Shown here: positions 1-64,000 of the stretch, piece after piece | Layout of the letters: each line of letters starts with the position of its first letter | How positions within the stretch are numbered: position 1 is the first letter of the stretch | Position numbers and translations under genes: made by a program | Notes under the pieces: model-generated | Told to the model about the DNA's origin: nothing | Seen by the model: the letters and a program-made list of their open reading frames with translations, nothing else | Database searches by the model: none | From: Patescibacteria group bacterium | GTDB lineage: Bacteria > Patescibacteriota > Microgenomatia > UBA10105 > UBA927 | Direction: 5' to 3' | Length of the DNA stretch: 64,000 nucleotides | NCBI GenBank assembly: GCA_023379025.1 | Contig: JAMCTH010000010.1 | Location: 9,088 to 73,087 of the forward strand

Positions 1-1370
1 TTAAGGAAAAGCGCCGCCGTTATGGCACCCCCGTAGCGTTTCCCGGAAATATTCCTGACGTCCGCGACCGTACTTTTCAAAAGTTCGGCATAGTCTTCGG
101 CAAGCGGGAGCTGCCACAGTTTCTCTCCGGTTTTTTCCGCCGTCGCCATAAGCAGTGCTGCGAGCTTCTGATCGGTCGAAAACAACCCGCTTATCTCTTC
201 CCCGAGCGCCACCATGCAGGCCCCGGTCAGGGTCGCCAAATCTATCGCCACATCAGGCTTCACCTTTTCAAAGGTATACGAAAGCGCGTCGGCAAGCACC
301 ACCCGTCCTTCGGCATCCGTATTGAGTATTTCAATCGTCTTTCCGTTCATGGCCCGGACGATATCCCCGGGCTTGATGGCGCGTGCCCCGGGCATATTTT
401 CCGTTGCTGAAATAAGCCCCACGACATTGACCTTGGGCCTGAGGATCGGCAGGACCGAAAACAAACCGAGTATGGCTGCGGCGCCTGCCATATCCATTTT
501 CATCGTTTCCATGTGCTCGGAAGGCTTAAGCGACAATCCGCCGGTATCAAACGTTATACCCTTCCCGACCAGCGCGACGGTTTTTTTCGCGGTCCCTTTG
601 TACGAAAGAACGATAAATTGAGGCTCCTCACTGCTGCCGCGCGCAATACCGAGGAGGGCCTGCATCCCGAGGCTGACGAGATCCTTTTTCCCGAGGACCA
701 GTGCGGTGAGGGAACGGTCCGATGCGGCAATCTTCTCAGCTACCTTCCCAAGATGTGACGGCGTCGTCAGGGACGGAGGTTCGTTCACAAGATCCCGTGC
801 AAAATAAACTCCCCGGGCTACAGTTTCTCCCCGTGCGGCTCCGCGGGCGACGTCGCTAAGGCATGCCGGCCGGACCAGGAATTGCACGAGTCCGATATGT
901 TTTTCTTTTTTCTGCGAAGCTTCACTTTTATGCCTGTTAAACACATACGTGCCGAGGTGCATGCCTATCGCGGCAGCTTCACCGGCTTCTTCTTTTCCCA
1001 GCCGGTCAAAGATCTCCTTGGGGAGCGCAATATCAACGGTTCTAGCGGCAACCTGCTTCCCTACCCTGCCGACGACGGCAAGAACCGATTCAAAGGTAAA
1101 CACGGTAAGCGCTTTGGGAGCTCCCATCCCGACCAGAAGGATCCGCTTGACCGGCAGAAGACCGTGGCTATGGATAAGAAGGGTCGATTTTGGCTTCGCC
1201 TCAAAATCTTCGGTCCGCGCAACCTCCGACAGCATGCCGCGGAGCGTACGGTCCAGGATCTCGGCTTCGGGAGAAAGGATCAAACCGGATTTCCCGTCCT
1301 CCCACGCGCATACCGCCAGCATATCTGCTTCGGATTTCAGCGGTTCTGTGACTTTGACTTTGCACTGCAT
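1..1370 (-). CDS. pepA: leucyl aminopeptidase (M17 family), C-terminus runs off window start
   Basis: Not in the ORF track because the stop lies beyond position 1. Manual minus-strand translation from ATG at about 1370 (GGAGG 5 nt upstream) gives MQCKVKVTEPLK...GKGITFDTGG...NTDAEGRVVLADAL...GGAITAALFL, the M17 Zn-aminopeptidase signatures. Frame is open to the window edge, so plus-strand ORFs 214-621, 513-758, 882-1574 and 949-1389 are antisense artefacts. Confidence 0.85.
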   Translation of the reverse strand, partial: MQCKVKVTEPLKSEADMLAVCAWEDGKSGLILSPEAEILDRTLRGMLSEVARTEDFEAKPKSTLLIHSHGLLPVKRILLVGMGAPKALTVFTFESVLAVVGRVGKQVAARTVDIALPKEIFDRLGKEEAGEAAAIGMHLGTYVFNRHKSEASQKKEKHIGLVQFLVRPACLSDVARGAARGETVARGVYFARDLVNEPPSLTTPSHLGKVAEKIAASDRSLTALVLGKKDLVSLGMQALLGIARGSSEEPQFIVLSYKGTAKKTVALVGKGITFDTGGLSLKPSEHMETMKMDMAGAAAILGLFSVLPILRPKVNVVGLISATENMPGARAIKPGDIVRAMNGKTIEILNTDAEGRVVLADALSYTFEKVKPDVAIDLATLTGACMVALGEEISGLFSTDQKLAALLMATAEKTGEKLWQLPLAEDYAELLKSTVADVRNISGKRYGGAITAALFL

Positions 1371-1452
1371 AGTATCCTCCGGACGATAACCAACGGTCGT
1401 CTCTCCGTCAGCCGCGTTCCCGGCTTAAGAGAGACGGCTCAAAACCCCAAAG

Positions 1453-1540
1453 TGGCGCGGGAGAGAATCGAACTCTCACTCCGCCGGCTGGCGGAACGGG
1501 TTTTTGAGACCCGCCTGTCTCCCAATTCCAGCACCGCGCC
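1453..1540 (-). tRNA. tRNA-Leu (anticodon CAA), long variable arm, CCA not encoded
   Basis: Minus-strand sequence GGCGCGG-UG-...-CGGGU-CUCAAAA-ACCCG-(variable-arm hairpin CCGCC-AGCC-GGCGG)-GAGAG-UUCGAUU-CUCUC-CCGCGCC-A folds as a class II tRNA with a 7-bp acceptor stem, CAA anticodon in a 7-nt loop, and T-loop TTCGATT. Coordinates hand-counted, +/-2 nt. Confidence 0.8.
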
Positions 1541-1587
1541 GCGTTTCCCGCGGTATGTTCCCCGCATAGTATAGCATGCGGAGAGCG

Positions 1588-2931
1588 TTAATTGGCCGCT
1601 GATGCGGGTCTTTTTTTCTCGATGCTGTAAAACCGGATCCGGTCGCCCCGGAACATAAGATCGATTTCGCCGAGCGGTCCGTTTCTGTGTTTGGCTATCC
1701 GAAGCTTTGTCGCGATCTGTTCACCCCAGTTCGCCTGATCCTGCTCCTCGCGGTAGAGAAACATCACGACATCCGCGTCCTGTTCGATCGACCCCGACTC
1801 CCGGAGGTCGGACAGTTCCGGCACCTTCGTACCCCTCGCTTCCACGGCCCGGGAAAGCTGTGAACAGGCAAGGACCGGCACTCTGAGTTCACGGGCAAGG
1901 TTTTTGAGACTCTGGGAGATAAGCGATACCTCCTGTACCCGGTTATCAAACCTTCTGCCTGAATCGGCAAGCTGCAGATAGTCCAGAATGATAAGCTTTA
2001 CCCCCTGCTCCACCTGGAGCCGCCGCGCTTTGGTACGCATCTCCATGATATTGAGGCCCGGCGTATCGTCGATGTAGATCGGCGCTTCGGCGAGCTCTCC
2101 CATGGCCTCTGACAGTTTCGTAAAGTCCTCGTCCGACAGCTTGCCGGTTTTGAGTTTCCACGCATCGATGTCCGCCTGGGATACCAAAAGCCTGTCCACA
2201 AGTTCCTCCTTGCTCATCTCAAGCGAAAATATCCCGACCGGCGTCTTGTCATGGATGGATACATACTGGGCGATATTGAGCACCATGGCCGTTTTTCCGG
2301 TTCCGGGACGGGCGGCAAGAATAATAAGGTTTGAATCCTGCAGTCCGGCAAGCCTAAAGTCTATATCGGAAAATCCCGTCGCCACCCCGCGGAGACCGCC
2401 GGCCCGTTTGTGCAATTCGTCAAGGCGGTCAAAGGATGAGGCAAGCGCGTCTTTGATCGGGACGAAATCCCGTTTGGTTGCTGACTGGGATATGGCAAAC
2501 AATTCCTGCTCTGCCGTGTCCAGAATTTCCCGGACCGCTCCCTCTTCGCGGAATGCGTTCTCCGTCATTTTGGCGGCAGCTTCGATAAGCCGGCGTTTGG
2601 TTGCGTGTTCAAGGATGATCCTGCCGTACTGCTCGGCATGGGCGCTCGTCGGCACGACATTCAGAAGATCGGAAAGGTACGACGCTCCGCCGACCGACTT
2701 CAGCATGCCGTTCTTTTTGAGCTGCGCCGTCAGCGTCACGATATCGACAGGTTCATGCTGCTCGTACAGCGCGAGCATGGCATCGTAGATTGCCGCGTGG
2801 GCATCCTTGTAAAAATGCTGGGAGCGCAGAAACTCGGCAACATCTACCATTGCGTCCTTATCGATAAGAAGGGCTCCAAGGAGCGACTGTTCTGCGACAT
2901 CGTCGTGCGGGGGAACCTTGGGATATGCCAT
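1588..2931 (-). CDS. dnaB: replicative DNA helicase DnaB
   Basis: 447 aa. N-terminal DnaB domain (QSLLGALLID), Walker A GTGKTA, and the RecA-like C-terminal helicase domain with ...NRVQEVS...KHRNGP. Confidence 0.93.
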   Translation of the reverse strand: MAYPKVPPHDDVAEQSLLGALLIDKDAMVDVAEFLRSQHFYKDAHAAIYDAMLALYEQHEPVDIVTLTAQLKKNGMLKSVGGASYLSDLLNVVPTSAHAEQYGRIILEHATKRRLIEAAAKMTENAFREEGAVREILDTAEQELFAISQSATKRDFVPIKDALASSFDRLDELHKRAGGLRGVATGFSDIDFRLAGLQDSNLIILAARPGTGKTAMVLNIAQYVSIHDKTPVGIFSLEMSKEELVDRLLVSQADIDAWKLKTGKLSDEDFTKLSEAMGELAEAPIYIDDTPGLNIMEMRTKARRLQVEQGVKLIILDYLQLADSGRRFDNRVQEVSLISQSLKNLARELRVPVLACSQLSRAVEARGTKVPELSDLRESGSIEQDADVVMFLYREEQDQANWGEQIATKLRIAKHRNGPLGEIDLMFRGDRIRFYSIEKKRPASAAN

Positions 2932-2964
2932 AGGAGAATAATAATCTACTGTGATAATTGGGTA

Positions 2965-3612
2965 TTATTCCAGTACGACCACCTGCATCTCTTCCGGAAG
3001 TTTATCCTTCGATAGGACAAGCTTGGGCTGCGGTGCCGCGCCTTCCTTACCCATTTCTTTAAGAAACTGCGATACCGGCGAAAGCACCGTACCGATTTTT
3101 TCGCTCAGTCCTTTTCTCCCGTAGTGCATCGGGATAACGATAGAAGGGCTGATCTTATTTACCAGTGCCGCGGCAGTCGGGGCATCGATCGTGTAATAGC
3201 CGCCGACGGGCACGAACAAGATATCAACGCCGTCAAGTGTGTCAACCTGGTCGGCGGAAAGGCTGTGCCCGAGATCCCCAAGGTGCACAAACGAGAGGCC
3301 GTCGAGTTCAATGCGGTAGATCGTATTGCTCCCGCGTTGTGCACCGTTCTCCGTATCGTGGTAGACGCCGATGCCGACAATCCCGACACCCTTGATCTCA
3401 TACTCTCCCGGACCGCGCACTACAAACGGCCGACCCTCGAGGTTACCGACGGCGTTGTGATCCCCGTGATCGTGGGAAACCGTTACAATGTCCGCGGCAA
3501 CATGTTTCGGAAATGCTAAACCGACCATGGCCGGATCATACGGATCTGTAACAACCGTTGCCGTTTTTCCTTTGAGACGGAATGACGAATGGCCCAGCGA
3601 GGTGATCTCCAT
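2965..3612 (-). CDS. MBL-fold metal-dependent hydrolase (UPF0173-like)
   Basis: 215 aa with HDHGDH metal-binding motif typical of metallo-beta-lactamase fold hydrolases. Confidence 0.75.
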   Translation of the reverse strand: MEITSLGHSSFRLKGKTATVVTDPYDPAMVGLAFPKHVAADIVTVSHDHGDHNAVGNLEGRPFVVRGPGEYEIKGVGIVGIGVYHDTENGAQRGSNTIYRIELDGLSFVHLGDLGHSLSADQVDTLDGVDILFVPVGGYYTIDAPTAAALVNKISPSIVIPMHYGRKGLSEKIGTVLSPVSQFLKEMGKEGAAPQPKLVLSKDKLPEEMQVVVLE

Positions 3613-3705
3613 GCTTGCTTTTTATAGCAGATTCACGTATGCTTAGCAACACCCTGCTCTGATATTTCTTTTTTCAGTAATTTTTCAGCCGGAAGCGTGT
3701 ACCCT

Positions 3706-4149
3706 ATGAATCGCGACGCATTGCTTGCTACACTTATCGGTCTCGGATTGGGGCTGGTCATCACGGGTGCGCTCATTCTTACTCCGTCCCTTCTCAGGCT
3801 TCTGCCGAAGATCACCCTGCCAAAAGTCGCGGTCTCCATGCCCAAATCCGCGAAGACTCCGGCCCCGAGACCGACACCCGCAGCATTCGGACTCACGGTT
3901 GACAGTCCGCTTCCGAACGCCATTGAACACAAGACGGATCTCATCGTATCCGGCACAACCGGTGCCGGTGCGACCGTCGTCGTCCAGGGACTGACGGATG
4001 ACGATGTGACCGTCGTCGGCAAAGACGGGAAGTACGTCGGGAAAATCACCCTCTCGGAAGGGAAAAACACCGTTACCGTCACGAGTTACGGGAAAGACAA
4101 ACAAAAGGGAACATCCGTCGTCGTGTACTATACGCCGGAATCGCTCTGA
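3706..4149 (+). CDS. membrane-anchored hypothetical protein with Ig-like/beta-rich ectodomain
   Basis: Track ORF 3697-4149 starts at GTG; ATG at 3706 (MNRDALLATLIGLGLGLVITGALIL) gives a TM helix followed by a Pro-rich linker and a T/V/G-rich beta domain. Confidence 0.6.
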   Translation: MNRDALLATLIGLGLGLVITGALILTPSLLRLLPKITLPKVAVSMPKSAKTPAPRPTPAAFGLTVDSPLPNAIEHKTDLIVSGTTGAGATVVVQGLTDDDVTVVGKDGKYVGKITLSEGKNTVTVTSYGKDKQKGTSVVVYYTPESL

Positions 4150-4152
4150 CCT

Positions 4153-4917
4153 ATGAAACGCGTTCTGACATCGATCGTTCTTACCGCCGCAATGCTTCTT
4201 GTGGCGTCGCGTACGTTTGCCGCCAGCGACGCATCAGTGTCCGCGACTCCGAACCCCCTGCCGAGCGGCGTCAGCGAGCAGCAGCTCGAAACCATTAAAG
4301 ACCGCCTTGCCACAAAAGTCGCTGAACTGCGGCATCTTGAACCCATGGCGATCTACGGCACGGTTAAGGACAAATCCCTGACGTCAGCAACCGTTGAAAC
4401 CGACACCAAAGACGTCAAAATAGAACTGACGGATTCGATCAAGGTCATTGAGGTGATCCGCGGAGCCCGGACCACACTGACGCTTGATGACCTGTCCAAT
4501 AAAGATACCGTCACCGTGTTTGGCTCGTATGATCAGACCCTCGACGTATTAAGCGCAAGCGTTATCTTTCTCCAGGGAGCACTTCCCGTCCACGCGGACG
4601 GCGTTATCACGGATATCGATAAGACCAATAATACGCTGACGGTGCGCTCCCCGGACGGGCAGTCGACGGTTATTGACATCGAAACCGATACCAAAACCAA
4701 CACATGGACGAAAGACGGAGGCATCACAAAATCCGGATTTTCGAAAGTCGCCGTCGGGGATACCCTGCAGATCATCGCGACTCCCGAGCCCAAATACCAA
4801 AACCGCGTAAGCGCCCGCCGCATTCTGGATCTTGGCAACCTCACGAGCCCCACTCCGACGCCCCGGAGTACGGGAGAAGCCACTCCTTCATCCGTCACGG
4901 TCTCGCCGACCCCATAA
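4153..4917 (+). CDS. secreted repeat protein, unknown function
   Basis: 254 aa with N-terminal signal peptide (MKRVLTSIVLTAAMLLVASRTFAAS), internally repeated T/D/V-rich beta modules, and a Pro/Thr-rich C-terminus. Confidence 0.65.
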   Translation: MKRVLTSIVLTAAMLLVASRTFAASDASVSATPNPLPSGVSEQQLETIKDRLATKVAELRHLEPMAIYGTVKDKSLTSATVETDTKDVKIELTDSIKVIEVIRGARTTLTLDDLSNKDTVTVFGSYDQTLDVLSASVIFLQGALPVHADGVITDIDKTNNTLTVRSPDGQSTVIDIETDTKTNTWTKDGGITKSGFSKVAVGDTLQIIATPEPKYQNRVSARRILDLGNLTSPTPTPRSTGEATPSSVTVSPTP

Positions 4918-4980
4918 ACGCACCTCGTATAGGCTTGCCTCCGGCTCAGGGAGCATGATAGCATTCGGTTAAGACAAACC

Positions 4981-5322
4981 ATGAAACGACTGCGAGTGGA
5001 ACGATTTGCAAAAACCCCGACATCCTACCCCTCACCCATGATACGGGAGCTCTTTGGGGCAATCCTGTTGCTGAAATCCCCGAAGGAAGCATCCGATTTT
5101 TTCCGCGATTTACTCACCATGGCAGAACTCAACGAATTCACCAACCGCTGGCAGATGGTCAAAATGCTCTCCCAGGGCAAATCATATGAAGACATTGCAA
5201 AAAATCTGCATGTATCAACAGCCACAGTCACCCGTGTCGCCTACTGGCTGGAGCATGGTTTCGGCGGCTATAAAGAGATAGCAAAACGTCTCTATCGCAT
5301 CAAAGAAAAACCCTTTGAATAA
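4981..5322 (+). CDS. TrpR-like YerC/YecD family DNA-binding protein
   Basis: 113 aa; LTMAELNEF...KMLSQGKSYEDIAKNLHVSTATVTRV helix-turn-helix region characteristic of the Trp-repressor YerC/YecD family. Confidence 0.75.
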   Translation: MKRLRVERFAKTPTSYPSPMIRELFGAILLLKSPKEASDFFRDLLTMAELNEFTNRWQMVKMLSQGKSYEDIAKNLHVSTATVTRVAYWLEHGFGGYKEIAKRLYRIKEKPFE

Positions 5323-5406
5323 GTCAGCAACCGTATTCAGTAATCAGGATCCCATTGTCTGATCTCCCCGCCGTGATTCCCTTTTCCGGTTGCCAAGTTT
5401 CAGCTA

Positions 5407-5435
5407 TTGACATGAATGTATTACTATGTTAATAT
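5407..5435 (+). promoter_or_regulatory. sigma70-type promoter (TTGACA-17 nt-TAATAT) in AT-rich palindromic region
   Basis: TTGACA at 5407-5412, 17-nt spacer, TAATAT at 5430-5435, embedded in AT-rich palindromes (TTAATATATTAA, TATTAATAGATTAGTATATTAA). The next plus-strand gene starts at 5820, implying a roughly 385-nt leader. Confidence 0.5.
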
Positions 5436-5819
5436 ATTAACGTATTAATAGATTAGTATATTAAAACTGTTTTCTATGATCAGCATCTTGACCTACCAGC
5501 TTCTTATATCGTTTCCATCCGGTTCTCCCGGTTTGTTTCTGCACGTCCACCATCATACGCACTAACACTCCTGCGCGTGGTTAAAGCGAGAAAAATCATT
5601 CCGCTTCCGTTTCCATACATCACCGTTGTCATCCGTTTTCTCCCTTTTCCCATTCGTAGTGACCTTTCATTAAGAAATGAAGTATCAAAAAATTCTTGAA
5701 TTATTACTACCGAATATGACACCCATGACAAGCGTGCAAAAAGAAATTGACCGATTCGAGGAGTTACGACCAGGCATCGTGGCAGCCTTCGGAAAAAGAT
5801 TGAAGACGTATTAAACCGT

Positions 5820-6758
5820 ATGGAAACACTATCAACCATCCTCAGCGGAGCTGAGTATCAGAATTTTCTGACTTCCGACTTTGACAGCCAGCGGATAACC
5901 AGATGGCTGCTGCGTAAAGGAGGCGCCGAAATTGAATACCTCAATGCGGATGAGTGGGTAAACGAACCGGACTCCCCTCCCGACGACGAGCGGGCCGTAC
6001 TGCTTACTCCAGAACTTATGGGGGCAGTCAACGATGTCCGGAGTCTCTGGCAGACCTGGCGTTCTCTTTCTTATGGAAAACCTATTGATGAACTAAAAAT
6101 CCTCTCGAGACTGTTATCAAACCGAATTTCCGGAAATGATCAGGTATTATATGTCCCGTGGGGCTCGGCTCCCGGGGTATTTAGGCTAGACTGGAAAGAA
6201 GAAAAGGTTATGGAAAAGATAACGGGAATTGCTTCAATAGCTGCAGAATACGGCATTTCAACCCGGGTACTTATCATGCCCGCTGACGTATATGCACTCG
6301 TAATAAATAAACGGGAACCCAATGAAGTTATCGCGTATTACTATGAAGTCGCGGCGCTTGCCGCTAGATTCGGGTTCGACACCAGGCCGTGGTCTGAAAT
6401 TCGATCGGATAATTCCGGACGGTATGCAGAGTTAAAAGAGTATTATTCGGACAAACGATTACGATCATGTATTCCGGATGACATCATTGAGCAGGCGATC
6501 GGTCAGGCGGCGCGTTGGAGCGGATACGCCTCAGAAAGAGATATAAAAAGAGCGGCATTCTCATATCTCCGGGAACGAAACATAGAAGCACAAATTATCG
6601 ATGAACAGTATGCCGCAATCAAAGTGAGCGCCGTCCCCAAGGCAAAGGATGCATATGTCGATGACCCGCTTCCGCGGCTCTATGTCATCGACAAGGAATT
6701 ACAATTCCCGTGGCTCAGACCCTCGGGAAACGGAGCGTCGTATGACAGATATCGATAA
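5820..6758 (+). CDS. hypothetical protein, unknown family
   Basis: 312-aa ORF with no motif I recognise; 17-nt overlap with the downstream amidohydrolase-like gene suggests translational coupling. Confidence 0.6.
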   Translation: METLSTILSGAEYQNFLTSDFDSQRITRWLLRKGGAEIEYLNADEWVNEPDSPPDDERAVLLTPELMGAVNDVRSLWQTWRSLSYGKPIDELKILSRLLSNRISGNDQVLYVPWGSAPGVFRLDWKEEKVMEKITGIASIAAEYGISTRVLIMPADVYALVINKREPNEVIAYYYEVAALAARFGFDTRPWSEIRSDNSGRYAELKEYYSDKRLRSCIPDDIIEQAIGQAARWSGYASERDIKRAAFSYLRERNIEAQIIDEQYAAIKVSAVPKAKDAYVDDPLPRLYVIDKELQFPWLRPSGNGASYDRYR

Positions 6759-7638
6759 ACGCATTCAGAACATCGTCAGACAAAGTATTGATCTCCACGT
6801 CCACATCGGGCCGGAGATTGTCCCGCGGAAATTTACGGTATCCCAACTGGTACAGGCGGAAAAAGGCAGTATTGGAGGATTTGCCCTAAAAAATCACTTT
6901 TGGAGTACGGTTCCCTTTGTAAGGGAAGCACAAACCAAGGATATTCGTCTCGTTGGTTCCGTCGTGCTCAACTCCTTTGTCGGTGGTCTCAATCCCGATG
7001 CAATCTACGCTGCCCGCACTCTCACAGAGGTGCCGTTTATTGTATGGTTTCCGACTGTGAGCGCAAGTCAGTTCCTCCAGTCAAGCGCATGGGAAATCGC
7101 ACCGGAATGGATTGATCCCAAAGTGAACGTAAAGGTGCGAAAGAGTCAAGATATTCCGGGAATTTCCGTCCTGTCTTCAGACGGCACCCTCACAAAACAG
7201 GCGGCGGCGTGTCTTCTGGCGATAAAAAAGGCCGGAGCGATTCTTGCAACCGGACATATATCATGGAAAGAGGCCCGGTCACTTACCAATCGTGCTTTTA
7301 TCCTGGGGATCAAAAAAATCATTCTGACGCATCCCATCTACCAAAAAATTGCCATGCCGGTGGCGGTCCAAAAAACCCTTGCGCAAAAAGGGGCATTCGT
7401 AGAATTTTGTTATTCTATGTATAGTATAGACACCATTCCGATAGCCGCCATTGTCCGTGATATGCGTACGATCGGGCCGGCACGTTGTATAGTTTCCTCC
7501 GATGTCGGACAGACATTCAGCCCGTCACCGTCACGGGCGCTCACACGCTTTGCCTCGCTTCTACAAAAAGAGGGTATTAGCTCTGAGGAGCTCTCCGTCA
7601 TGATGGTCAAAAACCCACGATATCTCACCGATAGCTGA
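6742..7638 (+). CDS. amidohydrolase-superfamily (TIM-barrel metal-dependent hydrolase) protein
   Basis: Track ORF 6649-7638; likely start is ATG 6742 (GGAG 8 nt upstream), MTDIDKRIQ.... N-terminal IDLHVHIG (DxHxH metal motif) and later His/Asp residues are typical of Amidohydro_2/TatD-like folds. Confidence 0.65.
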   Translation: MTDIDKRIQNIVRQSIDLHVHIGPEIVPRKFTVSQLVQAEKGSIGGFALKNHFWSTVPFVREAQTKDIRLVGSVVLNSFVGGLNPDAIYAARTLTEVPFIVWFPTVSASQFLQSSAWEIAPEWIDPKVNVKVRKSQDIPGISVLSSDGTLTKQAAACLLAIKKAGAILATGHISWKEARSLTNRAFILGIKKIILTHPIYQKIAMPVAVQKTLAQKGAFVEFCYSMYSIDTIPIAAIVRDMRTIGPARCIVSSDVGQTFSPSPSRALTRFASLLQKEGISSEELSVMMVKNPRYLTDS

Positions 7639-7653
7639 TGCTATAATGCCGAT

Positions 7654-8865
7654 ATGAAGCTCCTGGATGATATTGATGCGCTCCTGGTTACCAATCCCAC
7701 GAATATCCGCTACCTTACCGGATTTGTAGGGACTGCGTCCGGAGAACGGGAAGCGTATGTACTGATCACCCGTGACGAGGCATTCTTCCTTACGAGCGGT
7801 TTGTATGTCGAAGAAGCATCATCACTGCAATTGTTAGATTGCTCTGTTGTTAAATTATTACAAACAACGAAACCTCTTCGTATTATCGAAATCCCGATAG
7901 GCAGCTCTTTGGGGAACAAACTTTCTGAGCTTATCGACACAAAAAAACACGTGTCTACCAGGATATCCCAAAAACGGTTTCTTCTCGGGTTTGAAGAGTC
8001 AAATCTGACGGTTTCGGAGCTCAATAACCTTACCGAATCGCTCCGAGGAGTCAAACTCGTTCCAACGACCGATAGAATAGAACTGCTCCGCCGGATTAAA
8101 CGGGCCGATGAGATCCAGCAAATTGAACTCGCCGCAAAAATCACCGACCAGTGTTTCTCGTACATCCTCAAGAGAATCCGTCCGGGCATCACGGAAGCGC
8201 GTCTTGCCTGGGAAATCGAAAGTTATCTCAGGCTGCGTGCCGGCGATATAGCCTTCTCTCCGATCGTCGCTTTTAACGCTCACTCAAGCATGCCGCATTT
8301 TTCCGTCCTGTCCCAGCGCACCGGACAAAATCAACGCTTAGCGTTGAACTCGTTCACTCCCCTCCGTCGCGGATCGCTCATACTCCTCGATTTCGGCGCG
8401 CGGGTCAACGGCTACTGCGCAGACATGACGCGCACGGTGTTTCTGGGACCCCCGAAACCGGAGTGGGCAAGCGCATACAAAACGGTCCTTGCCGCCCAAC
8501 AGGCCGCACTTACTTACCTCCGATCCTGTTATCATGTAACGGAACATGATAACAAATCTTCTCGTGCGGGCCGTGTGACTATATCGGGGAAAAAGGCGGA
8601 CGCAAGTACCAGAGAAATCATTACTGCCGAAGGCTTCCCTCCCTATCCGCATAGCCTCGGTCACGCGGTCGGGCTCGATGTTCATGAGATGCCCCGGCTG
8701 ACGGTTTCCGCTGACGTGACACTTGAGCCGGGAATGATCTTCTCCGTTGAGCCCGGCATCTATGTTTCCGGAAAGTATGGCATTCGCATCGAAGATTTGA
8801 TACTCTTGAAGAGTACTCGCTTGGAGATTCTGTCCAAATCTCCCAAAACACCACTCGTCCTATGA
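7654..8865 (+). CDS. M24-family Xaa-Pro aminopeptidase/dipeptidase
   Basis: 403 aa. C-terminal pita-bread domain with metal ligands (DFGARVNGYCADMTRT, HSLGHAVGLDVHE, EPGIY, IEDLI). Contains an AT-rich segment in the N-domain and an in-frame 10-12-aa insertion (CYHVTEHDNKS) encoded by a palindrome. Confidence 0.85.
   Translation: MKLLDDIDALLVTNPTNIRYLTGFVGTASGEREAYVLITRDEAFFLTSGLYVEEASSLQLLDCSVVKLLQTTKPLRIIEIPIGSSLGNKLSELIDTKKHVSTRISQKRFLLGFEESNLTVSELNNLTESLRGVKLVPTTDRIELLRRIKRADEIQQIELAAKITDQCFSYILKRIRPGITEARLAWEIESYLRLRAGDIAFSPIVAFNAHSSMPHFSVLSQRTGQNQRLALNSFTPLRRGSLILLDFGARVNGYCADMTRTVFLGPPKPEWASAYKTVLAAQQAALTYLRSCYHVTEHDNKSSRAGRVTISGKKADASTREIITAEGFPPYPHSLGHAVGLDVHEMPRLTVSADVTLEPGMIFSVEPGIYVSGKYGIRIEDLILLKSTRLEILSKSPKTPLVL
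8527..8556. repeat. 28-nt hairpin palindrome tgttatcatgt-aacgga-acatgataaca, copy 1 (in-frame inside the M24 peptidase gene)
   Basis: Perfect 11-bp arms and a 6-nt loop. Near-identical copy at 19457-19487 with a compensatory T:A to C:G pair. Confidence 0.7.
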
Positions 8866-10085
8866 AATCAGTACAACCATTAAAAGGTTTTCGGGATATA
8901 TTACCTCCCGATGCCAAAAAACGGCAGTGGGTGAAAGCTGTCATGGTCAAAACTGCCGAGCGCTGGGGCTATGAGCCTATTGAGACGCCGACGCTTGAAC
9001 ACCTTTCCCTTTTCGAGGGGGAAATCGGTGAAGACGAAAAACTATTTTTCGGATTTCGTGATCAGGGCGGCAGAGACGTAGCGCTTCGGTATGACCAGTC
9101 AGTTCCAACATGCCGGTATGTTGCAAATAACCTTTCTGCAATTACGCTCCCCTTCCGCAGATACCAATTCCAAAACGTATTCCGGGCTGAAAAACCGCAA
9201 AAAGGGAGGTACCGAGAATTTACCCAGTTTGACACGGATATTTTCGGCGTCAAAGATGCCACAGCCGACGCAGAAGTGATCGCCCTTAATCTCGATACGT
9301 ACTTAAAAATTGGCTTCAAAAAACCGCTCATCATCTTCAACAACCGTGATCTCATGAAGGGCATCCCCTACCAGGCTATTGTTGCGATCGATAAGCTCAA
9401 AAAAATCGGTGAAGACGGAGTCATTGAGGATATGATCGGAAAAGGTATCGATAGATCAAAAGCCAAAGAATATCTCCGTCTCGTTCAAAGCATAAAGCCG
9501 GATCAAACAGTCAATACCATCATCACGTACCTCGAAAAGTCCGGCTTTGACAGCCAATTTTATAAATTTGAGCCGACGCTAGCCCGGTCATTTTCCTATT
9601 CCCAGGGTCCTATCTGGGAAATAATCATTGAGGACTATACCGTCGGATCTGTCGGAGGCGGCGAACGCTACGACGGCATGATGAAGCGGTTAACTGGCCT
9701 GGATATCCCGGCAACAGGTATCGCCTACGGCTTCGACCGGACAGTGGAAGCGGCGGACCAACTTGGTCTCATCCCGCAAACGGCGATTACGCAGATCTTA
9801 GTCACCCTCTTTTCACCTGAGCTTCAGGAACACATGCTTCTTTTAGCAAAAACCCTACGCGGAGCCGGTATCAGTACGGAGCTATACCCGGATATGAATG
9901 CGAGGATTGATAAACAGCTTAGATATGCTGACCGAAAGGGTATTCCCTACGTTCTTATCCAGGGGCCGGATGAATTGACCAAAAATGTCCTCATCCTCAA
10001 GGATATGCGCACAGGAAAACAGGAGGAACTCTCTATGAACGAGGTGGTAGAGAAACTCAAAACGAACCGAACCGAGTTTCCATGA
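8862..10085 (+). CDS. hisS: histidyl-tRNA synthetase
   Basis: 407 aa. LKGFRDILP motif 1, RYDQSVP, and RYQFQNVFRAEKPQKGRYREFTQFDTDIFG motif 2; class II aaRS core plus anticodon-binding domain. Confidence 0.92.
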   Translation: MKSVQPLKGFRDILPPDAKKRQWVKAVMVKTAERWGYEPIETPTLEHLSLFEGEIGEDEKLFFGFRDQGGRDVALRYDQSVPTCRYVANNLSAITLPFRRYQFQNVFRAEKPQKGRYREFTQFDTDIFGVKDATADAEVIALNLDTYLKIGFKKPLIIFNNRDLMKGIPYQAIVAIDKLKKIGEDGVIEDMIGKGIDRSKAKEYLRLVQSIKPDQTVNTIITYLEKSGFDSQFYKFEPTLARSFSYSQGPIWEIIIEDYTVGSVGGGERYDGMMKRLTGLDIPATGIAYGFDRTVEAADQLGLIPQTAITQILVTLFSPELQEHMLLLAKTLRGAGISTELYPDMNARIDKQLRYADRKGIPYVLIQGPDELTKNVLILKDMRTGKQEELSMNEVVEKLKTNRTEFP

Positions 10086-11092
10086 AACTCACGACTGTCC
10101 AAAAGGCATACCTGGCTCTTATCACCGCCAATGTCATCTGGGGTGCGGCATCACCCATATTCAAACTGAGCCTCGAGCACATCCCGCCCTATACTCTTGC
10201 CTTCTGGCGTTTTTTCATAGCCTCACTTATCCTCCTCCCCTACGCCCTTATGCAGAAACCGGTACGGTTTAAGGAAAAGAAAGATTTACTGCTTCTTCTC
10301 GGATATGCCTTTTCCGGTATCACCATAAACATCCTGTTCTTCTTCTGGGGCATCCAGCGTACCTATGCCCTAAACGGCCCGATCATCGCCTCATCGGCTC
10401 CGATTGTCACGATGGTGTTTGCCATGCTCCTCCTCCGCGAAAAATTCCGGCTCCGTAAATTTCTGGGCATCATCTGTGGTTCGATCGGGATACTCACGAT
10501 CGTTCTTGAACCACTGCTTTCCAAAGGATTGGGAGGGACCGTCGCCGGCAACAGTCTGCTGTTTGTTGCCATGCTCGGAGCGGTCGGGTCAATGATCGTG
10601 GGACGGGCACTCTTCCGTCGGTACAACCCCCTGACGCTGACGTTCTGGATATTTACCGTCGGATGGGCCAGCTTCCTGCCGCTTGCGGTCTATGATGCCG
10701 TCTCCATCCCCAACCTCTACCGGTCCCTGCACCCTCTGGCGTACCTCGGCATTATCTACGGCGGATTTTTTTCCTCGGCTCTTGCCTATGCCTGCCTCAA
10801 CTGGGGACTGTCGAAAATTCCGGCAACCGATTCGTCGCTTTTTACCTACATTGATCCGGTTGTCGGCACGGTGCTTGCTACCATCCTTCTGCATGAGCCG
10901 GTCACGAAGCTGTTCCTTCTGGGAACGGTCCTCATTTTCGGGGGGATCTATGCCGCGGAAGGCCGGCTCCATTACCACCCCTTCGGAAAGCTGAGACAGG
11001 CATCACCTTCTCTGCCACTAGCTCCTCCCCAAGTGCGGGTCATCCCCAAGCGTGAGGCTGCTGCCGCGCTCGAACGGATATTTTCCAAATAG
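10082..11092 (+). CDS. EamA/DMT-family transporter (10 TM)
   Basis: 336 aa with two EamA repeats of hydrophobic helices; 4-nt overlap with hisS; about 45-aa hydrophilic C-terminal tail. Confidence 0.8.
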   Translation: MKLTTVQKAYLALITANVIWGAASPIFKLSLEHIPPYTLAFWRFFIASLILLPYALMQKPVRFKEKKDLLLLLGYAFSGITINILFFFWGIQRTYALNGPIIASSAPIVTMVFAMLLLREKFRLRKFLGIICGSIGILTIVLEPLLSKGLGGTVAGNSLLFVAMLGAVGSMIVGRALFRRYNPLTLTFWIFTVGWASFLPLAVYDAVSIPNLYRSLHPLAYLGIIYGGFFSSALAYACLNWGLSKIPATDSSLFTYIDPVVGTVLATILLHEPVTKLFLLGTVLIFGGIYAAEGRLHYHPFGKLRQASPSLPLAPPQVRVIPKREAAAALERIFSK

Positions 11093-11098
11093 ACGAAC

Positions 11099-11149
11099 TG
11101 TAGAAATCGATTGAAAGGAGGGCGCGTTCCCGCCAACCGATTTCTACAA
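11099..11149. terminator. bidirectional hairpin between convergent genes
   Basis: ctgtagaaatcgattg ... caaccgatttctacag forms a roughly 15-bp stem with a GC-rich loop (ggagggcgcgttcccgcc). It lies between the EamA stop (11092) and the stop of the convergent minus-strand gene (11171). No strong T-run. Confidence 0.45.
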
Positions 11150-11170
11150 AAGGACAAAAAGGAGAGACGA

Positions 11171-11617
11171 TTAAAGTACTGCGAGCACTTCCCTGAGCTT
11201 GGTAAGAGTGTCAATATTGTTGACGTTGAACTCATCCGCTGCAATAACTAGCGCTGCTTCTTCGCACACTGGCACGGGGCTCTTAGCCGGATCATAGAAC
11301 ATGATGATGCAGGCATCACGGTTGACGAGACGTACATATCTCGCAAGATCCACCCCGGTCCGCAAGCTACCCTGGTCCACGAGACGTGGTAAATCCATGG
11401 ATTGCACCGTTTCATCGACGTTCTCGTTGACAATAATGACAACATTGGCGTTAACCAGATCTCTCAGAGATTCGGCAGGATACCATTCGAAACTCTCCGA
11501 ATCCAAATACAATGCTGCAGTAAGTACAACTTGTGCTCGATCCGCTGCAAGATCTGTATTCGCCTCAGGTTGCATAACTACAACGAGCATATCAGCTCTC
11601 ATTGTTTTACTCCTCAC
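11171..11617 (-). CDS. hypothetical protein
   Basis: 148-aa ORF (MRADMLVVVMQPEANTD...); alternative ATG start at about 11599; no motif confidently recognised. Confidence 0.55.
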   Translation of the reverse strand: MRSKTMRADMLVVVMQPEANTDLAADRAQVVLTAALYLDSESFEWYPAESLRDLVNANVVIIVNENVDETVQSMDLPRLVDQGSLRTGVDLARYVRLVNRDACIIMFYDPAKSPVPVCEEAALVIAADEFNVNNIDTLTKLREVLAVL

Positions 11618-11772
11618 TTGAACGCCCTTTTAATCTCCTTTTTGTCAACGAACTTGCCTTCTCTATTTACACGCAATTGTGTTTGAAAGCATCGTAAGTC
11701 TATAGGGTATTGGCCATTCTGTCAAACTCTCTCCGACTTCCCTTTTCCATGGATTTTTTGTACAATACGTCT

Positions 11773-12081
11773 ATGAAATCCAATATCCATCCTCAGTGGT
11801 TTCCGAATGCCCGGGTGTCGTGTGCGTGTGGCAATACCTTTACGGTAGGCGCAACTAAGGAAGTCATCCAAGTCGAAATCTGCTCCAAGTGCCACCCATT
11901 TTTCACTGGCGAGATGAAATTCATCGATACGCTCGGGCGCGTCGAACGCTTCCAGCAGAAACAGCAGGTTGCCAAAGTCGCTGCGGCAAGTCTTGCGGAA
12001 AAGAAAAAGAAAAAGAAGGAACGTGAAGAACAGCTCCGCACCCCGAAATCCCTCAAAGAAATGCTCATGGGGACTCAATAG
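11773..12081 (+). CDS. rpmE: 50S ribosomal protein L31 with Lys/Glu-rich C-terminal extension
   Basis: Track ORF 11710-12081; conserved L31 start [10 protein letters not shown]...CACGNTF...[10 protein letters not shown] begins at ATG 11773. About 35-aa tail [15 protein letters not shown].... Confidence 0.88.
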
Positions 12082-12135
12082 CAACACGAGCAATACACGT
12101 TACTTCGTTGCTTCGTAAACTTCATTTGCTTTTTT

Positions 12136-12175
12136 CGAACTAACGAACTAACGAATGAACGAACTAACGATGAAT
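12136..12175 (+). repeat. five tandem 8-nt repeats (CGAACTAA x3, CGAATGAA, CGATGAAT) overlapping the release-factor start codon(s)
   Basis: ttCGAACTAACGAACTAACGAATGAACGAACTAACGATGAAT; both candidate ATGs (12155 and 12169) lie inside the array. Confidence 0.7.
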
Positions 12176-12871
12176 CAAGACGTAGCTATTCTCGAATTCC
12201 GTCCGGGTCCGGGCGGCGACGAGGCCCGAATCTGGGCTGGTGATCTCATGCGGATGTATCTGCGTTATGCCGGGCTCCAAGGCTGGAAAACCGAACAGAT
12301 CAGCGACAATTCTATCCGCATCCGGGGGCCGCAGGCATTTACCAAACTGCAATATGAAGCAGGCACCCACCGCGTGCAGCGTGTGCCGACGACGGAGCGC
12401 CAGGGCAGAATCCACACCTCAACCGCGACCGTAGCCGTCCTGCCGGAAATTCCGGAAACCGAGATTGTCATACGACCGGAAGATCTGGAATGGGATTTCT
12501 ACCGGAGCGGCGGCAAAGGCGGGCAGAACGTCAACAAAGTAAGCTCTGCCGTACGCCTTCGTCATAAGCCGACCGGCATCATCGTGACCGCCCAGACGGA
12601 GCGCGATCAGTTTCAGAACCGTCAGATGGCCATGTCCCTTCTTCGCGGCAAGCTCTGGGAACAGGAAGAAATCAAAAAATCTCAGATGCTAAGCGAACAG
12701 CGCAGTATTATCGGCCGGGGTATGCGGGCGGAAAAAATACGCACTTACAACTACCCGCAAAACCGCGTGACGGACCACCGGATCGGCAAGAGCTGGCATA
12801 CCCTCGAGGATATCGTCAACGGCAGGTTGCAGAACGTAACGGAGGCGTTAAGCTCCGGCAGCCTTGGCTAA
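12155..12871 (+). CDS. prfA: class-I peptide chain release factor (RF1-like) lacking N-terminal domain 1
   Basis: 233-238 aa. Aligns to E. coli RF1 from about residue 107 onward. Codon-recognition region RVQRVPTTERQGRIHTS (PxT-type, PTT) and GGQ motif SGGKGGQNVNKV. Only 73 nt separate it from rpmE, so there is no room for domain 1. Confidence 0.85.
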   Translation: MNELTMNQDVAILEFRPGPGGDEARIWAGDLMRMYLRYAGLQGWKTEQISDNSIRIRGPQAFTKLQYEAGTHRVQRVPTTERQGRIHTSTATVAVLPEIPETEIVIRPEDLEWDFYRSGGKGGQNVNKVSSAVRLRHKPTGIIVTAQTERDQFQNRQMAMSLLRGKLWEQEEIKKSQMLSEQRSIIGRGMRAEKIRTYNYPQNRVTDHRIGKSWHTLEDIVNGRLQNVTEALSSGSLG

Positions 12872-12882
12872 CGAAATTACCG

Positions 12883-14061
12883 CTACTGGCTGCTTTGGTT
12901 TCCGAGGGTCACGGACACGGTAAGCGTCTTCCCGTCCCGCCAGAGCTTGACGGCAAGTGTCTGGCCGACTTTTGTCTTGCCGATGATTGCCGCCAGGTCG
13001 TTGGTGCCGCTTACCCTGGTGCCGCCGATATCCGTGATGATATCCCCGTTCTGAATCCCTGCCGTCTCCGCCGGACTCCCGGTCACGACATCCACGATAT
13101 ACGCCCCTTCCGGAACGTCGTTCATAATGGCAAGGTCTTTGGTCACCATCTTAAACCGTACCCCGAGATAGGGCCGGTTAAACTGACCGGTCTGGTTGAA
13201 GTTCTTCAGCGCATCCTTGATGACGTTGATCGGGATGGCGAAACCGATATTCTGTCCCTGCTGGGAGACTGCGGTATTGATGCCGATCACCTGCCCCGCG
13301 GAGTTGAGAAGCGGCCCGCCGGAGTTACCCGGGTTGATTGCCGCCGATGTCTGGATCACGTCATCAAGCCGTTCCACATACCCCTCATACGGGCTTCCGG
13401 CAGTGATGCCGCGCCCCAAGCCCGATACAACGCCGGTCGTCACCGTGCTCCTGAATTCCCCAAGCGCCGTACCGATGGCGATTGCCAGCTGCCCGACCTG
13501 TATTTTTGACGAATCCCCCATCACGACCGTCGGCAGGTTCGAAGCATCGATTTTAAGAATTGCCAGGTCATTGGCCGGATCGCGGTAGATTTTGGTAACG
13601 TCATAGGTCTTGCTGGTTGCCGTAATAATCCGGTACTTTGCCGTCGTATCCGATACGACGTGCTTATTGGTGATAATAAGCCCGTCGCTCTCAACGATAA
13701 AACCCGACCCGATGTCCTGCTCCTGCGGCTGGCTGTTCCCGGGAACCTGCTGAAAGGGAGCAAACGGGTCAAACGGATTGACCTGAAAATAGCTTTGCTG
13801 ACCGGACTGCGTAATCCCGACGGTCACAACCGCAGGGGAGGCTTTTTTCACGACATCGATCACGACGGATTCTTCGGAAACCACGTTCACCTTTTCCCGC
13901 CCGGCAGAAAGAGGAGGCGTTGTCAGCGCCTGCTCCGGTATATACCGTGAGATGCTGCCGGCAATCGAGGACCACTTGAGCCCGAATACTCCGGAACTTA
14001 CGAGTCCGCCGATGACCAAAACGATTGCGGCAGGGACAAGAAGCGCTTTCTGGTATTTCAT
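12883..14061 (-). CDS. htrA: HtrA/DegP-family serine protease with PDZ domain
   Basis: 392 aa. N-terminal TM anchor, trypsin-like catalytic region including GNSGGPLLN, and a C-terminal PDZ. Confidence 0.9.
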   Translation of the reverse strand: MKYQKALLVPAAIVLVIGGLVSSGVFGLKWSSIAGSISRYIPEQALTTPPLSAGREKVNVVSEESVVIDVVKKASPAVVTVGITQSGQQSYFQVNPFDPFAPFQQVPGNSQPQEQDIGSGFIVESDGLIITNKHVVSDTTAKYRIITATSKTYDVTKIYRDPANDLAILKIDASNLPTVVMGDSSKIQVGQLAIAIGTALGEFRSTVTTGVVSGLGRGITAGSPYEGYVERLDDVIQTSAAINPGNSGGPLLNSAGQVIGINTAVSQQGQNIGFAIPINVIKDALKNFNQTGQFNRPYLGVRFKMVTKDLAIMNDVPEGAYIVDVVTGSPAETAGIQNGDIITDIGGTRVSGTNDLAAIIGKTKVGQTLAVKLWRDGKTLTVSVTLGNQSSQ

Positions 14062-14080
14062 AGGCCGTCCTCTTCGGATA

Positions 14081-15388
14081 TCATTGTGCCAACAGTTCTA
14101 CTGCTTTCGCAAGCTGTGCGTCATGCGTCGCGTCATTTGTGTCCAGGGCAACGGTTATATCGGGAGTTATGCCCGTTTTATTTATGGATGTTCCGTCCGG
14201 AGTGAGCCATTTGCCCGTCGTAATATGGAGCCCTGCCCCTCCCGGCAAATCCTGCGGCGTCTGGACTGACCCCTTCCCGAACGTCGTCTCTCCGACCAGG
14301 GTTGCCCTCTTGTCATCATGGAGAGCCCCGGAAACGATTTCCGCCGCCGACGCGGTCCCCTTGTTCACGAGAACAACCATCGGGATGGTCAGGAGCTGGC
14401 CCTGACGGTCAACGCCGTAATTCTGGCGCGATCCGTCGCTGTTAACCTGGGTAACGATCGTGCCGCTTCTGATGAATTCGCTTCCGACAAACACCGCCCC
14501 GTCCAGGTACCCGCCCGGATTATCCCGGAGATCAAGAATGAGACCCAAAAGCCTGCCGTCTTTTGCCTGGGCAGCAAGGATGTCCTTCACTGCCTGATCC
14601 CACTCTCCGTTGGTGTTATCTCCAAAGCGCGTAAGGCGGATATAGGCGACTTCCTTGGATGAACGGGAAAGTGCCGCGGTACCGGGAAGTCCGGCGATCT
14701 CCGGTATGGCACGGACGTTCTTCACCCAGTCCTCGACCGACGGCACCGTAATCGTATCACGGACTATGGGAAGGTCGATGGGCTGTGTATCGTTTTCATG
14801 AAGGATGGTCAGGGTCACCGTCGTGCCTTTCGGTCCCCGTATTTTGGCTACCGCCTGGGATATGGACCAGTCCGTTGTGTCGAGGCCGTCCACCTTCAGA
14901 ATGAAATCGCCTGCACGGACTCCGGCTTTCATGGCCGGCGTATTTTTGACCGGCGCAATGACCATGAGATGGTTCTCCTTCATCCCGAGTTCAATTCCAA
15001 CGCCTTCAATTGACCCGCCCAGGTCTTCTTTAAACTGCTCGTTTTCCTTGGGCGGCAGGAACGTCGTATACGGGTCTCCTACCGCATGGACCATACCGGT
15101 AATCGCTCCGTATACCATCTCTTGTGCATTGAGCTGGGACGCATCAATGTAAGAGCGGAAAATCCGCTGCCATACATTCCAAAAGAGAGAAAAATCTACG
15201 GTCGTTTGGGGAGGCGTTTCCTCGTGAAGGACAACGCGGCTCTCCGGGGAAATACCCACGGACACTTTGTGAAGACCCAGATTATAGCCGACCCCTCCGG
15301 CCACAATAAGAAGCGCTGCAATGAGGATAAACGGACGGATTTTTGAAAAAGGAAGTTGTTTCATGTAGCCATCATACCCCAGCGACAC
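14081..15388 (-). CDS. ctpA: C-terminal processing peptidase (S41, CtpA-like) with PDZ domain
   Basis: 435 aa; TM anchor, PDZ segment, S41 catalytic region (GTASAAEIVSGALHD, tail-specific protease pattern). Confidence 0.85.
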   Translation of the reverse strand: MSLGYDGYMKQLPFSKIRPFILIAALLIVAGGVGYNLGLHKVSVGISPESRVVLHEETPPQTTVDFSLFWNVWQRIFRSYIDASQLNAQEMVYGAITGMVHAVGDPYTTFLPPKENEQFKEDLGGSIEGVGIELGMKENHLMVIAPVKNTPAMKAGVRAGDFILKVDGLDTTDWSISQAVAKIRGPKGTTVTLTILHENDTQPIDLPIVRDTITVPSVEDWVKNVRAIPEIAGLPGTAALSRSSKEVAYIRLTRFGDNTNGEWDQAVKDILAAQAKDGRLLGLILDLRDNPGGYLDGAVFVGSEFIRSGTIVTQVNSDGSRQNYGVDRQGQLLTIPMVVLVNKGTASAAEIVSGALHDDKRATLVGETTFGKGSVQTPQDLPGGAGLHITTGKWLTPDGTSINKTGITPDITVALDTNDATHDAQLAKAVELLAQ

Positions 15389-15450
15389 ACGCTTTCACCA
15401 TACCCGAATTCCATGAAAAAATCATGAATGCCGGTTCCCTACTCCTGCCC

Positions 15451-15693
15451 TCACGCACGGACGACAAACGGCAAAAGCGCGAGATGCCTTGCGCGCTTGA
15501 CCGTTCGGGTGAGTGCGCGCTGGTGTTTGCTGCAGAGTCCCGACCGCTCGCGCGAGAGAATTTTTCCGCGTTCGCTAAGGAAACGCGATAGTGAACCGGT
15601 ATCCAGAACATCCGGTGCCGTTTTCCCTTCACAAAACAGGCATACCTGCGCCACCGGTCTGACTTTCCTGATTTTTCTTGTTTTTTTCAGCAT
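15451..15693 (-). CDS. rpsR: 30S ribosomal protein S18
   Basis: 80 aa; CLFCEGK...[42 protein letters not shown] matches the S18 consensus. Confidence 0.92.
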
Positions 15694-15767
15694 ATTTCTC
15701 TCCTATGAAAGACAAAAACCGCCGTCAACTGCGGTACGTTTCATGCACATGCCCCCTGCCCTGACCA

Positions 15768-16331
15768 TCAAAACGGAATGTCATCCGGATTGACGTCTTC
15801 GTCTCCTGTCGGTTTCGGATTTTGCTGGGCCTGGGTCGGCGCACCATCACCCGCCCCGTGCTGCTGTTTTACCGGCTTGCCTGACTGCGGCTTCCCGCCG
15901 GCGTGTTGCGGAGCGGGTGTTTTTACGGCACTTCCTGTTCCCTCTCTGGCCTGCAGAGGGTCGGACCCTGTTTCATCCGCCACTATCCCCGGCCGGCGGG
16001 AATCAAGGAGGATCATATCCTCTATGATGACTTCCGTCGTGCTGCGCTGGTTGCCGTCCTGACCCTGCCACGTCGACGTCCTGAGTCTCCCCTCGACATA
16101 GACCTTCCGCCCTTTAGTCAGGAGCTGCCCACAAAGCTCAGCAAGCTTATTCCAGGCTACGACCCGGTGAAACTCCGTTTCTTCCTTTTTCTCGCCCGAT
16201 TCGGCGGACCAGGTGCGGTTCGTCGCAAGGCCGATCGTACAGACCGGTACACCGGTCGGCGTATACCGGAGTTCGGGATCACGCGTCAGGTTTCCGATAA
16301 GCATGACCTTATTGAGACTTCTGGATGCCAT
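15768..16331 (-). CDS. ssb: single-stranded DNA-binding protein
   Basis: 187 aa. OB-fold N-terminus (NKVMLIGNLTRDPELRYTPTG), Gly/Gln/Pro-rich linker, and the acidic C-terminal tail ending DDIPF. Confidence 0.92.
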   Translation of the reverse strand: MASRSLNKVMLIGNLTRDPELRYTPTGVPVCTIGLATNRTWSAESGEKKEETEFHRVVAWNKLAELCGQLLTKGRKVYVEGRLRTSTWQGQDGNQRSTTEVIIEDMILLDSRRPGIVADETGSDPLQAREGTGSAVKTPAPQHAGGKPQSGKPVKQQHGAGDGAPTQAQQNPKPTGDEDVNPDDIPF

Positions 16332-16334
16332 ACG

Positions 16335-16622
16335 TTACTGCTTAGCCGTCAGGAGATACCGCAGTATGTCCTGACCCAGGGCAAGCTGTTTCTCAAGATC
16401 CGCGACCCGGATGGGCCGGTCGCTCGTCAGCCTAGTTTTCCAATATACTCCTTCCCTTTTTTTCGCGATTTCGTACGCGAGCTGTTTCCTGCCGAGCGGA
16501 GTAATCTCCGAAACCGACACACCGTCTCCTACAAACTTCTCTATCCGCTCTTTCTTCTGTGTATCATCTTCATCCGGCAAATCCGGACGGAGAATGAGGA
16601 CAAGATCATACGACCGTTTCAT
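16335..16622 (-). CDS. rpsF: 30S ribosomal protein S6
   Basis: Track ORF 16335-16658; S6-like MKRSYDLVLILRPDL... starts at ATG 16622. Canonical rpsF-ssb-rpsR order. Confidence 0.85.
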   Translation of the reverse strand: MKRSYDLVLILRPDLPDEDDTQKKERIEKFVGDGVSVSEITPLGRKQLAYEIAKKREGVYWKTRLTSDRPIRVADLEKQLALGQDILRYLLTAKQ

Positions 16623-16681
16623 AGCTGTCATGATACCATGAACCCGTTGATTTCTCAACCAGAAACGAGACCCATGACGGA

Positions 16682-17794
16682 TTATGTTCCGATCTTAAAT
16701 TCTACCACGTCGCCATCCTGCAGTTCATAATCCTTTCCTTCACTCCGGACCTTCCCGGCGTCCCGGGATTTCACCCATCCGGGAGCAGCGACGAACGTGT
16801 CAAAGTCTACGACATCCGCTTTTATGAATTTCTTTTCGAAATCCGTATGGATCACTCCGGCGGCCTGGGGCGCCTTGGTACCTTTGGCGATGGTCCATGC
16901 ACGCGACTCCTTGACTCCGCAGGTTAGAAATGACACAAGTCCGAGCATCTCATAGGCTTTCCGGATCAGGCGATTGAGCGCCGGTTCACTGAGGCCTAAT
17001 TCTTTAAGATATTGTGTTTGTTCCTCTTCCGAAAGGCTCGCCAGTTCATACTCTGTTTTAGCAGAAACCACAATTGTGTCATGCCGAACCTGATCCGATA
17101 CCTCAATAAGCATAGAACGTTCTTTCCCATCTGAAACACCACCCTTTGCGAGTTGTTTTTCTGAAACATTCAGCACGTAGAGAACCGGCTTCATTGTAAG
17201 GAGGTTTACATCCCGGATCGCCTCCCGTTCCTCCGGATCCGTTACCACAATCCGCGCCGGTTTACCGCTGTTTAAGCTATCAAGTAATTTTTTTATAACC
17301 TGCCAGCGCTCCTGAATTTTTCGGTCTGTAACCCCTCGGGGTTCTGCCTGCTTGGTAAGCGTCTGGAGGTCGGCGAGAATAAGCTCCGTTTCAATGGTTT
17401 CCTTATCCTGCACGGGATTAATGTCACCGGCGACATGCACTACTGACGGGTCCTCAAAAAATCTGAGCACGTTGATGAGGAGATGTACTTCACGGATATG
17501 GGCAAGAAACTTGTTGCCGAGCCCCTGACCTTCTGACGCACCTTTCACGAGTCCCGCGATATCCACAAACTCGACGACCGCCGGTACGAGCGGCGGCTTC
17601 TTCCCTTCCGTCTCCTCAACGACTCCGGCCAGTGCCTCAAGGCGCGGGTCCGGCACCGGAACAATGCCGACGTTGGGCTCAATCGTGCAAAACGGATACG
17701 GCGCCGCATCGGCGACCTGCTTTTTGAGAAGCGCGTTGAAGAGTGTACTTTTCCCGGCATTTGGCAATCCGACTATGCCGACTTTGAGATTCAT
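16682..17794 (-). CDS. ychF: ribosome-binding ATPase YchF (Obg-family GTPase)
   Basis: 370 aa; G1 [14 protein letters not shown], and the TGS C-terminal domain. Confidence 0.92.
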
Positions 17795-17889
17795 GGTGTA
17801 AAAAAGGGTGTATTGGCGAGCCTAATTTGGCTTGACAAATCGACCTAAGTTTAGTATAGTCTGGAAAGAATTACCACGGAAAGCGCCCT

Positions 17890-18402
17890 TTAAGGTTTGT
17901 CCTTACGGGGTTCTTTCTTTTTATACGCTACTTTTTTCTTCAGATCGCTTAAAAACCCCAGACAGCCTGACGGAACACGTTTGAGCAGTGCTGAATACTT
18001 TTGCTGATTTGGAATGAGCAGCTTCTGAAGCTTATTCTTTTGAATGAGATACTCTGCCAAACAATAAAAATCTCCATCTCCCGTGACAATCACCGCCTGC
18101 CCATAATCAGGATAATCGATCATAGCCTGCAGCACAAGCTCCGCATCGCAGTTTCCTTTAACGGTACCGTCTTTATATTTTAATGTCGGCTTAAAGATAA
18201 GAACGTAGCCCTTTTCCTGCAGTGATTTATACAGGTTTGCATTACTTTCGATATAACCGATAAATATATACGCCTTTACAACATGATACTTTTCCTCAAG
18301 GTACACGCGGAATCGTCGATAATCGAGTTTCCAACCCATCTCCCGGAAAGACATATTGAGATTTTGACTATCGATAAAAGCGAAGTTTTTCTGCTTTTTC
18401 AT
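17890..18402 (-). CDS. NYN-domain (LabA/PIN-like) putative ribonuclease
   Basis: 170 aa; AFIDSQNL ... CDAELVLQAMIDY ... AVIVTGDGDF acidic residues typical of NYN/LabA nucleases. Local GC about 42 %, against about 57 % in neighbouring core genes. Confidence 0.7.
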   Translation of the reverse strand: MKKQKNFAFIDSQNLNMSFREMGWKLDYRRFRVYLEEKYHVVKAYIFIGYIESNANLYKSLQEKGYVLIFKPTLKYKDGTVKGNCDAELVLQAMIDYPDYGQAVIVTGDGDFYCLAEYLIQKNKLQKLLIPNQQKYSALLKRVPSGCLGFLSDLKKKVAYKKKEPRKDKP

Positions 18403-18588
18403 GCTTTGAATATATCACATATGTAAAACGAAGAATTGCTTGCTCGCCAGTTCTCTTTGGGTATGTAATACTGGTTTACGCGGAAAAACAGTGCGGATAT
18501 CCGATTACAGATCTGTTTCTTCCGACTGTTGCTGTAAATTATGGCAGAGCGGCATCTCATTTGATAGAAAAAATGATATAGGCGTGAA

Positions 18589-19074
18589 TCAATCCGACGG
18601 ATTGACAGCCTTTTCCCAGACTGTGTAGAGCGCCGACGCAATTTCATGATCAACAGCTTCGAAAGAACCCTCCGGGACCACCTGAGAAAGAAATCCGTTT
18701 ACTGCGACAAAAATTCCTAAGTATACGGTAGTTTGTCTTGTAAGTGAAGTGTCCCCTCCCGTTTTCTGCCACGCATCGAGAAGCGCATGATGAATCGTCT
18801 CAGGATGCAAATGTATTTCAGCTGTTTCCAGTCCGATCGGTTCGTCACCAACTAATGCCTCTCGCAAAACTCTGTGAAGATAAAGTTTTTTTTGCACCTG
18901 CAGTTCATCAGAGTCGGTCGGTCGGGCTGTTTCGTCTATTGCGACCGACGGTATAGACTCTTTTGGAAATCCCAAAATCTGAGCGGCAATGTCTGGCAAA
19001 CGAACAAGAGCAGAATTTATAGCGTCTATAACGGCCTCATCAAAAGGAAACGGTGTAACTGTGTCGTGATGCAT
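18589..19074 (-). CDS. hypothetical protein (upstream partner of NYN gene)
   Basis: 161-aa ORF with no recognised motif; lies in the same low-GC segment. Confidence 0.5.
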   Translation of the reverse strand: MHHDTVTPFPFDEAVIDAINSALVRLPDIAAQILGFPKESIPSVAIDETARPTDSDELQVQKKLYLHRVLREALVGDEPIGLETAEIHLHPETIHHALLDAWQKTGGDTSLTRQTTVYLGIFVAVNGFLSQVVPEGSFEAVDHEIASALYTVWEKAVNPSD

Positions 19075-19456
19075 AGAATTGACAAGCCTTTACGTCCGGG
19101 CCAAAAAATCACCTGAAAGCGAATTTACGTAATCTAAAGTTTTTTGGCCCCTTAAATCCCATAGTATATCACTGGCTCTCCAACTAGACAAGCTTACCGG
19201 ATGCGAGAGATACGGTTTTGACTCCAAAAAAAACATTGTGGCGGAAACCTGATTTTTTAGAATCGGGAAGCAAAAAATGCCGGGCTATGTTTGTGATATC
19301 CCGTCCTTCAAGTTCATATGTTGATGGGACCCCGAGAATTGCACTTCAGGAAGAAGGTACCGGCGGCCTAAATAAATTCAAAGCTAAGCTTTAAATTTGC
19401 TCCGCGGATATTCGAGAAACATGAATATCCAGCCGAAATTTTCCGCTTTACGTATT

Positions 19457-19487
19457 TGCTATCATGTAACGGAACATGATAGCAAAA
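19457..19487. repeat. 30-nt hairpin palindrome tgctatcatgt-aacgga-acatgatagca, copy 2 (intergenic)
   Basis: Second copy of the 8527-8556 palindrome. Stem can extend to 13 bp (tttgctatcatgt/acatgatagcaaa). Sits in the roughly 500-bp non-coding stretch 19075-19571. Confidence 0.7.
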
Positions 19488-19571
19488 AAGCGCGATCGCA
19501 AATACGGAAAGTACCGAAACAAAAAAGGGCTAAATAAACGGATCCATTACCTAGTAATCTTCCCTTTGAAA

Positions 19572-20009
19572 TTATCCCGGCCAGGAATATGACAGCATAT
19601 CGTTTAATTGTAATTCCTGCATTTCATCAAACGCATTGACAAAAATGACAAGCATCGGTATCCGCGATCGCCTCTGACTTTCGTATAAAAGCTGTTTACA
19701 CATGTGACACGAATAACAAAATCTGCCCTTCTTCAGTTTCTCATTACTGGTTACTGCAATCGCCATGATCTCCTGCTCGCCATGGGCCGCAGCGTGAGCG
19801 AGCGCGGCCTGCTCTGCGTGGAGTGTGAGGGAATAGGTGTCGGAAAAATATTGTGCTGATGAATACATATTGCCCTTTCGGGTTAAAACCGCCGCAGCAT
19901 ATACGGTCTCTGTGCCGTGTGGATACGGACGTTTTAAGGCAGCTCGCGCCTCGGCGATTAACTTCATCTTAATCTGAGGTGTAATCGATATCATGATTCT
20001 CTTATACAC
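19572..20009 (-). CDS. cdd: cytidine/deoxycytidylate deaminase-family protein
   Basis: 145 aa; HAEQAAL (H/C-A-E zinc motif) and CYSCHMCKQ (PCxxC) typical of cytidine deaminases. Confidence 0.75.
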   Translation of the reverse strand: MYKRIMISITPQIKMKLIAEARAALKRPYPHGTETVYAAAVLTRKGNMYSSAQYFSDTYSLTLHAEQAALAHAAAHGEQEIMAIAVTSNEKLKKGRFCYSCHMCKQLLYESQRRSRIPMLVIFVNAFDEMQELQLNDMLSYSWPG

Positions 20010-20057
20010 ATTGTGTGTTCATTCGTTGTTCCCTTCATATGGTTATATAGTATCAGG

Positions 20058-21029
20058 TCAAAGTTCTGATGATAACTCCGAAAGAAGCGCCAATGCTTCG
20101 GCGGGTGTCGTGGTCGCCATAAAGCGGACCCTCCAGTCCGAAGCGCCATGAAAGCCGTGTATGTAGAGCTTGTAAAACTTCTTGAGAATTGCATAACTCT
20201 TCCGGCTTCCCCATGTTTCCGCAAAAAGCGTAACATGCCGTTCCATGATGCGTATAAGCTCCCGCGGGGTTCCCTGATGGGGCGCCGGAGAACGGTCAAA
20301 CGCCCAGAGATTTTGAAAAATTCCCCGTCCGATCATGACACCGTCAACTTGATACCTCCCATACATCTCAAGTGCGCGACGCGCATCGCGGATATCGCCG
20401 TTGCCGATGATATTCGTCCGCACGCCCATCCGGTCACGGATCCGTACTGCGCGACCGATATCATCCCAATGGGCCGGAACATTCGACATCTCCCGGGCCG
20501 TCCTGCCATGAACGGTAAGTGCGTCGATCTCCTGTCCCAGAAGAAACGGGATCCACGTATCCGTTACCCGCGAACGGGTGCCGAGTCTGGTTTTGACGCT
20601 GACGGGGAGGGTCGTACCCGCGTCCCGAATGCCATTTTTCACGGCCCGGATCACGGAAGCCGCCGTTTCGGGTGTGTCGATAAGCGAAGCGCCGCAGCCG
20701 TTTTTCATCACCGTTTTGTCCGGACAACCCATATTGATGTCTATCCCGGCAAATCCCCGGCCCGCGACAAGCTTCGCGGCTTCATACATCACATCCGGAT
20801 TGTTTCCCCAGATTTGGGCAATGATCGGCGCTTCCGGAGGCGAAAAGAGAAGATTTTCCGAGACCGCATCACTGCCGCGGGACAGGAGTCCGTCAGCCGA
20901 GGTAAATTCCGTAAAAAACAGGTCAGGCTTGGCAGTACTCACGATGATCTGCCGGAATACGGTATCGGATACGCCCTCAAGCGGCGCCATGACGAGAAAC
21001 GGTTTGGGAAGCGCTTGCCAGATATTCAC
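20058..21029 (-). CDS. tRNA-dihydrouridine synthase
   Basis: 323 aa; MAPLEGVSD, FMN-binding TIM-barrel pattern (IDINMGCP, VKTRLG, HGRT). Confidence 0.88.
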   Translation of the reverse strand: MNIWQALPKPFLVMAPLEGVSDTVFRQIIVSTAKPDLFFTEFTSADGLLSRGSDAVSENLLFSPPEAPIIAQIWGNNPDVMYEAAKLVAGRGFAGIDINMGCPDKTVMKNGCGASLIDTPETAASVIRAVKNGIRDAGTTLPVSVKTRLGTRSRVTDTWIPFLLGQEIDALTVHGRTAREMSNVPAHWDDIGRAVRIRDRMGVRTNIIGNGDIRDARRALEMYGRYQVDGVMIGRGIFQNLWAFDRSPAPHQGTPRELIRIMERHVTLFAETWGSRKSYAILKKFYKLYIHGFHGASDWRVRFMATTTPAEALALLSELSSEL

Positions 21030-21111
21030 CGGGAAATTGTAACAGAAACATGCTTCTCACGCACATCATCAAATATGGAGGTTTAAACCTAATCAACCCG
21101 ACGGGTTGATT

Positions 21112-21846
21112 TTACTCGACTGGGGGGGCGCCGAATATGGTCACAACCGTGCCGGGATCGGATGGAGACGCGTACGTGGTCGGACCGGTCGATACCGGGT
21201 CTGCCCAGGCAAAGAGGAGCGCCGCGTCTTCGGGACGCATATTCACGCACCCATGGCTCATCGGATGGCCGAAATTATCGTGCCAGTAGGCGCCATGGAT
21301 ACTGTATCCCGCCGAACGCGGCACATCGGTACTGGCAAAAAACATGGTGTAGGGCACGTTATACAGGTTGTAGTACGTCCCGTCCGCGGGATTACCCCCT
21401 TCCATATGAGTATACCGGAGCTTAATCCAGATCCGGAAATCTCCGGTCGGGGTCGGATGCCATTTCCCGGTCGCGACCGGAAAGGTAAAAACAAGTTTCT
21501 GCCCTTCAAACGCCGTCAGCTTCTGGGTAGAAAGGTCAACATAGATGTGTTTTGGCTCCGTCGTCTCCCCGAGGACGCGTCCCGTTCCGGCGGGCAACCG
21601 GGCAAGGACGGACGGGTATGGGACAATTCTTCCCATGAACGTATTAGTCTTCCCTTCAACAAACGACCCGGACAGGTCGCCGACGCAGCTAATGGAATTG
21701 GCGCAAACAGAAGTTGCTATATTGTGCCTGATAACAAGGAGAAGTGCTATAGACAGCACCAGTGCCGTACCCAGAAGCAGTCCCCTGAAAAAACCGTGAG
21801 ATGAGGCAGACCGCCTCCGAATAGGTTTCATCCGTTTTCGTCTCAT
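21112..21846 (-). CDS. L,D-transpeptidase (YkuD domain) with N-terminal TM anchor
   Basis: 244 aa; catalytic HGCVNM motif near the C-terminus, preceded by SIHG. Confidence 0.85.
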   Translation of the reverse strand: MRRKRMKPIRRRSASSHGFFRGLLLGTALVLSIALLLVIRHNIATSVCANSISCVGDLSGSFVEGKTNTFMGRIVPYPSVLARLPAGTGRVLGETTEPKHIYVDLSTQKLTAFEGQKLVFTFPVATGKWHPTPTGDFRIWIKLRYTHMEGGNPADGTYYNLYNVPYTMFFASTDVPRSAGYSIHGAYWHDNFGHPMSHGCVNMRPEDAALLFAWADPVSTGPTTYASPSDPGTVVTIFGAPPVE

Positions 21847-21963
21847 ACATCCATAGTACGCAAGTTCCGGCGAAATGTGAAGCAGGCGTTCTTGTCTTGA
21901 CTTATACCCTATAGTATGTTATACTGCACCCTTCGTTTTCTCTTCAGGGCCAAACGTATACCT

Positions 21964-22593
21964 ATGCAACCGACAATCCTGACCGCCGTATTTGTCCTCC
22001 TTTTCGGCCCGGGCCGGCCCGTTACCGTGCCCACACCCAAGCCGCTTGCGTACCATGCCTTTTCTCTCGACGACCGCTACGGCAATACCTTCGTCAATAC
22101 GGTATTTAAGGATAACATTCTTCTGGCCGTTCGCTATACGACCGGAGGAGCAGTTAATCCGAATACCCTTAACTGGACAGCCATTCAAAAGCCGTTTACG
22201 GCAAGCCTGACGCTCCGGCCCGGGGAAACGTTTGCATTCCATGACAACGTCCTGCCCGAGTACCGGGGAAAAATAGCCAAAACCCCGGGCGTTCACTTTA
22301 CCTCTGCCGAAGGATTCAAGTCCGACGGCTATCTTGTGGGAGACGGTGTCTGTCACCTGGCTTCCCTTCTCTACTGGGTAGCACGGGACGCGGGACTTGC
22401 CGCTTATGCTCCGGTGCGCCACAACTTCGCGCCTATTGCGGATGTTCCGAAAGAGTACGGGGTCTCGATTTATGCCCTCGGTGACTCACGGGGAAGTGAA
22501 CTGCAGAATCTCTACATTACCAATACCAAACCCGAACCGGTTGTTTTCCGTTTCTCCTTCGACGGCACCAAACTCGGCATCACGGCTATCTAA
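21964..22593 (+). CDS. VanW-like protein
   Basis: Track ORF 21916-22593; ATG 21964 (MQPTILTAVFVLLF) gives a signal/TM then GDGVCHLASLLYW resembling the VanW GGGVCQ motif. Confidence 0.6.
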   Translation: MQPTILTAVFVLLFGPGRPVTVPTPKPLAYHAFSLDDRYGNTFVNTVFKDNILLAVRYTTGGAVNPNTLNWTAIQKPFTASLTLRPGETFAFHDNVLPEYRGKIAKTPGVHFTSAEGFKSDGYLVGDGVCHLASLLYWVARDAGLAAYAPVRHNFAPIADVPKEYGVSIYALGDSRGSELQNLYITNTKPEPVVFRFSFDGTKLGITAI

Positions 22594-23240
22594 CGGGGAA
22601 GCCCGGTAAAGGTCCGGGAAACGACATCATACCAATAGGGATTACTTCTCGACCCGTCGGGAAGGGAGGTAAACACATGGAGAAGCTCCGCATCATCCCA
22701 CCCCGTAACATCCCGGAGCGCCTTGCCGCTTACTTTATCATGAAAGTCAGCCGTCACATCGCGCGCCGTTTCGCCGCCGGGAAAGGGTTTGCCGTCCGCC
22801 CGATAGACCAATACGGCCGATTCCGAGGCGTAGATGTAGACATAGCTGTTATCCGGTGACCAGCTGTTTGGAGGAAGTGACAAACGCGCCGCCACGGGGA
22901 CAGAGGCCGTATAGAGGACAACCGCGTCCTTTCCCGAGATATCCGCATCACCGACCTCATACGTCGCGGACCCATTGCCCCGGGAAATCCGGGTCAGCAT
23001 AATCTGTTTCGTGCCGTCCGGCGAATGGACATTCTGGTGGAATATCTCGGGCGTGGGCACTGCCGTCGGCGTCGGGATCGGGAAACCCCGTGACCCTTTT
23101 ACATCGCTTCCTCCGGTGGCAAAGGTTGTGAGCGGCACGGAGGGTGATTTCTTTCCGAGACCATAAGCCCCTCCGAGAACGATCACTCCGAAAAAACCGG
23201 CGGTCAGAAATCCGGCAATGGTTTGACGCATACGTATCAA
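22590..23240 (-). CDS. membrane-anchored hypothetical protein
   Basis: 216 aa with N-terminal TM helix and Pro/Thr linker. Confidence 0.55.
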   Translation of the reverse strand: MIRMRQTIAGFLTAGFFGVIVLGGAYGLGKKSPSVPLTTFATGGSDVKGSRGFPIPTPTAVPTPEIFHQNVHSPDGTKQIMLTRISRGNGSATYEVGDADISGKDAVVLYTASVPVAARLSLPPNSWSPDNSYVYIYASESAVLVYRADGKPFPGGETARDVTADFHDKVSGKALRDVTGWDDAELLHVFTSLPDGSRSNPYWYDVVSRTFTGLPR

Positions 23241-23276
23241 GCGTAAAAAGAAACGTCGGAGAAGTCAAGAAGACGC

Positions 23277-23954
23277 TCAGTGCGTCGTGGCACTGCCTGA
23301 GGAAACAGGCGTCGGTGTCGGGGTTGTCAACTGGTAGGTAAAATGAAGGGTATACAGCTGCGTCACGCCGCTTACGGTGCTTTTGGCTTTGAGTTGGAAC
23401 GTCACCGGACCGTCTGCCAGACTTCCCAGACAGAGACTTTTATCCTGGGACTGCTCCTGCGAGAAACTTCCGCCGTTGACGCTATACGAAAGTGTCGTCG
23501 TACAGTAGCCCGTGCCGATCGTCTGGAGGGCGATACAGACCGGAGACACATCCGACACGGTCTGGCCTTCCGCCGGAAAAATGATCGTATACGGCTGGGG
23601 GTTTTCATTGCAGGCAACCGGAGTCGGCGTTGGAGTCGCCGGAAGCGTCCCCGTGACAGGAGGCGTTACGGCTGGCACTGCAGGAGAAGAGTTTCCTCCC
23701 GGAGTGGCCTGATTCGACGGGCCGCCGGTTATTTCTACCTGTATCGGGGTGGGCACCGGAGGCGCGGACGCTCTATCCGCTGCCTTTCTGGAGTTGGAAA
23801 TATTGATGAGGTTTGCGGTAATAACCGTGAGAAGCACGGGGATGGTAAGTGCTGCCACAAGAAAGTCGAGCGCGGACTTGCGCTCGGGTAACTTCCTTAA
23901 CCGTTGCCGCAATGCCTCAAGCTGTTCAAACATATAGATAAGAGTAGCAAACAA
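23277..23954 (-). CDS. membrane-anchored Pro/Thr-rich hypothetical protein
   Basis: 225 aa with TM helix, long P/T/A-rich linker, and a Cys-containing beta-rich C-terminal domain. Confidence 0.55.
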   Translation of the reverse strand: MFATLIYMFEQLEALRQRLRKLPERKSALDFLVAALTIPVLLTVITANLINISNSRKAADRASAPPVPTPIQVEITGGPSNQATPGGNSSPAVPAVTPPVTGTLPATPTPTPVACNENPQPYTIIFPAEGQTVSDVSPVCIALQTIGTGYCTTTLSYSVNGGSFSQEQSQDKSLCLGSLADGPVTFQLKAKSTVSGVTQLYTLHFTYQLTTPTPTPVSSGSATTH

Positions 23955-23982
23955 CGCATTTCCTGTTCAAGTTACCCATACC

Positions 23983-24534
23983 TTACCAATCCACAAGTAC
24001 ATACGTGTCTTCGGCAGTCTTTATGACAGAACTTAACCGCACCTGACCTGCAAAATAATCCGGGAAGCGGACCATCTCTGGAAATTCCGCCATAACCTGC
24101 TTACTACGCAGGACTCCTCGAAACATTGTTCTGAATCTTTCGACCACATCGTTCATTTCCAGAGCTGTACCCCCGTCGCCGCTGGTCACTATATCTTCCA
24201 ATGAAATACCATCAAGAAACGGGTATATCTGTGCCGGAAACCGTTGCCCCTGTTCATCCTCAAGTACCTGAAACTCCGCATCAATCACCAGATCACCCAT
24301 CTCCTGTTTGAGAATTTGGTAAAACAGCCGAGAAAACCGGACAACTTCGCCCGGGTCGGTGTTGCATAACTCCGGTCGGAATTCATCCACAATGGAATTG
24401 GTGATACGTTTTAATACGAAGGGCACGCCATTCCATTCAAACCCGTATCTGATACTCTGCTCGCCCTGAACCGGAAGCACCCGAACTCCACCGGCCTCCA
24501 ACTCAAGACTCCGGCCTCCATATTCGATGTGCAT
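23983..24534 (-). CDS. hypothetical protein
   Basis: 183-aa acidic ORF, no recognised motif. Confidence 0.5.
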   Translation of the reverse strand: MHIEYGGRSLELEAGGVRVLPVQGEQSIRYGFEWNGVPFVLKRITNSIVDEFRPELCNTDPGEVVRFSRLFYQILKQEMGDLVIDAEFQVLEDEQGQRFPAQIYPFLDGISLEDIVTSGDGGTALEMNDVVERFRTMFRGVLRSKQVMAEFPEMVRFPDYFAGQVRLSSVIKTAEDTYVLVDW

Positions 24535-24601
24535 GATACCGGGGAGTATAGCCTATCAGGACGTGCCAGGGCAACTTTTCTGGCCATCTGACAGATGGAT
24601 G

Positions 24602-26287
24602 TTATACCTCGTTTTTGGAACCTTTCTCTGCACCTGCCATTCCGTCTTCTGACGGAGTCTTTTTCTCCCATGGATTTGCCTCTATGGCAAGTCTCGGTAT
24701 GAGCAGTGACACGCATGCGCCGGCAAGCACAAATACGCTCGCAACGGAAAGGGCTGTCCTGGAAGCGGTCACGAACGCCTGATCACTGTCCGCCTTGAGT
24801 ATACGCGAGAGGGCCGGGTCCGTATCCGCAAATGCCGTAGCAAACTGCCTTCCTTCCGGAGAAATCGTTCCGAGCGTCCGGATGACGGCAGGTTTTGCAT
24901 CACCCGGAATCCGCCGGTCAGCCGCAATCCCGGCAGTCAGTGATGTGATAAGGGTTCCCGCAAATATTGTGCCGATAAGTGCACCCGAGAGGGTTGATCC
25001 TATCTGACGCATGGTTGCGCTTGAGGCCGAAGCCTCACCGGCGATATCAAGCGGCACTGATGAGATGATGATGTTCGTAAGCTGGGATGATGCAATACCA
25101 ATGCCCATGCCATAGAGGATAAACGCCGGGGCAAGAGTGAGAGCCGTACTCGTTGTGGAAAGGGACAGAATAAGGACGATGGTTCCGAGCGCGTAGACAA
25201 ACATCCCGATATTTACAAGCCACTTGGGGTTGATTTTTGTCGCAAGCATGCCGGAAATAGGCCCGAACAGAAACACGCTCAGCGACGCCGGTAAAAACGC
25301 TACCCCGGTCATAAAGGCATTAAGTCCCAAAACGTTTTCCAAAATTAAAGGCAACGTAAAAAAGATCCCGAATTGTCCGAGCGACACGATGGCCAGCGTC
25401 AAGAGTCCGAAGCTGAAACCCGGGCGGAGAAACATAGAAAGCCGCAGCACCGGGCTTCTCCCCTGCCGTTCAAGATGGAGTTCCCACCGGATAAAAAGAA
25501 GGAGGGATACGACCGCAATAACGATCATAAACGGAATCGGCGACAGCGTACCGAAACTCCAGGTCATCCCCGCAAACGAAAACGGTGCATTCTGAAACAG
25601 CCACCCGTACGTACGTCCTTCTATGAACGAGAAAACGAGGCAAAATAACCCGATGCCGGAAAGGAGCGTTCCCACCCAGTCAAACCGCTTCACATCATGA
25701 CTCCTGGATTCCTTGATGAATACGCTGCCAAGTATGGTAATGAGGGCAATGACCACATTGATCCGGAACGACCATCGCCAGGAAAAATACGCGGTGAGAT
25801 ACCCGCCGAGAAGCGGCCCGACGGACGCCGATGCTCCGGCAATCGCTCCCCAGATGCCGAACGCCATAGCGCGTTCCTTACCGCGGAATTCATAGGCAAG
25901 GATGGCAAGGGCGCTGGTCAGCATCATGGACGCACCGATAGCTTCGATGAACGCTTCTCCGGCAAACAGCATGAAGACGCTGCCTGACACCGAAGCGATA
26001 AAGGATCCGACAGCAAAGAGGCCGGTCCCCAAAAGGAATATTTTTTTCCTCCCGAACATATCCCCGAGTCTGCCCATGGTGATAAGAAGCGTCGCGATAA
26101 GGAGAGGATACCCGGATATCACCCACTGGATGGCCGCAAAGTTGGTCCGGAGCTCCCTGATGATATAGGGAATGGCTACGTTTAATACATTGTTGTCAAT
26201 GATAACGATGGCAAGCCCGAGCGCCACGAAGACAAGCGCGAGCCAACGGTTTTCATCGGTTGCCAAATTCGGAACGACGTGCTTCAT
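24602..26287 (-). CDS. MFS transporter (DHA2-like, 14 TM)
   Basis: 561 aa. Repeated hydrophobic helices, MFS motif A-like GRLGDMFGRKK, and a central extra helix pair typical of 14-TM drug/H+ antiporters. Confidence 0.85.
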   Translation of the reverse strand: MKHVVPNLATDENRWLALVFVALGLAIVIIDNNVLNVAIPYIIRELRTNFAAIQWVISGYPLLIATLLITMGRLGDMFGRKKIFLLGTGLFAVGSFIASVSGSVFMLFAGEAFIEAIGASMMLTSALAILAYEFRGKERAMAFGIWGAIAGASASVGPLLGGYLTAYFSWRWSFRINVVIALITILGSVFIKESRSHDVKRFDWVGTLLSGIGLFCLVFSFIEGRTYGWLFQNAPFSFAGMTWSFGTLSPIPFMIVIAVVSLLLFIRWELHLERQGRSPVLRLSMFLRPGFSFGLLTLAIVSLGQFGIFFTLPLILENVLGLNAFMTGVAFLPASLSVFLFGPISGMLATKINPKWLVNIGMFVYALGTIVLILSLSTTSTALTLAPAFILYGMGIGIASSQLTNIIISSVPLDIAGEASASSATMRQIGSTLSGALIGTIFAGTLITSLTAGIAADRRIPGDAKPAVIRTLGTISPEGRQFATAFADTDPALSRILKADSDQAFVTASRTALSVASVFVLAGACVSLLIPRLAIEANPWEKKTPSEDGMAGAEKGSKNEV

Positions 26288-26361
26288 AGAGCGTTTTTTA
26301 GACTGCCCCGCCTACCCTTTTCTCCGGGTAGCACAACTGAGATCTAAACCTGTACCGGAAA

Positions 26362-27552
26362 TTACTTCCCCTTTCTTCCGGAACGGGGAGAAGGATGGCG
26401 TGCAGAGGAGAGCATCCCGCCGAGTCCCCACATCACCGCAAGCGGTGTCAGGAAAAATCCGATAAGCGGTATATTGAACGCTATCCAGACAACCGGCACA
26501 CCGACGATCATCCGCAGTACAGGCGGGGCTTCCGGATTCCCCGACGCGAAAATCAGTTTTTTCCCGACGAGATACGCGACAAAAAGCCTGCTTACGGCGA
26601 CGGCAGCGGCAAAAAGGAGCACCAGGAGAAGGGAAATCGGTATACCGATGATCGTAAGCATCAGGAAGACGAGCGCTACCGGCGTAATGACGAGTAAAAG
26701 AAGTCCCGTAAGCAGAGTCCGTCCCGGTTCCTTTGTCATCCTGTCCGTGACGCTGTCCGTTTGCACCGGAAAAAATATCACAAGCAGAATCCCCATCCCC
26801 AGGGCGATGAGGATGCCGCTGATAGCACGAAACGGAGCGGCCGCGCGTGCCGTACCGGCAAGAAACGGCAGGTCCTTCCGGACGGACGCTTCTTTTTTCG
26901 GCAACTCGTGCCGTATGACGCCGTGGATAACCGTCGTCGGATCCGCGGTCAGAAGTGCCGGACTCACATACGTCACGCCTCCGGCAACCTGTGCATCCGG
27001 TCCGAACCGCAATGTTTGATCCGCAACCGTGATGTCGCGTCCGATCTGTCCGTTTATCGCAATACTTTCCCCTGCTCCGCCGATGTCCCGCCCGACCGTC
27101 CCGTCTATTACAAGATGCTGGGCGGCAAACAGGAGGTCGCCCGGAATTTTCGCTTCTTCCCGTATCGCCACGTTCTGTCCGAAAAGGAGTGCGTTTTTCC
27201 CGATGGTCCTGTCAAGCGACACCGTCTGCCCGGCCGCATGGATGTTTCCCGTCACCACTCCGTCAACCGTTACGTTCTGTCCGGCACACATGAGATCCCC
27301 GTCAACGGTCCCGCGGACAGTGACCTCCTGTCCGGCACACAGCACGTCGCCACGGACCGTCCCGTCGATGATGACGGAAGTGCCGGCGGCAACGAGCATA
27401 CCGTTAAGCGTCGTCCCCTTGGGAACCAGCACGTTCGGCGCACTCCTGAAATCCATCGCGTAAGCAGGAGACGACAGCATCAGAAGCACAGTTACTGCGA
27501 TGATAAAACTGAAAAGTTGTCCCAGGCGTTTCATATGGAAATATTGTATCAT
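26362..27552 (-). CDS. membrane protein with bactofilin-like (polymer-forming) repeat domain
   Basis: 396 aa. Signal peptide, then tandem G-x-V-x-G-D / VDG repeats (TVRGDVLCAGQEVTVRGTVDGDLMCAGQNVTVDGVV...), then four or more TM helices. Confidence 0.6.
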   Translation of the reverse strand: MIQYFHMKRLGQLFSFIIAVTVLLMLSSPAYAMDFRSAPNVLVPKGTTLNGMLVAAGTSVIIDGTVRGDVLCAGQEVTVRGTVDGDLMCAGQNVTVDGVVTGNIHAAGQTVSLDRTIGKNALLFGQNVAIREEAKIPGDLLFAAQHLVIDGTVGRDIGGAGESIAINGQIGRDITVADQTLRFGPDAQVAGGVTYVSPALLTADPTTVIHGVIRHELPKKEASVRKDLPFLAGTARAAAPFRAISGILIALGMGILLVIFFPVQTDSVTDRMTKEPGRTLLTGLLLLVITPVALVFLMLTIIGIPISLLLVLLFAAAVAVSRLFVAYLVGKKLIFASGNPEAPPVLRMIVGVPVVWIAFNIPLIGFFLTPLAVMWGLGGMLSSARHPSPRSGRKGK

Positions 27553-27558
27553 ACGGGT

Positions 27559-27981
27559 ATGTCGTGGTTACCGTATGCCCTACTCTCCGCGCTGTTTGCG
27601 GCCCTTACCGCAATACTTGCCAAAATCGGCATCAAGGGGGTTGACTCAAACCTCGCTACCGCAATCCGTACGGTCGTCATACTTCTCTTTGCCTGGGGAA
27701 TCGTCGCGACCCAGGGCACACTGTCACAGCTTTCATCCATTTCCCGGTTTTCCCTGGCATTTCTCGTGCTCTCCGGTATCGCGACAGGACTGTCATGGCT
27801 TTTTTATTTCCGCGCGCTCCAGTTGGGACAGGCTGCCCAGGTATCACCGATCGATAAACTGAGCCTCGTTATGACGATCATTCTTGCGGCAATTATCCTC
27901 AAGGAACGGGTGACCGTATCGATTCTCGTCGGAGCTACCCTTATGGCAGCCGGCGCGATCCTCGTCGGCTTTGTCAAATAA
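27559..27981 (+). CDS. small EamA/DMT-like 4-TM transporter
   Basis: Track ORF 26761-27981 is mostly antisense to the gene above; the real gene is the last 141 aa from ATG 27559 (MSWLPYALLSALFAALTAILAKIGIKG...), a single EamA domain. Confidence 0.65.
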   Translation: MSWLPYALLSALFAALTAILAKIGIKGVDSNLATAIRTVVILLFAWGIVATQGTLSQLSSISRFSLAFLVLSGIATGLSWLFYFRALQLGQAAQVSPIDKLSLVMTIILAAIILKERVTVSILVGATLMAAGAILVGFVK

Positions 27982-27984
27982 CGG

Positions 27985-29523
27985 TTACGTTTCGCTGTAT
28001 CCCGGGAAAAAGTCCGTTTTCACCTGAAGTTTAGGGACTCCCATGGAAGAAAGGGTGTGTTCAAAATTTTCTACCATAAGCTGCGGCCCCGAAAGGTAAT
28101 AGGTCCGCCGCTGCCAGTCAGGAACCGCGCGTTTTACCATCTCAGGAGTTACCCGGCCCCGCTCCCCCTTCCAGTCGGCCGGTATTGACGCCGTATCCGT
28201 CAGGGTATAGACGGTCCTGATTCCGACGGAACTGCCGGCATCAAAGATATCCCTGTAGGCGATGTCCGTATGTTTACGGTTTGCATAGAGAAGGACGATA
28301 TCGCGGCGTTCCCTCCTGTCCACCAGATATTTGATCATGCTCCGGAACGGCACCACACCAATCCCGCCCGCAACAAAGACAAGCGGTATTGAGGGATCCT
28401 TAGGCAGCACGAAGTCTCCGGCAACCTGCGCCGCGATGATATGTGCTCCCGGCAATAATCCGGCGAGCGTCCGCTTGTAGGTACTGGGAGGCGTATAAAA
28501 CTTCACGCCGATTGCAAGGTCTCCCTCCGTCGGCGAGGAAGCGAGGCTGAAATAACGCCGGACACCACGGCTGTCGGGTCTCCAGTGCGGCAGTGTCCAT
28601 TCCATATACTGTCCCGGCTCATACCGGAATCCCGGGGGCTTGGCGAAACTCATGGCAAGCGTATCCGGAGTCAGGAGTTTCCTTACGGCGACGGCAAGAT
28701 CCAGACGATAATTGGGACTCATAACATAGGAGAGGATATTGCCGACCGAAAGCGCAAGTTCCGGCGTGAGCGCTATGCCTATTCTCAGTACCGGGGTTGC
28801 GGCAAGGAGGGCAACGACGCCGGCATAGATATCCCGGTGGCGCGCCGTGGTCGGCGACGTCAGGGGCTCCGTCAGCATGACCAACCCGAGAAAGAGAAAT
28901 GCGGACCGGAGGATTGTCGTCTGCCACGTTGTGAAAACGGTGAGGAGCGATCCCGTACGCAGAAGGCTCGCAAGAGCAACGGCGATAAGGTACACCAGCG
29001 CATAGACGGCGACCATCCGCTCCCGTTCGATTTTTCGGACCAGAAGATAGCCGCCGAGAAGGACAAATGGAGCAAGAAATGGCGTCCCCACCCACCATGT
29101 GGCGGCTTTGCCGGTAAGGAGAGCAAGAGCCGCTACCGATGCACCCGCCGGATTAAAAATATGATGCTTGTCTATCGTCGGCAGGTACTTGACCGCCATG
29201 GCAAAAATGCATGAAGAGACGAGAAAGCCGGCATGCTCCGGATACCCGAACGGAACGATCAGAGAAAGGATAAGTGCCGTAATAAAAACGGATTCGGTAT
29301 TGGTCACCGCTCCGAAGAGGCGCGCAAACACCATATTTACCGGTACCGATACGATGACGGCAAGGAGCGCTCCGATGGCGATATCGAGAGGATTATACGG
29401 CAGAAAACCCGCGGCACTCCCCCCGATGGCAATAGCGAGTAAACCAATGAGGTAATAGAGCGTCAACCGGTACATCGTAATCCGGTTGAGATAGCGATCA
29501 AGAAATTCCATCATATACATCAT
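27985..29523 (-). CDS. membrane oxidoreductase: polytopic N-domain (RnfD/NqrB-like?) fused to FNR-type FAD/NAD(P)H module
   Basis: 512 aa. Roughly 300 aa with 8-10 TM helices (HIFNPAG motif), then RRYFSLAS (RxYS FAD motif), GGIGVVPF (NAD(P)H Gly-rich motif), and C-terminal YLSGP. 4-nt overlap with ApbE. Confidence 0.8.
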   Translation of the reverse strand: MMYMMEFLDRYLNRITMYRLTLYYLIGLLAIAIGGSAAGFLPYNPLDIAIGALLAVIVSVPVNMVFARLFGAVTNTESVFITALILSLIVPFGYPEHAGFLVSSCIFAMAVKYLPTIDKHHIFNPAGASVAALALLTGKAATWWVGTPFLAPFVLLGGYLLVRKIERERMVAVYALVYLIAVALASLLRTGSLLTVFTTWQTTILRSAFLFLGLVMLTEPLTSPTTARHRDIYAGVVALLAATPVLRIGIALTPELALSVGNILSYVMSPNYRLDLAVAVRKLLTPDTLAMSFAKPPGFRYEPGQYMEWTLPHWRPDSRGVRRYFSLASSPTEGDLAIGVKFYTPPSTYKRTLAGLLPGAHIIAAQVAGDFVLPKDPSIPLVFVAGGIGVVPFRSMIKYLVDRRERRDIVLLYANRKHTDIAYRDIFDAGSSVGIRTVYTLTDTASIPADWKGERGRVTPEMVKRAVPDWQRRTYYLSGPQLMVENFEHTLSSMGVPKLQVKTDFFPGYSET

Positions 29524-30266
29524 TCTGCCATGACATACCTGTCAAATCCGCTGGTCCAGGAAGCCTGCTTGTCGTGCCCGACCATATAGGCCTCGCAGCC
29601 GGAAACGCGCTCAATAAATGCCAGTCCTCCTTTCCCCATGGCAAAAGCCGCGGTTGCAAACCGGTCTGCTTCGTAGATATCCGATCCGATCACGGTAATG
29701 CTCATAATATCCGCCGCGGTTTGTCCGGTTTTGGGATTATAAATGTGCCCCTTCCTGATATACTGACCGGACGTCGCGACCCCTTCTCCGTTGCCGAGAA
29801 CCAGAACTTTTATCAGTTCTTTCCGGTTAAACGGATTTTCTATACCGATGCGCCAAGGCTCATCCGTGCAGTTTCTTCCGGACACCTGGCTGTCACCGGC
29901 GATCGTCACGGCAAAATTCAGGAGGTACCGCCCCCGGAGAAGCCGTGCCGCTTCAAGGATAGCCCATCCTTTCACGATACCGGAAGGGTCGATGATTCCG
30001 TCGTGGCGGATATCGAAATACCCATGGGTTACGCGTTTGGTTTCCTCCGACAGATCCAGAATCTTTTTCATGGCATCCGACGCATTTCTGAGCGAACGTT
30101 TACCCCGGTTGATTTCGGAAATTTCGCTTTCCTTTTTATAGGTGCTGAACCGAAGGTCGATATCATCAAGTAGACCAAATACCGCTCCCGCATCATGAGC
30201 AGTCGCCCACGGATCGACGAGTTCAACGCTCACCGGCATACCCATGATGTCTCTTCGGTATTTCAT
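29520..30266 (-). CDS. ApbE-family FAD:protein FMN transferase (short form, no signal peptide)
   Basis: 248 aa. N-terminus IMGMPVSVEL (the conserved MGT start of the ApbE fold) and the ATSGQYIR region. No lipobox or signal peptide upstream. Confidence 0.8.
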   Translation of the reverse strand: MKYRRDIMGMPVSVELVDPWATAHDAGAVFGLLDDIDLRFSTYKKESEISEINRGKRSLRNASDAMKKILDLSEETKRVTHGYFDIRHDGIIDPSGIVKGWAILEAARLLRGRYLLNFAVTIAGDSQVSGRNCTDEPWRIGIENPFNRKELIKVLVLGNGEGVATSGQYIRKGHIYNPKTGQTAADIMSITVIGSDIYEADRFATAAFAMGKGGLAFIERVSGCEAYMVGHDKQASWTSGFDRYVMAE

Positions 30267-30270
30267 AAGA

Positions 30271-30795
30271 TCAGACGGCCTGAGACAGGGCGCTTCCGAG
30301 TGACTCCCGGAATGCGGCGCTCGAATCCGAGGCTCCGGAGACGATGTCCACCTGCGCGCTCTGCGCCTGTATTGCTTCCGAACGGAGGATGGGCAAAGCC
30401 TGGCTGTTTATGTAAAGCGAGGTCTGGTTATCGTTCGGGTACTGAAGAAACTGCACGTCAGTGATACTGCCGTTCCGGATGACCGCCCGAACCTGGATAT
30501 TACCATAGTAAGCATCGGCCACACTTCCGGTATACGTGCCGTCTTTGTATTTTCCCCGCGGCTGGGACGGGGCCGGGGTTGCCGCCGGCGGGGGTGTCGG
30601 GGCGGGTGTGAGTGTCGCAGGCATATCCGGAAATCCCGCGGGGGGTAAACCACCCGGTCCGGAAACCGGCGGCAGGGATCCCGCTACCTCCCGGCTTCCC
30701 GTTCCCTGCTCTAAACTTTTCACCCAGACCAGAAGTCCGAAGGCACCAAGTACCACGGTGATCTGCAGATATTTTTTCAGTTGATCCATAGGCAC
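30271..30795 (-). CDS. membrane-anchored FMN-binding domain protein (flavinylation substrate)
   Basis: 174 aa. TM anchor (LQITVVLGAFGLLVWV), Pro-rich linker, FMN_bind-like domain with DIVSGASDSS at the position of the [D]xxSGA[T/S] flavinylation motif. 4-nt gap to ApbE. Confidence 0.75.
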   Translation of the reverse strand: MPMDQLKKYLQITVVLGAFGLLVWVKSLEQGTGSREVAGSLPPVSGPGGLPPAGFPDMPATLTPAPTPPPAATPAPSQPRGKYKDGTYTGSVADAYYGNIQVRAVIRNGSITDVQFLQYPNDNQTSLYINSQALPILRSEAIQAQSAQVDIVSGASDSSAAFRESLGSALSQAV

Positions 30796-30820
30796 AGTCT
30801 ACGGAAGCCGGATGAAGAGA

Positions 30821-31852
30821 TCATGAATTACGGCTCTTCGGCAATCTGATTGTGATCGTTGTTCCTTTCGCCGGAGCGCTTTGTACGGCTATATCCCCGC
30901 CGTGCTCCCGGACAATGGCCTGGGCTATGGGCAATCCGAGACCGGATCCTCCGTCGGCATTTTTCGTTCTGCTTTTTTCTCCCCGGTAAAACCGGTTAAA
31001 GATAAACGGAAGCTGGTCACCGGGAATACCCGTTCCGGTATCCGCAATGGTCACGGTCACGTGTCCGTCCCGGCTTACGGCATCAACTGTGACCGAACCC
31101 CCGTTGTCGGTGTAGTCAATCGCGTTTTTTATGACATTGGTAAACGCGGACAAAAGCTCTTCCCGGTTGCCGTTTACCGACAGTTTGCCGGATCCGGCTG
31201 ATCCGCGAAGCGCCACGTGCCGTTTTTTTGCGTACGGCAGAAGCCTCGCCGTAGCGTCATGAAGTACTAACGAAACGTCCAGGCGTTTCGTAACGGGAGG
31301 AGCCTCCCGGTTGTCAAGACGCGACAGAAGAAGAAGCTCGTTGACGAGTCCGGCCATACGGTTTACTTCTTCGAGGTTGCTCACCAGGTTTTGCCGGTGC
31401 ATGGGCTCGGATTCTTTTTTCCCCGCAAGCTCCACTTCTATGTTGGTTTTGAGGACCGCAAGCGGTGTCCGAAGCTCATGGGAAGCGTCGCTTAAAAACT
31501 GTTTCTGTTGCTCGAGCGTTTCCCGTATCGGGGTAAGGGTCTTGCCGGCAAGCACAAACCCGAGACCGCCGGCCAGGATGAGGATGCCGGCATCGAGCAC
31601 AAACAATACCGTATGCATCTGGTCCTCCGCCTCCTGGACAAACAGGAATTCCTCCTCGTCGCTCCGGGCAAAGCGGTGTGCCGTGGTTCTGATGTTTCTG
31701 CCGAAAGCAACGATTATCGCCTGGCTGAAAATAAAGAGAATAACCGCGATGATCGCGATATAGATGACGGTCAGTCTGAAGCGGGCCTTTTCGAAAAGGT
31801 TAGTCCGTATAGCGGTAGCCCATGCCCCGAACGGTTTGGAGATATCCGGCAT
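30821..31852 (-). CDS. sensor histidine kinase
   Basis: 343 aa. Two TM helices, HisKA H-box SHELRTPL, and HATPase N/G boxes (NAIDYT, DTGTGIP, GGSGLGL). Confidence 0.9.
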   Translation of the reverse strand: MPDISKPFGAWATAIRTNLFEKARFRLTVIYIAIIAVILFIFSQAIIVAFGRNIRTTAHRFARSDEEEFLFVQEAEDQMHTVLFVLDAGILILAGGLGFVLAGKTLTPIRETLEQQKQFLSDASHELRTPLAVLKTNIEVELAGKKESEPMHRQNLVSNLEEVNRMAGLVNELLLLSRLDNREAPPVTKRLDVSLVLHDATARLLPYAKKRHVALRGSAGSGKLSVNGNREELLSAFTNVIKNAIDYTDNGGSVTVDAVSRDGHVTVTIADTGTGIPGDQLPFIFNRFYRGEKSRTKNADGGSGLGLPIAQAIVREHGGDIAVQSAPAKGTTITIRLPKSRNS

Positions 31853-32465
31853 ATGCTCCTTTCAGTTTCTTCCTCAAATTTTTGACATGCGCGTCGACGG
31901 TGTTGCTGAAGGTATCCGCAGCCATATCCCATACATGGTCCAGGATCTGCTCCCGGGTCAGGACGGTGTTTTTATTGCGGAGGAAATACTCGAGAAGCTG
32001 GAACTCCCGGCGCGTCAGGCTTACTTCCGATCTGCCGATCTGCACGGTCTGGGCAGCCGTATCAAGCGTCAGTTCATGACTTTTCAGGACTGCCGGGAGC
32101 ACTGTCTTGGGGCGTCGGAGGAGCGCACGTACCCGGGCAAGGAGTTCCGTAAAGGCAAACGGTTTGATGAGATAGTCATCAGCACCGCTATCGAGCCCCA
32201 CAACCTTATCCTCCAGTGCATCCTTGGCAGTCAGAAATAGAATAGGTACATGCACGCCGGCATGACGGAGGTCCGTACAAACCGTCAGGCCGTCTTTTTT
32301 GGGAAGGAGGATATCGAGTATGACCAGGTCATAATCCTGATTCTTTGCAAACAGCTCTCCTTCTTCGCCGTCAAATGCACTGTCGACGGCATAGCCTTTC
32401 TGTTCCAGCCCTTTTTTGATAGAGAAGTTGAGTTTCGCTTCATCCTCAACGAGAAGCAGTCTCAT
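31800..32465 (-). CDS. OmpR-family response regulator
   Basis: 221 aa. Receiver domain (LLVEDE, D at about 52 DLVILDILLP, K at about 102) and a winged-helix trans_reg_C domain. Confidence 0.9.
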   Translation of the reverse strand: MRLLLVEDEAKLNFSIKKGLEQKGYAVDSAFDGEEGELFAKNQDYDLVILDILLPKKDGLTVCTDLRHAGVHVPILFLTAKDALEDKVVGLDSGADDYLIKPFAFTELLARVRALLRRPKTVLPAVLKSHELTLDTAAQTVQIGRSEVSLTRREFQLLEYFLRNKNTVLTREQILDHVWDMAADTFSNTVDAHVKNLRKKLKGAYAGYLQTVRGMGYRYTD

Positions 32466-32511
32466 GAGGGTATTGTACTCCGCTCTGATGAAGGTTTCAT
32501 GAACTATTACA

Positions 32512-33087
32512 TTACTTCAGGTATCGGCCAAAAAACCGGATGCTTCTCTCCATAGCCAGGGAAAATCCCTGGGAAATATTATGGTCCGATCCCGGATATT
32601 CATAAAACTCCACGGTTTTGCCTGCCGCTTTCAGCCGGTCCCGGAGGCCCTCGGAAAAGGCGACCGGCACCTCCTCGTCCGCGCCTCCGGCATCAAGCTG
32701 GACAGGCGCCGTGATGTCGGCAACATACGCCGTCGGGTCGATGCTGTTCCAAAAGGCAGGGTTTGCCGACCTGGTTTTCCTTCCGAATTGCCGTGTCCCC
32801 GGTAGTCGGGCTTAAACACGATGTATCCGGAACGGGCAAATGCGGCAACGTAGGCAACATACCGCTCGGTCGTCCTGTATTCCTCGGGCGGAATATATCC
32901 GTGATTGAAGACGATGACCGGCCATCCGCGCGGAGGCTTCTCAGCACGCATGGAGGCAACGGAAAGCGAACCCGGCGCGGAAGTCGACGGAGGTGTCGGT
33001 TTCCCTCCAGCGATCCTGTTTGAGAACAACCCAACCGGTACAGCCGGCAATACTGACGAGCAAGATGAGGAAGGCCCATTTTTTCAT
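32512..33087 (-). pseudogene. decayed lipoprotein alpha/beta-hydrolase (dienelactone-hydrolase/S9-like), two or more frameshifts plus internal deletion
   Basis: Three minus-strand frames carry successive pieces. Frame a: lipoprotein signal MKKWAFLILLVSIAGC. Frame b: PVIVFNHGY...YIVFKPDYRGHGNSEGKP. Frame c: ANPAFWNSIDPTAYVADITAPVQLDAGGADEEVPV...FYEYPGSDHNISQGFSLAMERSIRFFGRYLK-stop. The GxSxG nucleophile-elbow segment between b and c is missing. Confidence 0.7.
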
Positions 33088-33142
33088 AGTTCCCGGTCGG
33101 GATTGACAACGGCGTGAACTTCAGAAACAATAGAAGTACGGT

Positions 33143-33535
33143 ATGCGGAAAAAAGGAAACAGCACCCATTATATCATCGTAAGTGTTCTCCTTATCATCA
33201 TGGCTATCGCGGCAACGGCGGTCGTCAACCGGGCTAAATCTCCGGAAACGAATACGACCGATATCCGGGCAAAGGCGAGCGCAGTGAGCACCCTCAAACT
33301 TACGGCTACCGTTACAGAAGTCAATGCGACCCAGGGTACGTTTACCATAGAAAATACCCGATTTGCGGATAACGCCGAAGGCGCGGATCTCGGTACCTGG
33401 ACCGTAACCCCGCCGCCGCTCTATACTCTCGCGACACTTTCTCCGGGCAGCCGGGTGACGATCACGTTTGATCCGCAATCGTTTCTTGCCACTCAACATA
33501 CCGTCAGCGCCACTCAGATTACTGTCGGACAGTAA
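33143..33535 (+). CDS. small membrane-anchored/secreted hypothetical protein
   Basis: 130 aa; TM helix (IIVSVLLIIMAIAATAVV) then T/A-rich beta domain. Confidence 0.55.
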   Translation: MRKKGNSTHYIIVSVLLIIMAIAATAVVNRAKSPETNTTDIRAKASAVSTLKLTATVTEVNATQGTFTIENTRFADNAEGADLGTWTVTPPPLYTLATLSPGSRVTITFDPQSFLATQHTVSATQITVGQ

Positions 33536-33539
33536 CCAC

Positions 33540-34370
33540 TTATCGGAGTAAATCCCACGAAACGGACTCACCGGAACCGATACGTCTGTATGCCGTCCCG
33601 CGCATAATATGGATGTTTCCCCGTCCCCTGATCTCCATCTGCTCCTCTACAATACCGACTATGCAGGCCGTCAGTTCATCAATGCCAAGGACCGTCACGT
33701 CAGGAGGCAGGAGAGCCCGCAACCGGCGGAAACGTTCTTTCCCCATCCAGCAACAGGTCGTGTCAAAATCCTCGCCCTCGGCGTTATCCCAGTGCGGGAC
33801 GATGGCCAGTGAAAATCCGTATCTTCCGAAAAAATTTAACCCGCGCATCCAGAAGGGGTCCATGCCGCACTTATAGATTTCATAGACGGGAAGTGCGTAT
33901 GCGCCGATCGCAACGGCTGAAGCAGACCCCAGAGAAAGGGTTGTACCGGAACGGTGTGCTTTCGTCATTTCCCGGTATACCGCGCTGTGGATAAGATGCC
34001 GTACGGTATAACTTGGCGATCCGGCACCGCAGTAGATATAGTCCTGATTGCGGAGAAGATATGCGATTTCCGGATCATTCGTGCTGTTCGGCCCGTCCTT
34101 TCTCCATGCCCGAATCCTCCTGACCCGGGGTTGATAGTTTCGGAGGTGATCCGTAAAAAACTTTTCCGTACGCTCCGGCCAGCTATGGAGTGCATTCACC
34201 TCAAACCCCGTTGGTGTCTCCAAGATCCCGATATTTACCGGAGGCATCAGTCCGGACACGCGAAACAGGTATTCATGGATAGCGCGACCGGTTGCCGTCA
34301 ATTCCCCTGAGCCGAAAAGCACAACTCTGCCGGGTCCATCCGGATGTTTGGATCGGGTTGTTGTCGTCAA
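33540..34370 (-). CDS. peptidase S51 / class I glutamine amidotransferase-like protein
   Basis: 276 aa; VVLFGSGELTATG and LGSASAV segments resemble the cyanophycinase/PepE (S51) fold. Family assignment tentative. Confidence 0.5.
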   Translation of the reverse strand: MTTTTRSKHPDGPGRVVLFGSGELTATGRAIHEYLFRVSGLMPPVNIGILETPTGFEVNALHSWPERTEKFFTDHLRNYQPRVRRIRAWRKDGPNSTNDPEIAYLLRNQDYIYCGAGSPSYTVRHLIHSAVYREMTKAHRSGTTLSLGSASAVAIGAYALPVYEIYKCGMDPFWMRGLNFFGRYGFSLAIVPHWDNAEGEDFDTTCCWMGKERFRRLRALLPPDVTVLGIDELTACIVGIVEEQMEIRGRGNIHIMRGTAYRRIGSGESVSWDLLR

Positions 34371-35857
34371 ATCGTCTTTTTTTTTACGCGGCTCCCCTGA
34401 GGCGTATCTTCGATGGTAAACCCCATTTCCTCCATCCGGGCCCGCACTTCATCCGCTTTCTGAAAATTGTTCGTTTTGCGGTATGCATCACGCTCTTTTT
34501 TGAGCACCGCTATTTCATCCGGCAAATCGCCTACCGGCTCCGGAGCCATGACGTTTCTGAGAGTAAGTCCCAAAACCTCGTCGAAATCGAGGATGAGATC
34601 GTATTTATCCTGCGACGGAATATTGGATTTGGCCACCTCCCGGGTGATCGCAAGAGCCTGCGGAACGTTGAGGTCGTTTTCAAGGGAAGCCCGGAACGCA
34701 GCCTGATAACCTTCGACTTTCGTCAGCTTTTCCTGGGACAGGGTCCTGCGCCTGGCGATCTGGGCCCGGAGATTACCGATCTGCGTACGCAGTTCCGTAA
34801 GGCTCCTTGCAGCCGCGTCAAGCGCCTCCCAGGAAAAGTTGAGGTAGGAGCGGTAGTGCGCCGTAAGATAGAGATACCGGAGCGCCATGGGATCGATACC
34901 GCGCTCTTCTATATCGCCCAGGCGGTAGAAATTGCCGCGGCTTTTGGACATTTTTTCGCCGTTTACCAGGATAAACTGGCCGTGGACCCAAAAACGCACA
35001 TACGGCGATTTGCCGCTCATACTTTCACTCTGGACGATCTCGTTGGTATGGTGAATCGGGATAAGGTCGACACCCCCGGTATGGATGTCTATCTGATCTC
35101 CGAGGTATTTCATCCCCATTGCCGAACACTCGATATGCCATCCGGGAAACCCCACACCCCACGGACTCTCCCACTCCATGTCGCGCCTCTTTGCTCCGGC
35201 AGGGTCAGACCTTGGATGATGAAGGTCTGACCCTTTCAAGATCTTTGGATAGGAAAATTTCCAGAGCGCAAAGTCCGTCGGATGTTTTTTCTCCGGGTTC
35301 ACTTCGACCCGTGCGCCGGCCTTCAGGTCCTCCCGGTTCTGCCCGGCTAACGCGCCGTAATTCTGGACTTTTGACGTGTCAAAATAGATGCCGTCCCCTA
35401 TGGAATAGGCAAACCCCTTCTTGAGAAGCACGGAAACCATCGCGATCTGCTCCGCAATATGTTCGGTCGGCTTGGGGCGGACGTCGGGATCGAGGAGATT
35501 GAGTTTCCGGCTGTCCGAAAGAAACGCTTCGGTATAAAACCTGGCGATATCCCATGCGGTTTTCCCCTCCCGTTTGGCACCTTTTTCCATCTTGTCCTCT
35601 CCGCTGTCGCTGTCAGAGGTGAGGTGCCCGACGTCGGTAATGTTCATCACAAACTTCGTGGTGTAGCCGAGATACCTGAGTGTCCGAACCAGGATGTCCG
35701 TCATGACGTAGGTGCGGAAATTGCCGATATGGGCATAGTCATAGACCGTCGGGCCGCAGGCATAAATCGTCACAAGGTCCTCCCGGAGGGGGGAAAACTC
35801 TTCGACCGTACGGCTTCGCGTGTTATAGAGACTGAGCATGGTTCTATTATGCCACAC
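34367..35857 (-). CDS. cysS: cysteinyl-tRNA synthetase
   Basis: 496 aa. CGPTVYDYAHIGN (HIGH region), Zn-binding Cys residues, KMSKSRGN (KMSKS). A later ATG (MLSLYNTRSR) may be the true start. Confidence 0.92.
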   Translation of the reverse strand: MWHNRTMLSLYNTRSRTVEEFSPLREDLVTIYACGPTVYDYAHIGNFRTYVMTDILVRTLRYLGYTTKFVMNITDVGHLTSDSDSGEDKMEKGAKREGKTAWDIARFYTEAFLSDSRKLNLLDPDVRPKPTEHIAEQIAMVSVLLKKGFAYSIGDGIYFDTSKVQNYGALAGQNREDLKAGARVEVNPEKKHPTDFALWKFSYPKILKGSDLHHPRSDPAGAKRRDMEWESPWGVGFPGWHIECSAMGMKYLGDQIDIHTGGVDLIPIHHTNEIVQSESMSGKSPYVRFWVHGQFILVNGEKMSKSRGNFYRLGDIEERGIDPMALRYLYLTAHYRSYLNFSWEALDAAARSLTELRTQIGNLRAQIARRRTLSQEKLTKVEGYQAAFRASLENDLNVPQALAITREVAKSNIPSQDKYDLILDFDEVLGLTLRNVMAPEPVGDLPDEIAVLKKERDAYRKTNNFQKADEVRARMEEMGFTIEDTPQGSRVKKKTI

Positions 35858-35942
35858 CAGGGGAAGACGGGGCCAGCACCGGAAGGGCAGGTAATCCTTT
35901 GGTTTCTGAGATCTGTGAATTGGAATTTGGGATTTACCCCCT

Positions 35943-36428
35943 CTAGTCCTGCCTCACGTTCCGGCTCATCTCGGCCGATGCCTTCTTGGCCCGGAGACCA
36001 TAGAGGTCGCCTCTTTTCCGTGCAAAACTCATTTTTGGGAGCGTCTGTTTCTTCTCCCTGACCTCCTGCTTTTCCGTCTGCATCAGCTTTTCCTGCTTCT
36101 CTTTCTGAAGCTGTTCCCAGACGGAAAGTTTCTTTTCCGGCGGATTATGCGCTCCGGAAAGATACTCGAGCGCGCTCCGCGCAATCGCCCGTTTGGCTCT
36201 GATATCTTTTTCCGCCATCACGCGGTCAACCGGCGTTTCCGGGGCATGAGCCTTCTCCCCCTGACCCGCCTGAGGCAGATTTCCCTGACCCTGCGTTTTC
36301 TTCCCGCCTCCGGAACCCAGGCTCTCGAGCGCCTTGCCGACAATATCTTTGGGGACCGATGCAGCCTGCTTGACTACGTCTTTCCCGATATCCTCAAATG
36401 ATCCGATAATCTGACGGGGTATTGCCAT
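35943..36428 (-). CDS. hypothetical protein (Lys/Glu/Gln-rich)
   Basis: 161-aa hydrophilic ORF; G-rich segment SLGSGGGKKTQGQGN; coiled-coil-like C-terminal half. Confidence 0.5.
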   Translation of the reverse strand: MAIPRQIIGSFEDIGKDVVKQAASVPKDIVGKALESLGSGGGKKTQGQGNLPQAGQGEKAHAPETPVDRVMAEKDIRAKRAIARSALEYLSGAHNPPEKKLSVWEQLQKEKQEKLMQTEKQEVREKKQTLPKMSFARKRGDLYGLRAKKASAEMSRNVRQD

Positions 36429-36429
36429 A

Positions 36430-36940
36430 GAATATAAATCTCAAATCTCAATGACCAATGACCAATGACCAAGTTAATATGATGACTTAATAATTATCAG
36501 TACTTACGCAGTTATGCTTCGAACGAGGCGCTCCTTAGCGCCGAAGTGAGAAGTTCTCACTTCGTTCGAACAATATCAACATGCGTAAGTCCTGAGGACT
36601 TACGCATAGCATATTGGTTTAGACGGTTGCACCGTCATTCTGGCAAGCGAGTCATCGAGCGCGTCCAGAATCAGATTCCGGAGTCGCTTACGCTCCCCGG
36701 AATGACGAACTGCGTAAGTCGTGAATTATACTCGCGCAAATTTTAATAAGTTCTTCATTCTCACTCAATAATCCATCTATCTGCTGACCGTATGATTTGT
36801 TGAATGAATATATGATTAATCCTATTTTCCGGTAAATCCCGGACAATTCCGACAACTGCAAGAACAAATGTAAATATTCGTCCTTTTAGGTCATATCGCC
36901 GGTTTTTATTGGTCATTGGGATTTAGGTTTTGTGATTTCT
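36430..36940. repeat. about 500-bp AT-rich structured non-coding island bounded by imperfect inverted repeats, with nested perfect palindromes (possible MITE or structured RNA)
   Basis: Left end aaatctcaaatctcaATGACCAATGACCAATGACCaa (36437-36472) against right end ttATTGGTCATTGGgatttaggttttgtgatttc (36907-36939). Internal hairpins at 36517-36570 (ttcgaacga...tcgttcgaa enclosing ggcgctccttagcgcc and gaagtgagaagttctcacttc) and 36581-36607 (atgcgtaagtcc-tga-ggacttacgcat). CTTACGCA/TGCGTAAG recurs at about 36508, 36584 and 36711. Confidence 0.55.
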
Positions 36941-37244
36941 AAATAAATCCCAGCTGTTCTTTGGCTTCTTTGCTCATCCGGTCCATAGTCCAGGGAGGCT
37001 CAAAGGTGAGATCAACTTCTACAGATTTGACTCCCGGAAGTTTTTCGAGTGCGTCTCGGATAGGAGTTGCGATAAGGTCAAAAAGCGGGCAGCCGATCGA
37101 AGTCAGCGTCATAAGTACCCGGACATTACCGCGCTTCTCATCGATCCCGATATCGTAGATAAGGCCGAGATCCACGATCGAGACGCCGATCTCCGGGTCA
37201 GGTATGGATTTGAGTGCATCGGAAATAGCTTGCTTTTGCAGCAT
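36939..37244 (-). CDS. DUF59/MIP18-family Fe-S cluster assembly protein (SufT/PaaD-like)
   Basis: Track ORF 36939-37307; likely start MLQKQAISDAL at 37244. DPEIGVSIVDLGLIYDI is the DUF59 signature. Confidence 0.75.
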   Translation of the reverse strand: MLQKQAISDALKSIPDPEIGVSIVDLGLIYDIGIDEKRGNVRVLMTLTSIGCPLFDLIATPIRDALEKLPGVKSVEVDLTFEPPWTMDRMSKEAKEQLGFI

Positions 37245-37315
37245 ATTAGATTTATTATACACGGCAAGATAGATTCCGGTACAATATATTTGTTTCTTGC
37301 CCCTCACAAAAAACG

Positions 37316-37870
37316 ATGAGTTTTTTCTTAGACATTTTTCGCCCGAAAAATACTATTACTGTTGTAGACTTTAATGGATTACAAGGTGTAGTCATGGGTA
37401 CCCCGGACCGATCTCCGGTTTGGGTCAAAAATACGGCCCAAAATCTTCAAATTGCGCGACGAGAAGGTGTCAGGCCTTTATGTTTTGCTGATGTTTTATC
37501 CCAAATTGAACCAGAACAACTCTCTATAATTGTCCTGTTTGATACACCACCAAATACTCCATTAACTGGTAATCATTGGAGGGTAGATTCGATCGATCAA
37601 CAAAATCAGACGGTAACTCTCCAGCACTGTAATGGGTGGGGCAATAGTGATCACTCTTGGGTCCAACCACTAGAAGCGCCTTATGACTGGCCTCTTTTTA
37701 GCGGTATAAGTGTACATCAATACAATTATGCAGGATTAGTTTTACCGCTTGTCGATGTCGCAAGACGCTATGATGAAGACTCGCCAGATATTCCATTTTT
37801 ATCACACAAAGAGAGTATTTTCTTTTCGAACGCGGAAGGTACCTTGACCGAACTTACCTACGAATCGTGA
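37316..37870 (+). CDS. hypothetical protein, paralog 1 of tandem pair
   Basis: 184 aa; shares WRVDSIDQQNQTVTLQHC / HQYNYAGLVLPLVDVA blocks with the next ORF. Low local GC (about 43 %). Confidence 0.55.
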   Translation: MSFFLDIFRPKNTITVVDFNGLQGVVMGTPDRSPVWVKNTAQNLQIARREGVRPLCFADVLSQIEPEQLSIIVLFDTPPNTPLTGNHWRVDSIDQQNQTVTLQHCNGWGNSDHSWVQPLEAPYDWPLFSGISVHQYNYAGLVLPLVDVARRYDEDSPDIPFLSHKESIFFSNAEGTLTELTYES

Positions 37871-37893
37871 TTCACACATGAACACGTGGTACA

Positions 37894-38451
37894 GTGTTAC
37901 CCATGAATAAAGATATCCGATTTGGCTCTCTCCATCTTTCACAGGATCAATTCCCATCGGATTTGCTACACACCATGTGGAGTTGGCAAAAATTATTCGA
38001 GGCAAACGGTACAAACCGTGCTGAAGCAATTGGCTTGGGTTATATCCCGCGGTCTATTGCCGAGGTGATTGCTGATATACCAGATACACACGATCTCTTA
38101 AACATGGTGCTGACAGATGGTGCGCCACGGGGTCGAAATTTTGCTCAATACTTCCGGATAGACACTATAAACGTCGAGGCTGAAACGATTACTCTCATCC
38201 ATTGCACGGAGGACGGCGTGCATGATCTTACAGAGTCGGGAGTGACCATCTCCGCGGATCGACGGATGTTTACCGGATATGCCATCCACCCTTATGAGAT
38301 GGACGGGACGCAGTACCCACTGTCGGAAATTGCCGCCATGGTCAGCGGTGATCACCTGGATATCGATGATGGAACTGTAACCATCGGGCCTGTAACTGTG
38401 TATGTCTCAAAACCAGAAGGATTGGTGGAACTTCCTCCGGAGGGATACTAA
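37894..38451 (+). CDS. hypothetical protein, paralog 2 of tandem pair
   Basis: 185 aa. FRIDTINVEAETITLIHC / HPYEMDGTQYPLSEIA blocks align with paralog 1 (xRIDxI-x5-TxTLxHC, HxYxxxGxxxPL). Confidence 0.55.
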   Translation: MLPMNKDIRFGSLHLSQDQFPSDLLHTMWSWQKLFEANGTNRAEAIGLGYIPRSIAEVIADIPDTHDLLNMVLTDGAPRGRNFAQYFRIDTINVEAETITLIHCTEDGVHDLTESGVTISADRRMFTGYAIHPYEMDGTQYPLSEIAAMVSGDHLDIDDGTVTIGPVTVYVSKPEGLVELPPEGY

Positions 38452-39059
38452 TATTCTCTTCTTCCTTCCAGCGCTCTCGTAAGCGTCACGTCATCGGCGT
38501 ACTCGATGTCCGCACCGACCGGCAGCCCATGGGCCAACCGGGTAATTGTGATCTTTGCATCGTAATTTTTAATTTGTTTTGTGATGTACATCGCAGTCGC
38601 CTCCCCCTCCATAGTAGGGTTGGTAGCAAGGATTATTTCTCCGGCCGCGGTATCGGAGAGTTTGAGGCGCTTCAGAAGATCGGCTATATAGAGTTCGTCC
38701 GGCCCGATATTGTTGAGGGGGTCTATCGCGCCGTGAAGCACATGATACAGCCCTTTATACCGGCCGGTCCGCTCAACAGACAAAACATCCGTCGGATTTT
38801 CTACGACACAGATAACCGTCTTATCCCGTGACGGATCGCTACAGATGCCGCAGGGATCCGTTTCACCGACGTTTTTGCATACACTGCAGAGGACCGTCCG
38901 GGACTTGAGATTCCTGAGGTTGTCGGCGAAACGGTTGAGTTCCTCTTCCGGCACATGCAAAAGGTAAAAGGCAAGCCTTTGGGCCGTCTTGGGACCAATG
39001 CCGGGCAGCCGCTCAAAGGATTCGATAAGCCGTGACAGTGCTTTGGGAAGAAGTGCCAT
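38448..39059 (-). CDS. recR: recombination protein RecR
   Basis: Track ORF 38448-39137; conserved start MALLPKALSRLIESFERLPGIGPKTAQRLAF (HhH) at 39059. C4 zinc finger CSVCKNVGETDPCGIC; Toprim domain. Confidence 0.9.
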   Translation of the reverse strand: MALLPKALSRLIESFERLPGIGPKTAQRLAFYLLHVPEEELNRFADNLRNLKSRTVLCSVCKNVGETDPCGICSDPSRDKTVICVVENPTDVLSVERTGRYKGLYHVLHGAIDPLNNIGPDELYIADLLKRLKLSDTAAGEIILATNPTMEGEATAMYITKQIKNYDAKITITRLAHGLPVGADIEYADDVTLTRALEGRREY

Positions 39060-39069
39060 GATACAAGGA

Positions 39070-39777
39070 TTATACCGCAAAAAAGCGGCGCACCGCAGGG
39101 TCCATGAGCGTATCGGCAAGAATAGTCGGGTGTTCACGGGCGAGATCCTCGCGGCTGCTGTGCCGCCCGGTCATGACGATGATGCTCACCGCCCCGATGG
39201 CCCGGGCGCAGAGGATGTCGGGAACGGCATCGCCGAGTATCACGATTTCGCTCGAAGAAACTCTGTTTCCCGTAACCGTACGGAATTTTTCAAACACTTT
39301 CGCCGCCAGTACATTTCTGTCATCCGCTTCTTCCCCGAATAGGCCGAAACGGAATACGTACGGTACGCCCGCATGCGCGAGTTTCCACCGCGCCATGCGC
39401 TCGACATTGCCCGTTAAGAGAGCCAGGGTAATCTCCTGTCTCTTCCGAAGCAGCGAAATCAGGTTCAACGCCTCAGGAATAGCGTCATACAGCTTACCCC
39501 CTGATTTTGCCTGCTCTCCCGCGTACTCCTGGAGGGCGTGTCCCAGCGCATCCATGTGCTCCCATACTGCCTGGGAAGAAATGCCGTACGGCCGGACAAT
39601 CCAGGAAATGATGAGAGGATCCGTCCAGCCGTTGTAATTCACGGATGTATCGATATCCGCATCTATACCGAATACTTTTTTTACCGCATAGAGAAACCGC
39701 GGAAATCCGACCTGCGTACGTGTTCCGACATGATAGATAAGCGTCCCGTCGATATCGAAGAGGACAAGCCGTTTCAT
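39070..39777 (-). CDS. HAD-superfamily hydrolase
   Basis: 235 aa; motif I LFDIDGTL, motif II ALLTGN, motif III/IV GDAVPD. Confidence 0.8.
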   Translation of the reverse strand: MKRLVLFDIDGTLIYHVGTRTQVGFPRFLYAVKKVFGIDADIDTSVNYNGWTDPLIISWIVRPYGISSQAVWEHMDALGHALQEYAGEQAKSGGKLYDAIPEALNLISLLRKRQEITLALLTGNVERMARWKLAHAGVPYVFRFGLFGEEADDRNVLAAKVFEKFRTVTGNRVSSSEIVILGDAVPDILCARAIGAVSIIVMTGRHSSREDLAREHPTILADTLMDPAVRRFFAV

Positions 39778-39782
39778 GAGAA

Positions 39783-40928
39783 TTAAGAAAAATATTTCAA
39801 CAGTCGTGTAAGTCCCTGCATCAGGTTCGGTTCAGAACTCGCAAACGAAATCCGGATATGGCCTTCTCCGCTTTTGCCGAAGACCGACCCCGGTATGACA
39901 CCGACGTTGGTTGCATGAAGGATATCTTTGGCCACAGCAAGGGACGCCCTGTTTGCCTCATACCGGAAAAAAAGATAATACGCGCCTTCCGGATCGGCAA
40001 AATGTATGGTTCCGTCACGGATCGGCGCGAGGGTCCGGAGGGTGAGATCCCGAAGCCTGCTGAACTGTTTCCGGTACGAACGGACGACCGCCTGCGGTCC
40101 GGTGAGCGCGGCGATGGCTGCCCGCTGAGATATTTTGGGAACGCACCCGACCAGGGCATCATGTGTTTTTGCAAATACACGGATCGCATCCGGCCGGGCA
40201 ACGACATACCCCACCCTCCACCCCGTCATGGCATACTCTTTGGAAAACGACCGTACGGTGATGAGCCGCGCTGAACGGTCCCAAAATTCCAGAAGGCTTG
40301 GGGCCGGATCAGCATAGGACAGGAAATGATACGTCTCGTCCGAAAGGATCCAGAATCCGTACCGGTCGGCAAGCCGGACCAGCGAACCCAATTCGTTGGC
40401 GGAAATAACGGCGCCGGTCGGATTATTGGGATTGGTCAGGATAAGGAGTTTCAGCCCCTTTTTTGCCGCGGCCTCAATGCGCGCGATATCGAGCATCCAA
40501 CGGGTGCTCTCCTGCATCGGCAGCTCAACACATACTCCCCGGGCGAGCATAATTTCCGGTATATGGTTGCAATAATCCGGAGTAACGATGCCTACCCGCT
40601 CTCCGTCATGAAGGAGGGAAAGAATTGCCGTTGCCGTTCCTTCCATCGCGCCGACGGTGACCAAAACGTGATCGACGCTTAGGCCCAGTTTATGATTTTT
40701 GCTCATTTCTTTTGCTATGGCGTCCCGCAACTCTTCGGTTCCCAGGAAGTTCGGGTAAACGCCAATCGCAGGATCGTCAAGGGCTTTTTTCGCAGCCGAG
40801 ATAATATGAGGAGCCGTCGGAAACGGAGGGATCCCCTGCCCGAGGTTTATGCCGCCTACAGCCTTTACCTCAATTGAGAGGCGCTTGATGACGGATTCGG
40901 GAAGCGAAGCGGCAAAATAATCATTCAC
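39783..40928 (-). CDS. class I/II PLP-dependent aminotransferase
   Basis: 381 aa; fold-type I aminotransferase pattern with the PLP-lysine region (SFSKEYAMTGWRVGY). Confidence 0.85.
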   Translation of the reverse strand: MNDYFAASLPESVIKRLSIEVKAVGGINLGQGIPPFPTAPHIISAAKKALDDPAIGVYPNFLGTEELRDAIAKEMSKNHKLGLSVDHVLVTVGAMEGTATAILSLLHDGERVGIVTPDYCNHIPEIMLARGVCVELPMQESTRWMLDIARIEAAAKKGLKLLILTNPNNPTGAVISANELGSLVRLADRYGFWILSDETYHFLSYADPAPSLLEFWDRSARLITVRSFSKEYAMTGWRVGYVVARPDAIRVFAKTHDALVGCVPKISQRAAIAALTGPQAVVRSYRKQFSRLRDLTLRTLAPIRDGTIHFADPEGAYYLFFRYEANRASLAVAKDILHATNVGVIPGSVFGKSGEGHIRISFASSEPNLMQGLTRLLKYFS

Positions 40929-40943
40929 AATCAGTGGGTTTCG

Positions 40944-42206
40944 CTATGTTCCCTCCTGCCAGCTCCTCAGGTATTTGCGCTGGACGGGGGTGAGGCGGTC
41001 AAACCGCATCCCCATGGCCCGGAGTTTAAGTCGAGCAACACGCTGGTCAACCTCTTTAGGAAGGACATATACCTTAGGTCGAAGTGTTCCTTTTCGTTTG
41101 ACAAACCATGCCGCACCGAGCGCCTGATTGGCAAAACTCATATCCATGACCTCGGCAGGGTGCCCTTCCGCACCGACGAGGTTGATAAGCCTGCCTTCGC
41201 CCAGGGCATAGATGCGTTTTCCCCCGGGAAGTACCAGTTCTTCGAGGTTCGGACGGAGCATACGCCTTGTTTTCGCGAGTTTTACAAGGCCGTCATAATC
41301 AAACTCCACATTAAAGTGCCCGGAGTTGGCAAGGATTGCCCCGTCCTTCATGCGGCGGATATGGGCAAGGGTGATGACCTCCTTATCCCCCGTTGCCGTC
41401 ACAAAAAGATCCCCGTAGCGGACGGCCCGCCCGATCTGATCAACGGCAAACCCGTCCATAACCGCTTCAAGCGCGCGCACCGGATCGACCTCGACAACCG
41501 TGACATGAGCGCCCATGCCGCGCATCCGGGTTGCGATTCCCCGTCCGCACCATCCGTATCCCGTTACGATGACGCGCCTTCCGGCAAGAAGCACATTCGT
41601 AGTCCTGATGACCCCGTCAACGGTTGATTGTCCGGTGCCGTAGCGGTTATCGAACATATGCTTGGTATCGCTGTCATTGACCGCAAGGACAGGAATTTTC
41701 AAAGCACCGTCATGAGCCATGGCCTTGAGGCGTATGACGCCGGTCGTCGTTTCCTCGGCGCTCCCGATAACATGGGACAGTTCGTTTTTTCTTCCGGTAT
41801 GAAGAAGGCTTACAAGGTCGGCTCCGTCATCGGTCGTGAGATCCGGATGGACATCGAGAACGGCGTTAAGGTGTGCATAGTATGTCTTTTTATCCTCGCC
41901 GTGGACCGCATAGACAAAGACCCCATAATCGGAAACGAGAGAAGCCGCGACGCTGTCCTGCGTAGATAAGGGATTACTGGCACAGAGCGCAACCCTGGCT
42001 CCTCCGGCCAGGTACGTCAGGATCAGGTTTGCCGTTTCACTCGTGACATGGAGGCATGCCCCGATCGTAAGCCCTTTCAGCGGTTTCGTTTTCCTGAATT
42101 CATCCTGGATTTGCCCAAGAACCGGCATGTTCTGTCCGGCCCATTCAATTTTTTTCTTTCCCTCCGCGGCCAACTTTGCATCCGCGATATCATGTGTTTT
42201 TGCCAT
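40944..42206 (-). CDS. ahcY: adenosylhomocysteinase
   Basis: 420 aa; NAD-binding GYGWCGRG and the conserved SAH-hydrolase N-terminal substrate domain (GACLHVTSETANL). Confidence 0.92.
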   Translation of the reverse strand: MAKTHDIADAKLAAEGKKKIEWAGQNMPVLGQIQDEFRKTKPLKGLTIGACLHVTSETANLILTYLAGGARVALCASNPLSTQDSVAASLVSDYGVFVYAVHGEDKKTYYAHLNAVLDVHPDLTTDDGADLVSLLHTGRKNELSHVIGSAEETTTGVIRLKAMAHDGALKIPVLAVNDSDTKHMFDNRYGTGQSTVDGVIRTTNVLLAGRRVIVTGYGWCGRGIATRMRGMGAHVTVVEVDPVRALEAVMDGFAVDQIGRAVRYGDLFVTATGDKEVITLAHIRRMKDGAILANSGHFNVEFDYDGLVKLAKTRRMLRPNLEELVLPGGKRIYALGEGRLINLVGAEGHPAEVMDMSFANQALGAAWFVKRKGTLRPKVYVLPKEVDQRVARLKLRAMGMRFDRLTPVQRKYLRSWQEGT

Positions 42207-42522
42207 AGGACTCCTTTCTGCTAGGGGCAGGATACGACTTCGTACGCTCTCCGTTATCTCAAATGACGGGCCCTTGTGTCAAGGGAGGCATGATACGATC
42301 TTCCGCACGAAACCATAGTAAATTAGACCGATCAACAAACTTTCCTTCGTGTAACACCTCACTATAGTTGATCATCCCGGGTATTGTACCGGCAAGAACG
42401 AGGTGCATTCTTCTCTTTTTGAGAAATTTGCTTGAGCCAAGCCAAAAGCTGCCTCCTTTCTTCCTCTCTCGTCACGTGCTGCCCGTTCAGCATGACCATG
42501 GTGTCCTCGGCAATTATGTCGT

Positions 42523-43527
42523 TTATGTACGTAAGGAGTCCATTGAGATCACTTCGCCATAATTTTCCTTATATCGTTTGATAAATTGCACCTTTGTATA
42601 GCTATGCGTCACCGTGCCGTATTTTTCTACCGTATAGACCGCCGCAACGGCGCCCATTTGCCCGCACACCGCCAGCTCCTCCGGGGTCAGACCTTGATTT
42701 TCCTTTGCTGACGCTCCATTCCTATACCGAACGTATCCTGCCAGAAATCCCCCCCGGAACGCATCCCCCGCTCCGGTCGGATCAAGAACGGACAGAGGCT
42801 TTGCAGGGCGGATATGGATGGCGTCGCGCCGCGTTTCTATGACGGAGCCGCGGGAACCGAGTGTCGTGATGAGTATAGGCACCATTGTCCTCAGTTCATC
42901 GTGGGATACATGCAGTTTTTCCTGCATAAGCTCGATTTCATAATCATTCCCGATCACGATTTCAGCGCCGCGTATCCCCTGTTGTAATTCCTGAGGGCTA
43001 AACGTACCTATCTGAAACGCAGGGTCATAGAGATACGGGAGTTTCAGGGTGCTGCACTCGCCGACGTACTTTTTCATCGCAGAGGGATCCGTCGGGGCAA
43101 TGACCACAAACATGTCCTTTCCCCCGTAAGGCGCGAGCGAAAGTTTTGCGGCGTAGCGGTTTGCACCGGTATAAAAGGTTCCGATTTGGTTGTCTTCCTT
43201 ATCCGTTACGACAAAATATGCACCGGTTCCCAAATTTTTATGAACCGGAATTGTTGCCGTCCGTATCCCGTGGTGTTCCAGAAAGGATTTGTAGTCGCCA
43301 AAATCATTGCCTGCGGGTGCCAATATGACGGGGTTCATACCGAGAAGTTTCAGGGAATAAGCGATATTTCCTGCGGTACCGCCGAATTGTTTATTGAGCC
43401 GGTCAACCAGGAAGCTAAGCGAGATACTGTGAATCTTATCCGCCATGATCCGGTCCGAAAACCGTCCGGCGAAGTTCATAATGTAGTCATAGCCGAGGGT
43501 GCCGGTGACAAGAATATCCATACACAT
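42523..43527 (-). CDS. PfkB-family carbohydrate/nucleoside kinase (likely adenosine kinase)
   Basis: 334 aa; ribokinase-fold with GG dipeptide and C-terminal DPTGAGDAFRGGFLAGY anion-hole motif. Adjacent to ahcY, which suggests adenosine as the substrate (inference). Confidence 0.8.
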   Translation of the reverse strand: MCMDILVTGTLGYDYIMNFAGRFSDRIMADKIHSISLSFLVDRLNKQFGGTAGNIAYSLKLLGMNPVILAPAGNDFGDYKSFLEHHGIRTATIPVHKNLGTGAYFVVTDKEDNQIGTFYTGANRYAAKLSLAPYGGKDMFVVIAPTDPSAMKKYVGECSTLKLPYLYDPAFQIGTFSPQELQQGIRGAEIVIGNDYEIELMQEKLHVSHDELRTMVPILITTLGSRGSVIETRRDAIHIRPAKPLSVLDPTGAGDAFRGGFLAGYVRYRNGASAKENQGLTPEELAVCGQMGAVAAVYTVEKYGTVTHSYTKVQFIKRYKENYGEVISMDSLRT

Positions 43528-43590
43528 AAATCACAAATTCCAATGATCAAATCTCAAACAAAACCTAAGTTCCTTTGTGATTTGGGATTT
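43528..43590. repeat. TGNGATTT / AAATCNCA octamer-repeat inverted motif (copy R4) immediately upstream of the PfkB start
   Basis: aaatcacaaattccaatgatcaaatctcaaa ... tttgtgatttgggattt. Related copies at 35915-35936, 36437-36472 and 36907-36939. Confidence 0.55.
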
Positions 43591-43592
43591 CG

Positions 43593-43862
43593 CTATTGCA
43601 GGTTCAGGCTTTTGGACAGTTCGGTAAGTTTGCCCGCTGCCGCCTGCTGCGACTTTTTAATCGCTTCGTTAAGCGCCTGGCGGACATCATCGTTCGCCTC
43701 TCCCTGTATTTCCACACGTTTCACGTTCTGATTTCCGGTAATAACGATACGGACGTTTCCGCGGGTTACTTCAAACTCCTCCGCCTCAAGCGCCTGCTGT
43801 ATTTTGGCGGCGTGTTGCCTCATGGCATTCATATCTCCCAGCATTTTGAACGGATTCATCAT
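43593..43862 (-). CDS. ybaB: nucleoid-associated protein YbaB/EbfC
   Basis: 89 aa; MMNPFKMLGDMNAMRQ...VTRGNVRIVITGNQNVKRVEI matches the YbaB family; classic dnaX-ybaB-recR neighbourhood. Confidence 0.88.
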   Translation of the reverse strand: MMNPFKMLGDMNAMRQHAAKIQQALEAEEFEVTRGNVRIVITGNQNVKRVEIQGEANDDVRQALNEAIKKSQQAAAGKLTELSKSLNLQ

Positions 43863-43876
43863 AGAAACCTCCTTTT

Positions 43877-45298
43877 TTACTTTTTTCCTAATACTATGTC
43901 CACTTTTATCTTTGCTCCGAACAGTTTTTTTATAACTTCACTGAGAATTTCCCTCGTCTTAAGCTCGGAGAGCTTTTCCTTATGAAAGGGGTAAAACGCT
44001 TCAATGGTCACTATACCATGACCGACAGCCTTGGGTCTAGAGGACCTCAGCACTGCCGCAACGGAGTGATTGTATGGTTTTAATGCTTCAATGAAATCCT
44101 TCCAGTGTTCCGTCAGTTTTACGAGATTCAAAAGTTCATCGTCGTCATCCGCAGGAGTCTCCGGCTCTGCGTCCGGCGGCTTTGCATCTTCCGGGATTTC
44201 CTTTTTTTCCTTCCTGAAGCGTTCCTTTGGCGTTTCGCCTGTCTCTCCGGCAACGGAGTACTGAGAGATTCCTCCGTCGCAGTACTCGACAACCGCGATC
44301 TCAAGCGGGAGAGCCGGAACCGGAGCGCCTTTTATGGCCGCATATGCCTCCGAAAGTATCCCGACCGCCCGCTCGAGCTCTTGAACGGACCGGGTGCCGG
44401 ATGCGGCCCCAACAACGGTTTCGACAAGTTCCCGTTCGAGGGCTTTGAGACACTGGGTCAGGAACAGACGCATATCCGTTCCTGCAAGATCAAGGTCCTG
44501 AACCAGATGAAGAGCAGCACGGATATCACGGGCAAGAAAGGCAGTGAGAAATTTTCCGACCGATTCCTCGCTTGTGAGGGCGAGTACGCTGCGGACATCT
44601 TCCGCCGCCAGTTTCCCCTTCCGGAAGCTCATCTGTTCGAGCATTTTGACCGCGTCGCGGAAAGAGCCGTCAGCCGCACCCGCAATGATCCTGAGTCCTT
44701 CATCCGTGATATCGATATGCTCAGCGGAGACGATACGCCGGAGCGCATTACGGAGCGCGTCTTCCGGCGCCCTTCCGAAGGAAACGACGAGACAGCGGGA
44801 GCGGACCGTAGCGGGGACTTTCTGGGGATCGGTCGTTGCCAGCACAAACACGGCGTGAACCGGAGGCTCCTCAAGTGTTTTGAGGAGCGCATTAAAGGCT
44901 TCCGTCGTCAGCATGTGCACTTCATCAATGATGTACACTTTATAGGCGGCGTGAGCCGGTGCGAGCGCTATCCCGCTTTTGAGTTCACGGATTTCATCAA
45001 TTCCCCGGTTACTGGCGGCGTCCATCTCGAGTACGTCGAGGTTCCTGCCTTCGGCAATTGCACGGCACATATCGCAGGTCCCGCAGGGAGACCCGTCTTT
45101 CTGAGGTTTGGCACAGTCAAAAAGCTTGGCGATAAGACGGGCTGCCGTGGTTTTTCCGGTTCCCTTGGGACCCGAAAAAAAGTACGCGTGGGGCAGGGCT
45201 TTCTTGTCTTTTCCTAACAGTGAAAGGAGCGTCTCCCGGACGGCAACGTTATCTATGTCGGAAAATTTCTGTGGCCGGTAGGTTCGGTAAAAAGCCAT
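43877..45298 (-). CDS. dnaX: DNA polymerase III subunit gamma/tau
   Basis: Track ORF 43877-45382; conserved start MAFYRTYRPQKFSD at 45298. Walker A GPKGTGKTT, Zn-module CGTCDMC, SRC motif. Confidence 0.92.
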   Translation of the reverse strand: MAFYRTYRPQKFSDIDNVAVRETLLSLLGKDKKALPHAYFFSGPKGTGKTTAARLIAKLFDCAKPQKDGSPCGTCDMCRAIAEGRNLDVLEMDAASNRGIDEIRELKSGIALAPAHAAYKVYIIDEVHMLTTEAFNALLKTLEEPPVHAVFVLATTDPQKVPATVRSRCLVVSFGRAPEDALRNALRRIVSAEHIDITDEGLRIIAGAADGSFRDAVKMLEQMSFRKGKLAAEDVRSVLALTSEESVGKFLTAFLARDIRAALHLVQDLDLAGTDMRLFLTQCLKALERELVETVVGAASGTRSVQELERAVGILSEAYAAIKGAPVPALPLEIAVVEYCDGGISQYSVAGETGETPKERFRKEKKEIPEDAKPPDAEPETPADDDDELLNLVKLTEHWKDFIEALKPYNHSVAAVLRSSRPKAVGHGIVTIEAFYPFHKEKLSELKTREILSEVIKKLFGAKIKVDIVLGKK

Positions 45299-45323
45299 AG
45301 GAATAAAAACATTTACCGTGCAT

Positions 45324-45719
45324 TCATTCCGGGTGATGGATGCCCAGGAGATGATTGAGCCCGTGAAGCGCAAGGCGGACAATCAATTCATCAACCAGCA
45401 GGTTCTCTTCAGATGCCTCAAGCACTGCCTGCGGGTAGGAAATGACGATATCGCCGAGCCGCAGAACGTCATCCGGCGGCGCAATGAACGGCAAAGCTTT
45501 CTCCGCCGGATCGTTGAGGGCAAAGGAGAGTACGTCCGTCGGAGCGGGTATGTTCCTGTATCTCGTATTCAGATCCCGCATCCTTCGGTTGCCGACAATC
45601 GAGACGCTCACTTCGGTCGGGCCCTTCACCTTGGGGGAAAGGGCGTCGACGATAGCCCGTTTGACCCGTTTCCGGTCTACGGGAAAATGCGACTCGGTAC
45701 GGAACAGTACAGTAATCAT
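45324..45719 (-). CDS. ybeY: endoribonuclease YbeY
   Basis: Track ORF 45324-45761; start MITVLF at 45719. HGLNHLLGIHH metal-binding motif (H3xH5xH). Confidence 0.85.
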   Translation of the reverse strand: MITVLFRTESHFPVDRKRVKRAIVDALSPKVKGPTEVSVSIVGNRRMRDLNTRYRNIPAPTDVLSFALNDPAEKALPFIAPPDDVLRLGDIVISYPQAVLEASEENLLVDELIVRLALHGLNHLLGIHHPE

Positions 45720-46267
45720 GGTTTTTTTACCGAAACAACCTGTCCGCCCCACAGGAGACAAGCGGTCAGAAGGGTAGGCTTCGGAATGGCATACAGACCG
45801 TCACGGTCCGGCAAACCCGTCGGAAACGGGTCGCTGACCGAATACTCTGATGCCGCCGCATCATAAAGCACCACAAAATGCCCCGACGGATCGCCGATCG
45901 CAACCGTCCCGCCATCTTCAAGATAGAAAAGAAGATGCATCGCGTTTGTCACCCACACCGTATCCGCATCAGGCATGGAGGTAAGCCAGGCTCTCAGCCG
46001 GTCAATCAGTGCGCCTTTCGGTAAGTCACGCCACTCCGGAGCAATGCAATAGGTCGAAGACGTAAGCATAGTTGTCTCAAGCCCATGCCTGCGAAGATGC
46101 CGGGCCAGCTGAGCCGGATAGGTACGGTCCTGGTTGGTTATACCCAACTCGGACAGAATCCGTCGGGTACTCATGGGTTTTCCGAAATATTCGTAGATGT
46201 TCTGAAGACTTACCGGTCCGCAGTCGTGCGAGGTAGGATGCTGTCTATGGTTCGGAAAGGTTTTCAC
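45716..46267 (-). CDS. papain-like (C39-like) cysteine peptidase domain protein
   Basis: 183 aa; HDCGPVSLQNIYEYFG resembles the C39 catalytic Cys region. Tentative. Confidence 0.45.
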   Translation of the reverse strand: MKTFPNHRQHPTSHDCGPVSLQNIYEYFGKPMSTRRILSELGITNQDRTYPAQLARHLRRHGLETTMLTSSTYCIAPEWRDLPKGALIDRLRAWLTSMPDADTVWVTNAMHLLFYLEDGGTVAIGDPSGHFVVLYDAAASEYSVSDPFPTGLPDRDGLYAIPKPTLLTACLLWGGQVVSVKKP

Positions 46268-46274
46268 GGCTGGT

Positions 46275-46727
46275 TTACTGCTTCCGGGAAAGAAGCTGTT
46301 TTAGAATTTCCGATACCCGTTTGCCGTCTGCCCTCCCGGCTACCAGAGCCATAGCGGCTTTCATGAGGAGACCAAAATTCGCTTCGTCGGACAGGACGAA
46401 CGGAAGAAGGATGGTGTGAAGCTCCTCATCCGTCAGCTCTTTCGGAAGGAACGCCTGAAGAATCGCAAGCTCCGCTTCTTCTTTTTCCACAAGCTCTGCC
46501 CTTCCGGCGGCCCGGAATGCCTCTATGGATTCGCGGTGTGTTTTGACCTGTTTTCTTATGACGTCAAGGATATCGCGGTCCGTCAGTTTTTCTTCCGCTT
46601 GAGCGCCGTATCTGGCTATGGCGTCATTCCTCACTTGAGACAGGAGAAACCGCAGCGTCCCCACACGCACCTGGTTGCCCTTTTTGAGCGATTCCTGTAT
46701 GTCCCGGGTCAGAGAAGCAAGAAGCAT
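46275..46727 (-). CDS. GatB/YqeY domain protein
   Basis: 150 aa matching the YqeY pattern. Confidence 0.8.
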   Translation of the reverse strand: MLLASLTRDIQESLKKGNQVRVGTLRFLLSQVRNDAIARYGAQAEEKLTDRDILDVIRKQVKTHRESIEAFRAAGRAELVEKEEAELAILQAFLPKELTDEELHTILLPFVLSDEANFGLLMKAAMALVAGRADGKRVSEILKQLLSRKQ

Positions 46728-46741
46728 AAGGGAAATTCCGG

Positions 46742-46942
46742 TTACGTCCGGCTGTACGCGCGGCTCGGATGCCTGAGCCGCCGTGCGAGTTCGCGCTTTT
46801 TTTCTTTCCTGACTTCCGCGGGTTTCTGGTAAAATTCCCGTTTTTTGAGATCCTGGAGAATTCCTTCCGACAGGACTTTCCGCGTAAATTTGCGGATCAG
46901 CGAATCGGATGTATCTCCGGGTTGTGCTTTCACAAATACCAT
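46742..46942 (-). CDS. rpsU: 30S ribosomal protein S21
   Basis: 66 aa; VKAQPGDTSDSLIRKFTRKV...KREFYQKPAEVRKEKKR matches the S21 consensus. Confidence 0.88.
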   Translation of the reverse strand: MVFVKAQPGDTSDSLIRKFTRKVLSEGILQDLKKREFYQKPAEVRKEKKRELARRLRHPSRAYSRT

Positions 46943-47017
46943 AACGTCAAAAAAACACCTCCCTTAAAAAGAGCGTTCAATCTTCTTTCTATTATACACC
47001 AAATTGCCGGGAAAGCA

Positions 47018-47515
47018 TTACAGTTTGTAGCCGAATTTCCGAAGGAGGGCTTTCCTGTCCGGAACATCTCCTGCCGTTTCGACACCGAGCGGAGACCCGC
47101 CGTCCACGACCCCGAGAAGCGCTCCGCCCTGTCTGGTTCTTGCGACAATCGCCTGTACCGGATTGGCCGTGGCACAAAAAATATGGACAACCTCCGGCAC
47201 CATTTTCACGGCGTTGAGGACATTGATGGGGAACGCATTATCAAGCATCAGGACAAACACATGTCCGCATGCGATTGCCTTCGCATTCCGGGCAGCGAGA
47301 TCCGTAAGGGACGGGTCTGTTCCGGAGGTACGCACCAGTCTGGGTCCGGAAGCCTCCGCAAACGCCAGACCGAACCGTATGCCGGGTACGCTTCCGACCA
47401 TCACTTCATGGATATCCTCCACGGTTTTGATAAAGTGAGATTGTCCGATGATCACGTTTTTTGCGTCGGGATTTTTTATCGGAACGGATTTGATGTCAGG
47501 AGTCCCGGATTTCAT
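47018..47515 (-). CDS. conserved hypothetical protein
   Basis: 165-aa ORF, Gly/Ala/Val-rich, no motif assigned with confidence. Confidence 0.55.
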   Translation of the reverse strand: MKSGTPDIKSVPIKNPDAKNVIIGQSHFIKTVEDIHEVMVGSVPGIRFGLAFAEASGPRLVRTSGTDPSLTDLAARNAKAIACGHVFVLMLDNAFPINVLNAVKMVPEVVHIFCATANPVQAIVARTRQGGALLGVVDGGSPLGVETAGDVPDRKALLRKFGYKL

Positions 47516-47526
47516 AAACCCTCCTT

Positions 47527-48357
47527 TCAGGATAAATGTTTTATAACCTCAATGATATCTCCGATTGTCCGTTTACTCGGCTTGAAGTCCGGATTTTTGC
47601 TGCTTCCGTTTAACACCATATGATGACTTGCGTGAAGAAACCAGGTCGCCTCCGGCTCTTTTTCCTTAAGATGCTCATACAGAGCTGATAAATCGATCTC
47701 GGGTTTTGGCAGACTTTTTATCCGGAGATACCCTTTCCGGTCGTCTTTTCTGACGACCAGTACATATCCCATTTTTTGCCCGAGGTGCACCACTTCGTCG
47801 TTCGTTGTCTCGACCGCAATGGCTTTACCCCACTTCGTCTCAAACTCGACTCCCTTGTCTTTGAGGTCCTTTTCCGCCCAGACTTTATTCTGGAACAGTT
47901 TATAAATCCCGTCGAGGCTCTCCATGCCGAGGGAAACGACCCGGAGCCAGTCATCGGCGTAAATAAGGCGCCACCCGTCTATCTGGGCTACCAATCCCAT
48001 ATCCCAAAAATCAGCGGTCGGGTTCGGGAAAAAAACCTCACGGAAATGGTCTATCTCATTGACGACCTGAGTGAGCCGCGCAAGCGCCTTGTCTTCTCCT
48101 TTCTCCTCGGCGATTTTGGCATAGACGAGGCTCGCGGCACAGATATCCGCATCGGTATTGTGGTGGTCGTATTTCCCATAGCCGGTATCCACATGCATGA
48201 TCTCCGGATTATCATCCGGCGGCAGTCCGTGAAGCGTCGTCCCTGCCGGGACAAATGCCAACGCTGCTTCCTCCCATCCCGGAAAAAACGTCTTAACCAG
48301 CCATACCGCAGTGATGGCGTCCAGATCCGGTCCGATATGGGTCACAATGGTTTTCAT
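47527..48357 (-). CDS. DHH-family phosphoesterase (NrnA-like)
   Basis: 276 aa; motif I HIGPDLDAITA, motif III GKYDHHN (DHH). Confidence 0.75.
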   Translation of the reverse strand: MKTIVTHIGPDLDAITAVWLVKTFFPGWEEAALAFVPAGTTLHGLPPDDNPEIMHVDTGYGKYDHHNTDADICAASLVYAKIAEEKGEDKALARLTQVVNEIDHFREVFFPNPTADFWDMGLVAQIDGWRLIYADDWLRVVSLGMESLDGIYKLFQNKVWAEKDLKDKGVEFETKWGKAIAVETTNDEVVHLGQKMGYVLVVRKDDRKGYLRIKSLPKPEIDLSALYEHLKEKEPEATWFLHASHHMVLNGSSKNPDFKPSKRTIGDIIEVIKHLS

Positions 48358-48360
48358 GTC

Positions 48361-49803
48361 CTAATATGCCTGAGCAAATACCCACTGATGAATCGCCGGC
48401 TTTCCGCAAGAGATACAGAGCCCGTTCTGATCCCGGGTATCCAGCGGCAAACAACGGGTACTTGCTTTTGTTTCTTCCTTAATCTTTTTCTCACACGCTG
48501 GGTTTTCGCACCACAATGCCCGGATAAATCCTCGTTTTGTTGACATAATCTCTTTAAACACATCATACGTATCGGCGATATGCGTATGTTTTTCAGTAAA
48601 CTCCTTATGGCGTTCGAACAACTTCTGCTGCAAATCAGTCAACAATGCCTGAATTTCATAGGGTTTAATTTCCGTCCGCTGTTGATTATGACGGAAAACA
48701 CCCGTAAGTATTTCTTTCCGGAATTCATTCTCACCAATCTCAATACGGACCGGAACCCCTTTGAGTTCCCACTTATTAAACTTGAATCCGGCTGATTCGT
48801 TTGACCGTGCATCAACTTTTACGCGTATCTGTTGCGCTTTCAGCTGGGCCACGACGGTCTCGGCATACCGGAATACCGCGTCAGACGATCCAGGTATGGG
48901 AATAACAATCGCTTGAATAGGGGCAATGTTCGGAGGAAGAATGAGACCCTGATCATCTCCGTGTACCATAATTAATCCGCCGATACTCCGTGTGGAAAAT
49001 CCCCAACTGTTTTGCCATGGAAAGAGTTTTTCTCCTTTATCGTCCTGTACATGCCAATCAAATGCCTTAGCAAAATTCTGACCCAAATCATGTGATGTGC
49101 AACCCTGTAATGCTTTTCCGTCCGGCATAAGAATCTCGTAAGTAAAGGTTTGTTGGGCACCGGCAAATTTTTCCGTTTCGCTTTTCCTTCCGGCAATACC
49201 GTACATCGCAAGCTGTTTCTGATAGGTATCAATATACATATTCAAAGCCCAATCAACGGTATCTAATGATTCCTTATGACTCACGTGGGCACAGTGCCCC
49301 TCCTGCCACAAAAACTCGGATGTACGCAGAAACAGATAGGTTCTTTTTTCCCATCGGACGACGTTGTTCCATTGATTGATGCGTACAGGCAAATCACGAT
49401 AACTATGTGTCCACTCCTTAAACATCTCATACATTATCGTTTCCGACGTTGGTCGTACAACCAATTTTTCTTTCAGCTCTTCACCCCCGGCATAGGTCAC
49501 CACCGCCATGTGCGGTGCGAAACCGGCAACGTGTTCTTTCTCACGGTTGAGAAACTTCTCCGGAATAAAGATCGGAAAGTATGCATTTTCGACACCTCGC
49601 TCCTTAATCCGTTCATCCATAAACCGCTGGATACCTTCCCAAATTGCATACCCGTATGGCCGGATGACCATGCATCCTTTAACCGGTGCATAGTCCGCCA
49701 GTTCTGCTTTCAAAATGACATCCGTGTACCAGTCTGAAAATCGATCGCTTTTTTTAGTAAGGTTTTTCTTGCTATACGATTCCGACATAACTTCTCCTTT
49801 CAA
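48361..49803 (-). CDS. proS: prolyl-tRNA synthetase, archaeal/eukaryotic type
   Basis: 480 aa. Class II motifs with no bacterial INS editing domain; C-terminal Zn-binding extension ending ...CISCGKPAIHQWVFAQAY. Local GC about 45 %. Confidence 0.9.
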   Translation of the reverse strand: MKGEVMSESYSKKNLTKKSDRFSDWYTDVILKAELADYAPVKGCMVIRPYGYAIWEGIQRFMDERIKERGVENAYFPIFIPEKFLNREKEHVAGFAPHMAVVTYAGGEELKEKLVVRPTSETIMYEMFKEWTHSYRDLPVRINQWNNVVRWEKRTYLFLRTSEFLWQEGHCAHVSHKESLDTVDWALNMYIDTYQKQLAMYGIAGRKSETEKFAGAQQTFTYEILMPDGKALQGCTSHDLGQNFAKAFDWHVQDDKGEKLFPWQNSWGFSTRSIGGLIMVHGDDQGLILPPNIAPIQAIVIPIPGSSDAVFRYAETVVAQLKAQQIRVKVDARSNESAGFKFNKWELKGVPVRIEIGENEFRKEILTGVFRHNQQRTEIKPYEIQALLTDLQQKLFERHKEFTEKHTHIADTYDVFKEIMSTKRGFIRALWCENPACEKKIKEETKASTRCLPLDTRDQNGLCISCGKPAIHQWVFAQAY

Positions 49804-49927
49804 TGTCTCCTTATTCGTTACGTGCGTGTTTTTACTATATCAGAAACGGGCGTTGGTTTTAAGGTGGCGTAACACCAGGCTCTTCTGTATAATCCCTTAC
49901 GAGGGACCTGTTAATGCTTTTACCGGC

Positions 49928-50275
49928 TTAATCGGTCCCTTTATCGTATCCCTCATTTTCTAATCGACGCATATGCTCGGTATTCGATATACCGGCAAGA
50001 TACCGCACGATATCCAAATCAGTCAGCTCATCGAAACCAATTCCCTCTTCTTCGGCTAAACTCGCAATCTGATAGGCTCTCCTTTTCACTGATGCTTTAA
50101 GTGAATCACCAGTATACCCGTCGAACCGTCGGGCGATCTCGTCGTTATTCTGATCCATCCATGTGATTTCTAAAACGGCACCGTCTACCTCCCAACGAAA
50201 CGCCCGTGGCCATACGATATCTTCGTGTCTCATTGTCTCAAAAAAGTAGTTTCTGTCAATTTCCATATATATCAC
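49928..50275 (-). CDS. hypothetical protein
   Basis: 115-aa acidic ORF in the same low-GC segment as proS. Confidence 0.5.
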   Translation of the reverse strand: MIYMEIDRNYFFETMRHEDIVWPRAFRWEVDGAVLEITWMDQNNDEIARRFDGYTGDSLKASVKRRAYQIASLAEEEGIGFDELTDLDIVRYLAGISNTEHMRRLENEGYDKGTD

Positions 50276-50576
50276 CTCCTTTCTTTACGCCACCAAAAAA
50301 CCTCGGCTTTACCCCGATATATTAATACCGGAGCAAGGACGAGGATTCTCGTGATACCACCTTGCTTTTCCTTATCAATAAAGGAATCTTATGCACTCCG
50401 CGTTATGCGACATGCTTGCAGTCTTTTTACGGTTCTGCTTCCGTCAGCCTTAATTTCCGTCAATTCCCGGATTTCGGCTGCTGCGATTGGTCCCGACCGG
50501 ATTTCGGGACTCGTTGACGCATGTATGGACGTTAATAAGCTTTAGTATAGCGTTCTTCCATCTCAGAGTCAAAAGC

Positions 50577-51485
50577 TCAATCATGTGTTCCGGATTGATC
50601 ATGGCTGTTCTTCCCCTGGTTCTCTCCCTCACTCTGCTGCTGTTGCGTCCGCCCTGAATTGTTTTGATGATCACTCCCTTCACTCTTCCCGGAATTTGAC
50701 CCGCTACGATTTCCTGATCGGGATGTCGTATCGGAAATCTGCTGCATCTCTGCAATCGTTTGATTGATAACCTGCTGCGTCTGGTCTATTTCCAATGCCG
50801 CGGACACAACCGGAGCGGAAGTTGCCGGCGACCCGGCGGTAACCTCCGCAACGGTCGGGTGTTGTACCGGTGTAGCAGTCGGGATAGGCGGGGGCACCGT
50901 GATCCGGGTTGTAGGTCGGACAGGAATCTGTGTTGGCATGACGACCGTCGTCGGTCTTGGAGGAGGGGCAGGAACAGCGCCCGTCTGTTGGCTCCCTCCT
51001 GTTGCCGGAACAGGCGGAGTTGGAGCCGGTGTAGCTGGAACCACACCGGTTAATGATTGTTTTTGCTGCTCAAGCTGTGCCGAAGCCTGGGTCAGGACCG
51101 CAATATACTGCTGTGCCGCGGCCGCCTGTTCTGCGGGGTTGGATCCGCCGGCGATCGTTTTACCCGCCGCTTCCACCTGGTCGGTAAGATACGTCATCCC
51201 GACCACGGAATTTTTGTCGGCGAGGAGGGTGGTTGCTTCCGCAAGGCGCCGCTCGGTATATTTCATCTGGAGCGTACTGGAGGCCACGTATGACGGACTC
51301 ACCACATACGCGAGCGCTCTCTCAAGGCCCAGTTTTGTTGCATACGTACTGTCTCCCGGAAGCGCATTCCATGTGCCGACGATGAGGAGTGTCGGAACGG
51401 AAAATACGAGCAGGAATGCCCAGACGAACGAATCCAGAAAGTTACGCATCTTCTTTAGCGTATGGGAGGACGGGAGATCTGTCAA
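50577..51485 (-). CDS. membrane-anchored hypothetical protein with Pro-rich linker and S/G/Q/N-rich low-complexity tail
   Basis: 302 aa; TM helix (VWAFLLVFSVPTLLIVGTW), PTPAPTPPVP linker, C-terminal SRSGNRSGSNSGKSEGSDHQNNSGRTQQQQSEGENQGKNSHDQSGTHD. Confidence 0.55.
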   Translation of the reverse strand: MTDLPSSHTLKKMRNFLDSFVWAFLLVFSVPTLLIVGTWNALPGDSTYATKLGLERALAYVVSPSYVASSTLQMKYTERRLAEATTLLADKNSVVGMTYLTDQVEAAGKTIAGGSNPAEQAAAAQQYIAVLTQASAQLEQQKQSLTGVVPATPAPTPPVPATGGSQQTGAVPAPPPRPTTVVMPTQIPVRPTTRITVPPPIPTATPVQHPTVAEVTAGSPATSAPVVSAALEIDQTQQVINQTIAEMQQISDTTSRSGNRSGSNSGKSEGSDHQNNSGRTQQQQSEGENQGKNSHDQSGTHD

Positions 51486-52624
51486 CCGCCGTGCAGGAGG
51501 CGGAACACATCGTGGACACTTACCAGAAGAAGAAGCGCCAAGAGGATCAGCATGCCGACCTGGTGGACGCTGCGTTCAAATGCGGGTTTCAGGCGTTTCC
51601 CGAATATTTTTTCCAGGAATACGAATGCCAGCCGTCCGCCGTCGAGCGCAGGAAACGGCAGGACATTCAGTATGGCAAGATTAAGGGACAGGATACTCGC
51701 AAATTCAAGGACTGCATAAAAACCGAATCTGACGGCCTGACCGGTAACCTCGGCAATTCCGACCGGCCCCGCGATATCTGCCTGTATCGGCTGGAGCGTC
51801 ACCGCCCGGTAAAGGAGCGCGGCAAGTGAAGCGATCATGTCCCAGGCGCGCGTAAACGTGACAACGACCGCTCTCGGAGGAGCTTCGGCCCAGGTATATG
51901 TTGTAAGCTCGACGGAGGAAATCGCTACCCCCATGGGCCCCTGGCCGGTAGGATACGTTTGCCGGGGGATAAGAACCGCCTGCGTACGTTCGGAGTTCCT
52001 GAGAATCCTGAGAACGATCGGTTGTCCGCGTAGTCGTTCCGTCAGTTTTATAAGCTGATCTGCACCAGTGATCGCGGTTGTCGTAAGCTTCGGCTCAGGG
52101 GTGATGCCGCTTTTCCCCTCGGCAAATACCGTCCCGGTCTGGTACTCGACCGACGTGATGACGTCTCCGACCCGGATGCCGGCTTTTTCCGCGGGAGATC
52201 CCGGCTGCACCATATCTACGTGGACGCGGTTTGTATCCTTCGGCTCCCCCTGGACCACCAGAAGAAACGTCATGATGCCGATGGCCAGAAGGAAATTCAT
52301 GGTGACACCGGCAAGGAGTATGGCGCTTCGTTCCAGCCTGCTTCTCCCCCAAAAATAGGTTTTGGCCTTGCGGGTATCGAGGTGTGCCGCCTGTTCCCGG
52401 TCTTCCTCATCTTCGCCTTTCAGCCGGACAAAGCCTCCGATCGGCAGCCAGTTGACGGAATAGATGGTTTTTCCGGCTTTTTTACCCCATATCCGCGGCG
52501 GCAGGCCGAAACCGAATTCTTCAACTTCGACACCGATGATCCGTGCCACGATAAAATGCCCGAATTCGTGGACAAAGATGAGAACCGTCAGAATGATAAA
52601 AAAAGTAACGATCGTGACGATCAT
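51482..52624 (-). CDS. rseP: RIP metalloprotease RseP (site-2 protease, M50) with PDZ
   Basis: Track ORF 51482-52696 (TTG start). Probable start MIVTIVTFF at about 52624, avoiding a 47-nt overlap with frr. HEFGHF (HExxH), PDZ domain, C-terminal LDGG. Confidence 0.88.
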   Translation of the reverse strand: MIVTIVTFFIILTVLIFVHEFGHFIVARIIGVEVEEFGFGLPPRIWGKKAGKTIYSVNWLPIGGFVRLKGEDEEDREQAAHLDTRKAKTYFWGRSRLERSAILLAGVTMNFLLAIGIMTFLLVVQGEPKDTNRVHVDMVQPGSPAEKAGIRVGDVITSVEYQTGTVFAEGKSGITPEPKLTTTAITGADQLIKLTERLRGQPIVLRILRNSERTQAVLIPRQTYPTGQGPMGVAISSVELTTYTWAEAPPRAVVVTFTRAWDMIASLAALLYRAVTLQPIQADIAGPVGIAEVTGQAVRFGFYAVLEFASILSLNLAILNVLPFPALDGGRLAFVFLEKIFGKRLKPAFERSVHQVGMLILLALLLLVSVHDVFRLLHGG

Positions 52625-52649
52625 ATGCTGCTTTGATGCTATGCCTGCA

Positions 52650-53213
52650 CTACACCTGCCCGAGCTCCTGTTCTTTCCGATCTCCCAATGCATCAAGTTC
52701 CGCGATCATTTCGTCCGTCAGCTCCTGGATTTTTTTCCCGGCAAGCGTGCGTTCATCCTCAGAGATTGTCCGGTCTTCTTCGTCTTTTTTGACATCCCGC
52801 ATCGCCTCGCCCCGGATCTGCCGGATCATGATCCTGCCGCCTTCCAGCTTCGTACGGGCAAGTTTGATGTATTCCTGCCTTCGCTCTTCGGAAAGCGCGG
52901 GAATAGTGATCCTGATGAGATCGCCGTCAACAACCGGCGTCAGCCCGGTGTTGGCCTCGAGAATCCCTTTTTCGATCTCCGGGGTGATCGACGGATCAAA
53001 CGGAGCGACCGCAATAGTCCGTGAATCCATCGCGGTAATCGTTGCGAGTTCCGTCAGCTTAAGCCGCTGCGAACCTCCATAGGCGGCAATCACGATGTGT
53101 TCAACAAGTGCGGGAGTGGCTCGGCCGGAATGGATGGACTGAAGGTCAGTCTTCGTGACATCTATGGCTTTGCGCATCCGGTCACGGGCCTGGTTGAGGA
53201 TAGTATCGATCAT
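52650..53213 (-). CDS. frr: ribosome recycling factor
   Basis: 187 aa; typical three-helix-bundle RRF sequence. Confidence 0.92.
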   Translation of the reverse strand: MIDTILNQARDRMRKAIDVTKTDLQSIHSGRATPALVEHIVIAAYGGSQRLKLTELATITAMDSRTIAVAPFDPSITPEIEKGILEANTGLTPVVDGDLIRITIPALSEERRQEYIKLARTKLEGGRIMIRQIRGEAMRDVKKDEEDRTISEDERTLAGKKIQELTDEMIAELDALGDRKEQELGQV

Positions 53214-53268
53214 CTATACGTAGTGTACGGGGAGATTGCGCTAGCGTCAAGATGCGTCAAGATGAGCG

Positions 53269-53721
53269 TTATAGTTCCAGCCGGGAAAATTTGGTCACCG
53301 TGATATTTTCCCCGACTTTGGCAATCGTCTGCTTCACCAGTGCCTCAATGGTGACCGAGCTGTCCCGGATATATGCGCTTTTCAGAAGCGCCGGGACGTC
53401 CCGGGGGTCCATGGAAGCCACCTGCAGCGCGACTTCGTGGGCAAGCGTTTTAAAATCATCCGTCCTGGCGACAAAATCCGTCTCACACCGGAGCTCGACC
53501 AGGACACCGATTTTACCGTTCGCATGGATGTATGACGCGATCAGTCCTTCTCCGGTTTCCTTCCCGGCTTTTTTTGCAGCTTTCTCCGCAGCACGCGACT
53601 CGATGAGTTTTTTGGCCTTTTCGTAATCACCGTCTGTCTCCTCGAGTGCCTCACGGCAATCGGAAACACCGGCTGATGTTTCAGCCCGAAGTTTTCTGAG
53701 ATCATCAAGAGATACTTGCAT
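53269..53721 (-). CDS. tsf: elongation factor Ts (short form)
   Basis: Track ORF 53269-53736; start MQVSLDDLRKLRAETSAGVSDCREAL (UBA-like N-terminus, TDFVAR core). About 150 aa, lacking the duplicated core subdomain of long EF-Ts. Confidence 0.85.
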   Translation of the reverse strand: MQVSLDDLRKLRAETSAGVSDCREALEETDGDYEKAKKLIESRAAEKAAKKAGKETGEGLIASYIHANGKIGVLVELRCETDFVARTDDFKTLAHEVALQVASMDPRDVPALLKSAYIRDSSVTIEALVKQTIAKVGENITVTKFSRLEL

Positions 53722-53755
53722 AGACGTAACTCGCAATTGTTATATTGCTCAATTG

Positions 53756-54610
53756 TTAAACGGCGCTCGTTGTCACTTTCTTCGGTCTCCCGCGCGTTTT
53801 CTTCCCGGGAGCCGCCGTGTCAGACGGGTCTGCTGCAGACTCTTTTTCATTAACGGGTACGCTTGTTGCTGAAGAAGCCCCGGGAGTCTGTATTTCCGTA
53901 TGCGCTTCTTTCTTTTCGGATTTCTCCCTGAGTTCTTTCCCTTCCTTGTATGCGGCGGCTATGGCATGGGTCAGAAGCTGTATGGATCCGACCGCATCAT
54001 CATTTGCCGGGATCGCATAGGTGATGTCCGTCGGGTCCGTATTCGTATCTACGATCGCGATGATCGGCAGGCCGGTACGTATCGCCTCGCGCACCGCTGC
54101 AATTTCCTTTTTGATATCCACGATATAGACCGCCTGCGGGGGATTTTTCATGGCTGCCACACCACCGTAATATGCCTGCAGTTTCCCGAGGTGCCGCCCG
54201 AGTTTTACCTGTTCGTGTTTCGGGTACTTTTTCCAGACGCCGCTGTCCCGATCCGCCATCATGCTATTGCAGGTATCGATGTTCTTTTTGATGCTGTCCC
54301 AGTTCGTCAGAAACCCGCCGATCCACCGGTTGGCAAAATAGGGAGCGCCTGCGTGCTCTGCCTCCTCTTTGAGGACTCCCTGCGCCTGCCGTTTGGTTCC
54401 GACCAGGAGAAGTTCCCCTCCCCCGGCGACGAGATCCCGTACATATGAAACCGCGCGGTCAAGACCCGCCTTTGTCTTGACCAGATCTATGACATGTATG
54501 CCGTCTTTTTCGGTGTAGATAAATGTTCGTGCTTTTGGGTGCCATCGTTCGGCTTTATGTCCAAAATGACATCCTGCTTCAAGGAGTTGCTGTAAGGTAA
54601 TTTCTTCCAT
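53756..54610 (-). CDS. rpsB: 30S ribosomal protein S2 with basic C-terminal tail
   Basis: Track ORF 53756-54625; start MEEITLQQLLEAGCHFGH. About 60-aa C-terminal extension ending GKKTRGRPKKVTTSAV (AT-hook-like GRP). Confidence 0.92.
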   Translation of the reverse strand: MEEITLQQLLEAGCHFGHKAERWHPKARTFIYTEKDGIHVIDLVKTKAGLDRAVSYVRDLVAGGGELLLVGTKRQAQGVLKEEAEHAGAPYFANRWIGGFLTNWDSIKKNIDTCNSMMADRDSGVWKKYPKHEQVKLGRHLGKLQAYYGGVAAMKNPPQAVYIVDIKKEIAAVREAIRTGLPIIAIVDTNTDPTDITYAIPANDDAVGSIQLLTHAIAAAYKEGKELREKSEKKEAHTEIQTPGASSATSVPVNEKESAADPSDTAAPGKKTRGRPKKVTTSAV

Positions 54611-54766
54611 AAAAAAACGGCGCAATACGCGCCTTCGACACTCAGTGTCCCGCGTATCTCTTTCATCCTCCGCTCGCCGGTCCGCCCCTGGCGGAAGAGA
54701 TACTCATGTGAGCGTGAGTACTCTATCTATTGTACCCCAAATCCTTTGATACCGCAAGCCGATGCA

Positions 54767-56167
54767 TTACGGAACGGGAAATTGTTTCGTCAGGGTTTTC
54801 ACCGCTTTTCCGATGGTTCTCAACCGGCTATTTGACGAGAGTTCGGATCTGACCTTCCGCAGATACGCCTGCCGTTCACCCTTATCTTCGGGGATCTCAT
54901 ACTGTGCCACCTCCCCCAGGATCTCTATCATCCACCGGGCGACGGCCTTCATCTCTTTCTCCTTCATCCCGCGGGTCGTAACCGCGGGCGTGCCCATACG
55001 GATGCCGGAGGGATAAAACGAAGAGCCGGTTTCATACGGGACGGTGTTCCTGTTGACGACGATATCGGCATACTCGAGCGCCCAGGCCGCGATCCAGGCA
55101 GACGTTTTGACGCTCCGGAGGTCCAAAAGAACAAGATGCTTATCTGTTCCTCCGGAAACGACGTCGAATCGCGCTTTGACAAACGCGTCTGCCAGAATCT
55201 TCGCGTTGACGATGACCTGCCTGCTGTAGGTTTTGAAAGACGGCTGCATCGCTTCCGCGAGGGCTACGGCGATACCTGCGATTGTATGCTCATGCGGCCC
55301 GCCCTGAAGACCCGGAAATATTGCCTGATTTACCCGTTCCGCAAGATCCTCCGTGCCTTGCGTCGACTTGACGTGTTTCGGAGTATGACGCGTAAACACC
55401 AGCGCCCCGCGGGGTCCCCTGAGTGTTTTGTGCGTCGTCATCGTAACGGCATCCGCGTAAGGAAATGGTGACGTATTGAGGCCCGACGCAACGAGTCCCG
55501 CTTCATGGGCAATATCGGCAAGATAATACGCGCCGACGTGACCGGCAATTTCTCCCATCCTTTTGTGATTGATTTCCCTGGGATATGCCGTGCCGCCGGA
55601 TATGATGAGTTTTGGATGCACGGACCGGGCCTCCCGTTCAATTGCATCATAATCAAATACCCGGGTCTTCCGGTCAACTTTATAAAAAACCACGTTCCAG
55701 ATTTTTGAGGCGAGAGTGACTTTCTTCGACGGAAGCTGCCAACCGTGTGAGAGGTGTCCGCCGTCCGGCAGGTACATAGCCATGATCGTCTCTCCGGGAA
55801 GAACGAGCGCGCTCACGACGGCGAGGTTTGCCGGACTTCCGGACAGCGCCTGAACATTTACTTCCCATGCGCTTTCCGAAAGACCGAAAAGAGAAAGTGC
55901 GCGCTTCTTGCAAAGCGCCTCAAGTTCATCGACCACACGGTTTCCCTGGTAAAACCGTTTCCCGACCTGACCTTCGGCATATTTATTGATGAAGACCGAC
56001 GACACTGCTTCCCGAACCGCTTTTGAGGTATAGTTTTCACTCGGGATCATCTCTAAAACCTCCCGTTGGCGCTTGGTTTCTTTCTGGATAATTGTATAAA
56101 GCTCAGGGTCCTGGACGTTAAGGATCATGCGGCTCATCATAGGCGATTTTACCGCAAAGTACAACAA
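54767..56167 (-). CDS. glyA: serine hydroxymethyltransferase
   Basis: 466 aa (start may be M10/M14). PLP-lysine region TTHKTLRGPRG and MIPSENYTS; C-terminal extension of about 45 aa. Confidence 0.92.
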   Translation of the reverse strand: MLYFAVKSPMMSRMILNVQDPELYTIIQKETKRQREVLEMIPSENYTSKAVREAVSSVFINKYAEGQVGKRFYQGNRVVDELEALCKKRALSLFGLSESAWEVNVQALSGSPANLAVVSALVLPGETIMAMYLPDGGHLSHGWQLPSKKVTLASKIWNVVFYKVDRKTRVFDYDAIEREARSVHPKLIISGGTAYPREINHKRMGEIAGHVGAYYLADIAHEAGLVASGLNTSPFPYADAVTMTTHKTLRGPRGALVFTRHTPKHVKSTQGTEDLAERVNQAIFPGLQGGPHEHTIAGIAVALAEAMQPSFKTYSRQVIVNAKILADAFVKARFDVVSGGTDKHLVLLDLRSVKTSAWIAAWALEYADIVVNRNTVPYETGSSFYPSGIRMGTPAVTTRGMKEKEMKAVARWMIEILGEVAQYEIPEDKGERQAYLRKVRSELSSNSRLRTIGKAVKTLTKQFPVP

Positions 56168-56178
56168 CCGTCCGTCCG

Positions 56179-56787
56179 TTACTTCCGCTCGCCGAGATGT
56201 TCGACCATAACCCGCAGGGGTTTGCCGCGGGGCGAAAACGTGACCCGCAGGCAGTCGGTCAAGCCTATGTATTCCTTTTCAAACGGCATCCTCGTATAGA
56301 GCGGTTTCCCGCCGTATTTGAATTTGACGCTCATGATCGGGTCGCCGTGGGAGACGACTACGATCTCCTCCCCCCGATACCGCCTGACCAGTTCCCTGAT
56401 GGTCCGGTCCATGCGCCGGAAGACATCGCTCAACCGTTCTCCCCCGGCGCGGATAAGGTGTGGCTGGAAAAAACGGAAGTGTATGGATTCCATATAGGGT
56501 AAGGGTTTTCCCTGGAGCGGCGTTTTGATATCCATAAGCCTGTTATCCGTCAAAACGGTGAGGTGGTGCGGCTTGGCGATGATCTCGGCAGTTTCCCTGG
56601 TGCGGGTCAGCGGGCTTGCGACAACGGCAGCGATGGGTTTGCCGGAAAGCGCCCGTGAGAGAACCTCTGCCTGCTTCCTCCCGCGCGGGCTCAGCGGAAA
56701 CCCCGGCAATCTCCCGTGAAAAATATTTTCCGGGTTTTCAAATTCTCCATGCCGACAGAGATAGACGATAGTTCCGGATCCTTGCAT
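56179..56787 (-). CDS. histidine phosphatase (phosphoglycerate mutase-like) family protein
   Basis: 202 aa; catalytic RHGE (LCRHGEF) and downstream His (SHGD). Confidence 0.8.
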   Translation of the reverse strand: MQGSGTIVYLCRHGEFENPENIFHGRLPGFPLSPRGRKQAEVLSRALSGKPIAAVVASPLTRTRETAEIIAKPHHLTVLTDNRLMDIKTPLQGKPLPYMESIHFRFFQPHLIRAGGERLSDVFRRMDRTIRELVRRYRGEEIVVVSHGDPIMSVKFKYGGKPLYTRMPFEKEYIGLTDCLRVTFSPRGKPLRVMVEHLGERK

Positions 56788-56806
56788 AAGCTATCTCCCT
56801 TAAGTA

Positions 56807-57547
56807 CTACCTCTCAATAGGTAGACTACCACCTTCAGGTGCCAATTGATTCCCTTCAAATGATTTACCGAGCGCATATCCTGCAAATAACCGGACCTGA
56901 CGCAGGAATTCATGCTCTGAAATGAGATGATTGTCTATCGGACAATATCGTTCACCTAATTCTGCTCTTTCTCTCTCTCTAAAACCGGCACTATCTCCGA
57001 ACCAGTCCATAAAATCAGCTCGTGAGATGGCATGGGGTCGCGCGTCATTTCTCGCAAAACGTGTGTCGACCGGTGAACGGATATCCAGAACCCAGGAATC
57101 TTCAAGCAATCCATGCGCACGCAGTCCATGGAGTAGCCAAAAAGGCGACTGATGGGCGGCAGGAGCTTCCGGTCCATAATCCATATCTTCTCCGTATGCC
57201 CATTCGACAAGGATGCATGCATCCCCGGAACCCTCATTTTTTTGAAACTCAACCAGTTCTCGAAGGATACGGTCATGCGCTCTATTGATCGTTTCCCCGT
57301 CCAGCGGATGAACCTGAAGTGATCCGATTTCCTCTCCTCCAATAATTTCGGCATGCAACCCATGGCTCACACCGTCTCCTACCTCGACATCGGCGACAAC
57401 CTCCTCATCGAATGCGATTTTATCATTCCAGATATACGCCCTCATACCCTGAACTTCCGCCAAAAATTCTATATGACTTACTGCTGCCGATTTACCGGCA
57501 CCCGACTGCCCGACAAAAAATAGTATATTCATGGCGTTTAGATACAA
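56807..57547 (-). CDS. P-loop NTPase, putative nucleotide/nucleoside kinase (paralog A)
   Basis: 246 aa; Walker A GQSGAGKS. Shares D-G-x-x-(L/I)-N-x-x-H, (I/V)LV-E-x-A-x-G and (L/I)D(I/V)-x-(S/A)P(V/L)(D/E) blocks with the two upstream ORFs. Confidence 0.65.
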   Translation of the reverse strand: MYLNAMNILFFVGQSGAGKSAAVSHIEFLAEVQGMRAYIWNDKIAFDEEVVADVEVGDGVSHGLHAEIIGGEEIGSLQVHPLDGETINRAHDRILRELVEFQKNEGSGDACILVEWAYGEDMDYGPEAPAAHQSPFWLLHGLRAHGLLEDSWVLDIRSPVDTRFARNDARPHAISRADFMDWFGDSAGFRERERAELGERYCPIDNHLISEHEFLRQVRLFAGYALGKSFEGNQLAPEGGSLPIER

Positions 57548-57577
57548 AACATCCCGACCGATCCAAATCCGTTTCTT

Positions 57578-58360
57578 CTAAAGCTCAGGATGGGGCCTAC
57601 CCACCCCTTCCAGACCAAGTTGCGGCATGATAAAATCATGAAATGCGGCCTCTATCTGTGTCATGTATATAGATGCTTCTTCCCGTGTTCTTCCCTCATT
57701 TAAAATTAGTCTATAATCTTCTCCTAAACGGGAAATGTCCTCGTCAGTCATATATCCTGCATCAAAAAAATAATCCCGAACTACATCCTCTGGTACTGCA
57801 TTTCCTATCCGCTGAGTTACGCGCTCCACACGTTGATCGAGGGGTGCACGGATATCTATAATTGCAACCTCACCAAGAAGGTCACGCTTTTCAATCCAGT
57901 CAATGACATCAGGCCCACTTTGTCTGATTGCTTCTTCGCCAGCGGTAATCTCTTTACTCACTCCCGTTGCAACTTCTGCAACAAGAATACGTCGTTTCCC
58001 TTCATGGCCATTTCTTCGCTGTGCCATAACATGATCACGGATCAGATCAAACTGCATTGCGTGCGCCCGATTGAGTACCGCCCCGTCACGATATCCCATG
58101 GTATGATTTCCTGGAACACGTCCGTCTGTTAATGTGCTGTGGTGTCCTACTCCGACGAGATCAGGATCGTAAGGATCTCCACCCTGCCGGTCAACGACAT
58201 CCAAACGCACAGCCCATTCCAAATGGAGCCGGTCATCAGAAAGGTCTGTATCGTATCCGAGTTTCCTAAGCCTCGGTAGGACAACCTGTTGTGTCAGTGT
58301 TGTCTTCCCTGCCCCCGCGTGTCCGAGGGCGATAAGGACGGATTTAGGTTGACCATTCAT
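57578..58360 (-). CDS. P-loop NTPase, putative nucleotide/nucleoside kinase (paralog B)
   Basis: 260 aa; Walker A GHAGAGKTT; RDGAVLNRAH, ILVAEVATG, IIDIRAPLDQR blocks. Confidence 0.65.
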   Translation of the reverse strand: MNGQPKSVLIALGHAGAGKTTLTQQVVLPRLRKLGYDTDLSDDRLHLEWAVRLDVVDRQGGDPYDPDLVGVGHHSTLTDGRVPGNHTMGYRDGAVLNRAHAMQFDLIRDHVMAQRRNGHEGKRRILVAEVATGVSKEITAGEEAIRQSGPDVIDWIEKRDLLGEVAIIDIRAPLDQRVERVTQRIGNAVPEDVVRDYFFDAGYMTDEDISRLGEDYRLILNEGRTREEASIYMTQIEAAFHDFIMPQLGLEGVGRPHPEL

Positions 58361-58380
58361 ATTTTAATTCTGATTCTCTT

Positions 58381-59097
58381 TTAACGTAATTCACCCTGTA
58401 TTCGGCCTTCATTGCTTAATCTTGGTGATACAATGTCCGTATATATTGTCTCTACTTCCCGTGCAAATCGCACCGGATCATGATAGCCGTTTTCTAATCG
58501 ATGAAAAAAAATACCATGAGCTTGTGCCTCCAGTGCGTCTACTTCTCCGCCATCCTGAAAGTACCGGCGGAATGTTTCATCATCCAGTCCGTCCGGTCTT
58601 CCGGAGTTCCGCAGAGCGCGAATTTCAAGGGGAGCTTCCACATCTAAAAGAAACAATCTGCCACCGGCACGAGTCTCATGAATCCCTCCCAGAAGTGATG
58701 ACCCATCTTGCAACAGTCTCTCTTTCCCCGGACCAAATTCTGCAACAGGGCCGGTAGCATATTCGACGATAACTACTGCTCCTTCTCTTTGCTGATTCCC
58801 GACATACGCAATCATTTGTTCGTGCACTTCGTTAAGTAATCTGCCGTCAGTAACCCTGAACTGCCTATGCCCCGCAGGGCCGTCATTTAAGAGAATGCTA
58901 TGATTCCCACGTAAACCTTCCGATCCGATCACTTGTCCGCGATAAGCAACATCGAGAAGTACTGCTTGCTCAAGCCAGGTTCTGTCGGATACCGTCATGA
59001 CAGTGTATCCGTCTCTCGTCAGCAATACCTCAAAAAGATCTACCACCTCTGATTTACCTGATCCGGATTTTCCAGTAACAAATAGAGTATCTATCAT
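58381..59097 (-). CDS. P-loop NTPase, putative nucleotide/nucleoside kinase (paralog C)
   Basis: 238 aa; Walker A GKSGSGKS; TDGRLLNEVH, VVIVEYATGP, LLDVEAPLEIR blocks; 4-nt overlap with tdk. Confidence 0.65.
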   Translation of the reverse strand: MIDTLFVTGKSGSGKSEVVDLFEVLLTRDGYTVMTVSDRTWLEQAVLLDVAYRGQVIGSEGLRGNHSILLNDGPAGHRQFRVTDGRLLNEVHEQMIAYVGNQQREGAVVIVEYATGPVAEFGPGKERLLQDGSSLLGGIHETRAGGRLFLLDVEAPLEIRALRNSGRPDGLDDETFRRYFQDGGEVDALEAQAHGIFFHRLENGYHDPVRFAREVETIYTDIVSPRLSNEGRIQGELR

Positions 59098-59744
59098 CCC
59101 TTATAGATTGTGTGGCAGGAAGAACAGACTGCTATGTACCGTGCTGTGACGCCGCCGGTTGTTCCGATCGACTGCTCGGTGCCGCCGGATACGCGCTCGG
59201 TGTGTTCGGCGCGTCCGCCGCATTTCACGCATATGCTGTACTGCTCGATACATTCATCAGCCATATTCATGAGGGGACGCGTTGCGCCGAACTCTTTCTT
59301 GCGAAAATCGTAAATAAGGCCATTGAGATATACATCAATCCCCTGGTTAAGAAGTGTGCGGACCACGTTGATAAACCGGTCGCGGGGGAAAAAATGGATC
59401 GCGTCGATAATGACTTTTTGGATCCCATCGCGGCCCACATAACCGAGTATTTTCTCCGGCTCATGCATACCGATATAGATGACCGGAAGCGGCCGCTCAT
59501 CGTGAGACCGGGTATGTCCCATACCACCATTACTTTTAGCTTCCGCCTTAAAACAGAGGATACTGAAACCAAGATTTGAGAGTACGGAAAAGAGAGTCAG
59601 GAGCTTTGTGGTTTTCCCGGCAAACATGGGCCCGGCGATGACCGTAAGTTTGCCTTTTGTTTTTGTCTGGGTCGCGGATCGCGCCTTTCGTCCGGAAAGG
59701 CTTGTGGGCTTGGCGGGAGTTGATTTATGCGTTTTTTTTCGCAT
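59094..59744 (-). CDS. tdk: thymidine kinase with Lys-rich N-terminal extension
   Basis: 216 aa. P-loop GPMFAGKTT; C-terminal Zn ribbon CVKCGGRA...CSSCH. About 30-aa basic N-terminal extension. Confidence 0.9.
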   Translation of the reverse strand: MRKKTHKSTPAKPTSLSGRKARSATQTKTKGKLTVIAGPMFAGKTTKLLTLFSVLSNLGFSILCFKAEAKSNGGMGHTRSHDERPLPVIYIGMHEPEKILGYVGRDGIQKVIIDAIHFFPRDRFINVVRTLLNQGIDVYLNGLIYDFRKKEFGATRPLMNMADECIEQYSICVKCGGRAEHTERVSGGTEQSIGTTGGVTARYIAVCSSCHTIYKG

Positions 59745-60372
59745 CCGGCGGTTCCAATCGTTTACGGACTACACCCCAAATAATGGATGCCACCGCTTCC
59801 ATATCCTTGGTGGCATCAACAACAACATACCGCTCATGATACTTTTTTGCAAGAGCCAAATACCCCCCATGAACCCGGAGATAAAAATCTTCCTCTTGCA
59901 CATCTAACCGGTCAATCTTCGTGTCGTTACTTCGCCGGCGCAGTCCGCTTTGGACGTCCATAAAAAGAAGTATGGTCAGATCCGGTACCGCGCCGTTTAC
60001 CGCAAGTGCGTTGAGTCTCAAAACAACATCCGGTCCGAGCCGGCGGCCGTATCCCTGATATGCAATGCTGCTGTCAAGATACCGGTCGGAAATAACTATG
60101 TTCCCGGCGGCCAGGGCGGGACCGATAACCTCACGTACATGCTGGGCGCGCGATGCGGCCATGAGATACGCTTCCGCGACAGGATCAAGGTCTACATTTT
60201 CCCGGCTATGGGTAATGGCACGGATCTCTTCACCGATACGCGTGCCTCCCGGCTCGCGGGTCACCACGGGGTCATACCCTTCTTCTTTGAGCCTGCCGGC
60301 AAGCGCAAGGGTCTGCGTCGATTTTCCCGATCCCTCACCGCCCTCGAATGTGATGAATAGCCCGTGTTTCAT
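59725..60372 (-). CDS. tmk: thymidylate (dTMP) kinase
   Basis: 215 aa; P-loop FEGGEGSGKST, DRYLDSSIAYQG (DRY/LID region). Confidence 0.9.
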   Translation of the reverse strand: MKHGLFITFEGGEGSGKSTQTLALAGRLKEEGYDPVVTREPGGTRIGEEIRAITHSRENVDLDPVAEAYLMAASRAQHVREVIGPALAAGNIVISDRYLDSSIAYQGYGRRLGPDVVLRLNALAVNGAVPDLTILLFMDVQSGLRRRSNDTKIDRLDVQEEDFYLRVHGGYLALAKKYHERYVVVDATKDMEAVASIIWGVVRKRLEPPDAKKNA

Positions 60373-60378
60373 ACAGTC

Positions 60379-61008
60379 CTAGTGTAATCCGGATGCTGGC
60401 AGAGAAGCAACCGCGGCGAGTATGTGTTCATGAATTTCGTCAATACCCGCTGATGCATCGATACGCGTGTGGGGAATATGACGGAGAACGTCCGCATAGG
60501 TCTTCCGTTTTTGAGAAAGAAGCTTAACCGATTCAAATGTGCCGATCGGTTCACCGGTCTTGGCATGCCGCAGGTTGATCCTCGTGAGGGCCCGGTCCGG
60601 AGCCATATCAAACCAGAAAAAAAGATCGGGTGACGGTTCGAATGCGGAAAATGCATCGCGTATCCGGTCACGTTCCTTTGTCGTTTTCCCCTGATAGACA
60701 AGTGCGCTCACCCAATTGCGGAGCGATATCACCCATGTACCACGGGCAAGCGCCGGCTCAAGCGTTTTCCTGACCATGCTTTCCCGGTCCGCAAGGAGAA
60801 GGTATAACTCACAGAGATGATCAATCTTTCTCGATCGCCTCCAGGCGTGAAGAACGGTCTTGAGTTCCGGAGACGGGTGGTACAGGAGTATGGCCGGCTG
60901 ATGACGGGTTTTGAGATGCCGTACCAAAAGTTTGCCCTGGGTTTCTTTGCCCGTCCCCGATATCCCTTCAAACACGATATAGTTCCCCCGGTGCATAGTG
61001 GCGTTCAC
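60379..61008 (-). CDS. thymidylate-kinase-like paralog
   Basis: 209 aa; P-loop FEGISGTGKETQ, LRNWVSALVYQG in place of DRY...AYQG; tandem to tmk. Confidence 0.75.
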   Translation of the reverse strand: MNATMHRGNYIVFEGISGTGKETQGKLLVRHLKTRHQPAILLYHPSPELKTVLHAWRRSRKIDHLCELYLLLADRESMVRKTLEPALARGTWVISLRNWVSALVYQGKTTKERDRIRDAFSAFEPSPDLFFWFDMAPDRALTRINLRHAKTGEPIGTFESVKLLSQKRKTYADVLRHIPHTRIDASAGIDEIHEHILAAVASLPASGLH

Positions 61009-61664
61009 CTCCCGATAAGGACGTCCTTTAGGGCATAGACGGTCGGAAGCGTGATGTCGGCAACATCGCTCGGCGTCTCCGACCAGACGAGGCAGGTATG
61101 CATCCCAAGGGCGCGGGCCGGCGCAAGGTCCACGGCGGGCCGGTCGCCGATCATCATATGGGAGGGCGCCGGAAGACCGGTATGTTTCATGATATACCGG
61201 AAACCCTCAACTGACGGTTTTGTCACCCCGACGGTTTCCGATGTCACCATAAGTTCAAAGGTTTCTTTCGGAATACCAAGAACGGCAAGTGTCTCGATGT
61301 GCCTTGCGATCACGCCGTTGGCGAGGATCATGTGGCGGTACCCGTGAAGCGAGCGGAACAGTGAAATGAGCTTGGGATCGCGTTTCAGGAAGTCGCGCCG
61401 GTCGAAATACCGTTCCATTTCAACGGCAGACTCGGCGACGGTCTGACCCGTCAGTACGGAAACGGTTTCCGTCGCACTTTGGATCGTCACTTTATACCGC
61501 GCTTTGAATTCACGGTCGGTCCGGTCGTAGTCCCACCCCGTATGAGCCATGATCGTTGTATATTCCGCCTGCCGCACCGCGGCAAAAAGCGCGGGATTCG
61601 GCCGGTAGAATGTACCGTCAAAATCCCATATGAGAACCCGTACGTCGGAAAACTGGGCATTCAT
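61005..61664 (-). CDS. HAD-family hydrolase, probable (deoxy)nucleotidase
   Basis: Track ORF 61005-61826 would overlap the upstream gene by 136 nt. Internal start MNAQFSDVRVLIWDFDGTFY at 61664 gives motif I DFDGT, later TKPS and MIGDR (motif IV). Confidence 0.7.
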   Translation of the reverse strand: MNAQFSDVRVLIWDFDGTFYRPNPALFAAVRQAEYTTIMAHTGWDYDRTDREFKARYKVTIQSATETVSVLTGQTVAESAVEMERYFDRRDFLKRDPKLISLFRSLHGYRHMILANGVIARHIETLAVLGIPKETFELMVTSETVGVTKPSVEGFRYIMKHTGLPAPSHMMIGDRPAVDLAPARALGMHTCLVWSETPSDVADITLPTVYALKDVLIGR

Positions 61665-61690
61665 AGATGGTATGTATTGTAGCAGACTGG

Positions 61691-62437
61691 TTATTTTTTC
61701 CGAGGCAGGTGTAAGCGTTTGGCGACCTGACCGATAAGCATCGCCTGCGCTTCCCGGCTCCGGACGATATTGAGTCCGTCCGTCTGTATGATAAGTACGG
61801 GAATCGTGCTGTTGGCTTTCAGCCAATCATGGTTGAGTTTATCAAGAAGCGCCAGATAAGACTCCGGTATTTCCTGTTCGTAGCTCCTGCCGCGGGAGGC
61901 GATACGGCGCTCTAATACCGGGACACTCGTATCAAGATACACAAAAAGCGAGGGCTTCGGAAAGTAGGGTTCAAACGAAGTATATATTTTCTGATACAGC
62001 CGCCATTCGGCATCATCCATATGTCCCAGCATATGCTGCGCCCTGGCATAACTATAGACATCCTGTTCAATAGGAGTATCCTGTATTATTCCCGGACAGT
62101 TTTTCCCCCACTGGGGATCGTTCACTTCGCTCAGGACGCGTGCCGCATCCAGAATCTGCCGCGTTTTTTCCATAAGGAAAAACGTCTGAGAATGAAAGGC
62201 CCAGCGATCCATTTCGCGGTAGAAACGCGGTAAGAATACGTTTTCCCCGAAGTTTTCCTCAAGAAGCGTAAATCCGAAAGTTTCCGAAAGTAGCCGGGCC
62301 GCGGTCGTTTTGCCGCTTCCCATCGAGCCCATGACCGAAAGGTAGAGTCGCCGCATTACTGTCTGTTGTAACACACATCCGAACGCATGAACAACGGCGA
62401 AAAATTGACATCCGACGACGGAATACCTACCATACAC
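61691..62437 (-). CDS. deoxynucleoside kinase (dCK/dGK family)
   Basis: 248 aa; P-loop GSMGSGKTT, ERR-type LID motif LERRIASRGRSYE, and QD/E-rich substrate region. Confidence 0.85.
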   Translation of the reverse strand: MYGRYSVVGCQFFAVVHAFGCVLQQTVMRRLYLSVMGSMGSGKTTAARLLSETFGFTLLEENFGENVFLPRFYREMDRWAFHSQTFFLMEKTRQILDAARVLSEVNDPQWGKNCPGIIQDTPIEQDVYSYARAQHMLGHMDDAEWRLYQKIYTSFEPYFPKPSLFVYLDTSVPVLERRIASRGRSYEQEIPESYLALLDKLNHDWLKANSTIPVLIIQTDGLNIVRSREAQAMLIGQVAKRLHLPRKK

Positions 62438-62785
62438 CTACGGGCACACATGATTGTGTACCCCGGAAAGGAGGCGGAACAAAGATCGGCAATTGCAGTT
62501 AAAAGCGTGTGGCCCCCTCTTTTTACGTAAAAAAGGGGGGGATACGAGGCAGGGGATCCCGAGCTCCAGCGAGGGAAATCGGACTTAGCAGAGAGAAAAC
62601 CGTAGGTTGTCTCTCCTAAAGCATCTGCGGAAACCCCTTGGCGGCACTTCCCGCCAGAAGAAAAACCGGAAAACGCTTTCGGTAACGGGAGCACTAAATG
62701 GCTTTTCACGAAGTCCGTATCTTCTTTATCATCACCATTCTGTCTTCTTTTCCCAATAATTGTTCGGGCATACTGGAGGTACTAT

Positions 62786-64000
62786 ATGTGCGGAATTTTC
62801 GCTGTTGTAAACGATCCGGATCATCATGCAGCGCAAACAACGCTTGACGGACTGAAAAAACTGGAGTATCGGGGGTACGATTCCTGGGGCATCGCAGTTG
62901 TAGAACACAAAAACGGTACTCTTGCAATTGAAAAACATATCGGCAAAATCGGAGGTGCAACAACGGCGTTGCCTGCCGGAGATATCGCCATCGGACACAC
63001 GCGATGGGCCACCCACGGCGGGGTGACGGACGGCAATGCCCATCCGCATGTAGACTGCTCCGGCAGAATTGTGGTGATCCATAACGGCATCGTGGAAAAT
63101 TACCAGGAGCTCAAGCAAATGCTGCTCAGGCGTCATCATAGATTTACCTCCGAAACCGATACCGAAGTCATCGCCCACCTTATCGAAGATCGGGTAAAAT
63201 CAGAGTCCGTTGAAACTGCCGTACTCGGCGTTTTTAAAAACCTTGCCGGTTCAAATGCAATCGTTGTTCTCGATGCAAAAACGAATACCATTGTCGCGTG
63301 CCGGAACGGTTCCCCTCTGGCAGCCGGCGTAGGAAAGGGGCAGTTTTTCTTAGCATCCGATGTCACGCCGTTTCTTAAATTTACCCGGGATGTAGTGTTT
63401 CTAGCCGACGGTGAAGCGGTCATCTTGACAGCAACGAAGCTCAGGCTCCTTGATATCAAAACCGGAAAAGATAAGAGATTAACGCCCAGGCGTCTTGACT
63501 GGAAACTTGAAGATGCGGAAAAGGGCGGATATCCCCATTTTCTCCTCAAGGAAATTATGGATCAGGTGACAACCGTACCGAAAACCGCGCTCATAAACCG
63601 CAATGAGATAGCACACGTAGCACGCCGTCTCGAACGTGCCGATCGGATCGTGTTTACGGCATGCGGTACGGCGTCCTACTGTGCGCTCGCCGCGACATAC
63701 TTTTTCTCCGGGGTGGGCAGAGAAACCAAATCGTACGGCGCCTACGAATATACTCCATTTTCCGGATTCGCCGGCAAAAAAACGGTGCTGTTTGCCATAT
63801 CCCAAAGCGGTGAAACGGCAGATACCCTGATTGCCGCAAGAAACGCAAAGGCGCGCGGTGCATATGTCGTCGCGGTCGTCAATGCCCGCGGATCCGCCCT
63901 TGAACGCCTGGCCGATACGACGCTCCCGGTTGGTTCCGGCCCGGAAATCGCGGTCGTCTCGACGAAAGCCTTTACTTCGCAGCTTGCAACGATGTACCTC
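62786..64000 (+). CDS. glmS: glutamine--fructose-6-phosphate aminotransferase, runs off window end
   Basis: Not in the ORF track (no stop within the window). GGAGGT RBS at 62775-62780; ATG 62786; MCGIFAVVND... (N-terminal nucleophile Cys2), RGYDSWGIA, then SIS-domain motifs (ISQSGETADT). Confidence 0.9.
   Translation, partial: MCGIFAVVNDPDHHAAQTTLDGLKKLEYRGYDSWGIAVVEHKNGTLAIEKHIGKIGGATTALPAGDIAIGHTRWATHGGVTDGNAHPHVDCSGRIVVIHNGIVENYQELKQMLLRRHHRFTSETDTEVIAHLIEDRVKSESVETAVLGVFKNLAGSNAIVVLDAKTNTIVACRNGSPLAAGVGKGQFFLASDVTPFLKFTRDVVFLADGEAVILTATKLRLLDIKTGKDKRLTPRRLDWKLEDAEKGGYPHFLLKEIMDQVTTVPKTALINRNEIAHVARRLERADRIVFTACGTASYCALAATYFFSGVGRETKSYGAYEYTPFSGFAGKKTVLFAISQSGETADTLIAARNAKARGAYVVAVVNARGSALERLADTTLPVGSGPEIAVVSTKAFTSQLATMYL

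Follow-up and report, generated by a model that had tools for sequence, protein, structure and literature searches.

The window, by which we mean the entire 64-kb stretch of DNA analysed here, contains a 510-nt island (36430-36940) that makes up the gap between two minus-strand genes, one coding for a DUF59 protein and the other for a protein of 161 amino acids. The island lies at the stop/start junction between these genes in the operon order recR-DUF59-161aa-cysS, with the TAG stop codon of the DUF59 gene occupying 36939-36941. The 161-aa protein has 208 homologues, chiefly from Gottesmanbacteria/Patescibacteria. The genes that set the context are as follows:

34367-35857: cysS, 3' of the 161-aa gene (context)
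35943-36428, minus strand: 161-aa core gene, function uncharacterised, downstream of the island (conserved synteny; context only)
36939-37307, minus strand: DUF59 / FeS_assembly_P core gene, upstream of the island (Pfam PF01883, E=9.8e-24; context only)

In the relatives L004, L006, L008 and L010 the DUF59 gene stands directly before a gene of 157-161 aa. The two are separated by 1 nt in L004 and 13 nt in L010, by a 124-nt gap in L006 that holds a word hairpin without an ORF, and by a gap of about 480 nt in L008 in which inverted word repeats frame an intact PF05635 gene. Because four relatives keep DUF59 beside a 157-159-aa gene, the 510-nt gap is, as judged from sequence comparison, an insertion. 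The GC content of the island is 0.39-0.47 as against about 0.55 in the flanks. The original prediction had taken the island for the left edge of a low-GC accessory segment reaching to about 38.45 kb. The low GC stands, but the segment is not continuous, given that the conserved core gene DUF59 intervenes, and the pair of low-GC ORFs at 37316-38451 represents another insertion, separate from the island. No tRNA or tmRNA was detected at the island with ARAGORN, and there is no rRNA in the 64-kb window.

The repeats that had been described from the letters of the island were recovered where they had been placed, both the imperfect inverted-repeat ends built from CAATGAC heptamers and the three perfect hairpins with an enclosing stem:

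36449-36472: left heptamer run, CAATGAC x3.4 (tandem repeat)
36908-36919: right heptamer run, ATTGGTCATTGG
36518-36526 / 36562-36570: enclosing stem, TTCGAACGA / TCGTTCGAA
36527-36542: perfect hairpin GGCGCT-CCTT-AGCGCC
36542-36564: perfect hairpin CGAAGTGAGAA-G-TTCTCACTTCG (23-nt palindrome)
36581-36607: 27-nt perfect palindrome ATGCGTAAGTCC-TGA-GGACTTACGCAT

The outer inverted repeat is imperfect and spans 36433-36466 / 36908-36941. An octamer, CTTACGCA, said to occur three times, is indeed repeated, but its copies number four, and it is part of a 13-17-nt unit found in the order -> <- -> <- at 36498-36510, 36582-36594, 36594-36606 and 36711-36723. Minimum-free-energy folding of both strands, which had been suggested as a check, revealed that the core and the whole island are far more stable than their shuffles. 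The core (36490-36730) folds at -108.9 kcal/mol on the plus strand and -110.2 kcal/mol on the minus strand against about -64 +/- 4.4 for the shuffles (z = -10.5 and -10.1, respectively), and the whole island gives z of about -10 on both strands. The stems of the core are all Watson-Crick, have loops of 1-4 nt and fold equally on both strands. The island contains no intact ORF, in agreement with the earlier reading that none was credible, and its 66-aa ORF is a chance one.

Comparison with the relatives resolved the outer part of the island into the following elements:

36908-36938, minus strand: cassette 5' arm, AAATCACAAAACCTAAATCCCA then ATGACCAAT (inverted repeat with 36433-36466; arm type as in L014, L017 and L020)
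36730-36916, minus strand: PF05635 (23S_rRNA_IVP) pseudogene (tblastn, phmmer)
36474-36497, minus strand: 3' end of the cassette gene (8 codons), displaced by the MITE, ATA ATT ATT AAG TCA TCA TAT TAA
36429-36473, minus strand: cassette 3' arm, C(TTGGTCA)x3 TTGAGATTTGAGATTTATATTCT (similar arms in L014, L017 and L020)

The pseudogene comprises about 44 N-terminal codons, a 149-nt internal deletion with a frameshift near 36780/36781, and then the C-terminal helix IDGLLSENEELIKICASII. A tblastn search with the L014 IVP matched residues 1-43 at 66% identity (E=6.5e-14) and, in a different frame, residues 81-114 at 50% identity (E=2.3e-5). In a phmmer search of 1.84e9 proteins the 51-aa ORF at 36764-36916 on the minus strand matched the PF05635 proteins P0122 (E=6.9e-5) and P0123, the former of which is assigned to PF05635 by Pfam with E=1.8e-16. 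A Pfam scan of the remnant, including translations that bridge its stops, gave no match, and its homology was established from phmmer and from tblastn against close relatives. PF05635 proteins are four-helix bundles and relatives of the Avd protein of DGRs.

The start codon of the cassette gene (36914-36916) lies inside the 5' arm (CAATGACCAAT), and an ATG is likewise embedded in the 5' arms of L014, L017 and L020. At the other end the 3' arm (TTGGTCATTGAGATTTG...) reaches the ATG of the 161-aa gene, just as the 3' arm of L014 reads TTGGTCATTGAGATTTGTGATTTGAGATTTGTCCT-ATG, with L017 and L020 alike; its heptamer is tripled here relative to the homologous cassettes. Intact homologous cassettes with the same arms occur between rpmE and the release-factor gene in Gottesmanbacteria, equally tight against the flanking stop and start codons. 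Complementary termini are also seen in L006, L008, L012, L014, L017 and L020. Pairing is mostly stronger between cognate arms than with non-cognate arms of a different word type. The 34-nt arms in the window give a duplex of -24 to -34 kcal/mol, and G-U strand asymmetry of the arms, a test of pairing at the RNA level, showed no consistent bias. On these alignments the CAATGAC/TTGGTCA arms belong to a PF05635 (23S-rRNA-IVS-protein, four-helix bundle) cassette, in which such paired arms are conserved. When restored the cassette measures about 430 nt, and that of L014 measures 425 nt. In a MAFFT alignment of the MITE-less island with intact cassettes the 149-nt deletion causes the 3' part to be misplaced, and the junction was set by eye and tblastn.

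Inserted in this cassette is a second element:

36498-36723, unstranded: composite MITE, 226 bp, of the ISPlag1/IS701 terminal-repeat type (ends, duplication, restored target)
36498-36510: MITE outer left end CAGTACTTACGCA, 12/13 match to CAGGACTTACGCA
36711-36723: MITE outer right end TGCGTAAGTCGTG (reverse complement CACGACTTACGCA), 12/13 match to CAGGACTTACGCA
36492-36497, unstranded: left target-site duplication AATTAT, abutting the MITE
36724-36729, unstranded: right target-site duplication, AATTAT on the plus strand, identical to the left copy and abutting the MITE end
36498-36594, unstranded: module A, 97 bp, in which the TTCGAACGA/TCGTTCGAA stem encloses both perfect hairpins (36527-36542, 36542-36564)
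36594-36723, unstranded: module B, 130 bp, with a GTCATTCYGG...CCRGAATGAC double hairpin including a 39-mer at 36634-36672

The left copy of the target duplication is formed by the first six bases of the eight displaced codons. Removal in silico of the MITE and one copy of the duplication yields GCG AGT ATA ATT ATT AAG TCA TCA TAT TAA, that is ASIIIKSSY-stop, followed by TTGGTCATTG. This restored C-terminus is collinear with that of its homologues, namely ASIIIKSKS-stop followed by TTGGTCATTG in L014 and ASIIIKSNSRNL-stop in P0122. The inner ends of the modules, TGCGTAAGTCCTG of module A (36582-36594) and GAGGACTTACGCA of module B (36594-36606), match CAGGACTTACGCA at 13/13 and 12/13 positions, and the 27-nt palindrome at 36581-36607 is these two ends back to back, with G36594 common to both. 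Neither module has a target duplication of its own and the composite alone has one; therefore the pair moved as one unit. Module A has a minimum free energy of -45.6 kcal/mol, or -0.47 per nt, the mean of the family being -0.39. A tblastn search with the ISPlag1 transposase found nothing in the whole window, and the MITE has neither a transposase nor any ORF beyond the chance one of 66 aa.

ISPlag1 (IS701 family) ends in the same repeat, CAGGACTTACGCA, as we verified on the Planktothrix plasmid NZ_LR882937.1 at 60029-61334, where the CDS is annotated as 'IS701-like element ISPlag1 family transposase' and matches Pfam DDE_5 and DDE_Tnp_1. The transposase-bearing copy lies in the second half of this plasmid, and the other Planktothrix match is a non-autonomous copy. 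In species genomes the pattern GACTTACGCA-N90-120-TGCGTAAGTC was found at no fewer than 120 loci, against about 17 expected by chance on our own estimate, spanning Cyanobacteria, Poribacteria, CPR, Methanosarcina, Chloroflexi and gammaproteobacteria. The flanking bases that the pattern leaves unspecified are Y-A-G / C-T-R in about 90-99% of the elements listed. Among the 123 scorable elements listed, perfect target duplications of 5 bp were seen in 83, of 6 bp in six and of 7 bp in two; the duplication in the window has 6 bp against this family mode of 5 bp. The listed elements sit in AT-rich targets. From lineage to lineage they have unrelated interiors, whose folding averages -0.39 kcal/mol/nt, and the modules in the window are typical in this. 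No ISPlag1-like transposase was found in the 64-kb window or in any of 130 fetched loci, and when the 120 genome loci listed were examined for an autonomous IS (ends paired 0.7-3 kb apart, solo ends), only host genes were found between neighbouring MITEs.

The end of ISPlag1 itself is 29 bp long, CAGGACTTACGCAAGCACGCTATATATAG, and its transposase is of the IS701 group (PMC2464740); 197-bp remnants of it are known from Planktothrix (Christiansen et al. 2008, PMC2464740). Like these MITEs or deletion derivatives, the element in the window has CAGGACTTACGCA as its 13-nt terminus, is small, non-coding, hairpin-rich and free of a transposase, and sits in an AT-rich site with a short duplication. 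It differs from them in its CPR (Patescibacteria) host, in its unrelated interior, in the absence of a visible partner IS, and in being a head-to-tail pair of two unlike modules with abutted inner ends. BLAST of the core against the family loci listed detected no interior similarity, and no second dimer with abutted ends was found in about 0.9 Mb of these loci. The cyanobacterial MITE 'Nezha' may, we presume, belong to the same ISPlag1-ended family. Elhai et al. in 2008 reportedly described small dispersed repeats nested in cyanobacterial MITEs.

As to further copies, a BLASTN-type search of which had been proposed, the other 63.5 kb of the window hold no second MITE or end, but a copy of module B is present in L145, from another metagenome, between unrelated genes. 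This copy has degenerate ends, an interior about 93% identical and one compensatory C-G to T-A change in the hairpin. The 39-mer of module B (36634-36672) recurs in L144, and the module B layout is seen in the CPR loci L055 and L103, MITEs filled with similar GTCATT..AATGAC hairpins. Logan contigs from two samples end at 36663 and start at 36643, inside module B. A k=31 assembly graph breaks at exactly these positions when the 39-mer has two contexts or more, and the breaks imply as much for the source samples. In being identical in unrelated contexts (L144, L145), the 39-nt hairpin GTCATTCTGG...CCAGAATC resembles REP/BIME-type extragenic palindromes. Unlike these it is carried in a transposon with terminal repeats, and no RAYT/TnpA-REP gene is nearby. 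No copy of the module A interior was found in the searches of viral contigs and of the family loci listed. Scans of viral contigs with the 27-nt palindrome, the 23-nt palindrome and a 21-mer gave 0 matches each, and a scan of them for paired MITE ends gave 4 loci.

With boundaries, homology, target duplication and family-wide distribution demonstrated, the island is very probably a nest of two selfish elements, a decayed PF05635 cassette with a MITE inside it, at the recR-DUF59-161aa-cysS stop/start junction of a Gottesmanbacteria-like CPR host. The first layer would have been a cassette of about 430 nt, in which a PF05635 gene was framed by two mutually pairing word-repeat arms of about 30 nt; this gene would later have lost 149 nt and died. 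As the second layer, the 226-bp MITE, two abutted modules each bounded by the 13-nt repeat, would have inserted into the last codons of the cassette gene, duplicating 6 bp (AATTAT). A DDE transposase of the ISPlag1/IS701 family, which shares these ends and whose duplications are typically 5 bp long and in AT-rich targets, probably moved it in trans. The strong predicted folding would then be a by-product of the terminal repeats of the MITE, its back-to-back inner ends and hairpin-rich interiors, and the cassette arms. In the transcript these arms may form a stem cleaved by RNase III, and the nest might affect expression of the downstream genes.

Were the whole of 36430-36940 a single MITE, with the CAATGAC/TTGGTCA heptamer runs as its terminal inverted repeats, this would agree with the inverted repeat of the outer arms (34 nt, 76% complementary), with the insertion of the island relative to L004 and L010, and with a direct repeat of 7-10 nt (ATAAATCTCA / ATAAATCCCA) near both ends. 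However, this direct repeat overlaps the DUF59 coding sequence, such that excision between its copies deletes the DUF59 stop; the homologous cassettes lack a target duplication; and the true transposon ends and duplication are internal. The same arms also stand on either side of intact PF05635 genes at a different locus, where the start codon is within the 5' arm. They are hence parts of a gene cassette and not of a non-coding element, and we regard the single MITE as extremely improbable. A MITE, as the original prediction envisaged, thus exists and has a target duplication, but its limits are 36498-36723 and the heptamer arms are not its ends. The fallback offered with that prediction, a decayed gene remnant, describes the right third of the island, where the PF05635 pseudogene lies, but leaves out the MITE. 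An inversion switch of the inverton/shufflon kind, in which a recombinase flips segments A and/or B and so controls the downstream genes, would account for the -> <- -> <- order of the 13-17-nt sites, and the Logan assemblies do break inside segment B in two samples. Against it, the neighbourhood has no recombinase gene, the contig ends fit the common 39-mer repeat rather than an inversion joint at the repeats, and the sites are transposon ends with target duplications, so that its probability is practically negligible.

The folding of the core (z about -10 on both strands), the two mutually exclusive pairings possible among the four repeat copies, the position upstream of an aminoacyl-tRNA synthetase operon and the one compensatory change between the window and L145 in the module B hairpin could point to a large structured non-coding RNA, as had also been suggested, or to a cis-regulatory leader of 161-aa/cysS with the c1:c4 / c1:c3 pairings as its switch. 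However, a search of 35800-37600 with Rfam 15 on both strands, a check proposed earlier, gave no match at E<=10, glmS at 62493-62716 being the sole match in the whole window at the gathering threshold, and the core is missing from the syntenic site of the relatives. The stems are Watson-Crick only, with 1-4-nt loops, and the two strands fold alike. In the transposon family whose ends these repeats are, no fewer than 89 of the 123 elements listed have target duplications and the interiors are unrelated, and module B in L145 is flanked by unrelated genes. The RNA interpretation is very improbable on this evidence, and the island is not a new RNA gene. It is also conceivable that the nest, with the origin set out above, was co-opted, with the stacked hairpins acting behind DUF59 as an insulator or terminator and with a new promoter for 161-aa/cysS in the 3' arm. 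The 27-nt palindrome with a T-rich tract on the minus strand is flagged as terminator-like, TTGGTC-16 nt-TATATT lies just 5' of the ATG, and since the genes are nearly contiguous in relatives the 510-nt insert must be tolerated. Yet these are pure consensus matches, and a promoter scan called no site between the MITE and the ATG, which makes co-option unlikely. A retron msr/msd, a DGR template or spacer, an integron attC, IS200/605 ends and group II intron remnants were also considered and dropped, for want of a partner gene or motif.

The outer layer of the nest resembles the intervening sequences (IVS) in the 23S rRNA of Coxiella and Leptospira whose ORF codes for S23p (PF05635) (Warrier et al. 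2016, PMC4990558). Cassettes of this kind first became known from 23S rRNA, but the one here is no rRNA IVS. The Coxiella IVS has complementary termini with a stem of about 28 bp, and IVS sites are helix 9, 25 or 45 of 23S rRNA (PMC4990558). Common to both are an element length of about 430 nt with a PF05635 ORF in the loop, termini that form a stem of about 28-34 bp, and an ORF start at the 5' end. The cassette differs in lying between protein-coding genes at a stop/start junction and not in helix 9/25/45, and in having arms of short tandem 'words' that vary between cassettes. Its ORF in the window is a pseudogene, and its processing by RNase III is putative. At the DUF59|161aa and rpmE|RF junctions, PF05635 genes or ORF-less hairpins with self-complementary arms sit exactly between the stop and the next start codon, and related Gottesmanbacteria differ at these same junctions through gain, loss and replacement of cassettes. 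Tentatively, and as a rather unlikely possibility, IVS-type cassettes in mRNA operons, not in rRNA, might be an unrecognised class of mobile element, in which the arms would form an RNase III-cleaved stem that excises the cassette from the polycistronic transcript and the four-helix-bundle protein would contribute to spread or maintenance. If so, one junction in the window (36429-36938) would be occupied by a dead cassette and the other (12076-12169) by a solo stem.

For structure scans the locus is a warning: a z of -10, perfect palindromes and alternative pairings mimic a novel riboregulator, and transposon ends, their abutment and cassette arms account for them fully. The MITE family with CAGGACTTACGCA ends, known from the cyanobacterial ISPlag1, extends to the small-genome CPR bacteria, Poribacteria, Chloroflexi, gammaproteobacteria and Methanosarcina. 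The operon junctions of Gottesmanbacteria repeatedly carry IVS-like PF05635 cassettes or empty stems, an under-described trait of these reduced genomes.

The AT-rich island is made up of two nested selfish elements, both of known kinds: a decayed cassette resembling rRNA intervening sequences (IVS), with a PF05635 (23S_rRNA_IVP, four-helix bundle) gene, and, inside it, a MITE that consists of two modules and belongs to the ISPlag1/IS701 terminal-repeat family. The original prediction was partly right: a MITE, one of its suggestions, is present, but with another extent and other ends.

Features of the island and its neighbors
35943-36428, minus strand: gene for a 161-aa protein, downstream of the island, with cysS next
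36429-36938: the island, 510 nt separating two genes on the minus strand
36492-36497 and 36724-36729: the AATTAT duplication copies, abutting the core on both sides
36498-36510: MITE left end, CAGTACTTACGCA
36498-36594: module A, with family ends on both sides
36594-36723: module B, with family ends on both sides
36711-36723: MITE right end, TGCGTAAGTCGTG
36764-36916, minus strand: 51-aa ORF, starting directly past the DUF59 stop
36939-37307, minus strand: DUF59/FeS_assembly_P gene, upstream of the island

The 161-aa protein, identical to the database entry 'hypothetical protein M1555_05125 [Patescibacteria group bacterium]', has 208 homologues, mostly from Candidatus Gottesmanbacteria and other Patescibacteria, and the gene order recR-DUF59-157/159aa-cysS is kept in four relatives with long contigs. 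In these relatives, DUF59 is separated from the following gene by 1 nt (L004), 13 nt (L010), 124 nt (L006, 3877-4000, solely an ORF-less inverted pair of low-complexity 'word' repeats) and about 480 nt (L008, 3522-4000, a 118-aa PF05635 gene between 35-nt inverted word repeats). The L008 gene is about 32% identical to the remnant in the window, and its word arms differ. The junction is therefore a recurrent landing place that was ancestrally near-contiguous, and the 510-nt island is an insertion; the contents of L006 and L008 show that this one site has undergone gain, loss or replacement. A further accessory insertion, distinct from the island, occupies 37316-38451 between recR and DUF59, which adjoin in L004, L006 and L008: two paralogous ORFs in tandem (184 and 185 aa; 29% identical, E=9e-12), encoded opposite to the operon, of low GC and with no Pfam or PADLOC match.

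A search of the 51-aa ORF against 1.84 billion representative proteins recovered three matches with E from 1.7e-7 to 1.7e-4, of which two are PF05635 proteins (Pfam E=1.8e-16 for P0122), and another frame of the window encodes IDGLLSENEELIKICASII, matching the P0122 C-terminus IDVISQENEELIRIFASII. With tblastn, the closer homologue from L014 aligned to the window over residues 1-43 (66% identity, E=6.5e-14) and 81-114 (50% identity, E=2.3e-5). The gene is thus a pseudogene with an internal deletion and a frameshift near 36780; the restored ORF, at 211 nt, is 149 nt shorter than the 360-nt ORF of L014. Many Gottesmanbacteria carry P0122-like genes between rpmE and a release-factor gene. L014 reads CACGCCTCAAATCACAAATCTCAAATCACA-ATG directly after the rpmE stop and TTGGTCATTGAGATTTGTGATTTGAGATTTGTCCT-ATG, with the start of the next gene, directly after the cassette-gene stop; the L017 and L012 cassettes have the same construction with other words. 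The window arms read TAG-AAATCACAAAACCTAAATCCCA-ATGACCAAT... (5') and ...C(TTGGTCA)x3-TTGAGATTTGAGATTTATATTCT-ATG (3'). The flanks of the intact genes explain the run of CAATGAC heptamers (36449-36472) and the matching ATTGGTCATTGG (36908-36919), both present as described: taken for terminal inverted repeats, they belong to the cassette as its arms. The start codon of the cassette gene sits within the 5' arm, and the heptamer run is a local triplication of TTGGTCA, which pairs with this start region. In a cross-duplex matrix, the best pairing was generally between cognate arms within their own word type (-41.2, -32.4 and -29.6 kcal/mol for L012, L008 and L006, with most foreign partners at about -10 to -25), while a G-U strand-bias test on the arms was uninformative.

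Deletion of the core (36498-36723, 226 bp) together with one AATTAT leaves, on the minus strand, GCG AGT ATA ATT ATT AAG TCA TCA TAT TAA, encoding ASIIIKSSY*, with C and TTGGTCATTG next. This C-terminus is collinear with those of L014 (ASIIIKSKS*, then TTGGTCATTG) and P0122 (ASIIIKSNSRNL*), which fixes the insertion boundaries independently of the repeats. The inner ends of the two modules abut directly, with G36594 common to both, and the 27-nt perfect palindrome is this abutment. The target duplication flanks only the pair, neither module having its own; the two therefore inserted as one unit. The three predicted perfect hairpins (36527-36542, 36542-36564 and 36581-36607) and the enclosing stem TTCGAACGA/TCGTTCGAA were all recovered; the octamer is indeed repeated, in four copies rather than three, within a 13-17-nt unit ordered -> <- -> <-.

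We scanned one genome per species (596 Gb) with the pattern GACTTACGCA-N(90-120)-TGCGTAAGTC (20 specified bases), which yielded at least 120 loci versus about 17 expected by chance on our own estimate. The matches listed (L022-L141) come from Cyanobacteria (including Nostoc, Calothrix, Okeania, Trichodesmium), many Poribacteria, Anaerolineae, Beggiatoa-like and other gammaproteobacteria, Methanosarcina, and three CPR genomes (Kuenenbacteria L043, Berkelbacteria L055, Parcubacteria L103). Among them, the three pattern-free bases outside each 10-mer are Y-A-G / C-T-R in about 90-99%; a perfect direct repeat of 5 bp occurs in 83 of 123 elements, of 6 bp in 6 and of 7 bp in 2, all in AT-rich DNA. 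Their interiors are always hairpin-rich, yet unrelated across lineages, with a mean folding energy of -0.39 kcal/mol/nt (-0.47 and -0.41 for the window modules). Several elements ending in CAGGACTTACGCA have interiors with heptamer tandem runs, such as GGTGTAG and GTCAAGG (L027, L044, L059, L066), and in Poribacteria the interiors hold GGGGG/CCCCC hairpins. In four IMG/VR viral contigs (L149-L152), these paired ends occur at a spacing of 60-90 nt; phages may contribute to the spread of the family.

The terminal sequence of the family is also the published end of ISPlag1 of Planktothrix, which has a 29-bp end repeat CAGGACTTACGCAAGCACGCTATATATAG and a 337-aa IS701-group transposase (PMC2464740). 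On plasmid NZ_LR882937.1, CAGGACTTACGCAAGC...GCCTGCGTAAGTCCTG bound a 1306-bp element, confirming these ends; its CDS carries the annotation 'IS701-like element ISPlag1 family transposase' and has Pfam matches to DDE_5/DDE_Tnp_1. In the Planktothrix plasmid locus L148, the full ISPlag1 (10019-11344) has a left flank (..AATTAGA) identical to the right flank of a derivative of 810 bp lying 7 kb away (17226-18055), which suggests that recombination between copies split a target duplication. No ISPlag1-like transposase was found in the window or any fetched locus; given the shared ends and duplication length, an ISPlag1-family enzyme would have mobilized the MITE.

The module B interior contains a GTCATTCYGG...CCRGAATGAC double hairpin, a layout recurring in L055 and L103. 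A metagenome scan with a 21-mer from this interior recovered two real relatives, L144 and L145; two other matches, located in GC-rich coding sequence, were chance. In L145, unrelated genes surround a copy of module B whose ends have decayed; the interior of this copy is about 93% identical, and one of its hairpins shows a compensatory change from C-G to T-A. A 39-nt hairpin, GTCATTCTGGCAAGCGAGTCATCGAGCGCGTCCAGAATC, is 100% identical in window 36634-36672, L144 12505-12543 and L145 ~1383-1403, with diverging flanks in these three different organisms and contexts; in L144 it lies past a nadB-like gene, and no MITE end is visible on that flank. The hairpin may be a REP-like unit that spreads on its own. 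In Logan assemblies of two SRA runs, contigs break inside module B (L001 and L002 end at 36663, L003 starts at 36643), overlapping by 21 nt; a k=31 de Bruijn graph yields exactly these ends if the 39-mer has more than one context in the sample, an indirect sign that the source community contains repeats of at least this part. No further copies of the MITE ends occur in the rest of the 64-kb window, no module A interior copies were found in the scans run, including viral contigs and family loci, and no other abutted dimers among the family loci.

The arms, which also accompany intact genes, and the transposon boundaries, which lie further in, both contradict the reading as one MITE of 510 bp that ends in the heptamers. 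The strong folding of the core (36490-36730; -108.9/-110.2 kcal/mol on the two strands versus about -64 for shuffles, z about -10, as for the whole island) might have suggested a large structured RNA or riboswitch-like leader. However, both strands are equally foldable, every stem is Watson-Crick and loops are of 1-4 nt, features that favor symmetry at the DNA level over an evolved RNA. This alternative is further contradicted by relatives without the island sequence, by 'stems' that carry the transposon signature, and by Rfam, which gave no match to the island at E<=10. The sole Rfam match in the window is a glmS ribozyme/riboswitch (62493-62716; RF00234, 51.3 bits, E=5.9e-9); elsewhere lie a tRNA-Leu(CAA) (1452-1540) and an AT-rich palindromic tandem repeat (5415-5464; AATATATT x6, 24-nt unit x2). 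An inversion switch lacks a recombinase in the neighborhood, and the assembly breaks are better fitted by a shared repeat. The nested insertion could have side effects, with possible termination at the palindrome, followed on the minus strand by a T-rich tract, and a possible new promoter in the 3' arm, both hinted at the consensus level.

The cassettes (420-505 nt; about 430 nt for the restored window copy) resemble the ORF-bearing 23S rRNA IVS of Coxiella, of 428-444 nt with a 28-bp terminal stem and an S23p ORF and cut by RNase III (PMC4990558), in size, ORF family and terminal stem, but differ in being placed between protein genes. By this analogy, the arms would be processed by RNase III. 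In the window, the gap (12076-12169) between rpmE (11773-12075, plus strand) and the release-factor gene (12170-12865, plus strand) is an ORF-less hairpin of mutually inverted 8-nt words, CGTTACTT x2.4 and CGAACTAA x4.4. An intact PF05635 cassette occupies exactly this junction in Gottesmanbacteria relatives, and the hairpin looks like a solo stem or ORF-less IVS-like element. Beyond the MITE originally predicted, the more unusual thread is that IVS-type cassettes and empty stems appear repeatedly at operon stop/start junctions in this lineage.

Follow-up and report, generated by a model that had tools for sequence, protein, structure and literature searches.

CPR/Patescibacteria are usually described as unable to make nucleotides de novo and as dependent on salvage. 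T4 polynucleotide kinase (T4 Pnk), PSTK, and KTI12 are AAA_33-type kinases with a Walker A motif and a conserved Asp directly after strand 2 (D35 in T4 Pnk), and enzymes of the T4 PNK type carry their phosphatase as a fused HAD domain. In PFKFB, a P-loop kinase of ~250 aa is combined with a His_Phos_1 phosphatase. In Sulfolobus, PPK3 is a pair of adjacent paralogous tmk-like P-loop kinases (cPPK3/rPPK3), and its operon also encodes SixA, which belongs to the histidine phosphatase superfamily (bioRxiv 10.1101/2024.08.28.610084). In this work we analyzed three adjacent genes, designated P1, P2, and P3, that are located in a window of 64,000 nt (the whole stretch of DNA under analysis) from a Patescibacteria genome. 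All three ORFs are present on the minus strand, each with an intact Walker A motif at its start, as the sequence-only reading had described (Table 1). Pairwise BLASTP gave 28% identity for P1-P2 (E 8e-12), 29% for P1-P3 (E 7e-20), and 26% for P2-P3 (E 3e-16), in agreement with the 25-30% identity claimed earlier; on sequence grounds the three are genuine, ancient, and very divergent paralogs whose homology is far above chance. Plus-strand ORFs overlapping the trio (e.g., 58422-58757 and 57833-58132) were rejected because of their short length and because the homologs favor the minus-strand frames.

Table 1. Genes of the cluster, listed in the direction of transcription, with coordinates in the window.
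Gene or product	Coordinates	Strand	Length	Walker A	Profile evidence	Remark
Deoxynucleoside kinase (dNK)	61691..62437	-			Pfam dNK E 5e-40	First gene of cluster
HAD-IA hydrolase, possible nucleotidase	61005..61826	-			Pfam Hydrolase/HAD_2; sub-threshold pyrimidine 5'-nucleotidase matches	
Second, divergent tmk-like kinase	60379..61008	-			Pfam E 3e-24; TIGR00041 94 bits (cut-off 83)	
dTMP kinase (tmk)	59725..60372	-			Pfam E 9e-49; TIGR00041 187 bits	
Thymidine kinase (tdk)	59094..59744	-			Pfam TK E 3.5e-25	Directly upstream of P3 in transcription direction
P3, family member	58381..59097	-	238 aa	GKSGSGKS, 59050-59073	Family HMM E 3e-81	
P2, family member	57578..58360	-	260 aa	GHAGAGKT, 58301-58324	Family HMM E 9e-61	
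P1, family member	56807..57547	-	246 aa from TTG	GQSGAGKS, 57488-57511	Family HMM E 2e-59	
Histidine phosphatase (His_Phos_1, RHG motif)	56179..56787	-			Pfam E 5e-32	19 nt downstream of P1
Serine hydroxymethyltransferase (glyA)	54767..56167	-			NF000586 483 bits	Downstream of phosphatase

Given the minus-strand orientation of its genes, the trio is located downstream (3') of tdk-tmk; it does adjoin these genes, as first reported, but not on their upstream side. The tdk stop and the P3 start overlap (ATGA), and intergenic gaps are 19-45 nt. A promoter and terminator scan of the 54-63.5 kb region found sites no more numerous than in shuffled sequence. The gene order dNK-HAD-tmk(-tmk)-tdk-[one to three family genes or a fused double]-His_Phos_1 was found in five genomes (the window, L001, L004, L012, and L014), which are divergent, their SHMT proteins being just 46-64% identical. 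The co-oriented nucleoside-salvage cluster proposed from the sequence is present and is conserved in distant relatives. Neighbors of other family members include a PRK-family (uridine kinase-type) gene, PRPP synthetase, dNK, HD-tmk, and a nucleoside/AMP-phosphorylase-family gene. Synteny is the strongest evidence for a nucleoside/nucleotide role, and it is the sole basis on which we infer a nucleoside or NMP substrate class for P1, P2, and P3. The salvage kinases dNK, TK1, and Tmk are encoded in the same operon as the family, and dNK and Tmk belong to the same superfamily; a function in the same pathway is plausible. In hhalign comparisons, however, the family aligned with dNK (the window copy), tmk, and PRK through the P-loop only, and the Pfam models dNK (PF01712), TK (TK1, PF00265), and Thymidylate_kin gave no match to P1, P2, or P3.

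Copy number among relatives of the trio is 1, 2, or 3, some having a fused double instead (P0004 and P0047), and their tree contains at least two ancient paralog types. The "old triplication" suggested at first is borne out as far as the paralogs are ancient, but the triplet is not fixed. A fixed set with one paralog per base was rejected, since the varying copy number (1-3) and the degenerate Walker A motifs of some copies in other genomes (GHYSAGKG and GKPGGCKS, in some cases in first copies) argue against a simple scheme of one paralog for one base.

Next, we examined how far the family extends and whether it is represented in profile databases. A word-indexed homolog search detected almost no relatives; they were recovered by scanning 1.84 billion (1.84e9) representative proteins exhaustively with HMMER, which gave only 90 relatives (clusters), mostly metagenomic singletons, with a typical length of 230-260 aa. 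Members were observed here only in metagenomic contigs, a Patescibacteria genome being the only source with a name. In a pattern search of GTDB genomes, 600 places matched, with no relative among them. Pfam-A and NCBIfam, including their NMP kinase profiles (Adk/Cmk/Gmk/Tmk), gave nothing at curated cut-offs for P1, P2, and P3; PHROGs and PADLOC gave weak matches below threshold, mostly in the P-loop region. When 71 family members were searched against Pfam, no model reached its cut-off for any of them. The matches from PDB sequence-profile searches were for the most part to Walker A (midasin, ABC transporters, RecA), and a literature search found no description of the family. The description "unrecognised family" holds for the four libraries tested, and no confident match to a well-characterized kinase family with known specificity was obtained.

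The colinear sequence blocks shared by P1, P2, and P3 are not alignment artifacts; they are also kept in the 71 relatives from other genomes: D-G-x-x-[LI]-N-x-x-H (P1 has I where L had been given), hhhE-x-A-x-G, and hD[IV]x[AS]P[LV][DE]xR. The second block is real, although its original wording was slightly too strict (ILVAEVATG in P2 and VIVEYATG in P3). Among the 71 members, K15 and R160 (P3 numbering) are invariant, and conservation is at least 90% for G9, G14, D38, E112, G116, R167, and N203. All of these residues are kept in P1, P2, and P3, each of which has canonical catalytic motifs; P3 also has R163 and N164 in the lid.

These conserved residues bear on the proposal that the proteins are zeta-toxin-like toxins, or else non-catalytic regulatory P-loop NTPases. 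Weak P-loop-region matches to Zeta_toxin (PF06414) were found in 6 of the 71 members, and viral zeta-like proteins appeared among the Foldseek matches at TM ~0.4. On the other side are a Zeta_toxin score for the trio of 12.2 bits against a cut-off of 22.3, over the P-loop region only, the strong conservation of catalytic-type residues and an operon of housekeeping type conserved across divergent genomes, with no antitoxin-like neighbor in any context looked at. The zeta toxin, one of the alternatives raised from the sequence, was rejected on the last two grounds and is left without support; the proposal as a whole is hardly credible.

Structure prediction was in agreement with a kinase. The AF2 model of P3 (pLDDT 93.9, pTM 0.90; pLDDT 81 for the P1 model) has the element order b1-a1-b2-a2-hairpin-a3-b3-a4-b4-lid-b5-a. 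Its kinase core is a parallel sheet, and an Arg-rich lid follows strand 4; in all three proteins Walker A (GxxxxGK[ST]) comes after strand 1, as in the P-loop kinase superfamily (sensu Leipe et al., 2003). Foldseek matched P-loop kinases exclusively, at probability 1.0 and TM ~0.5 (archaeal Adk, CoaE, CPT, sugar kinase, APS kinase, PSTK, UCK2, and Tmk). The P-loop NTPase assignment of the sequence-only reading can be narrowed to a kinase fold, as opposed to that of GTPases or AAA proteins. The top structural match was archaeal Adk (TM 0.53, 13% identity). With archaeal adenylate kinase (Adk), dephospho-CoA kinase (CoaE), chloramphenicol phosphotransferase (CPT), and APS kinase the family has in common a five-stranded P-loop core and a lid, at TM ~0.45-0.53, rmsd 5-9 Å, and 10-17% identity. 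It is, however, ~40-60 residues longer than these four, and Walker A is the only common sequence motif, the family-specific ones being absent from them. Because the best TM is 0.53 and identity is 10-17%, the substrate cannot be transferred from any sequence or structure neighbor. We concluded that P1, P2, and P3 represent a new family inside the known P-loop kinase superfamily.

The most consistent partner gene of the family, absent from the earlier reading, encodes the histidine phosphatase: an orthologous His_Phos_1 gene adjoins a family member in 8/8 core contexts. The orthologs are 33-67% identical. NCBIfam matches of the phosphatase are generic only, and its nearest PDB entries are PspA (4ij5) and PhoE (1ebb); E-values were 6.5e-15 for the PspA phosphoserine phosphatase and about 1e-6 for PFKFB FBPase-2 domains.

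Such a partner would also suit a kinase for a non-nucleotide small molecule that works with its own phosphatase, either as a split PFK-2/FBPase-2-like couple or as a serine/phosphoserine pair feeding SHMT, which is encoded directly downstream in the window. A P-loop kinase plus His_Phos_1 is the PFKFB architecture, the phosphatase matches FBPase-2 and, more strongly, PspA, and PFKFB3 is among the Foldseek matches of P1 (E 7.6e-5, TM 0.47). The structural likeness is weak, however, PFKFB being outside the top 50 Foldseek matches of the better P3 model, and neither the Pfam matches reported for the trio nor the 25 families most often matched among the 71 members include 6PF2K. Kinase and phosphatase are separate genes here, and nucleoside/nucleotide enzymes dominate the neighborhoods. 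SHMT is also near family members in L001, L004, and L014, but this adjacency is inconstant (no SHMT in L002, L003, and L012). We consider a non-nucleotide substrate improbable.

The PPK3 operon of Sulfolobus likewise has neighboring genes for paralogous P-loop kinases and a gene of the histidine phosphatase superfamily. By analogy, the trio might form a heteromeric or polyP-linked nucleotide kinase, in which a complex of catalytic and regulatory paralogs interconverts polyP and nucleotides; the fused doubles and the degenerate Walker A motifs in some first copies of other genomes would fit such a complex. But PPK3 is built from tmk-family subunits that have a DRX motif (Walker B), whereas the present family is not tmk-like in sequence and has E-x-A-x-G on strand 3; only 2 of the 71 members gave a weak tmk match and none reached the Pfam tmk cut-off. 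Nor is the family PPK2-like, PPK2 being absent from the reported Pfam matches of the trio and from the 25 families that matched the 71 members most often. No ppx or CHAD gene was seen in any context, and the canonical catalytic motifs in all three window copies also speak against this analogy; a PPK3-like system is very unlikely.

Beyond the P-loop, the sole sequence likeness to described kinases is the RNxxR lid segment, which resembles that of T4 PNK and PSTK. The family lid R163-N-x-x-R167 was aligned by hhalign with RNSKR of T4 Pnk, through the lid and not the P-loop (probability 85.5%, a short match). After removal of the P-loop the only PDB match was PSTK over the lid region, at a non-significant E-value of 0.36 (HMMER). 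The lid common to the family, T4 Pnk, and PSTK can be written (D/E)-x-P-x5-6-RN-x-x-R-x3-4-(I/V)(P/D)-x-x-x-(F/L). Together with the Asp after strand 2 (D38), the RxxxR lid gives a likeness to PNK/PSTK/KTI12 at the motif level only, and it lends some motif-level support to the polynucleotide-kinase-like alternative raised in the first reading. AAA_33-type enzymes differ in other respects: their Pfam scores are far under threshold (AAA_33 at best 18.5 bits among P1, P2, and P3 against a cut-off of 27; weak matches to KTI12 in 10/71 and to AAA_33 in 16/71 members), TM to PSTK is just 0.42-0.47, and the family has an extra beta-hairpin subdomain with GxHS and DGxLLNxxH motifs.

If the lid likeness reflects function, the kinases could, like T4 PNK, add phosphate to RNA, DNA, or oligonucleotides at 5'-OH ends, and the phosphatase could remove a 3'-phosphate or 2',3'-cyclic phosphate, the pair serving either nucleic-acid repair or the processing of imported nucleic acids. 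The obligatory pairing with a phosphatase (functionally putative here) resembles PNKP architecture, and in L010 a family member is located beside an AAA_33/KTI12-like kinase-HAD fusion. The phosphatase of the trio, however, is a separate His_Phos_1 protein and not a fused HAD domain, known PNKP systems lack multiple paralogs, and the contexts showed no ligase, Hen1, or nuclease partner. The recurrent neighbors are mononucleoside/mononucleotide enzymes, unlike those of T4 PNK, PSTK, and KTI12, and the end-healing of nucleic acids is in our estimate unlikely. By a further analogy, with T4 PNK on its minimal substrates, the kinases might convert nuclease-derived 3'-(d)NMPs into 3',5'-bisphosphates by phosphorylating their 5'-OH, from which bisphosphates His_Phos_1 would remove the 3'-phosphate to give 5'-(d)NMPs for tmk and other NMP kinases, with paralogs differing in base or sugar specificity. 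This 'mononucleotide end-healing' salvage is a long shot; if true, it would be an undescribed route by which genome-reduced episymbionts recycle host nucleic-acid breakdown products.

The explanation that we favor, with slightly better than even confidence, is that P1, P2, and P3 are ATP-dependent kinases for nucleoside- or nucleotide-type small molecules working with the phosphatase, as the observed homology, fold, motif conservation, and synteny would suggest. Each paralog most likely transfers the ATP gamma-phosphate onto such a molecule. Walker A (K15 and S/T16) would bind ATP and Mg, D38 in the near-invariant 'SDR/TDK' segment after strand 2 may be the general base or a substrate ligand, E112 on strand 3 may have a Walker-B-like role, and the lid helix R160-x-x-R163-N-x-x-R167 would close over the phosphates. 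The trio presumably belongs to a (deoxy)nucleoside salvage operon, its genes sharing a transcript with dNK, tdk, and two tmk genes, and would cooperate with the histidine phosphatase encoded directly downstream. The paralogs may each have a different substrate or may form a hetero-oligomer; fused doubles are found in other genomes. Several points count against the favored explanation: no neighbor is near enough for its substrate to be transferred, the lid likeness is to T4 polynucleotide kinase and PSTK, which act on nucleic-acid-linked substrates, copy number varies and some copies in other genomes have a degenerate Walker A, and the phosphatase is not clearly nucleotide-specific, its likeness to phosphoserine phosphatase and PhoE being at least equal to that to any nucleotide-specific enzyme.

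The putative kinase family fills up to three slots of a core DNA-precursor salvage operon and is tied to a dedicated phosphatase. An uncharacterized family in this position is a concrete gap in CPR/Patescibacteria metabolic reconstructions. Its general impact is limited by its great rarity in the protein set scanned. Once known, the substrates would complete the salvage maps of these bacteria, define a new specificity class in the superfamily of P-loop kinases, and perhaps yield new biocatalysts for making nucleotide analogues.

The existing gene calls at the locus can be refined. P1 (MCL4360626.1), P2 (MCL4360627.1), and P3 are all labeled "hypothetical protein" by NCBI. The probable start of P1 is the ATG at 57532, as in the NCBI call (241 aa), and not the TTG at 57547, and the true start of the HAD-IA hydrolase is probably internal to the listed ORF. 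P3 has been shortened to 205 aa in the NCBI call; the ATG of the 238-aa ORF is preceded by the Shine-Dalgarno sequence AAGGGA.

The three minus-strand paralogs P1, P2 and P3, which the sequence-only reading had taken for divergent P-loop NTPases of an unrecognised family, are present exactly at the coordinates first assigned, each with a canonical Walker A motif at its start. Their paralogy is real, since pairwise BLASTP at 26-29% identity gave E values of 8e-12, 7e-20 and 3e-16; the divergence is evenly distributed along the protein length. For P1, the ATG at 57532 is the more likely start, giving 241 aa. The NCBI call for P3 (MCL4360628.1, 205 aa) begins at Met34 and omits 58999-59097 (minus), and with it the Walker A motif; full-length P3 was also found in an independent Logan gene call (P0093, 238 aa). 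Searches of P1-P3 against Pfam-A, NCBIfam, PHROGs and PADLOC gave nothing above threshold, in keeping with an unrecognised family, and such weak matches as there were lay mostly within the P-loop region. Of 71 family members, not one reached a Pfam gathering score. P1-P3 (MCL4360626-28) are labelled "hypothetical protein" from "Patescibacteria group bacterium" at NCBI, and no description of this family was found in the literature. When 1.84 billion representative proteins were scanned exhaustively with an HMMER profile, only 90 relatives came up at E<=1e-3 (75 at E<=1e-10). Most are 230-260 aa long; exceptions include the fused doubles P0004 (522 aa) and P0047 (489 aa) and P0080, in which the family domain is joined to an HD domain. 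Among ten outside clusters that were looked up, nine contain a single protein and one contains two, and all derive from metagenome assemblies. We concluded that the family is new and unmodelled inside the well-known P-loop kinase superfamily; it is extremely rare, and its fold and general chemistry are ordinary.

Features of the window around P1-P3
Feature	Position	Strand	Length
glmS ribozyme	62493-62716	plus	
dNK	61691-62437	minus	
tmk, divergent copy	60379-61008	minus	
tmk, canonical copy	59725-60372	minus	
tdk	59094-59744	minus	
P3	58381-59097	minus	238 aa
P2	57578-58360	minus	260 aa
P1	56807-57547	minus	246 aa
His_Phos_1 phosphatase	56179-56787	minus	
Low-complexity ORF	50577-51485	minus	302 aa

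The AlphaFold2 model of P3, built from a 71-sequence alignment, had a pLDDT of 93.9 and a pTM of 0.90; the P1 model from three sequences had a pLDDT of 81. Foldseek against the PDB matched P-loop kinases only (probability 1.0, TM ∼0.45-0.53, rmsd 5-9 Å, 10-17% identity), including archaeal adenylate kinases, dephospho-CoA kinase, chloramphenicol phosphotransferase, sugar kinase, APS kinase, PSTK, UCK2 and Tmk, and a viral structure library agreed (CPT-like, PNK, zeta-like and dTMP kinases, all at TM <=0.52). The fold class, P-loop kinase, is thus settled. With TM <=0.53 and such low identity, no known family is close enough for substrate transfer.

Across the 71 members (residues numbered as in P3), K15 and R160 never vary, and conservation is 90% or more at G9, G14, D38, E112, G116, R167 and N203. 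The family motifs are GxxGxGK[ST]; [ST]D[RK]xxLE immediately following strand 2; GxHS and DGxLLNxxH, both within an inserted hairpin/helix subdomain; hhhExAxG in strand 3; hh[DE]hxAPxxxRxxRNxxR in strand 4 and the lid; and a C-terminal hxN. The three shared blocks proposed earlier occur in the trio and are kept in relatives from other genomes, with small deviations from the motifs as first written. The presumed catalytic set is kept in P1, P2 and P3, and judged by sequence all three look catalytically competent; that they represent a zeta-like toxin or a non-catalytic NTPase is highly improbable. Some copies from other genomes have an altered Walker A, GKPGGCKS (last Gly to Cys) or GHYSAGKG (without Ser/Thr), which suggests non-catalytic or altered subunits in those genomes. 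Such variants were found in L001 3972-4661, the N-half of P0004, P0015, P0023, P0035, P0063 and P0072, with a tendency to affect whichever copy comes first in a pair or fusion.

In transcription order the minus-strand genes are dNK, HAD hydrolase, tmk-like, tmk, tdk, P3, P2, P1, His_Phos_1 and glyA. The trio therefore lies downstream of tdk-tmk, not upstream as originally described. The P3 start overlaps the tdk stop codon (ATGA) and is preceded by an AAGGGA Shine-Dalgarno sequence; this overlap and the short gaps elsewhere (19-45 nt) are consistent with one operon. The window shares the gene order dNK-HAD-tmk(-tmk)-tdk-[family]-His_Phos_1, in most cases with SHMT close by, with contigs L001, L004, L012 and L014; the genomes are divergent, with SHMT proteins 46-64% identical. 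Family copies number two in L001, a fused double in L004, two in L012 (one each side of the phosphatase) and three in tandem in L014. A neighbour-joining tree gave a P3-type clade ("SDR"), a P1-type clade ("TDK/DDK") and a small P2 group; the N-half of P0004 is P3-type, and its C-half falls within the P1-type clade by tree, with a slightly higher BLASTP score against P2. From these groups the duplication is ancient, as the idea of an old triplication kept in place would have it, but the copy number is not fixed at three.

Gene context is the strongest functional evidence. A single copy directly adjoins His_Phos_1 in L002, L003 and L006 (with a PRK-family gene near it in L002 and L003), and across the core contexts this adjacency holds in eight of eight, an unusual obligatory partnership. 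All eight phosphatases belong to a single orthologous group (∼200 aa, 33-67% identical) and have in common the N-terminus RH[GAS]xxxNPxxIxxGRLPGFxLS. More distant members lie in other contexts. In L010 (2629-6486) the gene after the family member encodes a 418-aa AAA_33/KTI12-like kinase-HAD hydrolase fusion of PNKP-like architecture; next come an HD-tmk fusion of 365 aa and then tmk, PRPP synthetase and dNK. In L015 (550-2939) the member and a 531-aa Glycos_transf_3 gene (thymidine/AMP phosphorylase family) overlap at the start of the latter, which ties the family to phosphorolysis of nucleosides or AMP in a further lineage. P0080 (L007 1370-2764, also L008 and L009; 464 aa, E 7.7e-9) joins a kinase-like domain to an HD phosphohydrolase and precedes a radical SAM gene of 287 aa and a >900-aa protein, a different and possibly nucleotide-modifying context. 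The theme common to core and distant contexts is thus nucleoside/nucleotide enzymes plus a phosphohydrolase.

On balance we lean toward ATP-dependent phosphotransferases, encoded in a Patescibacteria salvage operon, whose substrates are small molecules of nucleoside or nucleotide type. Homology, fold, motif conservation and synteny are shown, and catalysis, the class of substrate and joint action with the phosphatase are inferred. P1-P3 would transfer phosphate from ATP to such a molecule, in cooperation with the adjacent histidine phosphatase, and the paralogs would provide differing specificities or assemble as a hetero-oligomer. The acceptor group may be either a hydroxyl (nucleoside or 3'-NMP) or a phosphate (NMP or dNMP); we give low credence to a kinase/3'-phosphatase route turning 3'-(d)NMPs into 5'-(d)NMPs. 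We consider it quite unlikely that kinase and phosphatase act together on a non-nucleotide substrate, whether as a PFKFB-type couple or as a pair related to serine; pertinent to this reading, the best PDB relatives of the phosphatase are PspA phosphoserine phosphatase and PhoE. Two paralogous P-loop kinases (PPK3) occur with SixA in Sulfolobus (bioRxiv 10.1101/2024.08.28.610084), a precedent for a heteromeric polyP-linked kinase; for P1-P3 this is very unlikely. The family marks a clean gap in the salvage metabolism of CPR bacteria, and one that is testable.

To look for resemblance beyond the P-loop, a 32-member alignment was stripped of its first 27 residues and the resulting profile was run against the PDB. 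It matched only archaeal O-phosphoseryl-tRNA kinase, in the region of strand 4 and the lid, with an E value (0.36) that is not significant by itself. Hhalign against the T4 polynucleotide kinase domain (sequence 100% identical to record X03007.1) also picked the lid, not the P-loop (probability 85.5%), aligning family EAPLEIRALRNSGRP-DGLDDETFRRYF with a 29-letter T4 segment; with the operon's dNK and tmk and the L002 PRK-family (uridine kinase-type) protein it aligned the P-loop only. The lid resemblance and the conserved Asp after strand 2 put the family closest to hydroxyl-directed kinases of the PNK/PSTK/AAA_33 type; it is not counted as a member because it falls below those profile thresholds. 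A PNKP-like pair healing polynucleotide ends, to which the T4 lid alignment and the L010 fusion are pertinent, is unlikely.

The canonical tmk of the window scored 187 bits against TIGR00041, and the divergent copy 94 bits (cut-off 83) with a weak match to 5-hmdU DNA kinase 2 (E 0.012). L001 and L012 carry the same tandem tmk duplication; the specificity of the divergent copy may differ, and the pair is comparable to the tmk-like PPK3 pair of Sulfolobus. The glmS glucosamine-6-phosphate ribozyme (Rfam RF00234, 51.3 bits, gathering score 37, E 9e-10) sits upstream of dNK, in the divergent intergenic region, and presumably leads a plus-strand glmS gene running off the window; a divergent glmS-like gene (GATase+SIS) likewise flanks the dNK operon in L004 and L012. 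Just downstream of an rseP-like protease gene, the low-complexity ORF encodes an N-terminal hydrophobic segment and a long Pro/Thr/Ala/Gln-rich tail.
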